From contig JAJZUD010000003.1 in the NCBI GenBank assembly GCA_021848625.1, positions 1 to 61,678 of the forward strand: DNA of 61,678 nucleotides, written 5' to 3'. This DNA is from Pseudomonadota bacterium. GTDB taxonomy: Bacteria > Pseudomonadota > Gammaproteobacteria > Francisellales > CACEW01. The notes under the pieces were generated by a model, which saw only the letters and a list, made by a program, of their open reading frames with translations, searched no databases and was not told where the DNA came from. Numbering within the stretch: position 1 is the stretch's first letter; each line of letters starts with the position of its first letter. Position numbers and translations under genes: made by a program. This document shows positions 1-61,678 of this stretch, in pieces.

Positions 1-49
1 TATATTAAGCTTCATCCATTTATGTTAAATTTTACGAGGGTAGGGAAAA

Positions 50-949
50 ATGCATTCATCTGGAATTTCGGAATGGTGTATTAATCAAGGCACTTCGTGG
101 GAGATTTTTGAGGGTATAGTGCTAGCCAAAAATGGAGTGAGTGCTGTTTGCCGTTATCATGTTTTGTTGGCTTTTTGTTCACGTCATCATCCCAGAATGC
201 TTTGTTGCACTGGGGCGGATTTGTTTGTTAATGTTTTGGCGGAAGTTTGTAGCTCTGATTATGATCGAATGGTCGTGTTGTTAGATCGATACCAAAGAAA
301 GCGGGAAGCAAAATATCGAATTAGAAAGTCCACTACGGTGACGGTGATCAATGATATTCTGCGAGAGGGGCTTGTCTGGGGTGCGGAGAGGGTGCCAGGA
401 GTGGATGGGCGCGTCTATGATGTTCCCCGTGATGGTGATTGTTTTTTTCATGCGGTCGGTTTTGGGCTTAAAAAACAAGGAATTCCTTACCCATCCAGGC
501 TGGGTCAGCATCGGGACCTGGCACTGGATTTGCGCCAGTTTGCGGTAACGTACTTAGATCAAAGTGATGACGAGAAGATGCGTACTTTGAGAAGTCAGAC
601 GCATGAGCTCACGAGCAAAGACGGAAAGCCGATTCCTGTTGCATACGATGGTTATTGTAGCGAAATGCAAAAAAGCGGTACTTTTGTAGAGGGGGCCGTA
701 CGCGATGTTTTGGGCCACGCTTTGGGCGTACGTTTTGAAATTAGTTTGCCAGGTGGGGACAGCCCCATTCAAGCGGGGCCTGATTCAGCACATTATTGCA
801 TTCGCCTTTATCTTGAAGGCTTGCATTATCAATTTGTTGAGGAGGAAGTGGGTTTTGCTATAGCGAACCCTCTGGGTCGCGCTGAAACTTTTTTAGCTGC
901 TAAAGCCAGGACTGCCCACACTCCAGATCCACCAAAAGCGGAACTTTAA
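50..949 (+). CDS. OTU-like cysteine protease (candidate deubiquitinase/effector)
   Basis: Cys-box VYDVPRDGDCFFHAV (D-G-x-C) and His-box LYLEGLHYQ match the OTU pattern. Purine-rich RBS-like GAGGGTAGGGA lies upstream. The N-terminal ~110 aa are unrecognised. The 3' end overlaps polA by 50 bp on the opposite strand. Confidence 0.7.
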   Translation: MHSSGISEWCINQGTSWEIFEGIVLAKNGVSAVCRYHVLLAFCSRHHPRMLCCTGADLFVNVLAEVCSSDYDRMVVLLDRYQRKREAKYRIRKSTTVTVINDILREGLVWGAERVPGVDGRVYDVPRDGDCFFHAVGFGLKKQGIPYPSRLGQHRDLALDLRQFAVTYLDQSDDEKMRTLRSQTHELTSKDGKPIPVAYDGYCSEMQKSGTFVEGAVRDVLGHALGVRFEISLPGGDSPIQAGPDSAHYCIRLYLEGLHYQFVEEEVGFAIANPLGRAETFLAAKARTAHTPDPPKAEL

Positions 950-3548
950 GTGTAACAACCTGCTCCATGATCTGTTGTAATTGTTGACTGACGATCTCCT
1001 GATAGGAAGCGGGCGCTTCCACGACCAATTCATCATGGACTTGCATGATGAGATGCACATTGAGTTCCGGATGCGCATTTTGCCATTGCCAAAATTCGAT
1101 CATGGCTTTTTTAATGATATCCGCTGCAGTGCCTTGCATGGGTGCATTGATGGCTGCGCGTTCAGCCGCTTTTTTTTCTAAGATATTACGGCTGTTGATT
1201 TTAGGCAATTCCAAACGACGGCCCATCAGTGTTTCAACATAGCCTTGCTGATGTGCAAGCTCACGCGTGGCTTCCATGTACTTCAGTACGCCAGGATAGC
1301 GCTCAAAATACAGTTTGATATAGGCTTCAGCTTCTTTGCGGCTGACTTGTAATTGTTTAGCAAGGCCAAAAGCAGACATGCCGTAAATCAAACCAAAATT
1401 GACGGCTTTGGCGTGGCGACGTTGGTCAGGGGTGACCTCGGTTTCATGAATGCCCAAAACCTCTGCAGCGGTAGCGCGGTGAATATCCTTGCCTGCTTGG
1501 AAAGCGCTAATTAAGCCCGCATCACCGGATAAATGCGCCATAATGCGCAGTTCGACCTGTGAATAGTCTGCAGAAATCAGCACAGAACCAGGCGCAGCAA
1601 TAAAGGCTTTGCGAATTTTTTTGCCATCGATGGTTTTAAAAGGGATATTTTGTAGATTCGGATCGCTTGAGGAGAGGCGCCCTGTGGCCACGATGGCTTG
1701 CTGATATTGGGTATGGATACGGCCAGTTTTGGTGTGAATGAGTTCGGGTAATTTATCGGTATAAGTGTTTTTGAGTTTAGAGAGATGGCGATGCTCTAAA
1801 AGCAACTGGGGGACAGGGTGCAAGGGGGCTAAATCTTGCAAAGCCGCTTCATTGGTTGAGGGCTCACCCTTAGGGGTTTTATGGCTAATGGGCAGGGCTA
1901 GCTTTTCATACAGGACTTGAATCAATTGTTTGGGGGAATTCAAGTTAAAATTGAGGCCCACTAATTTAAAAATTTCCTCACCGATCTGATGCAACCGTGC
2001 CCCCCAGGCTTTGCTTAAATCTTGTAGAAGCGCCACATCAATCAGGACGCCATATTCTTCCATACTGGCGAGGACTTCAAACAAAGGCATTTCCAGCGTA
2101 TTAAAGACGTTTTGCAAGGCGGGATAAGCCTCTAGTTTTAAACGCATTTTCTCATAAAGTTGCCAGGTAAAATCAGCATCTTCACAAGCGTAGTGGGTGA
2201 GGTCGGCGATCGGGACTGATTCCAGAGGAATTTGTTTGCGTCCCGTGCCGACTAATTCTTCAAACTGGATGCCCTGCAAGCCTAGTTCTCGTGCCGCCAA
2301 GGAGTGCAGATCATTTTTGCTGTTGCTATTTAAAAGATAGGCGGCAAGCAAAGTGTCAAACAAAATGCCTTGCACTTCAAGGCCATGAGTATGCAAAACT
2401 TTCAAATCAAATTTGGCATTATGAGCAATTTTGCCAATCAGCGGGTCTGCAAAAATAGGTGCCAATTGGCTGAGCGCATCTTTGACAAAGACCGTATCGT
2501 GGCGCGTCGGGACAAAGTAGGCCTCATTATTTTTAAAAGAAAAGGAGATTCCAACAAGATGGGCTGACAGGGCATCAAGGCTGGTGGTTTCAGTATCAAA
2601 AGCGAAGTAGGCCTGTTGTTGTAAGCGTTTAATAAAAGATTGTAAATCTTTGCTATTGCTAATTAGGTGGTATTGCACAGAGCGCTGAGGCGTCTCTAGT
2701 ACCTCAGGATGGAGGTCCAAATATTTGAGCCAGGATTCCAAATTATATTCACGTAGGAGGGGCAGCAACAGTTCGGTTTGCGGGGCGATGGGCTTTAAGG
2801 AGGGCAGATCATGTAAATCCACTTGGGTGCGGATGGTGACCAAGTTTTTTGATAAAGGCAATTGGGGGAGATGGGCTTGTAAACTCTCTCCCACTTTGCC
2901 CCCAATTTGGGTTGCATTTTCAATTAGTGTATCGAGAGAGCCATATTCATTGAGCCATTTGGCTGCGGTTTTAGGGCCCACGCCAGGAACTCCAGGGATA
3001 TTATCACTGCTATCGCCAGTCAAGGTGAGTAAGTCAATGATTTGTGCAGCACTAACGCCAAATTTTTCGCGTAAATAGGCCTCGTCGATTTCAATATTTT
3101 TCATTGTATCGACAATGCGCACATGGGGTTGTAACAGTTGGGATAAATCTTTATCGCCAGAAATGATGAGGACTTCTTTGTTTACTGCGGCGTATTTTGT
3201 AGCTAAGCTACCAATGACATCATCCGCTTCTACGCCCGTTTTTTGATAAAGCGGAAACCCGAGGAGTTGAATGAGTTCAAAAAGCGGGCCGATTTGCACG
3301 GCTAGATCTTCAGACATGGCGCTGCGATTGGCTTTGTATTCGGGGTAGAGTTCGTGGCGAAAATTTTTACCCTTAGCGTCAAATACAATGAGTATTTCAT
3401 CATGAGCAAATTCTTCTCGTAGTTTGCGTAGCATATTCAAGACACCAAAAATAGCACCTGTGGGAAAGCCATTTTTATTGGTTAGATGAGGCAGGGCATG
3501 GTAGGCACGAAACAAATAGGATGAGCCATCAACAAGCAAAAGGGGCAT
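900..3548 (-). CDS. polA: DNA polymerase I
   Basis: 5'-3' exonuclease N-terminus LLLVDGSSYLFRAYHA, ExoI AFDTETT, motif A SADYSQVELR, motif B RRHAKAVNFGLIYG, motif C QVHDELV. Confidence 0.99.
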   Translation of the reverse strand: MPLLLVDGSSYLFRAYHALPHLTNKNGFPTGAIFGVLNMLRKLREEFAHDEILIVFDAKGKNFRHELYPEYKANRSAMSEDLAVQIGPLFELIQLLGFPLYQKTGVEADDVIGSLATKYAAVNKEVLIISGDKDLSQLLQPHVRIVDTMKNIEIDEAYLREKFGVSAAQIIDLLTLTGDSSDNIPGVPGVGPKTAAKWLNEYGSLDTLIENATQIGGKVGESLQAHLPQLPLSKNLVTIRTQVDLHDLPSLKPIAPQTELLLPLLREYNLESWLKYLDLHPEVLETPQRSVQYHLISNSKDLQSFIKRLQQQAYFAFDTETTSLDALSAHLVGISFSFKNNEAYFVPTRHDTVFVKDALSQLAPIFADPLIGKIAHNAKFDLKVLHTHGLEVQGILFDTLLAAYLLNSNSKNDLHSLAARELGLQGIQFEELVGTGRKQIPLESVPIADLTHYACEDADFTWQLYEKMRLKLEAYPALQNVFNTLEMPLFEVLASMEEYGVLIDVALLQDLSKAWGARLHQIGEEIFKLVGLNFNLNSPKQLIQVLYEKLALPISHKTPKGEPSTNEAALQDLAPLHPVPQLLLEHRHLSKLKNTYTDKLPELIHTKTGRIHTQYQQAIVATGRLSSSDPNLQNIPFKTIDGKKIRKAFIAAPGSVLISADYSQVELRIMAHLSGDAGLISAFQAGKDIHRATAAEVLGIHETEVTPDQRRHAKAVNFGLIYGMSAFGLAKQLQVSRKEAEAYIKLYFERYPGVLKYMEATRELAHQQGYVETLMGRRLELPKINSRNILEKKAAERAAINAPMQGTAADIIKKAMIEFWQWQNAHPELNVHLIMQVHDELVVEAPASYQEIVSQQLQQIMEQVVTLKVPLLVDLECGQSWL

Positions 3549-3605
3549 GGTTTTCAGCTTAGAAAGACATGCCCCAGTGTAAGAAAGATTGCCAATTTAT
3601 GCAAT

Positions 3606-5810
3606 CTAGCTATTGCTGTTTAAAAAGGCTTTTGCAAAGTCACCTACATTGCTTTGGGCGTTGGTTCCATTCGAGGCACCGCTGCAAGTTGGGCTTGCCC
3701 ATTGGCCATTACAAGGCACATCGCGTGCTTGCGACCACATGGAGGTCATGCTCAAACCTTTTTGGCTCGCATAGGCAGCAACGGCTCGTGCGTCTTGGAG
3801 GGTAAAGAATTCTCCAGCCACATCATTCACCCCAATCATCGGGGTCACTTGAATCATGTTGTAGAGTTCTACACTAGATTTGCTATTGCCATAGATCGTT
3901 GCCAATTGTGCTTCAAGGGCATCAATGGCTTGGATGGCGTATTGTCCCATGTCGCTCGCATAGCTTGGGCCATAATCCATCGCCATGATGTTGACTTTAA
4001 AGTTCAAGCCAGCATTTTTGGCTTTTTGAATTACATCTAAGCCATTGGCGGTGAGACCGTCAGGCATCACAGGCAGCGTGAAGCTGATCGGTAAGGTCGG
4101 ATATTGCGCTTGGATTTTGACGAGCGCATTGATGATATTCTGATAGGCTGTTGGGTTTGCCACCAATTGGCCTTCAATATCAAAGTCCAAGCCTTGCGGA
4201 TTATAGCTTGTAATCACATTTTGATAAGCCGCAACCAAAGCGCTGTTAGAACAGTTTTGTGAAATATCCGTTCCATTGGCGCCCCCAAAGGCAATAATGG
4301 TGGCGACATTTTGGCTATGGATATTGCTAAACCATGCATAACCCCAGGCGCTACTACCCCCTGTTGCAGGCATAGAGCTAATTCCAGCCCAGGCGGGTAC
4401 ACATTGTCCAGCATCGGTGATAAAAGCAGTGTGTAGACTTTTTACCCCAGTGGTTTGCAGATAGGAGCTTAAATTACCAGGCTGATTAGCGTTCCAATCG
4501 GCATTCACGGTGGTATCAAAGTAAGGGCTAAAACTGACCCCTGCGCTGGCACTATAGGCCGCATTCACACTGACGGTTGCCCCAGTGCTCACAACGAATT
4601 GAGCTGGATTGACTGCGGCAAAGTAGTTTTGACCATTGATCGATAGGTTCCCTGCGCTAACGGAGTAAGTCCCTGTCGGAAGATTATTACTCACATTACC
4701 ATTGCTGAGGGTAAAACTATACACTTGGGCTGCATTATTGAGATTAGAGAATGAGAGGGAGGTAGCCTGACCACTTGGCAAGCCACTCACGCTCATTTTG
4801 ACAGTTCCTGTGGGCAGGGAGGTGGTCGTGTAGCTGATCTGTACGTTTTGCCCCGCAGTGCCCACTTTAAATTGGCTAGGGCTAAAATTAAATTGATAGC
4901 TTTTGTATAAACCAGTCAAATTACTTGCAGCAAGGCTGATATTATCACCCACAATCACCGCAACAGGAAGCGTTTGACCCCAGGAGACCGCTACAGATTG
5001 CGTGCTATTACGGGTGGTGTCTGTGAGTGTGACAGGCACCTGCGCAGCCACATTATCATTGGGTTTTGCAGTCATGTTTAAATTGACATTGACCATCGTG
5101 ACCACAGGCACGGTGACGCTTACCGCTTGTGCAGTATGACTGCTGCTGAGCGTCACCACAGTGGGGCTAAAACTCAAAGGAATTTGTGTTGCCCCGCTGA
5201 GATAATAACCGCTCAATTGATAGGTATCAAAGGCCAATCCATTCATGGTGTATTGGCTGCCATTAAAGCTATTTTGCAGTGTGTATTGATTGGTACTGCC
5301 TGTCAGTTTAATAACCGTTGAACTGGGGAGTGTGCTGTTGGCGCTAAATGAAATCGATCCCGTATTCACCACAGGAGATCCAGTGGTCACAAGGCTGAGA
5401 TTATTCACTACAAACAAGCTTGGGTCTGTAGAGGGTGAAAAAGTGATGTTTGTGGATTGGCCTGCAGCCAATTGCTGATTGACAAGGCTTGCCCAACTAC
5501 CAAATTGGTAGGTATAGCTATATTGATAGCTAGCTCCATTTTGACCCAAACTGGTCAATGTCGCATTAGTGGGGTAAGAGAGGCCGCTGAATCCCCAAAC
5601 ACTGTTGCTATTGAGCGCAGCATTAGTGCTGAAATAAACGGTTGCGCCGGCTAAATTGAGTGGCGTAGCACAGCTGTTTTTGATGTTAATATTATAATTC
5701 CATCCCGATGTGGTGCTGAGTTGTGCACAAGGATTGCTCGTGAGTGCGCTGAGGGAGGCAGTAGATGCGAAGCTTACACACAACAAAGCTACAATGCTGA
5801 GCTTTTTCAT
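3606..5810 (-). CDS. Secreted multidomain GH18 chitinase (N-terminal carbohydrate-binding/Ig-like beta domains, C-terminal catalytic domain)
   Basis: Signal peptide MKKLSIVALLCVSFASTA. Catalytic DxDxE in GLDFDIEG, plus FSPYFD, VNIMAMDYG, VTPMIGVND and SMWSQARD. The N-terminal ~420 aa are S/T/N-rich and beta-strand-like. Confidence 0.9.
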   Translation of the reverse strand: MKKLSIVALLCVSFASTASLSALTSNPCAQLSTTSGWNYNINIKNSCATPLNLAGATVYFSTNAALNSNSVWGFSGLSYPTNATLTSLGQNGASYQYSYTYQFGSWASLVNQQLAAGQSTNITFSPSTDPSLFVVNNLSLVTTGSPVVNTGSISFSANSTLPSSTVIKLTGSTNQYTLQNSFNGSQYTMNGLAFDTYQLSGYYLSGATQIPLSFSPTVVTLSSSHTAQAVSVTVPVVTMVNVNLNMTAKPNDNVAAQVPVTLTDTTRNSTQSVAVSWGQTLPVAVIVGDNISLAASNLTGLYKSYQFNFSPSQFKVGTAGQNVQISYTTTSLPTGTVKMSVSGLPSGQATSLSFSNLNNAAQVYSFTLSNGNVSNNLPTGTYSVSAGNLSINGQNYFAAVNPAQFVVSTGATVSVNAAYSASAGVSFSPYFDTTVNADWNANQPGNLSSYLQTTGVKSLHTAFITDAGQCVPAWAGISSMPATGGSSAWGYAWFSNIHSQNVATIIAFGGANGTDISQNCSNSALVAAYQNVITSYNPQGLDFDIEGQLVANPTAYQNIINALVKIQAQYPTLPISFTLPVMPDGLTANGLDVIQKAKNAGLNFKVNIMAMDYGPSYASDMGQYAIQAIDALEAQLATIYGNSKSSVELYNMIQVTPMIGVNDVAGEFFTLQDARAVAAYASQKGLSMTSMWSQARDVPCNGQWASPTCSGASNGTNAQSNVGDFAKAFLNSNS

Positions 5811-6005
5811 GATGAACTCCTGATTATTTTTGACGTTATTTTTATAATAACATTACAATTATACTGCTATTTAAAATAAAAGTATAGCATATAAATGTGA
5901 TTTTGATTAAAAACGGAGTGAGGCAGTGATCCCTGTTGTACGATTATCAGTAGAAATTATTGAGAAATACGCTATAATGCTCCAAAGAGTTGAAAATAGT
6001 TGATA

Positions 6006-6539
6006 ATGTTTCGAAAGCTGTTATGCGGTAAAGCCTTATTTGTCTACGGTTTATTTTTGATGTTGTTGGGTCTCGGAATTGCCTTGTATTACCAATTCTT
6101 CCAAGGGTTTGAGCCCTGTTCCCTTTGCGTATTTCAGCGCGTTGCTTATATTGCGTATGGTCTCATTGCCTTAATTGCGATTATTCATAACCCCACCAGT
6201 TGGGGTGCGCGCTTTTACGCTTTTTTTCAAATCCCTGTGCTGATTGCTGGGTTAAGTGTAGCACTGCGTCAAGTCTATTTGCAGGATTTGCCTGCAGGGC
6301 AAGTGGCGACCTGCGGTCCTGGGCTTAATTTCCTGTTGCAGGAATTTTCGCTGAGTCATGTCGCGCAAGTAGTTTGGGCTGGTTCTAGCGATTGTGCTAT
6401 TGTTACATGGCGCTTTTGGGGCTTAAGCATGGCCAGTTGGTCTGCAGTGTTGTTTGCGGTCTTATTGATTTTGGCGATTTTTACGCTCTTGAAAAATTAT
6501 GCCATCGTGAAATCAAAGAAAAAGGGGCACACACCATGA
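6006..6539 (+). CDS. dsbB: Disulfide bond formation protein B
   Basis: EPCSLCVFQR (CxxC), second Cys pair TCGPG...SDCA, four TM segments. ATG at 6006 (alternative TTG at 6000). Confidence 0.93.
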   Translation: MFRKLLCGKALFVYGLFLMLLGLGIALYYQFFQGFEPCSLCVFQRVAYIAYGLIALIAIIHNPTSWGARFYAFFQIPVLIAGLSVALRQVYLQDLPAGQVATCGPGLNFLLQEFSLSHVAQVVWAGSSDCAIVTWRFWGLSMASWSAVLFAVLLILAIFTLLKNYAIVKSKKKGHTP

Positions 6540-7327
6540 TTTTCTTATATTTACTGATTGGCGCGGCAACGGGTTTATTGTCTGGTTTGCTCGGCGTGGG
6601 GGGCGGGGTTATTATTGTTCCTGCTTTTTTTTGGGTCTTTTATACGATTCACTTGCCTTTGACCTTCGCCATGCATTTTGCAATTGCGGGTTCTTTAGCG
6701 GTGATGGCATTAACTTCTTTAGTTGCGGCTTTTTTTCATTATCACCGCGGCAATGTAGAGTTAAGTTTGATCAAAAAATTGCTCCCTGGGATGGTTCTAG
6801 GGGTTTTGCTTGGATCTAATTTAGCCGCAATGGCAAAAACCTCTCTTTTGGAGCTGCTGTTTGGCATTTTGCTCTTGGTGATTGCATTTCGTTTGTTTTT
6901 TGTTCGCCAAAAGATTGCGCAAGAAGGGCAAGTGATTCATTTACCGGGTTGGTTAACTCTTTCTCTTATTATGGTTGTAGTTGGCTTGTGTGCAGGATTG
7001 CTTGGTGTCGGTGGTGGGGTTTTAATTATTCCTGTATTGACTGCTTTTGGCATCAGCATGCATAAAGCAGCTGGGGTTTCAGCAAGTTTGATTGTGCCCG
7101 TGGCCCTGATTGGGGCACTTAATTTTATGCTCCTTGGTGTGCGAGATCATGTGCATTTTATGCATTCAACGGGCTATCTGTACTGGCCTGCGATTCTGCT
7201 CACTGTTATTGGAGGGGCGATTTTCGCGCCACTGGGCACTGCCTTAGGTGCGCGTTTTCATCATGAAGTTTTAAAGAAAATCTATGCAGTTTTATTATTT
7301 TTGATTGGCTTACATTTTTTACTTTAG
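6536..7327 (+). CDS. TSUP family (TauE/SafE) membrane transporter
   Basis: Duplicated GLLGVGGG motif in two halves, about 8 TMs. Start moved to ATG 6536, which overlaps the dsbB stop (ATGA). Confidence 0.88.
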   Translation: MIFLYLLIGAATGLLSGLLGVGGGVIIVPAFFWVFYTIHLPLTFAMHFAIAGSLAVMALTSLVAAFFHYHRGNVELSLIKKLLPGMVLGVLLGSNLAAMAKTSLLELLFGILLLVIAFRLFFVRQKIAQEGQVIHLPGWLTLSLIMVVVGLCAGLLGVGGGVLIIPVLTAFGISMHKAAGVSASLIVPVALIGALNFMLLGVRDHVHFMHSTGYLYWPAILLTVIGGAIFAPLGTALGARFHHEVLKKIYAVLLFLIGLHFLL

Positions 7328-8368
7328 CAGAGTTTGAATTTTCAGATCATGTCCCAAGACTTCAGCCCGAAGGGGGAGGAGTGCTTGCTTGTGTTTGCCT
7401 GCTGCAATAATCCAAGGCGTGAGGTAGGTGACCACCTCATCGATCAGCGCATCTTGGAAAAAAGCGTTTAATAATTTACGCCCTCCCTCAACCAGTACGC
7501 TCATGATCTCCTCTGCACCCAAAAGGCGTACTACGGCATGTAAGTCCAATAAAGCCCCTTGGGTAGGACAGGCGAAAATACGTGTAGTATTGGGCGAAAA
7601 GCGTTGACAGGCTTCAGTATAGCGCGTTTCATCGCAAAATAGCCAGGTTTGACCTGGTAACTCTCCATTGAAGAGGCGCAAGTCTGGAGATAAGTTGGCG
7701 CACGTATTGAGGACAATGCGTTGAGGCTGACGTGCGTTGTGTCCACCATGACGTACTGTTAATGAAGGATTATCCATTGCAGCGGTTACTGAACCAATGA
7801 GAATGGCTGGGTGTTGTCTGCGTAAGTCATGTAAATCCACCAAGCTTTCATGCCCAGACAGTAGGCGATCGTCATGAGGGTGCACACTCATCTGTCCATC
7901 CAAAGACATTGCCCATTTGCCAACAAGATAAGGCCTCTTTTGCGTGATATAGTGAAAAAAAGCACGATTAAGATGTCGCGCAGCACTCTCCTCCAAGCCA
8001 ACATTGACCTCAATGCCTGCAGCCTTCAACGCTTGTACCCCTTGGCCCGCAACAAGTGGATTGGGGTCTAAAGTAGCAATAAAGACGGTTTTAATTTTCG
8101 CAGCGATCAGTGCCTCACTGCAGGGGGGAGTTCGGCCAAAATGACAGCAGGGCTCGAGATTAATATACAAACTGGCGCCCTCTGCTGCAGCCCCTGCATC
8201 CTGTAGAGCAAGGATCTCGGCATGAGCTTCACCTGCTTTTTGATGAAACCCTTGACCGACAATGTGGTTGTTTTGCACCAAAACTGCACCGACCATCGGA
8301 TTGGGCTGAGTGCTGTAACGGCCTTGCAGAGCCAGTTCTAACGCTTTTTGCATAAAATAGGGATTCAT
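7319..8368 (-). CDS. ribD: Bifunctional pyrimidine deaminase/reductase of riboflavin synthesis
   Basis: PNPMVGAV, HAE and LEPCCHFGRTPPC Zn motifs; reductase motifs SLDG, DNPSLTVR, VLVEGG. ATG 8368 overlaps the TerC-family stop (ATGA). Confidence 0.95.
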   Translation of the reverse strand: MNPYFMQKALELALQGRYSTQPNPMVGAVLVQNNHIVGQGFHQKAGEAHAEILALQDAGAAAEGASLYINLEPCCHFGRTPPCSEALIAAKIKTVFIATLDPNPLVAGQGVQALKAAGIEVNVGLEESAARHLNRAFFHYITQKRPYLVGKWAMSLDGQMSVHPHDDRLLSGHESLVDLHDLRRQHPAILIGSVTAAMDNPSLTVRHGGHNARQPQRIVLNTCANLSPDLRLFNGELPGQTWLFCDETRYTEACQRFSPNTTRIFACPTQGALLDLHAVVRLLGAEEIMSVLVEGGRKLLNAFFQDALIDEVVTYLTPWIIAAGKHKQALLPLRAEVLGHDLKIQTLLK

Positions 8369-9321
8369 GGGCATTTTGCTTTTTGTGGGAAGACTAAGCT
8401 GAGCATAACACTGCCAAGCAAAATTAAAAAGACGCTGAGCAAGGTCACCACAGCGGGCAATTGATAAAAAGGCTCCAGCAGCAATTTCACGCCGATTAAG
8501 ACAAGGATCAGGGCGAGGCCATAATGCAAATAGGCAAAGCGTTGCAATAAGCCTGCCAGAACAAAATACAAAGAACGCAATCCCAGAATGGCAAAGACAT
8601 TCGAACTAAAAATAATAAAAGGATCCTGAGTGATCGCAAAAATAGCAGGAATGCTATCCGTTGCGAAAGCCAAGTCAGAAAACTCAATTAAAATAAGCAC
8701 CAAAAAAAGCGGGGTTACTGCCAATAAGTCTTTTTCTTTAACAAAAAAACGCTCGCCATGCAAAGTTGCAGTCACGCGCAAATATTGACGACAGAGGCGC
8801 ATCAGCACGCTTTCTTGTAAGGGATGATGGGTGTTTTTGCTCAACGCCATTTTGATCCCTGTGAATAACAGAAAAAGACCGAATAAGTATAAAATCCAAG
8901 AAAATTCATGCACCAGTGTTGCCCCTAAGGCAATCATGATACCTCTTAAAATAATGGCCCCCAAAATCCCATAGGTAAAAACGCGTTTTTGCAAAGCAGG
9001 AGGAATTTGGAATGCATTAAAAATCATCAAGAAAATAAATAGATTATCCACTGATAAAGACTTTTCAACCAAATAGCCTGTGAGAAAATTTAAAGCATTT
9101 TCATTGGCAATGACACTGTCTTGAGTTTGATTGAGATAAACCCAGAGGATCAAGTTAAACAATAGGGCAAGGAGAATCCAAAATAAGCTCAAGCTCAGCG
9201 CTTTTTTCATCCCCATGATTTGGGCTTTACGTCCGCCAAAAGCAAATAGGTCTAAAGCTAACAGGCAGCACACAAATAAGACAAAACCAATCCATAAAGC
9301 GCTATCGGCAACAGAAGGCAT
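8365..9321 (-). CDS. TerC/Alx family metal-homeostasis membrane protein
   Basis: YLVEKSLSVDNLFIF, DLAFATDSIPAIFAIT and SNVFAILGLRSLYF motifs. Confidence 0.93.
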   Translation of the reverse strand: MPSVADSALWIGFVLFVCCLLALDLFAFGGRKAQIMGMKKALSLSLFWILLALLFNLILWVYLNQTQDSVIANENALNFLTGYLVEKSLSVDNLFIFLMIFNAFQIPPALQKRVFTYGILGAIILRGIMIALGATLVHEFSWILYLFGLFLLFTGIKMALSKNTHHPLQESVLMRLCRQYLRVTATLHGERFFVKEKDLLAVTPLFLVLILIEFSDLAFATDSIPAIFAITQDPFIIFSSNVFAILGLRSLYFVLAGLLQRFAYLHYGLALILVLIGVKLLLEPFYQLPAVVTLLSVFLILLGSVMLSLVFPQKAKCP

Positions 9322-9330
9322 GAGGATCTC

Positions 9331-11178
9331 CTAAGTGGCTAAAGTTTCCCATTGGTCGATCAGGCATTGCAATTGGTGCTCGATTTGCGTCATTTCGTCA
9401 AAACGCACTTGTTGTGCATGGGGAGGCAGATTATAAAACTCTGGATCGGCAATGAGTTGGTGCAAATGAGCTTGCTCGGCTTCAAGCTTGGTAATTTCGG
9501 CCTCCAATGCTTTTTGTTGAAACTGCACTTTTTGGCTGGGCTTGGTTTGGATGGGGCTTGATTTTGGATGGGGCTTTTTCGAAAGAGGGGGAGCAACCAT
9601 GCTGGGGCGCCGCTGTGTCAACCAATCATCATAACCACCGACATATTCATAAACGCGACCTTCGCCCTCAAAAGCGATCGTGCTTGTTACCACACGATTT
9701 AAAAATTCTCGATCATGACTGACCACAATGAGCGTTCCTTGATAATCAGTTAGAAGTTCTTCAAGAAGGTCCAAGGTCTCCATGTCCAAATCATTGGTAG
9801 GCTCATCCATAATTAGCATATTACTTGGTTTGGCAAAGAGTTTAGCCAGTAAAAGACGATTACGCTCTCCCCCAGAGAGCACTTTGACCGGGCCTCGTGC
9901 ACGATCTGGGGTAAAGAGAAAGTCTTGCAGATAGCTGATGATATGCTTTTTTTCGCCATTGATTTCGATCGTAGTTGAGCCTTCCATTACATTATCCGCA
10001 ACGGATTGTATGGGATTAAGGCTTTCACGAAGTTGATCAAAATAGGCAATATTCAACTGGGTCCCTAAGCGCACTGAACCGGAATCTGGCTTGAGCTGGC
10101 CTAGGAGCAATTTTAGCAAAGTGCTTTTGCCACAGCCATTAGGGCCGAGGATGCCGATCTTATCCCCACGTTCAATCACAATGGAAAAGTCTTCGATTAA
10201 AGGACGATTTTGAAAGCGATAAGAGAGATGTTGTGCCTCGAGAACCAATTGGCCAGAGCGCTCAGCCATTGCAACAGCTAATTGTACTTGGCCAATTTGT
10301 TCGCGACGCTGTTTGCGTTCAGCACGGAGACGTTCTAGTGCCCTAACGCGTCCCTCATTACGTGTTCGGCGAGCTTTAATTCCTTGGCGAATCCATACTT
10401 CTTCAGCTGCCAATTTTTTATCAAACAAAGCATTATGTTTGGCTTCAGTTTCCAAGAGTGCGGCTTTGCGTGCGAGGTAAGTGGGATAATCCCCTGGAAA
10501 AGAAGTAAGCTGGCCGCGGTCGAGTTCAATAATGCGTGTGGCCAATTTTTGTAAAAGCGCGCGGTCATGGGTAATAAATAACAGGGCAGCAGGATAGTTT
10601 AATAAAAATTTTTCCAGCCATACAATAGACTCGATGTCGAGATGATTGGTCGGTTCATCAAGTAAAAGTAGGTCAGGATCTTGTACCAAAGCTCGTCCCA
10701 GTAGGACACGGCGTTTCATGCCACCAGAGAGCGAAATGAAGTCAACATCACTTTGCAAATCCAAAGTCGATAAGACTTTGTCGATTTTAGCTTGAAGAGA
10801 CCAGTCAACGTGTAAATTCTCAAGTTGAGTTTGCTCTTTCGGTGTGAGTGTTTCAAAACAGGTGCTTAAAGAAAGATAATCTGCCAGGTTTTGACCCGCT
10901 TGTCCCAGTCCTCCAGCAATCACGCTAAAAATGGTACCCTGCATGTCACGTGGAACTTCTTGTTCAAGGCGTGCGATATGTAAATTGTTTTGATAGAGCA
11001 CTTCGCCATTGTCAAACGGAACTTCGCGCTGAATCAGCTTCATCAGGGTGGATTTACCCATCCCATTCCGTCCAATGAGTGCAATGCGCTCTCTTGGTTC
11101 AATACTCAGATTCACCTGATCCAAGAGCAGAGAGGTACCCTGATGCAGCGAGACTTCACGGAGAGTGACGAGGGCCAC
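9331..11178 (-). CDS. uup: ABC-F family ATPase Uup
   Basis: Two ABC domains (GRNGMGKST, GPNGCGKST; LSGG; DEPTNHLD/DEPTNDLD), linker WIRQGIKARRTRNEGRVRAL, C-terminal coiled coil. GTG start. Confidence 0.93.
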   Translation of the reverse strand: MALVTLREVSLHQGTSLLLDQVNLSIEPRERIALIGRNGMGKSTLMKLIQREVPFDNGEVLYQNNLHIARLEQEVPRDMQGTIFSVIAGGLGQAGQNLADYLSLSTCFETLTPKEQTQLENLHVDWSLQAKIDKVLSTLDLQSDVDFISLSGGMKRRVLLGRALVQDPDLLLLDEPTNHLDIESIVWLEKFLLNYPAALLFITHDRALLQKLATRIIELDRGQLTSFPGDYPTYLARKAALLETEAKHNALFDKKLAAEEVWIRQGIKARRTRNEGRVRALERLRAERKQRREQIGQVQLAVAMAERSGQLVLEAQHLSYRFQNRPLIEDFSIVIERGDKIGILGPNGCGKSTLLKLLLGQLKPDSGSVRLGTQLNIAYFDQLRESLNPIQSVADNVMEGSTTIEINGEKKHIISYLQDFLFTPDRARGPVKVLSGGERNRLLLAKLFAKPSNMLIMDEPTNDLDMETLDLLEELLTDYQGTLIVVSHDREFLNRVVTSTIAFEGEGRVYEYVGGYDDWLTQRRPSMVAPPLSKKPHPKSSPIQTKPSQKVQFQQKALEAEITKLEAEQAHLHQLIADPEFYNLPPHAQQVRFDEMTQIEHQLQCLIDQWETLAT

Positions 11179-14100
11179 TTAAACGTGGTCCTCATTGATA
11201 TCGCTATCCTCTTCGCCTGCAATTTTGTGGTGAGTCCGTGCAATGTAAGAATACATTGTGGGCACCACAAACAGGGTAAAGCAAGTTCCAATCGTCATCC
11301 CTGAGGCAATCACAAGTCCAATATCAAAGCGGCTGACTGCGCCTGCCCCTGTGGACATAATTAGAGGAACTACACCAAAAACCATGGCAAAAGTCGTCAT
11401 CAAAATAGGCCGTAGGCGAATACTAGCCGATTCAATAATGGCTTCCAAGCGCTCTTTGCCCCCTTCTTGCAATTTATTAGCAAATTCCACCATCAAAATA
11501 CCATGTTTACTGATCAGGCCAATCAAAGTAATCAAGCCGACTTCGGTATAAATATTCATAGTCGCGGCTCCAAGATAGAGGGGGATCAGGGCACCACAAA
11601 TTGACATTGGGACACTCACCAATACGATAAACGGATCGCGGAAACTCTCAAACTGCGCAGCCAAAACCAAGTAAATGATGATCAGCGCCAAGACGAAAGC
11701 GTAGAGCATACTATTGCCTTCTTGAATAAATTGGCGAGATTGTCCAGCGTAGTTGACGTTCATTTCACGCGGGAGTACTGTTTTCGCTGCATTAGAGAGG
11801 AAGTTTAGGCCTTGACCTACAGTGACTCCTGGCATTAACATCCCTTGAATGGTGACTTCGTTGAGCTGGTTGAACTGACCCAACGCCGAAGGTTGGACAC
11901 TACTAGTGTAGGTAACAAAGGTGGATAGGGGCAGCATTTGATTATCCGTCCCTTTAACATAGAACTGATCGAGTTGGAGGGGATTTTGACGTAGGCTGTC
12001 ATAAACCTGAGGAATGACCTGGTACGAGTACCCTCCTAGGTTAAACCAGTTGGCGTAGTTATCACTGAGCATGGCGCTTAACACATTAGCGATATCATCC
12101 ATGTTTACACCCAGCAAGGCGGCCTTATCGCGGTCAATATGAATATCCAATTCAGGCTGATCAAATAGGACGTCTGTATTCATGAAAAGGAACATTCCAC
12201 TCGCATAGCCCTGATTAATGAGTTGATTGACATAGTTGTAAATCACGGATTGTGGCTGAGTGGAGGTGACAACAAATAAGATAGGCGTACCTTGTACACC
12301 AGGCAGCGGTGGGTTCAGCGCTGAGTAGAGCTGGATGCCAGGTACTGCAGCTAATTGCTGTTGCAAGATAGGCAAAATTTGCATTGTGGTTTGACTCCGG
12401 TCTCCCCACGGTTTATAAATCACCCCCGCCAAAATGTTGTTATCCTGAGGATAACCGTTCACCAAGAAGCTATCTTGCATGCCATTGCTTGCGGCCATGA
12501 TTTGGTTGATTTGCTGGCTGAAATCAGTTAGATAGTTGAGGTTTGATGCAGTAGGTGCATTCCCTAAAACCATGATATAGCCTTGATCTTCAAAAGGAGC
12601 CAGCTCCTGCTTGGTTTCCAAAAAGAGAAAAGCACAACTAGATAAAATCACCGCAGCCATCAGCAAAACGACAGGGCGATAATTTAAAACAGCAACCAAA
12701 CGTCTGCGATAGGCTTCACGTACTTTCTCAAAGATACGGTCAATTTTCTTAACAAAGTGTGATTCTAACACCTGATGATTGACGATTTTCGAGCACAGCA
12801 TGGGTGAGAGTGTGAGGGCAATGATCCCGGACAAAATCACCGCGCCAGCCAGTGTGAAAGCGAACTCTTTAAAGAGGGAGCCGGTAATGCCCCCTAAAAA
12901 GCCGATGGGTGCGTAGACGGCAGTCAATGTTGTGGTCATGACGATGACTGGATTTGCAATTTCTCGCGCCCCCGCTAGGGCTGCGTCAAACGGAGTTTGG
13001 CCGTCCTCAATATGACGATAAATATTTTCCAAAACGACAATGGCATCATCCACAACCAAACCAATTGCTAAAACCATGGCCAATAAAGTGAGCAGATTGA
13101 GCGAAAACCCTAAGGCCAACATGACAAAACAAACCCCAATTAAGGCAAGAGGAATGGTCAAAACAGGAATTAAGACAGAGCGCAAAGCACCTAGAAATAA
13201 GAAAATGACGGCAACAACGATGAGCGTTGCCTCTAAAATAGTGCTGATTACCTCATTGATCGAAGATTGAATGTACTCGGTGCTGTTATAAACATCATCA
13301 ATTTCCAAGCCAGGAGGCGCAGAAAGCCGAATATTCGGTAGGGCATTGGTGATCGCATCGATGACGGTCAGTGGGTTGGCTCCATCGGCTACAAACAAGC
13401 CTGCAAATACGGAGGGCTTGCCATTATAGTAAACGGAGGAGTTATAACTTTGAGCGCCTAATTCTGCATGGCCAATGTCTTTAATGCGGATTAAATTGCC
13501 GCCTTGATTAGCGATGACCATATTGTTGAATTGATCAGCAAGATGGAGGTCTGTATCAGCTTGAATTTGGACATAGAGATAATCTGATTTGAGTTCCCCG
13601 GCAGCGGCTTGCACATTATTGGCGCGGAGCATATTGAATACTTCATCCGCGGTAATGCCCAATTTAGCCATTTTGTAGGAGTCTAGCCAGATCCGCATGG
13701 CATATTGCTGTTGTCCAAAAATAACCACGTCAGAAATGCCCCCCAAGGCATCAATTTTGGGCGTAAAGACATTGGCGACGTAAGCTGAAATCTGCTGTTC
13801 TGACAAAGATGTACTGTTAAAACTCATAATCAAATCAGGGAAGGTGTTACCTGTGGACTTCACAATCACCGGTGATTGTGCATCTTTGGGGAGTTGGTTG
13901 AGCACCGCGTCGACTTTCCCTGTAATGTCCGTCATGGCTGTGTTAGGGTCGTAGTTCAAAATAATATGCGCGGTAATCGTGCTTTGACCCATGGCACTTT
14001 GTTCAGTCATATAGTCAATCCCACTCGCACTACCAATGGAAGCAGCAAGAGGGGTGGTGATAAAGCCTTGAATATTTGCCGCACTAGACCCTGGATAGGC

Positions 14101-14253
14101 GGTCGTGACCGTAATGGTGGTATTGGTCATCGTCGGATATTCTTGCAAAGGCAAGAGAAAGATAGAGCTGAGGCCCATCAGCAAAAGCAGGAGACTGACC
14201 ACACTAGCCAGCACTGGGCGTCGTATAAAAATATCCGTAAATCTAGCTTTCAT
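11179..14253 (-). CDS. RND efflux permease (HAE1/AcrB-like)
   Basis: 1024 aa; FIRRPVLASV start, GLVVDDAIVVLENI proton-relay motif, RLRPILMTT. Confidence 0.96.
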   Translation of the reverse strand: MKARFTDIFIRRPVLASVVSLLLLLMGLSSIFLLPLQEYPTMTNTTITVTTAYPGSSAANIQGFITTPLAASIGSASGIDYMTEQSAMGQSTITAHIILNYDPNTAMTDITGKVDAVLNQLPKDAQSPVIVKSTGNTFPDLIMSFNSTSLSEQQISAYVANVFTPKIDALGGISDVVIFGQQQYAMRIWLDSYKMAKLGITADEVFNMLRANNVQAAAGELKSDYLYVQIQADTDLHLADQFNNMVIANQGGNLIRIKDIGHAELGAQSYNSSVYYNGKPSVFAGLFVADGANPLTVIDAITNALPNIRLSAPPGLEIDDVYNSTEYIQSSINEVISTILEATLIVVAVIFLFLGALRSVLIPVLTIPLALIGVCFVMLALGFSLNLLTLLAMVLAIGLVVDDAIVVLENIYRHIEDGQTPFDAALAGAREIANPVIVMTTTLTAVYAPIGFLGGITGSLFKEFAFTLAGAVILSGIIALTLSPMLCSKIVNHQVLESHFVKKIDRIFEKVREAYRRRLVAVLNYRPVVLLMAAVILSSCAFLFLETKQELAPFEDQGYIMVLGNAPTASNLNYLTDFSQQINQIMAASNGMQDSFLVNGYPQDNNILAGVIYKPWGDRSQTTMQILPILQQQLAAVPGIQLYSALNPPLPGVQGTPILFVVTSTQPQSVIYNYVNQLINQGYASGMFLFMNTDVLFDQPELDIHIDRDKAALLGVNMDDIANVLSAMLSDNYANWFNLGGYSYQVIPQVYDSLRQNPLQLDQFYVKGTDNQMLPLSTFVTYTSSVQPSALGQFNQLNEVTIQGMLMPGVTVGQGLNFLSNAAKTVLPREMNVNYAGQSRQFIQEGNSMLYAFVLALIIIYLVLAAQFESFRDPFIVLVSVPMSICGALIPLYLGAATMNIYTEVGLITLIGLISKHGILMVEFANKLQEGGKERLEAIIESASIRLRPILMTTFAMVFGVVPLIMSTGAGAVSRFDIGLVIASGMTIGTCFTLFVVPTMYSYIARTHHKIAGEEDSDINEDHV

Positions 14254-14265
14254 CTGTGTTTAACC

Positions 14266-15369
14266 CTATGATTGAGTCGCGGTATTGATAATCTTAATCA
14301 TGCTGCCATTTTGGAGTTTGACCAATCCATCCACAATCACCTGATCTCCTGGATTGAGGCCGCTGGTGATTTGAACCAGATTACCCTCTTGTTGGCCCGG
14401 GTTCACTGCAATTTGATCTGCGATCAAATCGGGCTTGCCATTCTTGTCTTTGGATGGTTTTACGATAAAGACGGTATTGCCATACAAGCTGTAGTTGATC
14501 GCTTGTTGAGGAATTGCAATCACATTGGATTGAGCAGGCATAATGACGCTGACATTGGTCTGCATGCCCGGTAACATCAGGGCTTTTGGATTGCGGTTTG
14601 GAACCGTCGCCTGTACAGTGATTGCCTTAGTATCATTTGCAACTTGGGCGTCAAAGGCGCTGATTTTCCCTTTGAAAGTGATGCCTGGAAAACTATCGAT
14701 GGTAATATCCACAGGTTGACCAACTGAAAGCATGGTGAGGTATTGTTCAGGCACCTGGAAATTCACATACATGGGGTTGATACTTTGGATGTTTGTCACC
14801 ATCGTGCCTGCATTGAGGTATTGACCAATACTGACATCACGGATCCCCACTCGACCTGCGAAAGGAGCAACGACATATTTTTGTTCCAAAGAAGCTTCTT
14901 GTTGATGGAGACTGGCATTAGCCTGGCCATAATTAGAAGCCGCTTGGTCTAGGTCCTGAGCTGAGACGACACCTTGATGAAACAGTACTTTATAGCGCTC
15001 GTAGGTTTGTTTGTCATAATCATTCAGGGCGCGCGCGTTATTGACCTGAGCAGTTAAAACATCCGTGTCAAGAATGACGAGCACTTGATTTTTTTTCACC
15101 AATTGCCCAGAGCTAAAAAGCACCTTGGTCACCATGCCTGAAACAATGGGGCTGACTGATGTGCCTTCAACCGCCTGTACATCGCCCACCGTATCGTAGG
15201 TCGGGTTCCAAGTAATCGGACCGATGGTCAAAGTGTTAACCGTGGTGGCAGGGGGCTGGTATGTTTTGAGGTAGCGAGCCATTAAATATTCAGAAATAAA
15301 ATGCCAAGAAACCAAACCACCGAAGACAATAAACAGGATAATACCCACAATAATGAAGCGCTTTTTCAT
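14266..15369 (-). CDS. RND periplasmic adaptor (membrane fusion protein)
   Basis: N-terminal TM, lipoyl-like halves (VSGMVTKV...GQLVKK; VVAPFAGRVG), GLNPGDQVIVDG; directly upstream of the RND permease. Confidence 0.95.
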   Translation of the reverse strand: MKKRFIIVGIILFIVFGGLVSWHFISEYLMARYLKTYQPPATTVNTLTIGPITWNPTYDTVGDVQAVEGTSVSPIVSGMVTKVLFSSGQLVKKNQVLVILDTDVLTAQVNNARALNDYDKQTYERYKVLFHQGVVSAQDLDQAASNYGQANASLHQQEASLEQKYVVAPFAGRVGIRDVSIGQYLNAGTMVTNIQSINPMYVNFQVPEQYLTMLSVGQPVDITIDSFPGITFKGKISAFDAQVANDTKAITVQATVPNRNPKALMLPGMQTNVSVIMPAQSNVIAIPQQAINYSLYGNTVFIVKPSKDKNGKPDLIADQIAVNPGQQEGNLVQITSGLNPGDQVIVDGLVKLQNGSMIKIINTATQS

Positions 15370-15448
15370 AGAGTTTTTTTAGTTTAAAGCCAAATAGTGC
15401 TTCATTCTAACTGATATCCATGCCCTTGACTAGTCCCTGTAAGCAAAA

Positions 15449-16480
15449 TTAGCGTTTACGCTCAAAAAGCATATGACTTTTAGTAAGTTCGCCGCGGTTA
15501 GTTTGAGCTGCCATAAGCGACAGTTCGCCGCAGAGCACGGTCGCAGCGATGATTTCGGCCAGACGCTGACTGCTTTTTCCTGGCAGTGCTGAATTAGGAA
15601 GGCAGCCTAGCGTTTTTAGATGTTCAAGAATTTCAGGATGATGTTTGCCATTGCCGACGGTGCCCACAATAATATTAGGCAAGTTCACTGAAAAATATAA
15701 ATCGCCTGCCTTTGTGACTTCAGCCGTAGTAATGCCTTGAGAGCCCTCGACAATATTGGCGGCATCTTGTCCGGTGGCTAAATAGGCGGCAAGAAGTACA
15801 TTGGCATAATGGGCGTTGGCTGAACGAACTCCTCCAGAAAGAATTCCCCCCATGAGGTTTTTATGGAGATTGAGATCACGAACGAGTTCAGGGGTAGTGC
15901 GTAGATACTTGGCACACAGTGTACGCGGAATGGTGAGTTCAGCGATGACATGTTTGCCACGTCCTAAAATGCCATTGATGCTGGAGACTTTTTTGTCAAC
16001 GCATAAATTAGCTGAAATAGAACCATATTGTAATTCTGGAAAGTGCTCCAATAAGCAGGCAATGATGGCATCAGCCGCTTTCGTGCTCATATTGTGTCCT
16101 GAAGCATCTCCGGTGAAAAAACTTAAGCGTAAATAAAGCTGTGTGCCAACAATTTCAGTATGTAGATCTTGCAAGCGTGCAAAAGAGCTGGTTTGGCAAG
16201 TTGACTCTTCAAGCCAATGACGATTTTGCTGAATCAACTGAGAAATCTCATGGGCGCGCTGTGCCGAAGGAGTGCAAAAATAAACCGAACGGGTCATGCA
16301 GTTTTTGAGGGTGGTGACGTCAATACCGCCACAGAGTTGACTTATTTTGCTGCCGCGCTGGGTGGAGGGCCATAAAGTGGTTTCGTAGGTTGCAAGAGGA
16401 ACGCTTAAATTTGACGCTTGCCATTCTGAGGTCTTAACGAAAAGGGGGCCAATGCAGCGAGTCGGAATTGGGGTGTACAT
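15449..16480 (-). CDS. HMG-CoA reductase (class I-type catalytic domain, mevalonate pathway)
   Basis: VPLATYE, TGDASGHNM, NIVEGSQG, VGTVGNG, GELSLMAA and C-terminal catalytic His (SHM). Confidence 0.92.
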   Translation of the reverse strand: MYTPIPTRCIGPLFVKTSEWQASNLSVPLATYETTLWPSTQRGSKISQLCGGIDVTTLKNCMTRSVYFCTPSAQRAHEISQLIQQNRHWLEESTCQTSSFARLQDLHTEIVGTQLYLRLSFFTGDASGHNMSTKAADAIIACLLEHFPELQYGSISANLCVDKKVSSINGILGRGKHVIAELTIPRTLCAKYLRTTPELVRDLNLHKNLMGGILSGGVRSANAHYANVLLAAYLATGQDAANIVEGSQGITTAEVTKAGDLYFSVNLPNIIVGTVGNGKHHPEILEHLKTLGCLPNSALPGKSSQRLAEIIAATVLCGELSLMAAQTNRGELTKSHMLFERKR

Positions 16481-16556
16481 AAAAGTATCTCTTGCAGTTT
16501 AGATCGTAGATATTGTAGCATGTTATGCAGTTCCACAAAAACAAAAAACACAATTT

Positions 16557-17228
16557 ATGAATCTACCTAGTCTTGCGGACTTTATCAGCGCCATCCCCAT
16601 TGCCTTTGGAGCCTTTTTTCCGCCACTTAATCCTTTGGGCTCTGCTTTTATTTTTCTTGGGATGACCCATCATCTTTCCGTGTCCACTCGAAAGAGGCTG
16701 GCACGTAAGATTGCTTTTAATTCGTTTTTGCTTTTGACCGTTGTCTTGTGGATTGGGGAGTGGGTGTTGCGTTTTTTTGGGGTGGGCATTCCTGTAGTGC
16801 AAGTGGCTGGGGGGTTGGTGCTAGGTAGTATTGGCTGGAGCATGATGTCACAATCAACTGAAACCACGTCTGTACATGAAAAATCAATCCGTACGGATGA
16901 GGAAGCCGATGCAAGTGCATTTTTTCCTTTAACCATGCCCTTGACTGCAGGGCCAGGGTGTATGGCGGTGTCTTTGACCATCGGTGCGCATGAGCGAGTT
17001 CCTTCTTTTGCGCTCACGGCTATCGGCAAAGTCGGTGCAATGATGGGGCTTTTGTTGGCTGTGGTTGCGGTTTATGTCTGTTATGCCTACGCCCATTTGA
17101 TTACCAAGAAATTAGGAACAAGTGGCAGCAATGTCATTATCAAGCTTTCAGCCTTTATTATCTTTTGTATTGGCCTGACCATTTTGTGGCATGGCTTGCA
17201 AGAGTTAGCGCCGCATGCGCTCAGCTAA
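16557..17228 (+). CDS. MarC family membrane protein
   Basis: LNPLGSAFIF, FFPLTMPLTAGPG, about 6 TMs. Confidence 0.9.
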   Translation: MNLPSLADFISAIPIAFGAFFPPLNPLGSAFIFLGMTHHLSVSTRKRLARKIAFNSFLLLTVVLWIGEWVLRFFGVGIPVVQVAGGLVLGSIGWSMMSQSTETTSVHEKSIRTDEEADASAFFPLTMPLTAGPGCMAVSLTIGAHERVPSFALTAIGKVGAMMGLLLAVVAVYVCYAYAHLITKKLGTSGSNVIIKLSAFIIFCIGLTILWHGLQELAPHALS

Positions 17229-17231
17229 ATT

Positions 17232-17954
17232 ATGTTGATTGTTGAATCCGCTTCTTTATCCTATGCGCAAAAATCTATTTTTAAAGACCTGAGTTTTCAG
17301 CTTGGCAAAGGGCAGTGGTTGGCCTTGTTGGGGCGCAGTGGGGTCGGTAAAACGAGCCTATTAAGATTGATCGCAGGACTGCCACGGCTGCGGCCTGAGG
17401 CGGACACAGAAGTAAAAGGTCGTGTTTTGTGGCAAGGAGGGCCGCTGCTGCAGGCTGCCTACATGGCACAGCAAGATGGGCTCTTTCCTTGGAAAACGGT
17501 TTTGGGAAATGTACTTTTGCCTTTTCAGTTGCGAGGTCATGATCTGCCCGTAGCGAAGGCAGAGGCTTTGCTGCTAGAAGTCGGTTTGAAAAAAGTGGCG
17601 GATGCTTACCCAGGCACGCTCTCTGGAGGCATGCGTCAGCGCGTGGCTTTGGTGCGTACCTTGTTGCAGGATGCGCCTGTAGTGTTGATGGATGAGCCCT
17701 TTTCTGCGCTCGATGCCATCACGCGTCTGGAGATGCAGGATTTAGCAATAAACTTATTACGCCAGGCTCAAAAAACAGTGGTCTTAGTGACGCATGACCC
17801 ATGGGAAGCATTGCGGATCGCTGATGAAATTAAAGTGCTTTCAGCGCCTCCCGTGCAGATCCAAACCTATCAGAAGCCCTCCAAAGCGCGATGGCTGCAA
17901 GCCTATGAAGATTTGTTGCAATTGTTAGGAAGTAGGCATGAAAAAAACGCTTGA
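17232..17954 (+). CDS. ABC transporter ATP-binding subunit (TauB/SsuB/ThiZ-like)
   Basis: GRSGVGKTS, LSGGMRQR, MDEPFSALD, VTHD. Confidence 0.92.
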   Translation: MLIVESASLSYAQKSIFKDLSFQLGKGQWLALLGRSGVGKTSLLRLIAGLPRLRPEADTEVKGRVLWQGGPLLQAAYMAQQDGLFPWKTVLGNVLLPFQLRGHDLPVAKAEALLLEVGLKKVADAYPGTLSGGMRQRVALVRTLLQDAPVVLMDEPFSALDAITRLEMQDLAINLLRQAQKTVVLVTHDPWEALRIADEIKVLSAPPVQIQTYQKPSKARWLQAYEDLLQLLGSRHEKNA

Positions 17955-18678
17955 AAGTTTTTTAGTTTTAATCGTGCTGGGCTGCTTCTGGTGGGTAGTG
18001 AGTAATCATACTGCAATTCCGGCTTATTTCTTGCCAACGCCTGCAGCCGTAATGAGTGCTTTAATTCAAAATCATGCCCTGTTGTGGACGGCATTTGCTG
18101 CGACTTTCGCTGAGGCCATTTTAGGTTTTTTGCTTGCCTTGATCTTGGCTTTGTTGCTGGGATTCATTGGTTATTTATGCCCCTGGTTTGGGCGATTGTT
18201 ACACCCTGTGGTCATTATTAGTCAGGCTTTGCCGATGTTGATTTTAGCGCCTTTGATTGTGTTGTGGTTAGGTTTTGGATGGAATGCAAAGCTAGTGGTG
18301 ATCGTTTTGAGCTTATTTTTTCCCATTTTAGCGAGTTTTATGATTGGGCTGAATCAAGTCAAACCGCTGTATTTAGATTTGGCTGTGACGATGGGGGCAC
18401 GGCGCTTACGCCTCTTTTTTTTGGTGGCCTTTCCTGCCAGTTTGCCTTATTTGGCGGCGGGATTACGTGTGGCCATTACCTGGTCAGTGCTTTCGGCCCT
18501 GATTGCAGAATGGGTGGGAGGGAGTGAAGGCCTTGGTTTTGTGATGCAAAATGCGTTGAGTCGTTTGGATGTAGCCCTCTTATTTGCTGCTTTGTTGATT
18601 CTAGTTGCAAGCACCTTGTTCTTATACGCGATGATGTCTTTGTTGCTTTCAAGTAAAAAATATTTTGACGGATCATAG
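17938..18678 (+). CDS. ABC transporter permease (TauC/SsuC/ThiX-like)
   Basis: LPTPAAV, SQALPMLILAPLIVLWLGFG, EAA-like loop, IAEWVGGSEGLG; overlaps the ATPase gene. Confidence 0.9.
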   Translation: MKKTLESFLVLIVLGCFWWVVSNHTAIPAYFLPTPAAVMSALIQNHALLWTAFAATFAEAILGFLLALILALLLGFIGYLCPWFGRLLHPVVIISQALPMLILAPLIVLWLGFGWNAKLVVIVLSLFFPILASFMIGLNQVKPLYLDLAVTMGARRLRLFFLVAFPASLPYLAAGLRVAITWSVLSALIAEWVGGSEGLGFVMQNALSRLDVALLFAALLILVASTLFLYAMMSLLLSSKKYFDGS

Positions 18679-18730
18679 AATTTCATCTAAACTGTATAAA
18701 TTAATAATTTTTATTTTAGTGAGGGGTTTC

Positions 18731-19084
18731 ATGCTGCGACATATCAAAGAAACAATCACTGTAGCTGCCGTGACCACTTGCGCAGGGGTCGTAATTGGAG
18801 GCATGATGGGCTGTTGCGCTAGTGAATGTGCAGAGGGTGTGGCAGAAGGAGCTTGGATAAGTGCAGTGGCAGGGGTTTGTTTGAAAATGGCTCATGAACT
18901 TTGTCAGTATGTGCGCCGTTGCCAGCAAAGGGCACCTGCTTTGCAGCCAGATAATCCCGTGCCTCAAGTGCTGCATAATCCTCTCCAGCCATTTTATCAT
19001 TACGGCGCAGTCCTTCCTGTCGCACAGCCGGTTCTAGGCGTTCCAGAAGATCGAATTATTAATGCAGTGGTCGTTGGCCTCTAG
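18731..19084 (+). CDS. Hypothetical small membrane protein (Cys/Gly-rich hydrophobic hairpin, Pro/Gln-rich tail)
   Basis: ATG 18731 preceded by GAGGGG; fills the gap between the permease and the convergent parE. No family recognised. Confidence 0.55.
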   Translation: MLRHIKETITVAAVTTCAGVVIGGMMGCCASECAEGVAEGAWISAVAGVCLKMAHELCQYVRRCQQRAPALQPDNPVPQVLHNPLQPFYHYGAVLPVAQPVLGVPEDRIINAVVVGL

Positions 19085-19087
19085 TCA

Positions 19088-20974
19088 TTAAGTTGAGGCT
19101 AAATCGCCTTCATTTTCAAGCCAAACCCGACGGTCTGCTGCGCGAGATTTAGCAAGCAGCATATCCATGACTTGAATGCTTTCTTGTGGAGTGTCTAAGC
19201 TTAAGGCAACCAAACGCCGGGTATCCCGTGCCATTGTTGTTTCACGTAATTGCAAAGGATTCATTTCGCCCAAGCCTTTAAAGCGTAACACATTGATTTT
19301 TTGATTGGGCTTGTCTTTTTTGATTTTACTCATCAAGGTCTCGCGTTCATGATGATCTAAAGCATAGTAGACGTCTTTGCCTGCATCAATGCGATAAAGC
19401 GGTGGCATAGCGATATAAATATGGCCTTGTGCAACCAAAGGCTGAAAATGCTTTAAAAAGAGGGCACAGAGCAGCGTTGCAATATGCGCCCCATCTGAGT
19501 CCGCATCCGCTAAAACACAAATTTTGTGATAGCGTAAACCCGACAAATCATTTGAATCCGGGTCAACGCCAATGGCCACTGCAATATCATGCACTTCTTG
19601 GGAGGCGAGTACTTCGTTTGCATCCACTTCCCAGGTATTTAAAATTTTGCCTCGTAGCGGCATGACCGCTTGAAATTCTTTGTCCCGTGCTTGTTTGGCT
19701 GAGCCACCGGCTGAATCCCCTTCCACTAAAAAAAGCTCAGAATGTTCTGGATTTTGACAGCTGCAATCAGCCAACTTACCCGGAAGGGCAGGGCCATTCA
19801 TGATTTTTTTACGGGTAATTTTTTTATCGGCTTTCAGGCGCTTTTGGGCATTGTTGATGGAAAGCTCTGCCAACAGTTCACCGATTTCAACATGCTGATT
19901 CAGCCATAAGCTCAAGGCATCTTGAACCGCTCCCATGACCAAGTTCGCACACTCGCGGGATGAGAGTCGCTCTTTGGTTTGGCCCGCAAATTGAGGGTCG
20001 CGCAATTTAACTGACAGGATAAAGGCACAATCGGCAAATACATCCTCGGGGGAAAGCTTTACGCCGCGGGGGAGTAAATTACGCAGTTCGCAAAATTGGC
20101 GCATTGCCTCAAGGATTCCAGAGCGCAGGCCATTGACATGCGTTCCTCCTTGCGCGGTCGGAATGAGGTTGACATAGCTTTCGCAGGGGGTCTCAGTGCC
20201 GCCCTTTTCAGTCACCCAAGCCAAAGCCCAATCTACACTTTCGCCTTGGTTTTTAAAATGCCCGACAAAGGGTGCTTCGGGTAAAATCACAGATTCAGCT
20301 AGACTTTGCTTGAGGTAATCGGCTAAACCTTCTTCAAAGCACCAAGTTTCATCGGTTTGACCAGGCTCATCAATCAAACGAACAGACAGGCCGGGTAAGA
20401 GTACAGCCTTGGCACGAAGTACTTGCTTGAGGCGGGAAATTGAAATTTTAGGCGAATCAAAATAACTAGGTTCAGGCCAAAAATGCACCTGAGTACCCGT
20501 TTCTTTTTTTGGGACTTTGCCAATCGCATGAAGCTCGCTCGCTTTGTCTCCATGGCTAAAATCAATGGCATAAATTTGACCCTCTCGTTTAATGCGCACC
20601 TCGACTTTGCTCGAGAGCGCGTTAACCACCGATACCCCTACGCCGTGTAGGCCTCCAGAGACCTCATAGGAGTCATGATTAAACTTTCCCCCCGCATGCA
20701 GGCGGGTCATGATGAGTTCAACTCCAGAGACGCCTTCTTCTGGGTGAATATCAACAGGCATACCACGGCCATCATCTTCAACGCTAATGGAAAGGTCGGC
20801 ATAGACCGTTACTGTAATTTGTTTTGCATATCCCGCCAAGGCTTCGTCAACACTGTTATCCACGACTTCCTGGACAAGGTGATTGGGTCGGGTGGTATCC
20901 GTGTACATGCCTGGGCGGCGTTTTACAGGGTCCAATCCAGTTAATACTTCAATGGATGAGGCGGTGTACGTCAT
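19088..20974 (-). CDS. parE: DNA topoisomerase IV subunit B
   Basis: LDPVKRRPGMYTDTTRPNHL, EVVDNSVDE, TOPRIM LVEGDSAGGSAKQAR, PLRGKILN, DADSDG, RFKGLGEMNP; 628 aa without the GyrB insert. Confidence 0.98.
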   Translation of the reverse strand: MTYTASSIEVLTGLDPVKRRPGMYTDTTRPNHLVQEVVDNSVDEALAGYAKQITVTVYADLSISVEDDGRGMPVDIHPEEGVSGVELIMTRLHAGGKFNHDSYEVSGGLHGVGVSVVNALSSKVEVRIKREGQIYAIDFSHGDKASELHAIGKVPKKETGTQVHFWPEPSYFDSPKISISRLKQVLRAKAVLLPGLSVRLIDEPGQTDETWCFEEGLADYLKQSLAESVILPEAPFVGHFKNQGESVDWALAWVTEKGGTETPCESYVNLIPTAQGGTHVNGLRSGILEAMRQFCELRNLLPRGVKLSPEDVFADCAFILSVKLRDPQFAGQTKERLSSRECANLVMGAVQDALSLWLNQHVEIGELLAELSINNAQKRLKADKKITRKKIMNGPALPGKLADCSCQNPEHSELFLVEGDSAGGSAKQARDKEFQAVMPLRGKILNTWEVDANEVLASQEVHDIAVAIGVDPDSNDLSGLRYHKICVLADADSDGAHIATLLCALFLKHFQPLVAQGHIYIAMPPLYRIDAGKDVYYALDHHERETLMSKIKKDKPNQKINVLRFKGLGEMNPLQLRETTMARDTRRLVALSLDTPQESIQVMDMLLAKSRAADRRVWLENEGDLAST

Positions 20975-21010
20975 AAATGCTCAGGAGATCTTTTCAGAAT
21001 AAAATGCATC

Positions 21011-21682
21011 TTATCTTATTTTTTCAGGGATTTGAAGATCCAGGCTTGAAGTCACTTCAAGTTCACGATCTTCATAGGGATTACGCTCAGGATAGGCTAT
21101 TTTCCATGCGGCAATACGCTCGTCACGGGCCATAATGAGTTGGGCAATTTCATCACGGTAAACGCGAACCATGCTGGAGAGCCATAAATTTAAAGGCCAG
21201 GAGGGTAGACAATGGTCAATATTAAAATAATCCAGTAATTGAATCACGGTTGCCGCATCATACCAGGTTTCACCAGTGACCCAGCGGTTGGTCGTAAATA
21301 AAGAAAGGGGCTGGCCGTACTTGTCCATCGAGATGCCAATGAGGTGGCAGATATCATCCTCTTTGCTGCCATCAGGGCGACAAGAGCGATCAATATCAAC
21401 GGGTTGGAGCGTATCGGGGATGCCTTTTTTACGCAGAAATAGGTGAAAATGCCCATTCTCGTTGCTGCGGGTATTGACAGCCAACTGAGTGGGGTGAGCA
21501 TGGTAAAAATACTGCGAATGAGTTTCGTTGTCAAAAACGTCGCCTTTGGGGTAATGCGACCACTGCACAAAGGGCTCAGATTGACGCAGAATTTCCCAAA
21601 CGACATTGGATTTCGCCTTTGCCAGAACCCGTTGGCATTCTTTAATTTGTAGCCAATCGGGATGATCTTCAGGCAAAGGCAT
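21011..21682 (-). CDS. Conserved-looking cytoplasmic protein with two HxH motifs (DUF6969-like; putative metalloenzyme)
   Basis: HYPKGDVFD, QYFYHAHP, ENGHFHLFLR, HLIGISMDKYGQP, LFTTNRWVTGETWY; no signal peptide. The DUF6969 label is from memory of the motif pattern, not from a search. Confidence 0.7.
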   Translation of the reverse strand: MPLPEDHPDWLQIKECQRVLAKAKSNVVWEILRQSEPFVQWSHYPKGDVFDNETHSQYFYHAHPTQLAVNTRSNENGHFHLFLRKKGIPDTLQPVDIDRSCRPDGSKEDDICHLIGISMDKYGQPLSLFTTNRWVTGETWYDAATVIQLLDYFNIDHCLPSWPLNLWLSSMVRVYRDEIAQLIMARDERIAAWKIAYPERNPYEDRELEVTSSLDLQIPEKIR

Positions 21683-21688
21683 GAGGGA

Positions 21689-21964
21689 TTAATCCGGTTG
21701 GCAAGGATTGCAAGAACCGGCTGCACAAGGATTCATCGCTGCGCAGGGGTTGCAGGGGGAGCAAAGCGGGCCGCAGGGATTGCAACCGACGGCCGCATCA
21801 GGATTGCAGGGAGGACACATTGAAGCACAGGGAGCTCCAGCGCCACAGCCCATACTGCTTCCTGTAGAAATCGCAGCAGCAGGATTGCTCGCAGCAGAGT
21901 CGGCATGTGCCTGAGCCGTTGCAAGGACAGCAACAGCTGCAGTAGCCATAACGAGTTTTTTCAT
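21689..21964 (-). CDS. Secreted Cys-rich repeat peptide (12 Cys; CNPC/CxPC repeats)
   Basis: RBS GGGAGA, signal peptide [21 protein letters not shown], then an 18-aa Ala/Ser spacer and a 52-aa Cys/Pro/Asn repeat region. Stop is 6 bp from the next start. Confidence 0.85.
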
Positions 21965-22008
21965 GGTATGATTCTCCCATCGTTGATGAAAAATTGAAAG
22001 CGAGTTTA

Positions 22009-22037
22009 ATTCTAGCGGATTTTATTCGCGTTGTAAA
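22009..22037 (-). promoter_or_regulatory. Candidate sigma70-type promoter for the Cys-peptide operon
   Basis: Minus strand -35 TTTACA (22037-22032), 17-bp spacer, -10 TAGAAT (22014-22009), about 45 bp upstream of the peptide ATG. Confidence 0.5.
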
Positions 22038-22060
22038 ATATTTTGAAAGAGGAGAAAAGC

Positions 22061-22801
22061 ATGCTGAAGAAAGTGGTCGCAAACTGGAAAATGGGCGCGG
22101 ATCGCAAATTGGCAGAGTCCTTGTTGACTGAGTATAAACGTGAAAAATTTCACTTTGACGTAGACTTGGTGGTCTGCCCCAGTTTTGTGCACATTGCTTT
22201 GGCTCAAGCTAAGCTCAAACATAATCGTGAAATTTGCTTTGGCGCGCAAGACGTCAGTATGCATAGGGAAGGCGCTTATACAGGTGAGGTGTCAGCACAA
22301 ACCTTGAAAGAATTGGATTGTCGTTATGTGATTATCGGTCATTCCGAACGTCGCACTTATCATCATGAAACCAATGCGATGGTGGTTGAAAAAGTGAAGC
22401 AAGTGCTGGAACAGGGCTTAATTCCCATTATTTGCATTGGAGAGACCCTTGCTGAACGTAAGGATAATCAAACTGAGATCGTATTGCAAAGTCAGCTCGA
22501 AGCAGTTTTGAAATGCTTGTCACCCAAGACTGAATTCTGGATCGCCTATGAACCAGTCTGGGCTATTGGTACAGGGATCACACCGAGTTTGCAAGAGATT
22601 GCCGCTGCACATGCTTTTTTGCATAAAAAGCTGTATAATCACGCCGCTGCGGTTTTGTTGTATGGTGGGAGTGTTAAACCCAGTAATGCGTTAGAGATTC
22701 TGAAATTACCGCATGTGGATGGGGTGCTTGTTGGCGGAGCCTCTTTAAACGCGGGTGATCTCATGGCGATTTGTAGCGCAGCCCATCGTTGTAATCAGTA
22801 G
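22061..22801 (+). CDS. tpiA: Triosephosphate isomerase
   Basis: VANWKM, GHSERR, AYEPVWAIGTG, LYGGSV, LVGGASL. ATG 22061 follows GAGGAG. Confidence 0.98.
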   Translation: MLKKVVANWKMGADRKLAESLLTEYKREKFHFDVDLVVCPSFVHIALAQAKLKHNREICFGAQDVSMHREGAYTGEVSAQTLKELDCRYVIIGHSERRTYHHETNAMVVEKVKQVLEQGLIPIICIGETLAERKDNQTEIVLQSQLEAVLKCLSPKTEFWIAYEPVWAIGTGITPSLQEIAAAHAFLHKKLYNHAAAVLLYGGSVKPSNALEILKLPHVDGVLVGGASLNAGDLMAICSAAHRCNQ

Positions 22802-22821
22802 AAGTAAAGGATAGGATCAGA

Positions 22822-23178
22822 ATGTATAGTTTAATTTTGTTATTTCATGTGTTGTTTTGTCTCGCTTTAATTGCATTGGTGCTGTTGCAACAAGGAAAAG
22901 GGGCCGATGTGGGCGCAGCTTTTGGTTCAGGTTCAGCCAATTCGCTGTTTGGAAGTCGGGGCCCGGCTTCGTTTTTATTTAAGCTCACTGTTTTTTTAGC
23001 GGCTTTGTTTTTTGTGACGAGTATTGCACTGACGGTGATTCAAAAACAAAATATTGCTGCCGCCAATCAATTGGCGCCTCCATCTTCCCCTGCATCCGTT
23101 CAACAGCAACCTGCTTTTGTCCCTCCTGCTCCTGCGGCGAATATGCCTCATTCTGGAACCACTTCAGGTACTTCATGA
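22822..23178 (+). CDS. secG: Preprotein translocase subunit SecG
   Basis: LVLLQQGKGADVGAAFGSG...LFGSRG; conserved position after tpiA. Confidence 0.97.
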   Translation: MYSLILLFHVLFCLALIALVLLQQGKGADVGAAFGSGSANSLFGSRGPASFLFKLTVFLAALFFVTSIALTVIQKQNIAAANQLAPPSSPASVQQQPAFVPPAPAANMPHSGTTSGTS

Positions 23179-23555
23179 CACTTTGGTCCTCGCTGGGTCT
23201 TGTGATGTTGGGCAGCGCTCTCGGTGGAGTTTGCCGTTATCTGCTTGCTGATTTTATCAATCATTTTGTGCGAGGATTTCCGCTGGCTACTTTGACTGTG
23301 AATGTGATCGGTAGTTTTGTTATAGGCTTGTTGTGGGTGTGGGTCATGCACGCCTCTCACCGGGTTTTATTAGAGTCCTTGCTCATGGTCGGTTTGCTCG
23401 GGGGCTTTACTACTTTTTCTTCGTTTTCGCTGGATTCCTTTGCTTTGATTGAAGAGGGGCGAATTTTAGCGGCTGTGGTATATGTGCTTATCAGTATCGT
23501 GATCAGCTTGCAGGCTACGTTTTGGGGTGTGGAAATCATGCAGTGGATGCGTTAG
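23175..23555 (+). CDS. crcB: Fluoride channel Fluc/CrcB, copy 1
   Basis: GGVCRY, FPLATLTVNVIGSF, GLLGGFTTFSSF; ATGA overlap with secG. Confidence 0.93.
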   Translation: MTLWSSLGLVMLGSALGGVCRYLLADFINHFVRGFPLATLTVNVIGSFVIGLLWVWVMHASHRVLLESLLMVGLLGGFTTFSSFSLDSFALIEEGRILAAVVYVLISIVISLQATFWGVEIMQWMR

Positions 23556-23561
23556 GATAGC

Positions 23562-23963
23562 ATGATGAAACCAAGTAAGTTTGCATTAATTTTTTTAGTG
23601 GCCTGTGGAAGTGCGGTGGGTGGCCTCTTGCGTTATTTGATTTCAATTGGATTGAATCCCTTTGCTGAGCTTTTCCCCTGGGCGACGTTTGCGGTCAATT
23701 TATTAGGTAGTTTTTTGATTGGTGTCTTATTTGTATGGTGTGCGCGGTTTCAAGCGGAGCAAAAATTACGCGCCTTGTTGATTGTAGGTTTGATGGGCGG
23801 TTTAACCACATTTTCTAGCTTTTCTTTGGAGGCAGATGGATTAATCCACACAGGTAGGGCAGGGTTAGCTTTGCTCTATGTATTTTTAAGCGTGGTGTTG
23901 GGGATTTTAGGAGTGTTTTTAGGCATGAGTTTAATGCGGTTAAGAGGAAGGAAAATCAAGTGA
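23562..23963 (+). CDS. crcB: Fluoride channel Fluc/CrcB, copy 2
   Basis: GGLLRY, FPWATFAVNLLGSF, GLMGGLTTFSSF. Confidence 0.93.
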   Translation: MMKPSKFALIFLVACGSAVGGLLRYLISIGLNPFAELFPWATFAVNLLGSFLIGVLFVWCARFQAEQKLRALLIVGLMGGLTTFSSFSLEADGLIHTGRAGLALLYVFLSVVLGILGVFLGMSLMRLRGRKIK

Positions 23964-26521
23964 ATAGTCAGGCAATTCGTGAAGCATTTACGGCATTTTT
24001 TCAGCAAAAGGGGCACACAGTGGTGTCCTCAAGCCCTTTGGTTCCAGGCAATGACCCCACTTTATTGTTTACCAATGCGGGGATGGTGCAGTTTAAGGAA
24101 TGTTTTCTAGGCTTGGAGCAGCGGCCTTATACGCGGGCGACCACGGTGCAAAAATGTGTGCGCGCGGGTGGTAAGCATAACGATTTGGAAAATGTCGGTT
24201 TTACCGCGCGACACCATACTTTTTTTGAAATGCTGGGTAATTTTAGCTTTGGCGACTATTTCAAAGAGGAAGCCATTGCTTTTGCGTGGGAATTGCTGAC
24301 GCAAGTCTTTAATATCCCCAAAGAAAAACTTTGGGTGACGGTGTTTGAAGAAGATGATGAGGCCTATGCGATTTGGAAAGATCAGATCGGTGTGGATCCA
24401 GCGCGTATTTCCCGCATTGGCGCCAAAGATAATTTCTGGATGATGGGGGATACGGGGCCCTGCGGTCCTTGTACTGAGATTTTCTATGATCATGGCGAAG
24501 GAATTTGGGGCGGACCTCCAGGTACTCCTGAAGGCGATGGCGATCGTTATATCGAAATTTGGAATTTAGTCTTCATGCAATTTAATCGCGATGCCTCTGG
24601 CAAAATGACCCCCTTGCCTAAGCCGTCTGTCGATACGGGGATGGGGCTTGAGCGCATTGCTGCTGTGTTGCAGGGTGTGCATGACAATTATGATATTGAT
24701 ACGTTTCAGTATTTGATCAAGCAGGCGGCCAAGATTCTCAAGGTGACGGATTTGAGTTTGCGGTCCTTGCGGGTGATCAGCGATCATATCCGTTCGGCGA
24801 GTTTTCTCATCGCCGATGGGGTGATTCCAGGCAATGAAGGGCGGGGCTATGTCTTGCGAAGGATTATTCGTCGCGCCATTCGTCATGGGCATAAACTCGG
24901 CACGAGTGAAGCGTTTTTCTACAAATTGGTCCCTGCTTTAAGAGAAATTATGGGGCAAGCATATCCTGAACTCGATAAACAAGAATCATTTATCATCGCG
25001 ACCTTAAAGCAAGAAGAAGAGCAATTTGCACGGACGCTGGCTCAGGGCATGAAACTTTACGAAGAGGCTGTTGCGGCTTTATCCGGCAAGGTCATTCCAG
25101 GTGAGGTGATTTTTAAATTGTATGATACTTATGGGTTCCCTGTTGATCTGACAGAGGATATGGCGCGCGAGCGTGGACTCAGCTTAGATGCAGAGGGCTT
25201 TGAAGCCTGTATGCAGGAGCAAAAAGAGCGGGGTCGGCAAAATAATAAATTTGCCTTAGATTACAATGCCTTGCCCAAAATAGAAGGGGTCAGCGAATTT
25301 GTCGGCTATCACACTTTGACTGAAAGTTCGGAAATTACAGGTCTGTATCATCAAAATACGGCGGCTTCTGTGTTGAAACAAGGGGAAGAGGGAATTGTGA
25401 TTTTGTCGCAAACGCCTTTTTATCCTGAAGGAGGTGGGCAGATTGGTGATCGTGGGGTTTTGCATGTGGCAGGCGGTGCATTTGTGGTGCAAACGACCCA
25501 AAAACAAAGTGACGCGATTTTACATTTTGGTGTGGTTGAGTCTGGTGAAATGCGTTTGGGAATGTTAGTGGAAGCTGAAGTGGATGCCAAAGCAAGACGG
25601 CTAACAGCGCGTAATCACTCGGCAACACACTTGCTGGATGCGGCTTTACGTCAAATTTTAGGCTTGCATGTAGAGCAAAAAGGCTCTTTAGTTGCAGTAG
25701 AAAATTTCCGTTTTGATTTCTCACATCCGAAAGCTTTAACAGTGGAGGAGAAGCAAAAAATTGAAGATTTAGTCAACGAATGGATTTCAGCGGATTACCC
25801 CACAGAAGTCTTGCATATGAGTTTGGATGCTGCGAAAAAAATGGGCGCCATTGCTTTGTTTGGTGAAAAATACGGCGAAAACGTCCGGGTTCTTAAAATG
25901 GGCGATGTCTCGATTGAATTATGCGGTGGAACCCATGTGAAACATACTGGGGAAATCGGCCTGTTTAAAATCACCTCAGAGGGTAGTGTGGCTGCGGGAG
26001 TACGTCGTATTGAAGGAGTGACTTCACTGGCAGCGAAAACCTATTTGGAATCCGAATGCGTCAAAGCCAAAGCCAGATCCGTTGAACTGGAAGAGGCGAT
26101 GCATGCCCTGCAAAAACAGCAAGAGGCTTTAGAATCAGAGCGGGTGATGCAAGATCTGCCTCAGCGCTTGCTTGAAAACAAGATCATGGTGAAGGGTAAG
26201 GCTTTAATTATCGCTGAAGTGGGCACGCTTGCTCCAAAATTCTTAAGTCCAGTTGCGTTGGACTTGAAAAATAAAATTCAAGAGGGGGTCGTTGTATTGA
26301 TTTCCACTCAGGAGGATAAACTCAGTTTTATCGTTGCAGTGACAGAAGCTTTAAGTCAAACCTGCAAAGCGGGTGAGATTGTGAAGTCTTTTGCTGAGAA
26401 AATCGGCGGTAAAGGGGGCGGTAAGCCTGAGCTGGCGCAAGGGGGAGGTCCAAAAGTCCCAGGCTTAAAGAGCATTATAGAAAGCCTAAACAGCGATCTG
26501 GTTAGGCTGTTGTCTCTCTAG
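23960..26521 (+). CDS. alaS: Alanine--tRNA ligase
   Basis: DPTLLFTNAGMVQFK, RHHTFFEMLGNFSFGDYFK, editing HSATH...ELCGGTH, C-Ala GGKGGG. GTG start overlaps the crcB2 stop. Confidence 0.99.
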   Translation: MNSQAIREAFTAFFQQKGHTVVSSSPLVPGNDPTLLFTNAGMVQFKECFLGLEQRPYTRATTVQKCVRAGGKHNDLENVGFTARHHTFFEMLGNFSFGDYFKEEAIAFAWELLTQVFNIPKEKLWVTVFEEDDEAYAIWKDQIGVDPARISRIGAKDNFWMMGDTGPCGPCTEIFYDHGEGIWGGPPGTPEGDGDRYIEIWNLVFMQFNRDASGKMTPLPKPSVDTGMGLERIAAVLQGVHDNYDIDTFQYLIKQAAKILKVTDLSLRSLRVISDHIRSASFLIADGVIPGNEGRGYVLRRIIRRAIRHGHKLGTSEAFFYKLVPALREIMGQAYPELDKQESFIIATLKQEEEQFARTLAQGMKLYEEAVAALSGKVIPGEVIFKLYDTYGFPVDLTEDMARERGLSLDAEGFEACMQEQKERGRQNNKFALDYNALPKIEGVSEFVGYHTLTESSEITGLYHQNTAASVLKQGEEGIVILSQTPFYPEGGGQIGDRGVLHVAGGAFVVQTTQKQSDAILHFGVVESGEMRLGMLVEAEVDAKARRLTARNHSATHLLDAALRQILGLHVEQKGSLVAVENFRFDFSHPKALTVEEKQKIEDLVNEWISADYPTEVLHMSLDAAKKMGAIALFGEKYGENVRVLKMGDVSIELCGGTHVKHTGEIGLFKITSEGSVAAGVRRIEGVTSLAAKTYLESECVKAKARSVELEEAMHALQKQQEALESERVMQDLPQRLLENKIMVKGKALIIAEVGTLAPKFLSPVALDLKNKIQEGVVVLISTQEDKLSFIVAVTEALSQTCKAGEIVKSFAEKIGGKGGGKPELAQGGGPKVPGLKSIIESLNSDLVRLLSL

Positions 26522-26523
26522 AT

Positions 26524-27213
26524 CTACACTGATGGCTTGGATGGTGCGGTAGGGTCGGAAGCTATATTCATGGCGGCAAGTTGTGCCTCAAGATCGTGCC
26601 AGGGTATTTGAGCCTGAGGTGTAGGTTGAGTCACAGCTTCTGCGGCCAGAAGGCTTTCTGCTTCAGCCTTTAGTGCAGCTGTTTGCGCGTGAAGATTAGA
26701 CATGCCCTGGTCAAATTTTGTTGTTGCAAGCGTAAAAAGTCGATTGACTTCCGAGAGTTCTGAGGAAGCTATCTCTACATTAAGTTTTACGCCAGAAACA
26801 TAGATCATAATCTCTGCTGTCTCCGTGGTAAGAAGATCTGGCATGGGTGTCACTACGCTAGGGGACTTCAAAAGAAGAGTACATTCATCAAAGGTATCTT
26901 TTGCTAATTTTTTAGCGGCACTAAGAAATTCTATCGTCTTGCTAATAATCAGGTCCCATGCTTCTGCTTTGTCAGTAGGCATACTTTTGCCTAGCAATAG
27001 GCGGATTATTGCCATTGCGGTGGCGCTGTAAGTCTGAAGCTGTGGATCAAGTATATCCCTATAATTATTAATCGTCTGATGTAGCTCTGCTAATTTTTGA
27101 CTATGAATTTCGAGGGTTTGAGTTGCTTGTTTCAGAAGTTCGTCCATTGCTTCCCTGGTTACAGATCTTTGGGTGGATGTTGCTTCCTCTTCTGTTGGAT
27201 ATCCAGATGCCAT
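26524..27213 (-). CDS. Hypothetical alpha-helical/coiled-coil protein
   Basis: 229-aa ORF rich in A/E/L/T with heptad-like runs, filling the gap convergent to alaS; AT-rich upstream region. Confidence 0.7.
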   Translation of the reverse strand: MASGYPTEEEATSTQRSVTREAMDELLKQATQTLEIHSQKLAELHQTINNYRDILDPQLQTYSATAMAIIRLLLGKSMPTDKAEAWDLIISKTIEFLSAAKKLAKDTFDECTLLLKSPSVVTPMPDLLTTETAEIMIYVSGVKLNVEIASSELSEVNRLFTLATTKFDQGMSNLHAQTAALKAEAESLLAAEAVTQPTPQAQIPWHDLEAQLAAMNIASDPTAPSKPSV

Positions 27214-27422
27214 TTTTTTCTCTTGCCTGAGTTTGTAAGATGTTTAATGTACCAAGAGTAATGTATTTAATTTGTTCTAATTTTGTTATTAAAATTGTAA
27301 TCAATTGTAATAGCATGTTGAAATGCTTGAAAGATAAAATAAAAAAAGTATCATTACAAGTGAGTGAAAAGTCTCGGGCTGAGAGCCCAGTCTGTTTTTG
27401 AAATATCAAGGAGAATTTTCGT

Positions 27423-27722
27423 ATGTTTTTTTTGCCATTTTTTGACCTTATAGAAGAGCCGGGGCCTGAACTCAGGGCGAGCTTCTTGGGTCTACTTGGA
27501 GGGGGAGCAGTGAGCTTGATTTCCGCTGGTCTAGGAAGCTTAAACGGCATGTATGTGGGTATGGGGATTGCAGTGATCAGTGCGCTTTATGCCTGTTATA
27601 TAGTATCACCCTCCGCTATTCGGCAAGAGCCCAGAGAAGCTTTGGTTGTGTGGACTGGAGTCAATGGGGCAAGTGCATCTCACCGGGATTCAGACAGGAG
27701 TGCATTTAGTTCTGTTGTATAG
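27423..27722 (+). CDS. Hypothetical small two-TM membrane protein
   Basis: AAGGAG RBS before ATG; two Gly-rich hydrophobic segments. The 3' end overlaps cca by 43 bp. Confidence 0.5.
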   Translation: MFFLPFFDLIEEPGPELRASFLGLLGGGAVSLISAGLGSLNGMYVGMGIAVISALYACYIVSPSAIRQEPREALVVWTGVNGASASHRDSDRSAFSSVV

Positions 27723-28735
27723 ATTTTAGCTTGGATCTCCTTGGGATTCCGATAGGCCAAGGCGATGGATCGACGATCAATTTGTTTCAAGCGCTTTAAG
27801 GCGTGATTGAGTGCTGATTCTGGAAAATGTGCTGCAATAGCCAGGCAGGCTTTGACCCATTGATGCAGACGCTCCTCACGCCGTAGAAAATCTAAATTTT
27901 TGAAGAGATCTAGCTGCAAAGTGGGAGTCAATTGTGGAAAGATCAGGCCAGCTGGAAAATACTTTTCAACCAAATCCCGTAATTCAGCAAAAGCTTTTGG
28001 GGAAACCCTGAGATAAGGGCCTTCGTGCGCCACTGCAGCGTAACGAATCACCGGGTCTGTGGTCAGCGTTTTAGCGCGAATCAGTGCAGCCATGCCCGCT
28101 GCTGATAATTGAGGAAACAGTACCGAAAGCAGATTGATTTCTTGAAGGGTCTTAAAAAATAATTCAGGATAATCCGTATCCAGTGCTTTTAAAATTTCCT
28201 GCCAGATGCGTTCATCTGAAAGTTCAGCAATCGCATTTTGCATGACCATGTCTTGCATCAAATGCAAAGTCTCGGGGGCAATTTGAAAGTCAAAACGACC
28301 CAGATAAGCCCGGAGGCGGGCAGCACGCAAGATCCGCAAAGGGTCTTCAGAAAAAGCAGGGGAAACATGCCGTAAAATACGGTTTTGCAAATCTGCTTGA
28401 CCGTGAAAAGGGTCGATCAATTGACCGGATTCATCTTGGGCCATCGCATTGATGGTCAAGTCTCGCCGCGAAAGGTCTGCTTCTAAAGTGACTGTTTCAT
28501 CTGCATGAAAAGTAAAGCCTTGATGGCCTTTAGCTGTTTTACGCTCAGTGCGGGCGAGGGCATATTCTTCATGGGTTTTAGGATGTAAAAAAACAGGGAA
28601 ATCGCGGCCAACGGGTTTGAAGCCTTGGGCAAGCATTTGCTCCGGATTGGCGCCAACAACCATGAAATCGCGCTCCCGAACCGGGAGTGATAGCAGGGCA
28701 TCTCTCACTGCGCCGCCGACTAGGAAAGTTTGCAT
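27680..28735 (-). CDS. cca: tRNA nucleotidyltransferase (CCA-adding enzyme, short form lacking an intact HD domain)
   Basis: LVGGAVRDALL, GRDFPVFLHP..EEYALARTERK, DLSRRDLTINAMA, EDPLRILR; 351 aa. Confidence 0.95.
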   Translation of the reverse strand: MQTFLVGGAVRDALLSLPVRERDFMVVGANPEQMLAQGFKPVGRDFPVFLHPKTHEEYALARTERKTAKGHQGFTFHADETVTLEADLSRRDLTINAMAQDESGQLIDPFHGQADLQNRILRHVSPAFSEDPLRILRAARLRAYLGRFDFQIAPETLHLMQDMVMQNAIAELSDERIWQEILKALDTDYPELFFKTLQEINLLSVLFPQLSAAGMAALIRAKTLTTDPVIRYAAVAHEGPYLRVSPKAFAELRDLVEKYFPAGLIFPQLTPTLQLDLFKNLDFLRREERLHQWVKACLAIAAHFPESALNHALKRLKQIDRRSIALAYRNPKEIQAKIYTTELNALLSESR

Positions 28736-28843
28736 AAAAAGAGCCTTCGCCTCATACTCCTCCTGCTGATGGATTCATCATAACACGTCTCGCAGATCTT
28801 TGACAGACAGGCGCAAATTATCATCGAGACGCATTTTAAATCC

Positions 28844-28872
28844 CCTGTCAAAAAATCCTGTCAAAAAATCCT
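28844..28872. repeat. Perfect 13-bp tandem repeat CCTGTCAAAAAAT x2 (+CCT)
   Basis: 28844-28856 and 28857-28869 are identical and lie immediately upstream of the rpsB -35 box. Confidence 0.85.
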
Positions 28873-28900
28873 TGAGCAGAATCACAATTTATGATATAAA
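28872..28900 (+). promoter_or_regulatory. rpsB promoter (extended -10)
   Basis: -35 TTGAGC (28872-28877), 17-bp spacer, TGaTATAAA with -10 at 28895-28900. Confidence 0.7.
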
Positions 28901-28936
28901 GTGCTGTCTTGTTTGACAAGGCATAAAAGTCGCAGT

Positions 28937-29007
28937 CTATCCAATGACAGTCTTGTAGGGTGCCCATAAGGGGTTACAAGCTGGGATAGCTGTTTGTTTA
29001 GCAACCC
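28937..29007 (+). ncRNA. rpsB leader (S2 autoregulatory / t44-type cis-regulatory RNA)
   Basis: Stem CTATCC/GGATAG and CTTGTA/TACAAG with a bulged GGGT, and a downstream AACCC able to pair with it. This is the known architecture of gammaproteobacterial rpsB leaders. Confidence 0.7.
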
Positions 29008-29023
29008 TAAAAGGAGTGAAATC

Positions 29024-30034
29024 ATGTCCCAAATCACCATGCGTGAGATGTTTGAAGCCGGTGTCCATTTTGGTCACCAAAAGCGGTTCTGGAATCCCAA
29101 GATGAAGCAATATATCTTCGGTGATCGTCATAAAATTCATATTATCGATTTAGAGCAAACAGTTGTGCTCTACCAAGAAGCAGTCAATTTTTTAAGTAAA
29201 GTCGCATCTAAGAAAGGTAAAATCCTGTTTGTGGGCACCAAAAAAGCTGCGCAAGAAGTCATTAAGGAAGAAGCAACTCGTGCAGGTATGCCCTATGTCA
29301 ATCATCGCTGGTTGGGCGGAATGTTGACCAACTATAAAACAGTGCGTCAGTCCATTAAGCGCTTGAAAGATTTTGAGAAAATGCAAGAAGAGGGCTTGTT
29401 TGATCGCTTAAGCAAAAAAGAAGCCTTGATGAAACAGCGTGAAATGGAAAAATTAGAACGTTGTTTTGGTGGGATTAAAAACATGGGCGGCTTGCCTGAT
29501 GTCTTGTTTGTGATTGACACCGGTTACGAAGATATTGCGATTGAAGAAGCGCGCCGTATCGGAATCCCCGTTGTGGCGGTTGTAGACACCAATAGCAGTC
29601 CTGATGATATTGACTACATTATCCCTGGAAATGATGATGCGATTCGTGCCATCAAGTTGTACATGAAAGGGATTGTGGACGCCGTTTTGCATGCAAAAGA
29701 ATTAGCCCTCACTGCCGCTGCAGATAAAGAAAAACCTGAAGATGCAGCAGAAAAACCTAAAGCAAAAGCCAAGGTAAAAGCCGCGTCTGAAGAAAAACCA
29801 GAGGTCAGCGCAAAGGCAGAAGAAGTCAAGGCAGAAGAAAAGCCCAAGGCCAAAGCAAAAACTAAAACTGCTGAAGAAAAAGTGAGTGTAGAACAGGAAG
29901 AAACTGAAAAGCCAAAAGCCAAAGCGAAAGCCGCAAAACTTGCAGCAGCAGAAGAAAGTGAAGCCAAGCCTAAAGCAAAAGCCAAGAGCGCTACAAAGGC
30001 AAGCAGCAAAGCTAAAACCGTAGAGAAGGAATAA
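29024..30034 (+). CDS. rpsB: 30S ribosomal protein S2 with long Lys/Ala/Glu-rich C-terminal extension
   Basis: [39 protein letters not shown] 29024 follows AAGGAG. Confidence 0.99.
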
Positions 30035-30040
30035 ACGAGA

Positions 30041-30922
30041 ATGGCAGAAATTAGTGCACAATTAGTCAAAGAGCTAAGAGAAAGAACCGGCGCCGGCATG
30101 ATGGAATGTAAAAAAGCCTTAGTGTCGACCGGGGGCGATATTGAAAAAGCCGTAGATGAAATGCGTAAGTCTGGTCAGGCTAAGGCTGATAAAAAAGCCG
30201 GGCGTGTCGCTGCAGAAGGCCTGGTTCATATCGTCTTGAGCGATGATCGCAAAGAAATCTTGATGATTGAAGTCAATTGCGAGACCGACTTTGTCGCGCG
30301 TGATTATAACTTCATCGAGTTTGTAGGCCATGTTGCTAAACGTGCGCTTAAGGCAGGTAAAGAAGTGATTGCAGATATCAGCGCTCTGGCACTTGAAGCA
30401 GGCTCTAGTATTGATGAAGCGCGCAAAGAGCTCATCACTAAGATCGGTGAAAATGTGTCTTTGCGCCGTGCTTTACACCTAAAATCGTCACATCATCTGG
30501 GGCACTACATTCACGGTGGTCGCATTGGGGTTGTGGTGGAGCTTCAAGGTGGTGATGAAGCCTTGGCCAAAGACATTGCTATGCATATTGCAGCCTCGAA
30601 CCCCTTGGTGATTTCAGGGGAAGATTTGCCACCTGAAGTCTTAGCCAAAGAACGCGAGATCTTTACCGCACAAACCAAAGAAAGCGGCAAACCCGCAGAC
30701 ATCGTTGAAAAGATGGTTGAAGGCCGGATGCGTAAGTATTTGGAGGAAGTGAGCTTGCTTGGACAAGCATTTGTCAAAGATCCCAACATCAGTGTGGCCA
30801 ATTTGTTGAAACAGCATCAAGCTAAAGTCCTGCGTTTTGTCCGCTTTACCGTTGGGGAAGGGATTGAAAAGCAAGAAACTGACTTCGTTGCTGAAGTCAT
30901 GGCGTATGCACAAGCAAAATAA
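30041..30922 (+). CDS. tsf: Elongation factor Ts
   Basis: [29 protein letters not shown]. Confidence 0.99.
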
Positions 30923-30932
30923 GGAAGAGCGT

Positions 30933-31640
30933 GTGAAAAAATCAACACGTGTTCTATTAAAATTAAGTGGGGAAGCTTTTTCCGATGGGGAGGCTTCCCT
31001 TTCTGTATCCAGGTTCCATGCGGTGGTCGATGAATTACTACAAGGTGCAGCAGCCGGAGTAGAAATCGCGATTGTCGTCGGTGGGGGTAATTTCTTACGT
31101 GGTGCCAGCATTGAAAATGCCTTGTTGCACCGAGTTACCGCAGACCAAATGGGGATTTTAGCCACTGTTTTAAATGGCTTAGCCTTGCGCGATGCCATTG
31201 AAGCGCGAGGTGGTGAGGCGGAACTCATGTCTGCTTTACCGATTGAAGGGGTGGTTGATGCTTTTGATTATCGTTTAGCTCGCAAAGCTTTGACTCAAAA
31301 GAAAATCGTCATTTTTGCGGGGGGGACGGGTAATCCTTTTGTTACGACAGATTCAGCAGCGAGTTTGCGTGCAGTAGAGATTGGCGCATCCAGCTTGCTC
31401 AAAGCGACGAAGGTCGATGGGGTCTATGATCGTGATCCACATCACTTTCCTGATGCGCAGCTTTTTTCACATTTGAGTTTTGCTGAAGTGCTCCAAAAAG
31501 AATTGGCGGTGATGGATTTGGCTGCATTTTGCCAATGTCGAGATTATAATATCGCCATTCAGGTATTTAATTTGTTTAAGCCAGGTGCGCTCAGTCGAGT
31601 GCTTTTGGGGCATACAGAAGGGACGATTGTTTACAATTAA
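30933..31640 (+). CDS. pyrH: UMP kinase
   Basis: RVLLKLSGEA, VGGGNFLRG, GTGNPFVTTDSAASLRAVEI, KATKVDGVY. GTG start at 30933 after AAGGAAG. Confidence 0.97.
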   Translation: MKKSTRVLLKLSGEAFSDGEASLSVSRFHAVVDELLQGAAAGVEIAIVVGGGNFLRGASIENALLHRVTADQMGILATVLNGLALRDAIEARGGEAELMSALPIEGVVDAFDYRLARKALTQKKIVIFAGGTGNPFVTTDSAASLRAVEIGASSLLKATKVDGVYDRDPHHFPDAQLFSHLSFAEVLQKELAVMDLAAFCQCRDYNIAIQVFNLFKPGALSRVLLGHTEGTIVYN

Positions 31641-31652
31641 AGAGAGGCTGTT

Positions 31653-32207
31653 ATGAGTGATCCATTAAAAGATGCAGAATTGCGGATGAGCAAAAGCATC
31701 GAAACTTTGAAAAATGAATTCCACAAAATCAGGACTGGAAGTGCGCATCCTTCACTACTTGAGCATATCAAAGTCACTTCGTATGGAAGTGAGGTTCCTC
31801 TCTCACAGGTTGCAAATATTACGATTGGAGATGCGCGGACTTTGGTCATCACGCCTTGGGATAAGAATATGGTGAGTGTGATTGAAAAGGCTATTTATAC
31901 TTCGGACTTAGGTTTAAACCCAGTTGTGGCTGGACAAATCATGCGTGTACCCCTCCCTCCTTTAACTGAAGAGCGTCGTCGTGATTTGGCAAAAGTGGTG
32001 AAAGCGGAGGCAGAAACCGCGCGTGTAGCTATCCGCAATATTCGTCGTGATGTTTTGCAGCAGTTTAAAGATGCGCAGAAAAATAAAGAAATTACCGAAG
32101 ATGAACTCAAAAAAATAGAAGAGAAAGTGCAAAAGCTCACTGACAAGGTGGGCGCTGATATTGATCGTTTAGCACTTGAGAAAGAAAAAGACTTGATGTC
32201 TATTTAA
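31653..32207 (+). CDS. frr: Ribosome recycling factor
   Basis: IRTGSAHPSLL, PPLTEERRRDL, RVAIRNIRRD. Confidence 0.98.
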   Translation: MSDPLKDAELRMSKSIETLKNEFHKIRTGSAHPSLLEHIKVTSYGSEVPLSQVANITIGDARTLVITPWDKNMVSVIEKAIYTSDLGLNPVVAGQIMRVPLPPLTEERRRDLAKVVKAEAETARVAIRNIRRDVLQQFKDAQKNKEITEDELKKIEEKVQKLTDKVGADIDRLALEKEKDLMSI

Positions 32208-32218
32208 GGCGAAGCGTC

Positions 32219-32938
32219 ATGGAAAAAGGCAGCTTACCTCGACATATTGCCCTCATTATGGATGGCAATGGGCGTTGGGCAAAAAAGCGGTTAATGCCTA
32301 GGGTCATGGGGCATCGTCAGGGTAAGAATACGCTCAAAGCGTTGATTCAGCATTGTGGTCGCCTGGGGATCGAAATTTTAACGGTCTATGCCTTTAGTAG
32401 CGAGAATTGGCAACGTCCTGATGAGGAAGTCAGCTTTTTAATGAAGCTATTTTTGGAGTCGCTTCAAGAAGAATTGCGCGAGATGCATCACAATGGCATG
32501 AGAGTGAATTTCATTGGGGATGTCAGTGTTTTTTCGACTGCCTTGCAAGAAATAATGGCCAAAGCCGAGGCGCTGACAGCCAAAAATCAAGGGATGATTT
32601 TTAACATAGCGGTGAATTATGGCGCCCGGGCCGAAATTTTGCGTGCTGCGAAAGAGGTGGTGTCAGAGATTGAGGCCGGATGCCTTGATTTAGCACAGTT
32701 GAGTGAAGCGCAGTTTGAGCAATTTTTATATACTAAAGGGCTGCCCGACCCAGATTTATTGATCCGTACCAGTGGGGAGTCACGCATTAGCAATTTTTTA
32801 CTCTGGCAATGCGCCTACACAGAACTTTATTTTACTGATACACTGTTTCCAGACTTCAAGCCTGCGCAACTCGATCAAGCATTAGAGTGGTACGCTGGAC
32901 GTGAGCGACGTTACGGTAAAATATCGGAGCAAATTTGA
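32219..32938 (+). CDS. uppS: Undecaprenyl diphosphate synthase
   Basis: PRHIALIMDGNGRWA, YAFSSENWQRP, DLLIRTSGESRISNFLLWQ. Confidence 0.98.
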   Translation: MEKGSLPRHIALIMDGNGRWAKKRLMPRVMGHRQGKNTLKALIQHCGRLGIEILTVYAFSSENWQRPDEEVSFLMKLFLESLQEELREMHHNGMRVNFIGDVSVFSTALQEIMAKAEALTAKNQGMIFNIAVNYGARAEILRAAKEVVSEIEAGCLDLAQLSEAQFEQFLYTKGLPDPDLLIRTSGESRISNFLLWQCAYTELYFTDTLFPDFKPAQLDQALEWYAGRERRYGKISEQI

Positions 32939-33741
32939 TGCAAAAACATTGGGCGAGAATTAAAACTGGGTTGTTCCTTGGTCTCTTGTCTATTGTGAGT
33001 ATTTTCTTTTTTCCCAATTGGCTGTTTTTTATTTTGTGTGGTGGGGTGATTTCGGCCGCTTTTTGGGAGTTTTTAAATTTAATTGGGTATCATACATTGG
33101 CTAAAAAAGGCCTCGGCATGGTCATTTTTTGGGCTTTAACCGCGTTGATGTTGCAGCATCGCCAAGGCACTTTTTATCTTGCTGTGATCGGCTGGATTTT
33201 GGCGGCTGTTTTGATTTTTGTTCCTTTGCCGCGCTTGGCGTTTTTTAAGAAAGGGTGGCTCCAGCTTTGTGTGGGTGTTTTAATGCTAGCACCTGCCTGG
33301 GTTGCTTTCGTGGAGGTGCATCAGCACTGGCGCACTCTGGTTTTTTATCTCATCATGCTGATTTGTTTTGCTGATACAGGCGCTTATTTTGTGGGAACCG
33401 CAATGGGTCGGCATAAACTGCTACCCAAAGTGAGTCCAAAAAAGTCAGTGGAAGGTTTGATTGGAGGCTTGATTATCGGCGATCTTGCGGGCTTATCTGT
33501 GGTGTTATTTCTGCCTCATTGGGGTGGGATTTCGCTGCGGCTGTGGGGGATTGCAGGGGTGATTTTGATTTTAGTTTCAGTGTTAGGGGATTTATTTGAA
33601 AGTTTACTTAAACGGCTTTATGATGCCAAGGACAGTGGCAGTCTTTTGCCGGGGCATGGAGGGTTGTTGGATCGCATGGATAGCTTGTGTGCCGCAGCGC
33701 CGTTCTTTGTTTTGTTTTGCTATGCAACGCATTTAATTTAG
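32938..33741 (+). CDS. cdsA: Phosphatidate cytidylyltransferase
   Basis: ADTGAYF, SPKKSVEG, GDLFESLLKR..KDSG.LLPGHGGLLDRMDS; TGATG overlap with uppS. Confidence 0.97.
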   Translation: MQKHWARIKTGLFLGLLSIVSIFFFPNWLFFILCGGVISAAFWEFLNLIGYHTLAKKGLGMVIFWALTALMLQHRQGTFYLAVIGWILAAVLIFVPLPRLAFFKKGWLQLCVGVLMLAPAWVAFVEVHQHWRTLVFYLIMLICFADTGAYFVGTAMGRHKLLPKVSPKKSVEGLIGGLIIGDLAGLSVVLFLPHWGGISLRLWGIAGVILILVSVLGDLFESLLKRLYDAKDSGSLLPGHGGLLDRMDSLCAAAPFFVLFCYATHLI

Positions 33742-33749
33742 GAGTGAGC

Positions 33750-34301
33750 ATGAGCCACTTTATGCCCCAGGATCTCGATTGTCAGCGTGCAGCTAAAGAA
33801 CAGCGCGTGTTTCAAGGCAGTATGCCCATTGCCAGTTTTGAGCGTTGGGCTGAGCTTTTGCTACAACCTCAGGGCGAAGTCCAGTATGCGTGGCGTTTTT
33901 TTGAAAATGAGGCCAAGCAGTGTCTTGCTTCATTAAAATTGCGTGCAGTGGTTCAGTTAACCTGCCAGCGTTGTAACGAACCTTTTTTATTTGAGATTGA
34001 TGCTTGTGTTGAGATGCAGCAAGTTTTAACAGAAAAAGAAGCAGAGCAGTTGCCTTTAGCAATTCAGCCTTTATACACCAACGCATTGCACCATATCGAG
34101 CCACATACAGTCATGGAAGACGAGTTGATCTTAGCGTTACCGATGTTTCCAATGCATGAAAAAAAAGATTGTTCTTTGTCAGAGAATCAGGCATACTATG
34201 CCTCTTCCGAGGTGGAACAAAATCATACCTATAAAGCTTTTGCTGGTTTAGATCGGTTGGCGAATTTAAAGGAGAAAAAAAGTGGCAGTTCAACAAAATA
34301 A
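33750..34301 (+). CDS. yceD: DUF177/YceD family protein
   Basis: [22 protein letters not shown], position before rpmF. ATG 33750 follows AGGAG. Confidence 0.9.
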
Positions 34302-34464
34302 AAAATCTCGTTCGCGTCGCGATATGCGTCGTGGTCACGATGGGCTGACAGCGCGTAATGTTTCAGTTGATGCATCAACCGGCGAAACGCATTTGCGTCA
34401 TCATGTGACCCCAGGCGGGTTCCACAAGGGACGTCGTCTGGTTGCTAAAAAATCTGAAGACTAA
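34282..34464 (+). CDS. rpmF: 50S ribosomal protein L32 (Cys-free form)
   Basis: [20 protein letters not shown]...HLRHHV; GTG start. Confidence 0.98.
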
Positions 34465-34476
34465 GTTAGGATCATC

Positions 34477-35517
34477 ATGGCCGTCATTGCAATTGATGCG
34501 ATGGGAGGGGATCATGGAGTGCGCTCCACAATTCCAGGTGCGTTGGATGCACTCAAAAAACACCCTGATCTGAAGTTGATTTTGGTCGGCAATGAAACAC
34601 TGATTCGTAAAAGATTAAAACAGCTTAAAGCAGCAGCGCACCCGCGTCTTGAAATTCAACATGCAAGTGAAGTGGTTGAAATGGACGAAGCTCCGGCTCA
34701 GGCGCTGCGCAATAAAAAAGACTCTTCCATGCGGGTCGCAATTAATTTGGTTAAGGAAGGGCGGGCGGGGGCTTGTGTCAGCAGCGGTAATACTGGTGCA
34801 CTGATGGCGACCTCGCGTTTTGTGCTCAAGACTTTGCCGGGGATTGATCGACCTGCGATTATTTATGGCATGCCTGGAATTAATCCTAAAACGGGTGAGC
34901 GGGTGATCACTCATATGCTTGATCTGGGTGCTAATGTGGACTGTACCAGTGATCATCTCTTTCAATTTGCTCTGATGGGGTCGATTCGGACTGCTTTTGT
35001 AGACCATGTCAAAAAACCACGCGTTGCTTTGCTCAATATAGGTGAAGAGGAAATGAAAGGCCTAGAAGTCATCAAAGAAACCGCCCGACGTTTGGCTGAC
35101 TGTGCGGAGATCAATTATATTGGCTTTGTTGAAGGCAATGATATCTTTTGGAATAAAGCGGATGTCATTGTATGTGATGGATTTATTGGTAATATTTCCT
35201 TAAAAACCATGGAAGGCGTGGCAAAGATGATTTCTTTTGTCGTTAAAGAAGCCTTTAGCTGCAGCCTGCTTTCAAAATTTTTGGCGGTCTTATCTTATCC
35301 TGTATTGCGTAAGATTAAAAATAAAATGGATCCACGCTATTACAACGGGGCTAGTTTCTTGGGTTTAAAAGGGATTGTCATTAAAAGCCATGGCGGTGCG
35401 GATGAGTTGGCTTTCTCGATGGCCATTTCAGTCGCTGTGGAGGAAGTGGCGGAGAACATTCCCGGACGCATTCATGATCAAATTGCTGCGGTATTAGGGC
35501 CTACTGATGAGCGCTAA
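34477..35517 (+). CDS. plsX: Phosphate acyltransferase
   Basis: IAIDAMGGDHG, SSGNTGALM, LDLGANVD, KSHGGAD. Confidence 0.98.
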   Translation: MAVIAIDAMGGDHGVRSTIPGALDALKKHPDLKLILVGNETLIRKRLKQLKAAAHPRLEIQHASEVVEMDEAPAQALRNKKDSSMRVAINLVKEGRAGACVSSGNTGALMATSRFVLKTLPGIDRPAIIYGMPGINPKTGERVITHMLDLGANVDCTSDHLFQFALMGSIRTAFVDHVKKPRVALLNIGEEEMKGLEVIKETARRLADCAEINYIGFVEGNDIFWNKADVIVCDGFIGNISLKTMEGVAKMISFVVKEAFSCSLLSKFLAVLSYPVLRKIKNKMDPRYYNGASFLGLKGIVIKSHGGADELAFSMAISVAVEEVAENIPGRIHDQIAAVLGPTDER

Positions 35518-36469
35518 AATTGCAGGGGTGGGTGCCTATCTTCCCAAGCGAATTCTCACCAATGCTGAAATTTCTCAATTTGTTGACACCAGCGATGCCT
35601 GGATTCAGGAGCGTGTGGGTATTCGTGAACGTCGGATTGCCGAAGGGCATGAGACCAACGCGTTTATGGCTACAGAAGCGGCCGGAGCAGCGCTCTTGCA
35701 TGCCAATTTGACTCCGGCAGATTTGGACTTAATCATTGTGGCTACCTCAACGCCCGATCATATGATGCCTGGGGTCGCCTGTGCTGTTCAGGCTGCACTG
35801 GGGGCAAAATGTCCAGCGTTTGATTTAAATGCAGCTTGTGGTGGGTTTATTTATGGCTTGCATACCGTCAAGCAGTTTTTTGATGCGGGTAGTGTCAGGC
35901 ATGTCTTATTGATTGGTTCTGAGCTGATGTCTCGCATTATCGATTGGCAAGATCGATCAACTTGTGTCTTGTTTGGGGATGGTGCAGGAGCGGTAGTTCT
36001 GTCTGCTACAGAAACAGGAGGGATTTTGGCTTCTCATATCTTTGCTGAGGGCTTGCATCGCGATTTACTCTACGTTTCCCCGCATTTACGCGCTGAGGCT
36101 TTTGCTGAGGCCTGTCCAGTCCCTAAACTGAAAATGGAAGGAAACAAAGTCTTTCGTTTTGCGGTGGAAAAGTTGGGTGAGGTGGTGGAGTTTATCCTCA
36201 AGGAAGCTGGCTGCACGCGTGATGAAATTGATTTTTTAGTCCCCCATCAAGCTAATGCACGCATTATTGCAGCAACTGCCAAAAAACTAAATCTATCCAT
36301 GGACAAGGTGATTTTAACTTTGGGACATCATGGTAATACCATGTCTGCGACGATTCCTTTGGCTTTGGCAGAGGCTGTTCATGCTGGCAAAATACAACGT
36401 GGTGATTTATTATTATTTGAAGCCTTTGGTGCGGGTTTTGTGTGGGGTGCCAGCTTAGTCCGGTATTAA
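35507..36469 (+). CDS. fabH: 3-oxoacyl-ACP synthase III
   Basis: Catalytic triad AACGGF, VPHQAN, HGNT; FGDGAGA. Confidence 0.97.
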   Translation: MSAKIAGVGAYLPKRILTNAEISQFVDTSDAWIQERVGIRERRIAEGHETNAFMATEAAGAALLHANLTPADLDLIIVATSTPDHMMPGVACAVQAALGAKCPAFDLNAACGGFIYGLHTVKQFFDAGSVRHVLLIGSELMSRIIDWQDRSTCVLFGDGAGAVVLSATETGGILASHIFAEGLHRDLLYVSPHLRAEAFAEACPVPKLKMEGNKVFRFAVEKLGEVVEFILKEAGCTRDEIDFLVPHQANARIIAATAKKLNLSMDKVILTLGHHGNTMSATIPLALAEAVHAGKIQRGDLLLFEAFGAGFVWGASLVRY

Positions 36470-36507
36470 TACCCAATACCCCAAACTATTCAGTTCAAGG
36501 AGTAAAA

Positions 36508-37440
36508 ATGATTGCCTTTGTTTTCCCTGGGCAGGGTTCGCAGAAGTTGCAGATGTTGCAAGAGTTTTATGCTGAAAACTCAGTGAAAGAAACTTTTACT
36601 GAGGCAAGTGATGCTTTGGGTTGGGATGTACTGCAACTCATTTGTCAAGATGAAGTGCGCTTGAATCAAACTGAATTTACTCAACCCGCAATTTTGGCAG
36701 CCAGTGTGGCATTATATCGTCTCTGGATTCAGGAAACAGGGTTTATTCCGCATTATTTGGCGGGGCATAGTTTAGGTGAATATACCGCTTTGGTGGTCGC
36801 AGAAACATTGCGCTTTTCCGATGCTTTGAAGTTAGTACATCTGCGTGGTCAGTTGATGCAAAAAGCGGTGCCAGCGGGGCAAGGAGCGATGGCGGCTATT
36901 TTGGGCTTAGATGACCAAGGCGTCATTGAGGCATGCCGTGAAGCAGCACAGGGTGAAATCGTTGCTGCGGCTAATTTTAATGCGCCAGGACAAGTGGTCA
37001 TTGCAGGTGAAGTACTGGCTGTGGCGCGTGCGATGGAAACGGCAAAATCAATGGGGGCCAAACGTGCTTTGGCTTTGCCTGTGTCCGTTCCTTCTCATTG
37101 CTTGTTGATGCAAGAGGCAGCCGAAAATTTGGCACAGTATTTGGAGTCAATCCCTGTTTCGGCCCCGAAAATTCCAGTTGTGCATAATGTAGATGCAGGA
37201 TTACACGCTGAGCCTACTGATATTAAAAAAGCGCTGGTTCAACAATTAGACCAGCCGGTATTATGGGTCAAATGTGTACAAACTTTAGAGGCTTTGGGTG
37301 TTAACACTTTTGTGGAGTGTGGTCCAGGCAAAGTCTTAACCGGATTAAATAAGCGCATTAGTGCGGAAGGGGTCTGTTTTAGCCTAGAAGATCGAGCTGG
37401 ATTTTTAGAAGGGAGAAATGCAACATGGATAAAAAAATAG
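36508..37440 (+). CDS. fabD: Malonyl-CoA:ACP transacylase
   Basis: FVFPGQGSQ, GHSLGEY, VSVPSHC. ATG 36508 follows AAGGAG. Confidence 0.98.
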   Translation: MIAFVFPGQGSQKLQMLQEFYAENSVKETFTEASDALGWDVLQLICQDEVRLNQTEFTQPAILAASVALYRLWIQETGFIPHYLAGHSLGEYTALVVAETLRFSDALKLVHLRGQLMQKAVPAGQGAMAAILGLDDQGVIEACREAAQGEIVAAANFNAPGQVVIAGEVLAVARAMETAKSMGAKRALALPVSVPSHCLLMQEAAENLAQYLESIPVSAPKIPVVHNVDAGLHAEPTDIKKALVQQLDQPVLWVKCVQTLEALGVNTFVECGPGKVLTGLNKRISAEGVCFSLEDRAGFLEGRNATWIKK

Positions 37441-38153
37441 CCTGGGTGACCGGGGCAACGCGTGGCATTGGCGCTGCGATTGCAGAGACTTTGGCGATAA
37501 AAGGCTTTTATGTCATTGGAACAGCCACGCGTGAAGAAGGAGCCCTGGAGATCAGTAAAAAATTAGGTTCCAAGGGAGAGGGGCAGGTTCTGAATATTGC
37601 TGAGGCAGAGAATATTCAGGCCTTTATCAAAACCATGCAAGAGGCAGAAAAAATGCCTGCTGTGCTTGTCAATAATGCGGGGATTACGCGCGATAATTTG
37701 TTAATGCGCATGTCTGAGGAGGATTGGCTTTCTGTTGTAAATACTAATTTAACTTCGATTTTTAGATTAACCAAGGCGTGCTTGCGTTCAATGATGAAAG
37801 CAGAATGGGGGCGGATTATTTCATTAGGGTCTGTTGTTGGGACAACAGGCAATCCAGGTCAAGCTAACTACTGTGCGGCCAAAGCTGGGCTGATTGGTTT
37901 TAGTAAATCTTTGGCACAGGAAATTGGTTCGCGCAATATTACCGTGAATGTAGTGGCCCCTGGTTTTATTGAGACAGATATGACCAATCAGTTGAAAGAA
38001 GAATATCGCCAAATTTTGATCGACCGCATTCCTTTGAAGCGCATTGGCTCTCCCAAAGATATTGCCCACATGGTGGCTTTTTTAGCTTCGGATGAAGCTG
38101 GGTATGTCACGGGCCAAACTTTGCATGTGAATGGCGGGATGGCGATGATTTAG
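37425..38153 (+). CDS. fabG: 3-oxoacyl-ACP reductase
   Basis: [28 protein letters not shown]. Confidence 0.98.
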
Positions 38154-38247
38154 CCTGCACTCGTCTTGCATCGGACCTTTCTTATTTTCAGGCTTTTTGC
38201 TACACTTGTTCAGAATGAGGTCAAAAATGGAAGTAAGGTTTAAATTG

Positions 38248-40011
38248 ATGCAACGTACACATTATTGCGGTGAAATCACTGAGTCAGAAATTGGGCAAGA
38301 AGTTCAGATTTGCGGTTGGGTCCACCGACGTCGTGATCATGGAGGGGTGATTTTTTTAGATGTCAGGGATCGTGAAGGCCTCTTGCAAGTGGTTTTTCAA
38401 CCTGAGGCAGTGCAAGTCTTTAAGATTGCAGAGCGCATTCGCAATGAGTTTGTGATTCGGGCCAAAGGTAGAGTGCGTCTGCGGCCAGATAATCAAGCTA
38501 ATCCCAATTTAAAAACGGGGCAAATTGAAGTCGTGGGTGAGGCTTTGGAAATTCTCAATCAAGCACTGACTCCCCCTTTTATGTTGGACGAGCATTACAC
38601 TGTCAGTGAAGAAGTACGGCTCAAATATCGCTTTTTGGATTTGCGTCGGCCGGAAATGCAAGAGCGCATGATGCGTCGGACCAAAATGGTGCGTGCGGTG
38701 CGAGCCTATCTCGATGATCAGGGTTTTTTAGATATTGAAACCCCCATGTTGACCTTGCCCACTCCAGGTGGAGCGCGGGATTATCTTGTCCCTAGCCGTT
38801 TGCACAAGGGTTCTTTTTTTGCGCTGCCGCAATCCCCTCAGTTGTTTAAACAGTTGCTCATGGTTTCAGGTTTTGATCGCTATTACCAGATTGTGCGGTG
38901 CTTTCGTGATGAAGATTTACGTGCGGATCGCCAGCCTGAATTCACCCAAATTGATATTGAAGCCTCGTTTATTGATCAAGAATGGATGATGGCTTTAAAT
39001 GAAGGGCTGCTGAAGCATCTCTTCAAAACCCAACTGGGTCTTGAATTTGGGGCCTTCCCCCGCATGACTTATGATGAGGCGATGCGTTTGTATGGAGTGG
39101 ATAAGCCTGATTTACGCATCCCCCTCCGTTTTGTGGATTTGAAAGATCTCATGCAAGAAGTGGATTTTAAAGCCTTTAGTGAGCCAGCGCAGGATCCACA
39201 AGGGCGCGTGATCGCATTGAAAGTGAAAGAAGGAGCGGTGAAGCTGACGCGCAAAATGCTGGATGATTATGGCCTATTTGTTGCAGAACATGGCGCGAAG
39301 GGCCTTGCGTATATTAAAGTCAATGATTTGGCACAAGGCATGGCCGGTTTACAATCGCCAATTTTGAAATTTTTAAGTGTTGAGAAAGTTTTGGCCGTGA
39401 TTGAACGTGTAGAGGCCCAAAATGGCGATATTATTTTCTTCGGTGCAGGCCATGAAGACATCGTTAATGCTTCGATGGGCGCTCTGCGCATCAAGCTTGG
39501 GCACGATTTAAAATTGTTTACAGCAGACTGGGCGCCTTTATGGGTAACGGATTTTCCACTTTTTGAAAAAGGGGAGCAGGGGACCTGGCTTGCAAAACAC
39601 CATCCTTTTACCGCGCCCAATATTAAAAGCTTAGAAGAGCTACGACAAGATCCAGCTGCCGTGCGGGCGCATGCGTATGACATTGTCTTAAATGGCTATG
39701 AAGTCGGCGGTGGGTCGATTCGGATTCATGATGCCAAAATTCAACAGGCTGTTTTTGATTTATTGGGTATTACTCCTGCAGAGGCTGAGAAAAAATTTGG
39801 CTTTTTACTCCATGCCTTGCAGTATGGCGCACCTCCACATGGTGGGTTGGCTTTTGGTTTGGATCGCCTGGTTATGCTCTTTACAGGGACGCAGAATATT
39901 CGTGATGTGATTGCTTTTCCCAAAACCCAAAGTGCGAGCTGTTTGATGACCAATGCTCCTGCCCCTGTCGAGGTGAAACAGCTTTTAGAAGTGGGATTGC
40001 GTCTATTATGA
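38248..40011 (+). CDS. aspS: Aspartate--tRNA ligase (probably non-discriminating)
   Basis: [48 protein letters not shown] 38248. Confidence 0.98.
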
Positions 40012-43000
40012 AGCCATCCCGCTTGAAAAAAATCGCGCGAATTTTTTTGGCGGGGATTTTGGGACTAATCCTCTTCACCTTGCTCTTAAGTGGGGGCATC
40101 ACCATTGCACTTGTTGTTGCTAATCAGCATGGCACTTTGCAAAAATGGGTGGCGAGCGCCATTGCCCCTGTGCAGGTCACTTACCAAACAGCACATGTTT
40201 CCTGGCATCATGGTGCGCCGCGTTTGGCATTGGATGATGTGAGTATCAGTGACAGTGAAAAAATGCAAGAGCCCCTGGCGCTGCAGCACTTTACAGTAGA
40301 TATTTCCATTTGGCGATCGATTTTAAAAAGAGAGTTGGTGACGAGTCAAATCACGATTTCGGGTTTGCAATTGCAGTTGATTCAAAATCCCGATGGTTCG
40401 CTTAAATTATTAGACTTTGATGATTCCTCAACTTCGCCTTCCATGAGCTTATCGCCACAGGTGACGCGTTGGTTTTTAAATCAAGGGGCGATTCATATCC
40501 AAAATTTAGTGTTGAGCACCACTTTGCGTAGTCAGCGCCAATTACATCTTCATTTGGATGAAGTGAATTGGTTGAACCGCTTGCATTACGAATTCAACTT
40601 AAAAGGCACGGTTCAGGAGATTCCGGACAGTGTGCTTGAATTAGACGCCCGTTTGGACCCAGGGGAAAATCCTCTTAATTTAATGCAGTGGCGCTTGGAA
40701 TTTAATGGGCAGCTTCAGGCCAGTACGTTTACACCGTTTTTGGGTACAGAGACTTTGAGTGGGCTCAAATGGCAATCGGGCGGCGGGAATATTCGATTTG
40801 ATGGGCAGTTTTTTGATGAAAATGTCCAAAATGTGAATGTGGATGTCAGTCTATCCAATCTAAATTTAGGCAATCAGTTGACGGCACGTAAAATTGCTCC
40901 AACGATTGACGATCATATTATTTGGACGCGAACGACCAGTCAAGGAAAGGGCTGGAAGTTAGTCATTTATCCTTTGCATGAGCTGGATATTTTAGGGTCT
41001 GCTTATGATAGTCTGCTGACCATCGCCTATACTCCAGAGGATCCCCAATATCTCTGGCAACTGAGTGCAAAACAAACGGATTTTGCCGTGTTAGGGGAGT
41101 GGATTAATTTTTGGTTTAAGCCAGGTACACAAACAGCCAAAGTGTGGAATCTATTCGATCCAACGGGGCGGATAGATGATTTTGAATTCAAAATGGGCAG
41201 TACAATGGGGCAGGCATCGTTTGTTAGTAGCCAGTTTCAATTAGGGAGTAGTCCTATTTTTCCGAATGGTTGGCCGATGAGCCAATTGGAAATTAAAACA
41301 TCATGGGTAAAAACAGCAGCCAAGTTACCTATTTGGAAAGTTGCGTTGAGTCAATTGCATCTAAAAAATCAATGGATTGACACGCAATTGAGTGGCGCGG
41401 TGAATGTGAATACAGCCCAACCTAAAAATCCGCAATTGACTCTAAAAGGAACCATTGCCGCGCAAAATCTAGATCAAGTGAAAAAGTATTATATTCCCAA
41501 AGCAGGCGTTTCTCCCAGTCTCAATACTTGGCTTAATCAGGGGTTGGTTGCTTTGCCTGATGTGAAAGGTCAGTTTACCTTCCGGGGGGCTCTACAAGGA
41601 TTCCCTTATACTGATCAACCGGGTTTATTTCAAATTGCTTTACATGTGAATCATGCGATTGTTTCACCTTATCCAGGGTGGCCTGATATCCGCGATATCA
41701 ATGCGGATGTGTTGTTTCATAATCAAAGCCTCAGCATTAATGCCACACAGGTCGAAACGCTCAATATTCCTGTCACCAATGTGCATTTCATTATCGCTGA
41801 TTTACGTCCTCATGCACATGCTCCGATTGAAATTACAGGGGAGTCCACACTCACGGGAGATCAAGGCTTAGCGTATGTTGCTGCAATGCCTCTGACTCCA
41901 TCAGGTGTAGACCAGTTTTTGCTATCTTCCAAATTAACAGGCAATTTAAAAGCTCTGATTGATCTTTACATCCCTTTAGAGGGGCATGGGGTGCCAGTTC
42001 TAGTTAAAGGGCAGGTTTTGTTTAATCAGAACAATTGGTTTTTTGGTCAAAAAGATAAAACACCTTTTCTGGGTCAATTAAATGGGCCTTTACAGTTTCA
42101 AAATCAGTTTATTTCAAGCCCGGGTTTAAGTGTGTTTGCATTGAGTCAGCCTTTAAATTTTATGGTCTTGAATAGCCCTGTCAATGCTTTGAAGCTCCTA
42201 GTGCAATCGATTAAGGTCATGGGGCAGTCTTTTAACCAAGTACAGGTTGGTCTGGATCCAGGCAATAATCAGATGACTGTCAACGTGAATAGTCCGCAGA
42301 TTATGGGGGCAGTGACGGTGATGGGCGAAAACAAGCCGATTACAGCGCATTTTAACCAAATACATTTTAGTCCAATTGGGCCACATTCAGCACAGGCGGC
42401 ACCGCTTTTGACCCAAGGGCAGGCAACGGTTCCTGCAGTTCCGCTATTGGGGCAGGCCCTTGCTGTTTTGCCCGTACTGACTGTGGGGATTGATCACCTT
42501 TATTATAATAATCAGGATTTAGGGGCTTTGCATTGGGCCAGTAGTCCTTTACCTGGGGGAATTTTAATTCAACAGTTTGTTTTAAGCAGTAAACCGATTC
42601 AAATCACGGCGAGTGGTAAAGTACAAACAGTTGAGGGGCAAGATGAGATCCATGTGGTAGGACATCTGATGGCTAAAAACTATGGGGCAGTTTTGACTGA
42701 ATTGGGCTATCCCAATCTGTTGAGTCAAGGTTCCGGCCCCATTGATTTAGATCTATCCTGGCTAGGCGGGGTGCATATTGATTATCAGAGTTTAAATGGC
42801 AGTATGAAGTTTGATATCGCTAATGGGGAGTTTTTGCAAATCAACACGGGTTTTGCAAAATTATTTGGTCTTTTTAGTTTAGATAGTATTATTAATACCT
42901 TATCATTTAACTTTAAGAAGGTCTTTGGCAGTGGATTGTCATTTGATCAAATGAGTGGTTCCTATACGATTCAAGGTGGAGTTGCAACTACAGCGGACTT

Positions 43001-43262
43001 TAGAATGACCGGTTCTGCACTCAATATGACTATGAAGGGCTATATTGACTTAGTCAACGACACTATTAATCAAAAAGTCACGGCGATGCCGCAAATTGGC
43101 AATGGCATTGCAATTGCAGCGGGAATTGTCGGTACGCCGATTGCAGGTGTAGCCACCTGGTTTGCTGAAAAGCTCTTAGGCAATACGGTCTTTCGGGATT
43201 CTGGCATTGTCATGAGCGTGACCGGCCCCTTGAGTAACCCCAAAGTAAGCATGAGCAAATGA
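40008..43262 (+). CDS. yhdP: YhdP/AsmA-like lipid-bridge protein
   Basis: N-terminal TM anchor, long beta-rich body, LKGFPY-like [10 protein letters not shown] motif, AsmA2-type C-terminus ([10 protein letters not shown]...GLSFD...[10 protein letters not shown]). Confidence 0.8.
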
Positions 43263-43272
43263 GGACAAGTTC

Positions 43273-44664
43273 GTGAGAAAGCATCTGGTTTGGTTTCGTA
43301 ATGACTTACGCGTGCATGATCATCCCGCCTTGAGCGCGGCAGGGCGATCTGATGCATCGGTGATCGCCTTGTATATTTTGACGCCAGCTACTTGGCGCTA
43401 TCATGAAGCCGCGGCATGTAAAATTGATTTTATCTTGCGGAATCTGCAGATTTTAGAGCAAGAATTAGCTGCCTTGGGGATCCCACTTTACATTGAAAAT
43501 CTAGACTCCTATGAGGCAACGCCAGAAGGTTTGTTAGGTTTTTGCGCACAGCATCAGGTCGACGCTGTTTATCTAAATGCACAATACGAAATTGATGAGC
43601 GTCGGCGGGATCAAAAAGTCGCAACGCAGTGTCAGCAACAAGGCATAGGCTACTATTGTTTTGATGAGCAATTATTGATTACGCCAGGGACCATTTTATC
43701 TAATGCAAATCAGCCCATCCACCAATTTAAAGCATTTTGGCGCCGTTGGTTGAGCCTCGCAGATCAGCTTTCTTGCCAAGAGCAACCTTTTCCTGTGCAG
43801 CGGCCTCCTGTGAGGGCTTTGGCGCAAGTGCCGCAATCTTTGCCAGGGTTTGAGGTGGGTTCGCATTTTCGTTTATTGTGGCCCGCGGGCGAAAGAGTGG
43901 CCTCGCAAAAATTAAATGATTTTTTAGAAGAAAAAGTGACGGATTATCATGAGACGCGAGATTTTCCCGCTAAAATGGGCACCAGTAGTTTGTCGCCTTA
44001 TCTCGCGCAGGGCGTGATTTCAATTCGGCGGATCTTGATGCGCTTGCAGCAGGCTCTGGAGGTGACTTCTTTTGAGGCACTGATTAAACGTCCTGGCTAT
44101 GCAAGTTGGCTAAACGAATTAATTTGGCGTGAATTTTATAAGCACCGCTTGTTTTTGCTCCCAAAACTGGCTTGTTCTCAAACAATGCGGGAGCAAATCC
44201 GGCCTTGGCCGTGGCATGAAGATCAGGAGGCGTTTCAAAGGTGGCGTGAAGGGCAGACTGGGTTTCCTTTTATTGATGCAGGCTTACGGCAGCTTCAGCA
44301 AACCGGTTGGATGCATAATCGCCTGCGCATGAATGTTGCTGTTTTCTTGGCTAAACTCTTGCGCATTGATTGGCGTTGGGGTGAGAGTCATTTTTCTCGA
44401 AATTTGATTGATGGGGATTTGGCGGCGAATAATGGTGGCTGGCAATGGTGTGCAGGGATTGGGGTGGATGCGCTGCCTTATTTTCGGATTTTTAATCCCA
44501 TTTTGCAGAGTCAGCGTTTTGACCCAGAGGGGGCATTTATTCGCCAGTATTGCCCAGAGTTGCGGCATTTAAGCGCGCGGGAGATACATCAGCCCCGGCC
44601 TTCTGCAATGATCGATTATCAACGTGCGCGAACAGAGGCTTTGCAAATTTTTCGATTGGCGTGA
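43273..44664 (+). CDS. phrB: Deoxyribodipyrimidine photolyase (class I CPD)
   Basis: WFRNDLRVHDHPAL, TSSLSPYL, WREFY, GWMHNRLRM, DGDLAANNGGWQW, RIFNP. GTG start. Confidence 0.96.
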   Translation: MRKHLVWFRNDLRVHDHPALSAAGRSDASVIALYILTPATWRYHEAAACKIDFILRNLQILEQELAALGIPLYIENLDSYEATPEGLLGFCAQHQVDAVYLNAQYEIDERRRDQKVATQCQQQGIGYYCFDEQLLITPGTILSNANQPIHQFKAFWRRWLSLADQLSCQEQPFPVQRPPVRALAQVPQSLPGFEVGSHFRLLWPAGERVASQKLNDFLEEKVTDYHETRDFPAKMGTSSLSPYLAQGVISIRRILMRLQQALEVTSFEALIKRPGYASWLNELIWREFYKHRLFLLPKLACSQTMREQIRPWPWHEDQEAFQRWREGQTGFPFIDAGLRQLQQTGWMHNRLRMNVAVFLAKLLRIDWRWGESHFSRNLIDGDLAANNGGWQWCAGIGVDALPYFRIFNPILQSQRFDPEGAFIRQYCPELRHLSAREIHQPRPSAMIDYQRARTEALQIFRLA

Positions 44665-44713
44665 GTCTCGGTTTGTGGCAAAATGAGCGCATTATTTTCA
44701 AATTAGGATACAC

Positions 44714-45805
44714 ATGTCACTACGGTGTGGAATTGTCGGGCTGCCCAATGTGGGGAAGTCTACTTTATTTAATGCGCTGACGCAGGCGGAGATTGCCGCG
44801 GCGAATTACCCGTTTTGTACCATTGAGCCGAATGTAGGCATCGTACCTGTTCCTGATGCGCGGCTACAACCCTTGGCCGATATTGTTAAGCCGGAGCGTG
44901 TTTTGCCGACAGTGACCGAATTTGTTGATATTGCAGGTTTAGTCGCTGGGGCTTCCCAGGGCGAAGGGCTTGGCAATAAATTTTTAGCCAATATCCGTGA
45001 AACAGATGCCATTTTACATGTGGTCCGTTGTTTTGAGGATGATGACATTATTCATGTAGCAGGGAAAGTCGACCCTTTATCCGACATTGAAGTGATTCAT
45101 ACCGAACTCATGCTTGCTGATTTAGAAAGTATTGAAAAAGCCTTGCTGCGCTTGCAAAAAGCAGTCAAAGGTGGCAATAAAGAAGCTCAAGCCGAAGCAG
45201 TCTTGGCAGAGAAAATCAGAAAATTACTGAGCGATGGGGTGATGCCCAGTTCCCAGTCTTGGACCAAGGAAGAGCGTGCTTTGATGAAAGGCTTGCAATT
45301 ATTGACAACCAAGCCCATTTTATTTGTGGCCAATGTCAAAGAAAATGGTTTTAAAAATAATCCCCTCTTAGACCAAGTGGCTGCTTATGCTGCTTCCCAT
45401 CAAGCAGAAGTGGTATCGGTTTGTGCGGAGATTGAAGCGCAATTAGCGGCGTTGAGTGATGCTGAGAAAATGGAATTTTTACAAGAATTAGGCTTAAACG
45501 AGCCAGGGCTGGATCGGGTGATTCGTGCTAGTTATCATCTTTTAGGGCTGCAGACTTATTTTACCGCGGGTGTCAAAGAAGTGCGTGCTTGGACGGTTAA
45601 GGTGGGGGCCACTGCTCCACAGGCTGCGGGAGTCATTCATACCGATTTTGAAAAGGGTTTTATTCGAGCGGAGGTGATTCGTTATGATGATTTTATCGCT
45701 TGTAAAGGAGAGGCTGGGGCCAAAGAGCAAGGAAAATGGCGTCTAGAGGGTAAGGATTACATCGTGCAAGATGGCGATGTCATGCATTTTCGCTTTAATG
45801 TATAG
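44714..45805 (+). CDS. ychF: Redox-regulated ATPase YchF
   Basis: [31 protein letters not shown] domain, HFRFNV. Confidence 0.99.
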
Positions 45806-45814
45806 GGGGAATCA

Positions 45815-46969
45815 ATGAAAATAGAACAATATTTTGATCAAACTACTTGGGCTAAAATGAAAGCCTTCGCTGATACCCATGAAACTCCTTTCGTCATGGT
45901 GCACTTGGACACGATTCGTAAAAAATATTTAGAGCTTCAAAAATGCTTTCCGATGGCCAAGATTTATTATGCAGTTAAAGCCAATCCAGCAGTAGAAATT
46001 GTGCGTCTGTTAAAAGAATTAGGCTCTTGTTTTGATATTGCTTCCATTTATGAGCTAGAACGCGTATTGGCGGAAGGCGTTTCCCCAGAGCGAATTAGTT
46101 TTGGTAATACCATCAAAAAAGCACGGGATGTGCGGGCCTTTTATGAAAAGGGGGTGCGGCTTTTTGCCACCGATAGCGAGCAGGATTTGCACAATATTGC
46201 GCGGGAAGCACCGGGGTCTAAAATTTACGTTCGGGTGATTACCGAGGGTGGGGAAACCTCAGATTGGCCCTTGTCACGGAAATTTGGTTGTCATACCGAT
46301 AAGGCCATGGATGTTCTTCTCTTGGCGCGCGATTTAGGTTTGCAGCCTTATGGAGTATCTTTTCATGTCGGTTCTCAGCAGCATGACATTGGGGTATGGG
46401 ATGGTGCTTTGTCTAAAGTGCATTCCATTTTTACCCGAATGAAAGCCGAAGGAATCGAGTTGAAAATGATTAATATTGGAGGGGGATTCCCTGCGCAATA
46501 TGAAAAAGAAGTAAATGATATTCCAACTTATTCTACGGAAATATTGCGTTTTATCCAGGATGATTTTGGGAGTGCGTTGCCTGAATTGATTTTGGAACCA
46601 GGACGCTCCTTAGTGGGAGAGTCTGGGGTGATTGTGACTGAAGTCGTCTTAACCTCGCGCAAAGCGAAAAATGACTTAAATCGCTGGGTGTTTACGGATA
46701 TTGGTAAATTCAGCGGGATGATTGAAACTTTAGGCGAAGCCATTAAATATCCACTATATGTCGAAAAGCAAGGTGAGAGCGAAGAGGCCATTATCGCTGG
46801 GCCCACTTGCGATAGCATGGATATTTTATATGAGGAACACAAATACGCCTTGCCACTTGATCTGGCGCCAGGAGATCGATTGTATTGGTTTGCTACTGGA
46901 GCCTATACCACGAGTTATAGTTCAGTGGAGTTTAATGGGTTTCCTCCTCTCAAAGCTTATTATTTGTAA
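45815..46969 (+). CDS. Alanine-racemase-fold (type III PLP) ornithine/lysine decarboxylase
   Basis: YYAVKANP (PLP Lys), FDIAS, SFHVGSQ, EPGR, GPTCDSMD, GAYT. Confidence 0.93.
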   Translation: MKIEQYFDQTTWAKMKAFADTHETPFVMVHLDTIRKKYLELQKCFPMAKIYYAVKANPAVEIVRLLKELGSCFDIASIYELERVLAEGVSPERISFGNTIKKARDVRAFYEKGVRLFATDSEQDLHNIAREAPGSKIYVRVITEGGETSDWPLSRKFGCHTDKAMDVLLLARDLGLQPYGVSFHVGSQQHDIGVWDGALSKVHSIFTRMKAEGIELKMINIGGGFPAQYEKEVNDIPTYSTEILRFIQDDFGSALPELILEPGRSLVGESGVIVTEVVLTSRKAKNDLNRWVFTDIGKFSGMIETLGEAIKYPLYVEKQGESEEAIIAGPTCDSMDILYEEHKYALPLDLAPGDRLYWFATGAYTTSYSSVEFNGFPPLKAYYL

Positions 46970-49251
46970 TGCCCATCCTGACCGCGACGGAGTATCAGGC
47001 CAAAGTCTTGGCAGCCCAAGCATTGGCAAAGCGTTCCGTTGCGGTAGTGGAGTCTATTTTTTCCTGGCGGCATTTTTTCGAGATCCAAATCCAAGCGCAT
47101 TTTACAGAGCGCCTGCTCTCGCCGATCGAAGAACAGATGCTTTGGCTACAGGTCTTAAAAAACACAACTGAGATTGCGCCGGAGCAATATCAAGCATTTG
47201 CCAAAATACTGGCTGCAGAGGAGCGCGCGCGGCGTTTGTATGGCATCTCTTTACATGAAATTGAGGCAGAGGGGCGAAGTCAGTCCCTGTTTTTTATCAA
47301 AGTGCAGCAACAGTTTGAAAAAAAATGCCATAAGCAGCAAGTTTTTACTTTTGTGGAAGCTTTGGAGCGGTTGAGTGCGCTGCAACGGTATCAGGTTCAG
47401 CTTTTTGGTTTTGTGGATGTGCCACCGCTCTATGAAAAATTACTCACCCCTGATTCTCTCCCCGTATTTCCAGTGAGAGAGGCTGCGCCAAAATCCGCAG
47501 AGGTCATGCAAGCCACTCACATGAGCACTGAACTCAAGCAAGCCCTGCATTTTATTCTAACCCACACAGCGCAAAGCATCGCTCTTGTCGTGAATCATGC
47601 TAGCCTAGATTCGCGGACTTTGCACTTGCTTTTGGCTGAAATCGGTTTGGATAAAAGGCTGCAATATAATACGTCCTTGGGGGTCTCGTTAGCGCATCAG
47701 CCTTGGTTTGAATTTTTTCAGCATTGGGCGAGTAGCGCTTTCGGTGAGGATTTAGAAAAATTCAGCCAGATTCTCATTTCACCTTATTTGGGCGAGGGGC
47801 AGCAACAGCGTGCGAATTACGATATGGTCTTGCGGCAACGCGTTTCAGAGCACCTATCGCTGACTGAGTTTTTGGCAAGCCTACCGCTAGAAGTGCAAGA
47901 GCAAGCATGGTGGAAAACATGGCGCCAATTATTGCAAGTATCCGCGGCCTCCAAAACAATCCTAGCGTGGTGGGAATTTTTAAATACATGTTCATTTTAT
48001 TGGCCTCTTGAAGCGGAGGAATTGTGGCAAGCGTACCTGGTACAAGTATATGAGCTAACGCGCTTGGAGGGCCTTTATACTTGGGCAGAATGCCTGATTT
48101 TGTTGCAAGAAGTGGCGGCAGGGTTTTATTTGCCACAGCCTTTTTATGTCAAGCCTCGACTGCAGATTGTAGGAGTCTTGGAGGCAGTCGATTTGCCTGT
48201 GGATGCGGTATGGCTTTTGAGTGCGGATGATGCACATTGGCCTCTGCCTCAGAAATCTGCGGTGTTCTTACCCTCGCATTTGTGCCCAGAGGAGGACGCC
48301 GCGCATTTATTGGCGAGGATTGTGGATGCAAAACAGGTCTTTGCCAGCTGGGTGCCTATCGAGACAGTGAGTTTAAGTCCGCTATTAAAGCCCACGCGTT
48401 TACTGCCATCGCAACAAGAAGTGGAATTTCATGCTGTTAATCCTGCATTGGAATGGGTGGACGATAGCACCCGTCTGCCTTTGGAAGTGACCTCCTCTAT
48501 GAATGTGCGGGGTGGAGCTGCCTTGTTGGAAGCGCAGGCTAAATGCCCTTTTAAGGCCTTTGCAAACTATCGTTTGGGAGTGAAGGAATGGTCTTCTGGT
48601 CAGTCTTTATTGGATCCCCGGCAAAAGGGCAGTATTGTGCATCATCTTTTAGAGCGCTTTTGGCAAGAAGTACAAACTCAGGAGCAGCTTTTTAAAGTAG
48701 ATATCGCAGCGGTATTGGAGCATTTATTGGATCAAGAATTGCGGTTGCCGCTGCTACGTTTTTTAGAAAAAGAACGCCTAAAAGCCCGTCTGCAAGAGTG
48801 GTTACAACTTGAAAAAGAGCGTGATCCTTTTCAAGTGATTGCGCGGGAACAGGCAGCAAGCGTCTCTTTAGCGGGATTGCTGTTTCATTTGCGTTTGGAC
48901 AGGGTGGATCGACTGGAGCAGGGGGCGCGCTGGGTCATTGATTATAAAACGGGGGGGGTGAACCCTCACGATTGGTTTGCCGAGCGCCTGGAGGCCCCAC
49001 AGCTGCCATTGTATGCGATTTTAGGGCAGGTAGATGGCGTGTTTTATGCTAGTTTAAAGACAGGCAAAATGGGCTTTTTTGGGGAGGCTCCTCTCCGGCC
49101 TGAAATCGTGCAGCGTTGGCGTCAGCAGTTAGAGGGGTTGGCGCTCGAATTTAAAGAAGGGGAGGCGGCGGTGCGGCCTACAGCAAGTGCTTGTCAGTAC
49201 TGCCATTTGGCTGCATTGTGCCGTGTTCGTGCTCATTCCACAGGGGGTTAA
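46969..49251 (+). CDS. AddB/RexB-like PD-(D/E)XK nuclease with Fe-S staple
   Basis: Degenerate helicase-like N-terminus; nuclease domain with KCPF, GSIVHHLLE, RLDRVD, VIDYKTG, QLPLY and C-terminal CQYC-x5-C. TAATG coupling to the decarboxylase gene. Confidence 0.85.
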   Translation: MPILTATEYQAKVLAAQALAKRSVAVVESIFSWRHFFEIQIQAHFTERLLSPIEEQMLWLQVLKNTTEIAPEQYQAFAKILAAEERARRLYGISLHEIEAEGRSQSLFFIKVQQQFEKKCHKQQVFTFVEALERLSALQRYQVQLFGFVDVPPLYEKLLTPDSLPVFPVREAAPKSAEVMQATHMSTELKQALHFILTHTAQSIALVVNHASLDSRTLHLLLAEIGLDKRLQYNTSLGVSLAHQPWFEFFQHWASSAFGEDLEKFSQILISPYLGEGQQQRANYDMVLRQRVSEHLSLTEFLASLPLEVQEQAWWKTWRQLLQVSAASKTILAWWEFLNTCSFYWPLEAEELWQAYLVQVYELTRLEGLYTWAECLILLQEVAAGFYLPQPFYVKPRLQIVGVLEAVDLPVDAVWLLSADDAHWPLPQKSAVFLPSHLCPEEDAAHLLARIVDAKQVFASWVPIETVSLSPLLKPTRLLPSQQEVEFHAVNPALEWVDDSTRLPLEVTSSMNVRGGAALLEAQAKCPFKAFANYRLGVKEWSSGQSLLDPRQKGSIVHHLLERFWQEVQTQEQLFKVDIAAVLEHLLDQELRLPLLRFLEKERLKARLQEWLQLEKERDPFQVIAREQAASVSLAGLLFHLRLDRVDRLEQGARWVIDYKTGGVNPHDWFAERLEAPQLPLYAILGQVDGVFYASLKTGKMGFFGEAPLRPEIVQRWRQQLEGLALEFKEGEAAVRPTASACQYCHLAALCRVRAHSTGG

Positions 49252-49853
49252 GCGCCCACTTGGTAAGTCAAGGCCGTTTGGCCGGTGTAGATGTCTGGGT
49301 TCACGGAGCTGGGAATATCATAGGTATAGTAAATTTTACCAGGATTGCTGATGCAGCTGGCGTAATTGGCATTGCTGGCGGAGTTAATCGAGCAGCCCGT
49401 TCCTGCATTGCCACATTGTTTGGCAAGGTCAATCGGGGTGCTGCTGTTACACGGAACATACCAAACATGATAAGGAATCTGAGTAGGATTACCCGTAATG
49501 CTGCCTTTTAAGGTTGGATTGACTGGAGTAGCGTCAATCACCCCGCCTGAGGTGTTGGTCACGGTCACTGTAATATCCGTTGCGGCATTGGTATAGAGTG
49601 AAAAAGGCTGTGCAGTGCCTACTTGTACAGTTTTGCCATATTCAGAGGGTGTGTTGAGTGTTGTGGCGAGGCCACTGGTGTCTGGACTGGGTGGATTCAT
49701 CGTGCCGCCACTGACTGCATTGCCAAGGACATAGCCTACCCTGGCAGTGACCACGATGGTCCCCGTCTGGCTGTAAGGATCATCAGCTGAGGCGACTGCT
49801 GTTATGCCACAAAGCAAGCCGCCCAGAATGCCGTTTCTAACAGCCAGCGCCAT
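49248..49853 (-). CDS. Secreted pilin-like subunit (Csu/CS1-like fimbrial fold)
   Basis: Signal-like N-terminus, alternating N-terminal strand TGTIVVTARV, four mature Cys, C-terminal PDIYTGQTALTYQV. ATG 49853 (alternative GTG 49859). Confidence 0.6.
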   Translation of the reverse strand: MALAVRNGILGGLLCGITAVASADDPYSQTGTIVVTARVGYVLGNAVSGGTMNPPSPDTSGLATTLNTPSEYGKTVQVGTAQPFSLYTNAATDITVTVTNTSGGVIDATPVNPTLKGSITGNPTQIPYHVWYVPCNSSTPIDLAKQCGNAGTGCSINSASNANYASCISNPGKIYYTYDIPSSVNPDIYTGQTALTYQVGA

Positions 49854-50436
49854 TGGCACAGACCGTGATATTCAATGTTTGGCTATAGCTTCCTGCGGGG
49901 GGGACCTGTGCAGCAGTCAAAGTGGGGAAGGAAAAGGTAAATTGACCTTGATTCGCACCGCCCACACTGGTTGTACAGGGGGTGGAGCCTGAGATGGTGG
50001 ATGAGCCAACATTGTTGATGGTCACAGTGCTCCCTGCGGTGACAGGATGTGAGGTCCCTGCACAGTCTTTGTAGCTCACAATATAGCTAGTGGATCCCAT
50101 GGGTAAAGTATTGCCAGAGGCAGGAGTAGTCCCCATTTGGAAGGTGGTGCCCGTTGCAGGGCTGACTTTGAAACCAACGGTATCTACAGCACTATCTGTG
50201 GTGACTGTTGCAGCCAAGGTGGCGGGAGTGACTGTCCCTGCAATTAAAGCAGTGGGGCTGACAGAGCTAAAAGCAGCGGCCGCATTGTTACATTGTGCGC
50301 CGTTACAAAGAATTTGAACGGTATCCGCAACAGTCGCACTGACTAAAAAAGTACCCGTTGTGACGGGCGCAGCATTCAGGGCGGCTGTGCTAGAAAAAAC
50401 GAGTGTTAATCCCAGTAAAAAATTCTTATTCTTCAT
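49837..50436 (-). CDS. Secreted pilin-like subunit (probable major pilin)
   Basis: GAGGA RBS, signal peptide ending ALNA, donor-strand-like TTGTFLVSATV, C-terminal PAGSYSQTLNITV; T/A/S/G-rich. Confidence 0.65.
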   Translation of the reverse strand: MKNKNFLLGLTLVFSSTAALNAAPVTTGTFLVSATVADTVQILCNGAQCNNAAAAFSSVSPTALIAGTVTPATLAATVTTDSAVDTVGFKVSPATGTTFQMGTTPASGNTLPMGSTSYIVSYKDCAGTSHPVTAGSTVTINNVGSSTISGSTPCTTSVGGANQGQFTFSFPTLTAAQVPPAGSYSQTLNITVCANGAGC

Positions 50437-50527
50437 TGCTTTTCCTCTTGTTTAAAAATAACTTTAGTTATTGAGTGAAGTATGATACCATAGTGCGTTT
50501 TTATGTGCAAGCAAATTTTAGAGAGTA

Positions 50528-53170
50528 GTGAGTGTGGGCAAAATAAGCTCGAAACGGAGACTGATTTATCTTGCTATGATCACTGGATTATCCTCGATAT
50601 CCAAGGTGAGCATGGCGGCTGCCCCGGCTTCTACTGCTCCGCAATTTGTGGTGCAACCTGGCCCCCCGCCTGGCTTTGAGGATGCCAATCTTAACACAGT
50701 ACAAACAAATTATATTTCTGTATATTATGCGGGGAACTTTCTTGGCAACGTCATGGGTTCGTACGATCTCAACACCGTGAAGTTGCAAAATATTGCGGAT
50801 TTAGTAGCCAAAATCCCAGGTATCACCGATCAAAAAGCAGTTGTTGCCGCCCTAAGTGGGGCCTTGCCCGATAATGCCAGTCATTTGTGTCCAGATAGTA
50901 CAGACAGTACAGAGCCGTATTGTTCGATTATTGCTCCACAAATTGCAGGAGTGATTTTTGATGCTGATAACTATAGAGCGACCATTTTTGTGAACCCACG
51001 TTATTTAAATGTGGCGCAAGTGGGAGGCGGCGGTGTTGCCACCTTGCCTGATTCCACTTCTGGCTTATCGTACTTTAGCAATAATAGTCTTGCTTTGTCA
51101 GTGTCTTCTGGGACAAATCAATACTCATTGAATAATTTAAGTGTGGTGGGAGCAGGGGATAATGCGCTTAATATCACGTCTAACTTAACCCAAACTAATT
51201 TAGATGCACAAAGTACTCAGTCGGCAGCATCCACAACCGCCTATACTTTGCAAACAGTGGATGTGACGCGCTTTAGTCAGGGCAAATATTACCAATTAGG
51301 GATGTTTACGCCTTTGACAGGAGGCTTTATTGGCAGTCCTCCCGTGCTGGGGTTGTCAATGCAAAATTATGGCATTCTGCCAAGCCAGGCACAGGGTAAT
51401 CCAGTGGAAGTGTTTTTGCCATTGCCATCGCAGGTGAGTGTGTACAAAAATGGCTATTTGATTTCAAGCCAAAGTTTTGATGCCGGGAAGCACTTGCTTG
51501 ATACTTCTACTTTCCCTAATGGTTCTTACGATATCACTTTAAAAATTACTAATAATATTGGGCAGACAACAACCCAGACGCAATTTTTTGTGAAGCAAGC
51601 TGCCCTGCCTCCTCAAGGGGAGCCTGATTATCAAGTGAGTTTAGGTGTGCTGCAAACCACAGCGAGTAGTAATTTTTCGAGCGAGAATATCAATTTACCA
51701 GCTTTTGAGGCCGAGCCAATTTTTAATTATACTGAAACGCGTAAATTGGGCCTGGAGTTTGGCTTGCAATCTACGTTGATTTCCAACTTTAATCGTGCCT
51801 ATTTAACCGAAGCTATTAATTACTACGGGGTGAGTTGGCAGCTTTCTCCGGGTGCATTAGGCTCAAACAATGGGCAATACGGATGGTTGTTTAATGCGAT
51901 TTTTACGCCCGTGATGTGGCCCGCTTTTAATTTTAGTTCAAATAACCAGAAAATTTATAATTCAGCTAATGATAATACCAGTAGTGCCTCCCAGACTGGG
52001 AGTGATTTTTCCCCTGTGTCTTCCACCAGCTTTCAGTCGAATAATACCGCCAACTTACAAGTGGGTTCACGTTCCAGTATTAGTGCAAGCTTGCAGTACA
52101 ATCAGGCCGCGGGCGAGGGGACCCAAATGCAATATGGATTAAGCTGGACGCAAACGCTTTTTTCAAGCCCTTTGATGACTTGGCAGTTGTCTTCTTCAGT
52201 GACAGATTCTACGGGGTCTGAGGCCACGGTTTCGGTTGCTTTAAGTGCCTCTTTCAATACCGTGTACGATATTGGTGTGACAGCAGGTGCAGGCTACAGC
52301 AATGCCAATACGATTACCAATGCTAATGGCAGTACTTACACGGTTTACAAGCCGAATTACAGTCTTGGTATCAATAAAAATACAATTTGGGGTGCGAATA
52401 ATCAAAATAATCTATCTGTTTCGGCCAGTACCACGCAAACTTACTCGAATAGTTCGAACCAGATTATGGCCAATTACCTGTCTGATCTCTTTACGGGTAA
52501 TCTTAACTTTACCAATACCATCTCGAAACAGTTTACCAATAATAATGGCAGCATTACTTCGAATGCGACGACGATTAACCAATTGACGGGTACCTTCCAA
52601 AGCAATTTGGCCTTTGTGGGTGGGCATTTCTCTGGAGGGTATGAGCAAGGCAATGATGCAGGGGTGATGGTTGGAGTGACCTCGCCTACGCCAACTAAAG
52701 TCGATGTCTTTATCAATAATCAACGTCAAGGTCAGGTCAATAGCGGGTCTTCCTCAGCCTTCTTTGTGCCCGCTTATGGGACTTATAATGTGACGATTCA
52801 GCCCGCTGGTGTCGGTGAGTTTGGCTTTGATGATCGCCCGAAACAAGTGACTTTATATGCGGGGAATATTCAGTATTTACAGTGGACTTTAGTGAAGGAA
52901 TTTGTCTTGTTTGCGCAAATTGTAGACCAAAAAGGCCAGCCGTTACCCAATTTGTTAATGCTCGGCAATAATCCCAGTGACTTTAATGTGACAGATGATC
53001 ATGGGTATATTCAAGCGAATATCCAAAGTAATCAAGCCACGCTCGAATTTAAAAATGAGGCAGGGAAGGATTGCATTGCAACCCTGAAAGAGAGCGAAGT
53101 GGCGAAGGATGATCAAGAAGATTTGGTCGTGCTGCAACATCCGTTGGTCTGTGTGCCGGCTAGCCAATAG
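50528..53170 (+). CDS. Fimbrial outer-membrane usher (EcpC/TcfC/CS1 alternate chaperone-usher type)
   Basis: Signal peptide, PPPGFE motif, N-terminal Cys pair, plug motif PSQVSVYKNGYLISSQSFDAG...FPNGSYDITL, C-terminal Cys pair; 880 aa. Confidence 0.85.
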   Translation: MSVGKISSKRRLIYLAMITGLSSISKVSMAAAPASTAPQFVVQPGPPPGFEDANLNTVQTNYISVYYAGNFLGNVMGSYDLNTVKLQNIADLVAKIPGITDQKAVVAALSGALPDNASHLCPDSTDSTEPYCSIIAPQIAGVIFDADNYRATIFVNPRYLNVAQVGGGGVATLPDSTSGLSYFSNNSLALSVSSGTNQYSLNNLSVVGAGDNALNITSNLTQTNLDAQSTQSAASTTAYTLQTVDVTRFSQGKYYQLGMFTPLTGGFIGSPPVLGLSMQNYGILPSQAQGNPVEVFLPLPSQVSVYKNGYLISSQSFDAGKHLLDTSTFPNGSYDITLKITNNIGQTTTQTQFFVKQAALPPQGEPDYQVSLGVLQTTASSNFSSENINLPAFEAEPIFNYTETRKLGLEFGLQSTLISNFNRAYLTEAINYYGVSWQLSPGALGSNNGQYGWLFNAIFTPVMWPAFNFSSNNQKIYNSANDNTSSASQTGSDFSPVSSTSFQSNNTANLQVGSRSSISASLQYNQAAGEGTQMQYGLSWTQTLFSSPLMTWQLSSSVTDSTGSEATVSVALSASFNTVYDIGVTAGAGYSNANTITNANGSTYTVYKPNYSLGINKNTIWGANNQNNLSVSASTTQTYSNSSNQIMANYLSDLFTGNLNFTNTISKQFTNNNGSITSNATTINQLTGTFQSNLAFVGGHFSGGYEQGNDAGVMVGVTSPTPTKVDVFINNQRQGQVNSGSSSAFFVPAYGTYNVTIQPAGVGEFGFDDRPKQVTLYAGNIQYLQWTLVKEFVLFAQIVDQKGQPLPNLLMLGNNPSDFNVTDDHGYIQANIQSNQATLEFKNEAGKDCIATLKESEVAKDDQEDLVVLQHPLVCVPASQ

Positions 53171-53191
53171 CAAGGGAAAATAGAAGGTGCT

Positions 53192-53220
53192 TTGCTTTAA
53201 AAATCAATCTATGCTAGGAT
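53192..53220 (+). promoter_or_regulatory. Candidate promoter with extended -10 and C at -13 (RpoS-like)
   Basis: TTGCTT (53192-53197), 17 bp, TGC-TAGGAT (-10 at 53215-53220), upstream of the basic tail-anchored protein. Confidence 0.45.
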
Positions 53221-53279
53221 GAAATGGAGGATTATTGAAATAAGATTTAATTTATATATCAGCCAAACCAGAGGTGATC

Positions 53280-53546
53280 ATGCCCACTAAAACAGTTAAA
53301 GAAAAAGCCAGTCCGGCTTCAAAAAAAACAAGCACGACCTCAAAGAAAGCCAGCACGACTTCAAATAAGGTCAAGCCAACAGTGAAAAAGGCTGTGCCAT
53401 CTAAAAAAGCGAGTTCATCAAAAAAAGTAGCCAAAAGTTGGATCAGTCATGTGCAAGGCCATCCGCTCAAAAGCTTATTGTTGTGTGGCGCCGCGGTGGG
53501 CTTGGTGGTTAAAAAGTTGCTGAAAAAAAATAAGCAGAAATCTTAG
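53280..53546 (+). CDS. Small Lys/Ser/Thr-rich protein with ElaB/YqjD-like C-terminal anchor
   Basis: GAGGTG RBS, repeats SKKTSTT/SKKASTT/SKKASSS, then HVQGHPLKSLLLCGAAVGLVV followed by a basic tail. Confidence 0.75.
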   Translation: MPTKTVKEKASPASKKTSTTSKKASTTSNKVKPTVKKAVPSKKASSSKKVAKSWISHVQGHPLKSLLLCGAAVGLVVKKLLKKNKQKS

Positions 53547-54396
53547 ATAGTGTCGTCACAAGATAAAAAGTGTGATATACTTATCCTTGTTTTATGGCTA
53601 AAAGCAGGGAGAAATAATGGCGGAGAAAGCAGCGCACAGACGGCATGACATAACGGATCGCGTATGGAATATTTTGGAGCTCCATTTGCCTGGACGAGAA
53701 GGCGTATGGGGAGGGGTGGCGAAGGACAATCGTCAATTTATCGACGCAGTCTTCTGGATTTTACGCACAGGTGCGCCTTGGCGTGATTTGCCGCCTGATT
53801 ATGGCGATTGGAAGAACACTCACCGGCGCTTCTGCCGCTGGCGCGATAAAGGGATCTGGGAGGGCTTATTGGAAAAGCTGATTGAAGATCCTGATTATGA
53901 ATGGCTGATGATAGACGCAAGTCATATCAAAGTTCATCCCCATGCGGCGGGAGCGAAAGGCGGAAATCAAATGATGAGTCGCGCAAAAGGGGGCTCAACA
54001 CAAAACTACATTTGGCCGTGGATGCGCATGGTATGCCAGTCAGAATACTTATTACGGAAGGTACCACCGCGGATTGCACTCAAGCTACAAGGCTCATAGA
54101 AGGAATTGACGCAGATTATCTGCTGGCAGACAAAGGTTATGACACAGACGAAATTGTTGATGGCGCCAAATCACGTGATATTGAGCCTGTCATCCCTCCA
54201 AAACGCAATCGCAAAGAGCTTCGAGAATTTGATAGAGATCTCTACAAGCTGAGACATCTGGTTGAGAATGCATTCTTGCATATCAAGCGCTGGCGCGGAA
54301 TTGCCACGCGCTATGCAAAGAATTCCGCCTCGTTCCTCGCAGCGATTCAAATTCGGTGTTTAGCAATTTGGACTTGTATCTTGTGACGACACTATC
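53546..54396 (+). mobile_element. IS5-family (IS427-like group) insertion sequence, 851 bp
   Basis: Perfect 20-bp terminal IRs GATAGTGTCGTCACAAGATA (53546-53565) / TATCTTGTGACGACACTATC (54377-54396), flanked by a TA duplication (53544-45, 54397-98). Confidence 0.95.
53617..54386 (+). CDS. IS5-family transposase in two ORFs (53617-54099 and a -1 frame ending 54386), probably joined by -1 frameshift
   Basis: orfA: WILRTGAPWRDLP, MIDAS. orfB: TKLHLAVDAHG, ADKGYD, YKLRHLVENAF..IKRWRGIATRYAK. Slippery AAAAGGGGG at 53985-53993. Confidence 0.92.
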
Positions 54397-56165
54397 TAGA
54401 AAGAGTACGCCAAACCAACTGTACTTAAGACTTCACGCGTAGTGCTGTTGGGTTCGTCAGAAGATCCAGAGGTCGTTTCGTTTGCGCCCCCTTGATTGAA
54501 GGTGATGGAGTAAGGCATGTTTTGGCTTTGGCCGTAAGAGAAGTGGAAATAGCTAAAATTGGCGAGAAAATGCCAGTTGCCGCTAAAGCGGTCATCGCTT
54601 CCAAAGCCGATTTGATAATAGTTGCGTGCCCCAAGATGGTAGGTGTTTTCCTGGGTGAAGTTGACTGGGAGTGCCGGGTCAAAGGTGGTAGTGTTCCAGG
54701 TAAACATTTGTGCATCAAAAGTGTGCCCCATTTCGCCAAAGGCGCTCAAGACCCAGCGTTGCGTAACAGCCCATTGGCCCAACATGCCAAGGCCATACCA
54801 GCCGTTGCTGTAGGTTTCTGCGTGGGCATCGAGCAGGACGTCGTTATACGGTGAGCCAGCAACGTCGCGCAACCAGCGATAATAACCCCCTGTTAAATAG
54901 GGCGTTAACGCAACAGAATGATTGGGTGAGGGAAAGAGTTGATAACCAAGTCGACCAGAAAAATTGGTAAAAGTATTGCGCGTACTGGTGTTAAAACCGA
55001 CACCCGATTGATTTAATGCACCAATGTAATTAGTTGTCCCTGTGCCAATATTCAAGCTGACTTGGGTATAAATCGGTCCAAAAGTTTTGCTGAGGTCAAT
55101 CCCAAAATCAGGAACGCCTCCAGCCTGTCGGTCAGCATAGTGGGATTGGCCGTTGCTGGTTTCGCCATAGTTTTGATAGAGCTGCCCGATATTCAAGCCA
55201 GCCTGATTATTGGCTGCATAGAGAGGAGCAGGAGGAAGCGCTTCTCCTGATTCACCTAGTTCAGATTTTCCCCAGTTGAGCCCGCCAAAGTGATAAGCAA
55301 GGCCCAGGGTATAAAAAAGCGAATATTCATCGAGGCTGGGGTACTCGAAGTAGGCATTGGGGCTCGTCGTCCCGCCCCCTAAGCTCTCTTCTGCATAATT
55401 GATGTTGAAGAGCCCATGCAATGCTGAAGTCAATGCATAATCACTGCCCAAACCAATCTGCCAAAAGGGTTGATTGGCTAGGCGGGCTTCTTGGTTAATC
55501 ACCGTGGGGACATTTTGGCCACTGTCACTGTAAACGCCTGCAACATTGGAGCGCATCCAAGGATTAAAACTTTCGCCAAAGCTGGCGTCAATACTCAGCA
55601 CCCAAGCAGGTGTCGCGGCCCATTGTCCCAGCAACCCAAGGCCAATAAAACCCGATTGGATAATTTGCGTATTGCCATTGGCTGTAAAATTAGGATAGAA
55701 ATTTAAAGCATAGATATTATTGGTCAGTGCCAAATTGCTAGTGCCTCCGGTATCGATTTGCGATTGATTGTAACCGAGAGTCAGGTAAGGGGTGAGCGTC
55801 GTGGTGAGGGATGTGGTAAAGGTCCAGCCTAGACGGCCTGCGATTTGCAGTGCAAAATAATGTGCGCCACTTAAATGGGCTGTGTTATAGCTAAGATCGT
55901 TGTTGATTAAGTCTGTGGTGAGTTGCGTATAGAGTGGGCCAAAGGTTTTAGTCACACCCAGCTTCGTACCGAAAACGCTATCCCCATTCATATCACCAAG
56001 ATTTAAGCTGTGATTACTTGGGCTGTTGCTATAGTCAAAATTTTGCTGGCCGAGCACCAAGTCAATAAACGCCTCGTTGTTTACTGCATTAATCGCTGAA
56101 TTTTCAGCATAGGCAGAAGACAAGAGGCCGCTGCAGGCCAAGATAAAAACTAGGTACTTCTGCAT
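54396..56165 (-). CDS. Outer-membrane protein with two tandem beta-barrel-like repeats
   Basis: Signal peptide, alternating aromatic/Gly strands, terminal beta-signal GLAYSF, and an internal duplicate half ending GLAYHF at residue 293. Confidence 0.85.
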   Translation of the reverse strand: MQKYLVFILACSGLLSSAYAENSAINAVNNEAFIDLVLGQQNFDYSNSPSNHSLNLGDMNGDSVFGTKLGVTKTFGPLYTQLTTDLINNDLSYNTAHLSGAHYFALQIAGRLGWTFTTSLTTTLTPYLTLGYNQSQIDTGGTSNLALTNNIYALNFYPNFTANGNTQIIQSGFIGLGLLGQWAATPAWVLSIDASFGESFNPWMRSNVAGVYSDSGQNVPTVINQEARLANQPFWQIGLGSDYALTSALHGLFNINYAEESLGGGTTSPNAYFEYPSLDEYSLFYTLGLAYHFGGLNWGKSELGESGEALPPAPLYAANNQAGLNIGQLYQNYGETSNGQSHYADRQAGGVPDFGIDLSKTFGPIYTQVSLNIGTGTTNYIGALNQSGVGFNTSTRNTFTNFSGRLGYQLFPSPNHSVALTPYLTGGYYRWLRDVAGSPYNDVLLDAHAETYSNGWYGLGMLGQWAVTQRWVLSAFGEMGHTFDAQMFTWNTTTFDPALPVNFTQENTYHLGARNYYQIGFGSDDRFSGNWHFLANFSYFHFSYGQSQNMPYSITFNQGGANETTSGSSDEPNSTTREVLSTVGLAYSF

Positions 56166-56198
56166 CTATATCATGGCTCCAAAAGGCTCAGAGCGAAT

Positions 56199-56546
56199 TT
56201 AGTTGTTTCGGGCACTCACATTGCTGGTGAGGTGATTTTGGACCTGAGTGACTCCACTAACGCCGGCGGCTACTTTTTCAGCAAGAGGAACTTGGGCCTG
56301 ATTATGTACAGTACCACTCAAAGTGACTACACCATTGCCTTCGACTTTAACTTTAATGTCATTGGGCTCCAAGCCTGGCGTATTGAAAAAAGCCGTGTAT
56401 ACTTGTTCCATTAGCGCTTTATTTGCAGTTGTTTGGGTGCTTGTCTGCGTTGAGTCGGCAAAAGAAAATGCGGGGTAGAGCACGCCAAGGCTGCCTAAGG
56501 CAAGGCCGGCAGTCATTGCAATTTTGCGTAGTGTTAAGCGAGTCAT
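56199..56546 (-). CDS. Periplasmic single BON-domain protein (OsmY-like)
   Basis: Signal peptide, IKVKVEGNGVVTLSGTV...AEKVAAGVSGVTQVQNHL; AGGAG RBS. Confidence 0.9.
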   Translation of the reverse strand: MTRLTLRKIAMTAGLALGSLGVLYPAFSFADSTQTSTQTTANKALMEQVYTAFFNTPGLEPNDIKVKVEGNGVVTLSGTVHNQAQVPLAEKVAAGVSGVTQVQNHLTSNVSARNN

Positions 56547-56616
56547 TTTTTTCTCCTGTTTTTTCTCTGGATAATAGAGGGAATATACGCCAGAACTGTT
56601 TCAATTGCAATGCATT

Positions 56617-58008
56617 TCAAAGAGAATATCCAGAAGGAGTGGGCGTAGGTTGAGGATTCCGTGCTTCTTCGGCAATGATGGGTTTTTTCTCTATATAGCT
56701 ATAGCGAGAAAACAAGCGAGAAAAGCCTGGAATTCGTGAGGCATATTTACTGCTTTCAATATAATCAGCAATAGTATGCCCAAGCGGATCTGCTACATCG
56801 GCGGCAATTGCGGTTCCTTTTGCGTGTTGGTCGGCCAAAAATTGAATCAGGCCAGGATGGTCCTTTGAGAGTGCGACCATCCAAAGCGTTATCCCCTCTC
56901 GTGTTGCTAGATCAAGGCGTGCGCCATAGCGAACTAACAGCGCTAGGTGAGCCACATGTCCATGTAAAGTTGCAATATAAGCTGCGGTCTCTCCTTTGGC
57001 ATTTCCCGCATCAAGTTCAATGCCAGGAGTTTGACAAAGTTTTTCTAAAGCGGGTTCGCCAAGAGGATCCCGTGCAGCAGTGAGTAGAGGAGTCGCCAAA
57101 ATATCCTGTCCGCTTTGAGCATTAGCAGCGCTTGGATTAAGATTAAGCATTTTTTCCATCGCAGTCAGATCTCGGGTCTGAACGGCAAAAGTGATTTCAA
57201 ATGATTCTGGTGGGCCATCCAGAATCAAACCACTCCAAAAAGATTCCAGTGCATAGTGGGCGCCTTTGCCTCGAAAATACTGTTCAAATTCTGATGCTGT
57301 GACTGCTTGAATCGTCCCTCTATAAAAATGGAGAATTCTGAATTTTGAGTGTGGAAGTTTTTCAACTAAGAAAAAATGACGCCCATAACCATATCGCATT
57401 TTGTTGATGGTTTGTAAGCGATAACTGGTCTCGACGGCCCCATCAAATAACCGAGAAAAAGAGGCTGGTAAGCGTCCTGTTTGGACCAAATTTGGTGGGT
57501 AAGCATTGATTTTTGATGCCAGTGCAGCGGCGGATTCAGCCTGCAATTTCCATCCAGGCCGGAGCGGGGTCTCTGTACATTCTGGGGCGACAAGCTCGGC
57601 GTCGTGTTGCCCTTTGAGAGAGGGGAGGTCAGGGCTTTGGGATAAATACTCAAGATAAGCCAAATGCCTGGGGTCAGTGCTTTCTGGAGTTTGTAGATCA
57701 GTCCAAAAGTCTTCAAGAGCCTCATTATCAGCAAGAAAAGCCAGTCGTGAGAGGCGTTCATCTAAGAGGAAGGGGTTGTAGGGTTTTGAGGCATCAAAAT
57801 AGAAAGAAAGAGGGCGACTCCATGACTGGTTAAAAAAAGTGGCATGATCGGGTAGGGGATCAAAATCACAGCTCGCAGCGCTAGACTTAATCTGAGTAAA
57901 AGGCTCTTCCAAGATATTGAGCAGGCCAAAGCTTGCAGCGATGATAGAGAGTAAAATCCAAAAGCGTGAAGGGGGCGCTTGATGGTGGTGACGTTTTTTA
58001 GTGGGCAT
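56617..58008 (-). CDS. Ankyrin-repeat protein with N-terminal TM and unknown middle domain
   Basis: Ank-like repeats TPLLTAA, GETAAYIATLHGHVAHLALLVRYGA, GITLWMVALSKDHPGLIQFL, GHTIADY; hydrophobic segment at about aa 16-33. Confidence 0.8.
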   Translation of the reverse strand: MPTKKRHHHQAPPSRFWILLSIIAASFGLLNILEEPFTQIKSSAASCDFDPLPDHATFFNQSWSRPLSFYFDASKPYNPFLLDERLSRLAFLADNEALEDFWTDLQTPESTDPRHLAYLEYLSQSPDLPSLKGQHDAELVAPECTETPLRPGWKLQAESAAALASKINAYPPNLVQTGRLPASFSRLFDGAVETSYRLQTINKMRYGYGRHFFLVEKLPHSKFRILHFYRGTIQAVTASEFEQYFRGKGAHYALESFWSGLILDGPPESFEITFAVQTRDLTAMEKMLNLNPSAANAQSGQDILATPLLTAARDPLGEPALEKLCQTPGIELDAGNAKGETAAYIATLHGHVAHLALLVRYGARLDLATREGITLWMVALSKDHPGLIQFLADQHAKGTAIAADVADPLGHTIADYIESSKYASRIPGFSRLFSRYSYIEKKPIIAEEARNPQPTPTPSGYSL

Positions 58009-58079
58009 GCTTCTTTTATGTTTTGCTATTGTGAGTGCGCTATATTAGAGATTTTAGCTTGCTGATGCAATAAAATTTC

Positions 58080-58108
58080 TTGAAAAGAAAAGAGGTCCTG
58101 GGTACAAT
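58080..58108 (+). promoter_or_regulatory. Candidate sigma70 promoter of gatCAB
   Basis: TTGAAA (58080-85), 17 bp, TACAAT (58103-08). Confidence 0.6.
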
Positions 58109-58132
58109 GATCGATCAATTAACCCTGAGGAT

Positions 58133-58420
58133 ATGAAGATGGATGCGGAAACAGTCAAGAAAATGGCAAATTTAGCGCGCATTCGAATTCAAGAGGATGA
58201 ATTTGAGTACTTTCAGGCTGCGCTTGCTAAAATGGTCAACCTGTCAAATCGCTTGTTGCAATTTGATGCCAAAGGGGTGGAGCCTATGTACCAGCCCCAT
58301 GAGCGTGTGCAATTTTTACGTGAAGATGAAGTGACTGAAATCAATCAGCGCGATCTTTATCTGAATTTAGCCCCTGCAAGCATTGCAGGTTTATACCTTG
58401 TTCCCAAAGTCATTGAATAG
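58133..58420 (+). CDS. gatC: Asp/Glu-tRNA amidotransferase subunit C
   Basis: KMANLARI, VEPM, LREDEV, YLVPKVIE; upstream of gatA. Confidence 0.96.
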   Translation: MKMDAETVKKMANLARIRIQEDEFEYFQAALAKMVNLSNRLLQFDAKGVEPMYQPHERVQFLREDEVTEINQRDLYLNLAPASIAGLYLVPKVIE

Positions 58421-58429
58421 GAAGCATCT

Positions 58430-59884
58430 ATGTCATTCAATACAGTTAAAGAGTGGGCTGAACTGCTGCGTTTGAAAAAAGTTTCTGCTGTGGAGATCGT
58501 CCAGCATTATTTAAAAAAGATCCATGATCATATGGATTTGAATTGTTTTGTGACCGTAACAGCTGAGGAAGCGATGGCGGGGGCAAAAGCGGCGGATGCT
58601 TTGCGGGCAGAAGGGCGAGCTGGGTATTTGAGTGGCGTGCCCATTGCTCAGAAAGATATTTTTTGTACCAAAGGAGTCAAAACTTCTTGTGGTTCCAAGA
58701 TGCTAGACGCGTTTATTGCACCTTACGATGCGCATGTGATTGAGCGTTTTAATCAAGCGGATATGCCCATGCTTGGCAAATTGAACATGGATGAATTTGC
58801 AATGGGGTCATCCAATGAAAATAGTTTTTATGGGCCTGTCGGTAATCCTTGGGATCCAGAATATATTCCGGGGGGGTCCTCGGGTGGGTCTGCAGCTGCA
58901 GTGGCGGCGGGTCTGGCGCCTGCGGCAACCGGGACGGATACCGGAGGGTCGATTCGCCAGCCGGCTGCAATGACTGGAATTACAGGCTTGAAGCCCACCT
59001 ACGGGCGAGTGTCACGCTTTGGAATGATTGCCTTTGCCTCTAGTTTAGATCAGGCGGGGCCAATGGCCCATACTGCGGAGGATTGTGCTTTATTGCTCAA
59101 TCTCATGGCGGGGCGAGATGAACGTGATTCTACTTCTTGTGAGCTTGCTGTCCCTGATTATACAGCCGATTTAAATCGACCCCTCCAAGGTTTAAAGATC
59201 GGGTTGCCGAAGGAGTTTTTCAAAACAGAAGGCTTGGATGCAGAGGTTTTGGCAACTATCAATCTTGCTTTAAAGGAATATGAAAAATTAGGCGCTACAT
59301 TGGTGGAAATCAGTCTGCCTCACAGTCCTTATGCTCTAGAATCCTATTATGTCATTGCCCCTGCGGAGTGCTCATCTAATTTATCCCGTTTTGATGGAGT
59401 GCGCTATGGCTACCGTTGCGAACACCCCGCTGATTTGGAGGATCTTTACTCTCGTTCACGCGGGGAAGGATTTGGGGCTGAAGTGAAACGGCGAATCTTG
59501 ATTGGAACCTATGTCTTGTCTTCAGGGTACTATGATGCCTATTACTTGAAAGCACAGCAAATTCGGCGTTTGATCGCGAATGATTTTATTGAGGCGTTTA
59601 AAACAGTAGACGTCATTATGGGGCCCACGACGCCAACGCCAGCCTTTAAGCTTGGCGCAAAAAAAGCCGATCCTGTGTCGATGTATTTGTCTGATGTTTA
59701 TACCTTGCCTGTGAGTATGGCCGGTTTGCCAGGCATTTCTATTCCTGCAGGATTTGTGCATCATTTGCCCATTGGCTTGCAGATTATTGGCAATTACTTT
59801 AAAGAGGCACAAATTTTAAATGTCGCGCATCAGTTCCAACAAGCAACAGACTGGCATACGCAACATCCTGGAGGGTTTGAATAA
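58430..59884 (+). CDS. gatA: Asp/Glu-tRNA amidotransferase subunit A
   Basis: Amidase signature [25 protein letters not shown]; [13 protein letters not shown]. Confidence 0.99.
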
Positions 59885-61320
59885 TGTGGGAAACCGTCAT
59901 TGGGATCGAAGTCCATACACAATTAGCAACACAGAGCAAGATTTTTTCAGGTGCGGCGACCCGTTACGGCGCAGAGCCTAATACACAAGCTTGCGTCATT
60001 GATTTGGCTATGCCTGGAGTTTTGCCTGTTTTAAACAAAGCCTGTGTGGAAATGGCGATTAAGTTTGGTTTAGCGATTGAGGCGCGGGTAAATCAGCGCT
60101 CAACGTTTGCACGTAAAAATTATTTTTATCCGGATTTGCCCAAAGGTTATCAAATTAGTCAGTTTGATCTGCCGATTGTATCTGGCGGTCATTTAGAAAT
60201 TCAACTGAAGGATGGGCAAAAAAAACGCATTGGCATTACGCGTGCGCATTTGGAAGAAGATGCAGGCAAGTCCTTGCATGAGGATTTTAATGGACTTTCA
60301 GCCATTGATTTAAACCGAGCAGGCACGCCTTTGCTCGAAATTGTGTCCGAGCCTGACATGCGTTCTACAGAAGAAGCGGTCGCCTATCTGAAAACACTGC
60401 ATGGACTGCTGCGTTATCTACAGGTTTCAGATGGCAATATGCAAGAAGGCTCGTTTCGTTGCGATGTGAATGTATCCGTACGCAAAGTCGGTCAAGCTTT
60501 GGGGACGCGGGCAGAGTTGAAAAATCTCAATTCGTTTAAATTTGTAGAAAAAGCAATCGAATATGAAGTGGCCCGACAAATTGCTTTGATTGAACAAGGT
60601 GGGGTGGTTGTACAAGAGACCCGCTTGTATGATTCCATTAAGGATGAAACCCGCTCCTTGCGTTCTAAGGAAAATGCACAAGATTATCGTTATTTTCCGG
60701 ACCCAGATTTATTGCCGGTGGTCATTCCTGTTGAGATGCTTGAGCGGGTGCAATGCAGTTTGCCTGAATTGCCCAAGGCCAAAGCCGAACGTTTTCAAGC
60801 CGAATATGCCTTGTCTTTGTATGATGCCCATGTTTTGGTTGCACAGCGTGAGATTGCGCTTTATTTTGAAGCGGTTGTTGCAGAAGTAAAAGATGCCAAG
60901 TTGGCGGCCAATTGGGTGATGGGGGACTTGGCTGCCTTTTTAAATAAAGAAAATTTAGATATCACCGAGAGCCCAGTTTCAGCAAAGGCTCTGGCAGGGC
61001 TGTTGCAGCGGATTGTCGATGGCACTATTTCTGGACGAATTGCCAAAGAAGTCTTCGAGGCAATGTGGCAGCAACAAGGTTCTGCAGATCAAATTATTGA
61101 TCAAAAAGGCCTTAAACAAATTTCGGACAGTGGGGCGTTAACTGCGATGATTCAAGAGGTGATGGCGGCTAATCCTGAACAATTGGCAGAGTATCGGGCT
61201 GGTAAAGAGCGCCTCTTTGGTTTTTTTGTAGGGCAAGTGATGAAGGCCACCGGTGGCAAGGCCAATCCCGAAGAAGTCAATCGTTTGCTCAAAGCGGCGC
61301 TGATGCAAAGCCCAGGCTAA
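59884..61320 (+). CDS. gatB: Asp/Glu-tRNA amidotransferase subunit B
   Basis: [44 protein letters not shown], YqeY-like tail. Confidence 0.99.
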
Positions 61321-61678
61321 GCGCAATGCATGAGGTTATAATTTTAACCTATTCTGGCTTCTCTTTCTGCAAAGCACTTCTGTAGTTCTGCTGAGGTCAT
61401 TGATGCTGCAGCGAATGGGGAGTCTGTCTTGAAATGTTGAGGCCAAACGCTATCACAGCGAGTAATTGATGCATCTGACGATGCTATTCTAGCAAATGGT
61501 GTCGAGGGTGCTACAAGCTGCAGTTTTTTTTGTTGCTCAAAGCAGTGATTCAACCTAAAAACGGCATTTGGCAGATGATCGCAGCCTAAAGCAGCTAATA
61601 TTTAACCACCTATTTTCGGTTAATTTGTCAGATTTTTTTGTCCTATGCAGGCGCTGTTAAAAAATTAGGCGGCTTGAG

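Follow-up and report, generated by a model that had tools for sequence, protein, structure and literature searches.

The 61,678-nucleotide stretch of DNA analyzed here (the window) carries, between tpiA and parE, a cassette in which the gene for a small cysteine-rich precursor peptide is followed by the gene for a DUF6969 protein (Table 1). The region upstream from the cassette is divergent to tpiA and contains a Shine-Dalgarno-like GGGAGA located ca. 8 nt 5' of the ATG of the peptide, as well as a sigma-70-like TTTACA-17-TAGAAT element (22037..22009) with 10 of 12 consensus matches. The ribosome binding site and candidate promoter claimed in the first-pass annotation could be located, both as consensus matches, and the 223-aa protein that it placed 6 bp downstream from the peptide, with two HxH motifs and without a signal peptide, was confirmed. 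The spacing suggests that both genes form one operon and are probably translationally coupled, because the gap is only 6 bp and a similarly tight arrangement recurs in all eight intact loci of the host family (see below). The DNA data sets that contain the window are labeled mine drainage metagenome and belong to one study; one of them may be its source. None of the data sets listed as containing the window is RNA, and in the single RNA run from the same study nothing mapped on it, which counts neither way.

Table 1. Positions of the cassette features within the window
Feature	Position	Strand	Basis
DUF6969 protein gene (223 aa)	21011..21682	minus	PF22308 match
Gap between peptide stop codon and DUF6969 start codon (6 bp)	21683..21688	minus	sequence
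Precursor peptide gene (91 aa)	21689..21964	minus	signal peptide, Ala/Ser-rich spacer, 53-aa core
Upstream region with GGGAGA and sigma-70-like site	21965..22037	minus	consensus matches

Residues 1 to 21 of the peptide were judged by eye to be a Sec-type signal peptide, with a basic n-region, a hydrophobic h-region and an A-x-A site (...AHA followed by D), also recognized by eye in 9 of 9 aligned homologues. The core contains 12 Cys, 7 Pro-Cys dipeptides and 4 NPC units, organized as CxxC/NPC repeats up to ...CQPD. Past the cleavage site, the peptide is acidic, low in complexity and free of K, R, H, F, W and Y. The description of a small secreted Cys-rich ORF was borne out by the sequence in its coordinates, Cys, PC and NPC counts and residue composition, and several observations indicate that it is a real gene. 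When the host genome (1.82 Mb in 112 contigs) was scanned for PC dipeptides, this was the only one among 10,910 ORFs of at least 40 aa with five or more, the runner-up having four. Comparison with the same-genus homologue gave 26.2 differences over 206 nonsynonymous sites and 51.8 over 67 synonymous sites, the latter being saturated between the two copies; purifying selection acts on this frame. The Cys and Pro columns are invariant in nine homologues, with identities of 47 to 80%, that come from several genera of the host family. An overlapping Cys-rich ORF in another frame (21798..22082) was rejected as a gene because selection and homology favor the frame given in Table 1, making it an out-of-frame shadow of the repeat. 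Searches against Pfam and NCBIfam assigned no family to the peptide (best Pfam E value of 0.49), nor to seven partner peptides of different types, and neither DUF2282 nor the NCBIfam BufA2 models matched it. A word search for homologues returned a single match; such searches are defeated by low-complexity repeats, so relatives of the peptide were found by scanning loci.

The downstream protein matched PF22308 alone in Pfam (E value of 3.7e-80, 268.7 bits against a cutoff of 27, residues 12 to 215) and no model in NCBIfam, so that the guess of a DUF6969 protein proved right. It carries the motifs YFYHAH and GHFHLF, which provide the two HxH pairs H61/H63 and H78/H80. Across 70 DUF6969 sequences sharing 31 to 53% identity, P45, H61, G77, H78, H80, H113, N132, W134 and R186 are invariant, and H43, Y44, D51, Q57, H63 and E75 nearly so. 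The AlphaFold2 model (pLDDT of 91.9 and pTM of 0.90) shows a pair of helices at the N terminus, a sheet of six strands and a C-terminal part made of helices, with the six conserved His placed as i/i+2 pairs on consecutive beta-strands. We interpret this His cluster, with the conserved Glu and Asp nearby, as a putative metal centre. Comparison of the model with solved structures gave a best E value of 0.22 with Foldseek and a best Z score of 3.8 against 48,161 chains with VIA-align, while the family profile reached a best E value of 0.36 against PDB sequences. An atlas search combining features and structure retrieved only DUF6969 itself, with all other clusters at a TM of ≤0.35. No cupin, MNIO or other metalloenzyme fold was found among the structural matches listed, a list from which some families may be absent. 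The predicted fold is apparently new, with no solved counterpart in these searches.

The DUF6969 family comprises 886 clusters (50% identity, E value of ≤0.001), and the source records name its members "hypothetical" or "DUF6969 family protein," nothing further. DUF6969 is predicted to be cytoplasmic because it has no signal peptide and because of the domain order in two long fusions, in which it is followed by a coiled coil, a transmembrane helix and an SH3_3 domain of periplasmic type. One further protein is a tandem double DUF6969, and these architectures fit a cytoplasmic protein that may work near the membrane, possibly as a dimer. Cofolding of DUF6969 with the precursor gave a score of 0.00 in two runs, in which the fold of the partner was uncertain, a result that speaks neither for nor against binding.

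To follow the pairing through the relatives of the host, we scored 60 genomes including its own. DUF6969 was present in nine, all belonging to the host family; leaving the host out, this corresponds to 8 of 18 genomes in its own family and 0 of 41 in the sister family. In all eight intact family loci, DUF6969 is immediately preceded on its own strand by a signal-peptide NPC-repeat ORF (91 to 112 aa, 12 to 16 Cys), the gap measuring -30 to +15 bp, and the cassette adjoins tpiA. A CDF cation-efflux gene lies next door in two of them. In the ninth family genome, where DUF6969 is truncated at the contig end, the partner located 76 bp upstream is a 71-aa protein with a signal peptide and GCCAGCC repeats. 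Matches to the peptide itself came from 7 of the 60 genomes, that of the host included; in the only same-genus genome that has it without a DUF6969 match, the peptide lies at the very end of its contig.

An even sample of the class showed DUF6969 in 36 of 401 genomes. Scanning 1.5 kb on either side of 29 of these loci revealed an adjacent signal-peptide Cys-repeat ORF in 15, one more partner ca. 1 kb away, and an uncertain PCGL-repeat ORF. The partners are of several types, namely, NPCAAK-like repeats, (GGNPCAPSAR)x10, CSGC/GCC runs and, in one lineage, a 216-aa protein rich in His, Met and Cys built from an HPCMPE repeat; their sequences differ, and all consist of a signal peptide followed by Cys repeats. 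The first-pass annotation had called for such a scan of the neighborhoods of DUF6969 homologues, looking for signal-peptide Cys-repeat partners, and the outcome was strongly positive. In a tree of 35 DUF6969 proteins from the class (the truncated rows L009, L010, L011 and L018 were omitted), 24 of 27 rows of the main clade had a Cys-repeat signal-peptide neighbor, and a divergent clade of eight rows had no clear partner save one uncertain case. The five GCC-type partners, coming from four taxonomic families, fell in one DUF6969 clade (SH-aLRT of 100), and the partner labels changed 7 times along the tree against a shuffled mean of 15.2; since related genomes share labels, this demonstrates clustering and not independent coevolution. 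The type of partner peptide follows the DUF6969 clade. By analogy, variable partners beside a conserved DUF6969 are the pattern of variable substrates served by a conserved enzyme, and peptide and DUF6969 together look like a conserved, undescribed two-gene functional module.

In a wider collection with one genome per species, we confirmed at least 598 DUF6969 relatives among at least 600 pattern matches. The best 80 come mostly from Alphaproteobacteria (such as Thalassospira, Sneathiella, Rhodospirillales and Azospirillum), while the two closest relatives among the matches listed belong to Thiotrichales and Francisellaceae MAGs. By a strict script, 42 of these 80 loci have an NPC-type signal-peptide protein no more than 3 kb away, directly adjacent (≤300 bp, same strand) in 19, and the other 38 have none in that range; the figure was 30 of 52 by the same script when the loci were restricted to those flanked by 3 kb or more on each side and 45 of 80 with a looser regular expression. 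Five DUF6969 genomes with no NPC gene nearby were scanned whole, and the NPC-x3 pattern was absent from four; in the fifth all matches had a 13-nt spacing and were out of frame. Within the class sample the pattern occurred in 27 of 401 genomes, several of these matches being out of frame or other kinds of repeat, and DUF6969 was found in 8 of these 27 genomes versus 28 of the 374 pattern-negative ones. The pattern misses even the host's own peptide, because its NPC units are too widely spaced. Clear NPC proteins were also detected in genomes with no DUF6969 match, four of them on contigs of 2.2 to 6.4 kb, possibly an assembly effect, but two on long contigs of 130 kb and 1.06 Mb (genomes G185 and G139). 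The link between DUF6969 and Cys repeats is facultative in both directions. The interpretation first offered for the locus is partly supported: it stands in its DUF6969 identity, its neighbor association and its bufferin-like layout, the facultative link is a correction to it, and modification or metal loading of the peptide by DUF6969 would be a proposal.

Elsewhere, the same repeats are found as N-terminal domains of proteins of 300 to 573 aa with up to 67 Cys, whose C termini are cytochrome P460 or SoxA/TsdA-type cytochrome c domains. The commonest DUF6969 neighbor in Alphaproteobacteria is a signal-peptide protein of the FGE-sulfatase family, directly upstream in 35 of the 80 best loci, with scores that are far below every NCBIfam equivalog cutoff. 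Small cytochromes c (33 of 80), DUF2336 (31 of 80) and P460-domain proteins (22 of 80) come next. In Gammaproteobacteria, NPC proteins neighbor a c554-like multiheme cytochrome, thioredoxin-like and YHS-domain proteins, Sulf_transp (PF04143), DUF302 and HD_5. This context points to periplasmic redox or sulfur chemistry. A search of the host genome for FGE-sulfatase, SoxA/TsdA-type and P460 domains found none, the P460 search being blank in the control genomes too, so that the two-gene cassette is the minimal form of the system.

The cassette resembles the layout of bufferins and oxazolins, a comparison made in the first reading that is apt, as there is a signal-peptide Cys precursor with a downstream cytoplasmic protein carrying conserved His. 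Bufferins and oxazolins are MNIO-dependent RiPP metallophores (BufA/BufB/BufC), whose precursors are of the DUF2282 or EGKCG kind. The available parts of PMC12452194 and PMC11626156 describe for these systems a Sec signal peptide in place of a leader, a Cys-rich core that is at times long and repetitive, a cytoplasmic metalloenzyme (putative in our case) encoded immediately downstream, and a periplasmic product. In those of PMC12452194, most MNIO substrates bear Sec signal peptides, and the substrates include long repeat proteins containing as many as 58 Cys. By comparison, the 91-aa peptide has the Sec signal peptide (by eye) and Cys core of a bufferin-type precursor, but there is neither an MNIO gene beside it nor a DUF2063 gene in the cluster. 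The enzyme here is DUF6969 and not MNIO/PF05114 (formerly DUF692), the pair comes without a DUF2063 partner and without DoxX, and the precursor is neither DUF2282 nor BufA2. It is not, then, a member of this group. The statement that no DUF692 gene is present holds for this neighborhood but not genome-wide, as the single PF05114 match of the host lies on another contig, in an operon of DoxX, DUF2282 (BufA2-like), MNIO and DUF2063. We considered whether this MNIO might act on the NPC peptide and rejected the idea, since it has its own DUF2282 precursor alongside.

Other known systems offer partial parallels. Like the bacterial metallothioneins SmtA/BmtA and PmtA, the peptide is small, Cys-rich and presumed to bind soft metals. 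Those proteins are cytoplasmic, have a zinc-finger-like core and contain His, whereas here a signal peptide is present, the repeats are of low complexity, the mature part is free of His and Pfam gives no match. A classical metallothionein identity was rejected on account of the signal peptide and the lack of a family match. In SoxY, SoxAX and TsdA, flexible periplasmic Cys segments work with SoxA/TsdA-type heme domains, to which NPC repeats are fused in other bacteria. SoxY has a single Cys in a C-terminal GGCGG motif, in contrast to the 12 to 67 Cys of NPC-repeat proteins, and, as seen above, the host has no SoxA/TsdA-type match. As for the FGE family (FGE-sulfatase, PF03781), so often found beside DUF6969 in Alphaproteobacteria, FGE oxidizes a Cys inside CxPxR, and CNPC units are loosely like CxPx, but the repeats have no Arg at +4 and the host genome lacks an FGE-family match.

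In our preferred reading, to which we give a probability of roughly 40%, DUF6969 would act on the Cys repeats ahead of export, and the product would serve the periplasm as a poly-thiol binder or buffer. Sec would export the precursor and the signal peptide would be cleaved, leaving a ca. 70-aa acidic peptide, probably disordered, in the periplasm or outside the cell. This peptide would display 12 thiols as overlapping CxxC/NPC units. DUF6969 would be a cytoplasmic metalloenzyme working on the Cys-repeat core before or during the hand-over to Sec, and the exported product would bind or buffer either soft metal ions (Cu(I), for example) or reactive species of thiols or sulfur. We infer the metal binding of DUF6969, its catalysis on the peptide and the ligand of the peptide alike. 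The maturase reading is favored because a conserved enzyme-like protein is tightly coupled to variable partners that follow its clade, one being placed in the cytoplasm and the others exported. By analogy with MNIO enzymes and bufferins, this combination marks a precursor paired with its tailoring enzyme. Hints of a metal come from the HPCMPE-repeat partner of one lineage, the CDF gene in 2 of 8 family loci, and the YHS-domain protein beside an NPC protein. Against the maturase reading stand the facultative link and the periplasmic redox context of the repeats elsewhere, and the cassette has no dedicated exporter, no protease and no partner resembling an RRE or DUF2063.

The periplasmic redox and sulfur context does not need a cytoplasmic maturase, and it makes up the strongest rival explanation, somewhat unlikely in our estimate, in which the peptide is an unmodified periplasmic carrier or buffer (of sulfane sulfur or thiosulfate, of disulfide redox equivalents or of metals) and DUF6969 serves that pathway as a cytoplasmic enzyme with a different target, either a protein or a small molecule, for instance, a thiol or sulfur compound being imported or exported. 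Fusions of NPC repeats to SoxA/TsdA-type cytochrome c or P460 domains fit this well, as do the thioredoxin-like, multiheme c554-like, FGE-sulfatase-family, Sulf_transp and DUF302 neighbors, the frequency of FGE-like genes directly upstream and of cytochromes c nearby, and the fact that DUF6969 and NPC repeats each occur alone. Given the heme, thioredoxin and FGE-like context of the repeats, a redox role involving thiols or sulfur has to be taken seriously as an alternative to metal chelation. Yet the cassette stays tight in a host genome with no match to FGE-sulfatase, SoxA/TsdA-type or P460 domains (the last of which also went undetected in the controls), and peptide type tracks DUF6969 clade, for which direct recognition is a better fit. 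In a further reading, DUF6969 would be a noncatalytic holdase or metal guard, binding either the precursor or, through its His cluster, cytoplasmic metal, and keeping the precursor reduced, metal-free and export-competent until it reaches Sec. Translational coupling would yield roughly equal output of both proteins, tandem double and membrane-anchored forms of DUF6969 exist, and the part of PMC12452194 available to us raises the need to stop premature export or mishandling of signal-peptide precursors. This role seems unlikely, as the invariant His/Glu/Asp cluster and the rigid, well-predicted fold would be more usual for catalysis or tight metal binding, and DUF6969 is kept in genomes with no detectable Cys-repeat protein.

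The two remaining explanations are far less likely still. Were the peptide a secreted antimicrobial or signal, with DUF6969 providing immunity or processing, the pair would share the layout of some bacteriocin loci, in which a small secreted Cys-rich peptide is followed by a cotranscribed gene. This is very improbable here given that the cassette encodes no transporter, protease or membrane immunity protein, that acidity and low complexity characterize the mature peptide, that the same repeats build long domains of periplasmic cytochromes and that the place beside tpiA, held in 8 of 8 family loci, is housekeeping-like. We give least credit of all to the idea that the adjacency is meaningless or that the small ORF is not a gene, already disfavored by the purifying selection on the frame, by conservation that spans genera, and by a pairing that recurs across classes with different peptide sequences.

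A literature search on DUF6969 and PF22308 found no paper naming the family, and another on the repeat motif and metallothioneins gave nothing relevant in what it covered, the supplementary tables of small Cys ORFs in the MNIO survey lying outside it. A preprint on eukaryotic cysteine-rich repeats, as far as its accessible part goes, is unrelated to the NPC peptides. The pair follows the logic of bufferins with an unrelated enzyme family, whose predicted fold has no solved counterpart, and with repeats that are in no family library. Carried to its full extent, the maturase reading would make DUF6969 a new class of peptide- or protein-modifying metalloenzymes with an unseen fold, introducing a novel modification on CxxC/NPC/GCC repeats of Sec-exported precursors. 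This would be a second, MNIO-independent RiPP-like route to periplasmic poly-thiol metallophores or redox carriers, present in hundreds of proteobacterial species and reaching the long Cys-repeat tails of c-type cytochromes. We regard this wider proposal as speculative and rather doubtful as a whole.

Signal-peptide RiPPs have been recognized only lately, through bufferins, which revealed that bacteria export enzyme-tailored Cys peptides against copper. The system described here consists of two genes only, and at least 598 stretches encoding DUF6969 relatives, from one genome per species, give an idea of its breadth. Its role is probably in metal or thiol chemistry outside the cytoplasm, and there is a real chance that DUF6969 represents a new enzyme class. 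Should DUF6969 modify these peptides, both the enzyme chemistry and the resulting class of natural chelators or redox carriers would be new; otherwise, its conserved association, as a cytoplasmic His-cluster protein, with poly-Cys, heme, thioredoxin and FGE-like proteins of the periplasm still points to an undescribed envelope system for handling thiols or metals.

The commonest neighbor both of DUF6969 genes and of genes for NPC proteins (signal-peptide proteins with Asn-Pro-Cys repeats) encodes a distinct FGE-sulfatase-family protein with a signal peptide, which scored far under every cut-off when compared with the NCBIfam equivalogs EgtB, SenA, PvdO, and GldK. A possible regulator, an HD_5 (HD-GYP-like) protein whose tail is a zinc ribbon, adjoins DUF6969 at one gammaproteobacterial locus and an NPC protein at another. 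Fusions and duplications of DUF6969 also occur: homologues P0032 and P0117 (625 and 633 amino acids [aa]) join a coiled coil, a transmembrane helix, and an SH3_3 domain to it, and P0024 (497 aa) carries two DUF6969 domains in tandem.

At other loci, NPC/NPCAAK repeats with up to 67 Cys make up long N-terminal domains of periplasmic proteins, the C-terminal ends of which are either cytochrome P460 domains or cytochrome c domains of the SoxA/TsdA type. We found no earlier description of this architecture. In draft genomes, NPC-repeat genes often lie at or close to contig ends, and the short contigs with these repeats measure 2.2 to 6.4 kb. The repeats therefore seem to interrupt assemblies, so that calls of absence from MAGs are unreliable for NPC-repeat genes or their neighbors.

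Coordinates of features in the window and at loci (L numbers) elsewhere
Feature	Position	Strand	Remark
Two adjoining ORFs (126 and 133 aa)	window 23175..23963	+	downstream of secG
Shadow ORF over peptide repeat	window 21798..22082	-	open, Cys-rich or Gly/Gln-rich
Shadow ORF over peptide repeat	window 21708..21914	+	open, Cys-rich or Gly/Gln-rich
Inverted repeat	window 22009..22040	-	ATTTTA-N9-TAAAAT
FGE-sulfatase-family neighbor	L086 5911..6801; L123 1962..2921; L126 1135..1986		L086 plus 34 further loci
HD_5 zinc-ribbon protein	L135 2182..3288; L124 1369..2295
NPC-repeat cytochrome proteins	L063 5374..6294; L071 5677..6750; L072 4076..5797; L117 4901..5593; L135 4757..5449; L130 5470..6069
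Bufferin-type operon	L136 577..2809		contig C47; DoxX, DUF2282/BufA2-like precursor, MNIO, DUF2063

Within the window, the two shadow ORFs are other-frame shadows of the repeat in the real peptide gene; such open frames of a Cys repeat could misdirect gene callers. An inverted repeat seen by eye in the promoter spacer of the peptide gene could be an operator. The ORF pair downstream of secG, named by eye from the sequence, we take to be crcB-like (fluoride channel).

The same genome also carries, outside the window, a full bufferin-type operon, in which the precursor has a signal peptide and the MNIO matches PF05114 with an E value of 1.6e-85. The organism therefore has two separate exported-Cys-peptide systems.
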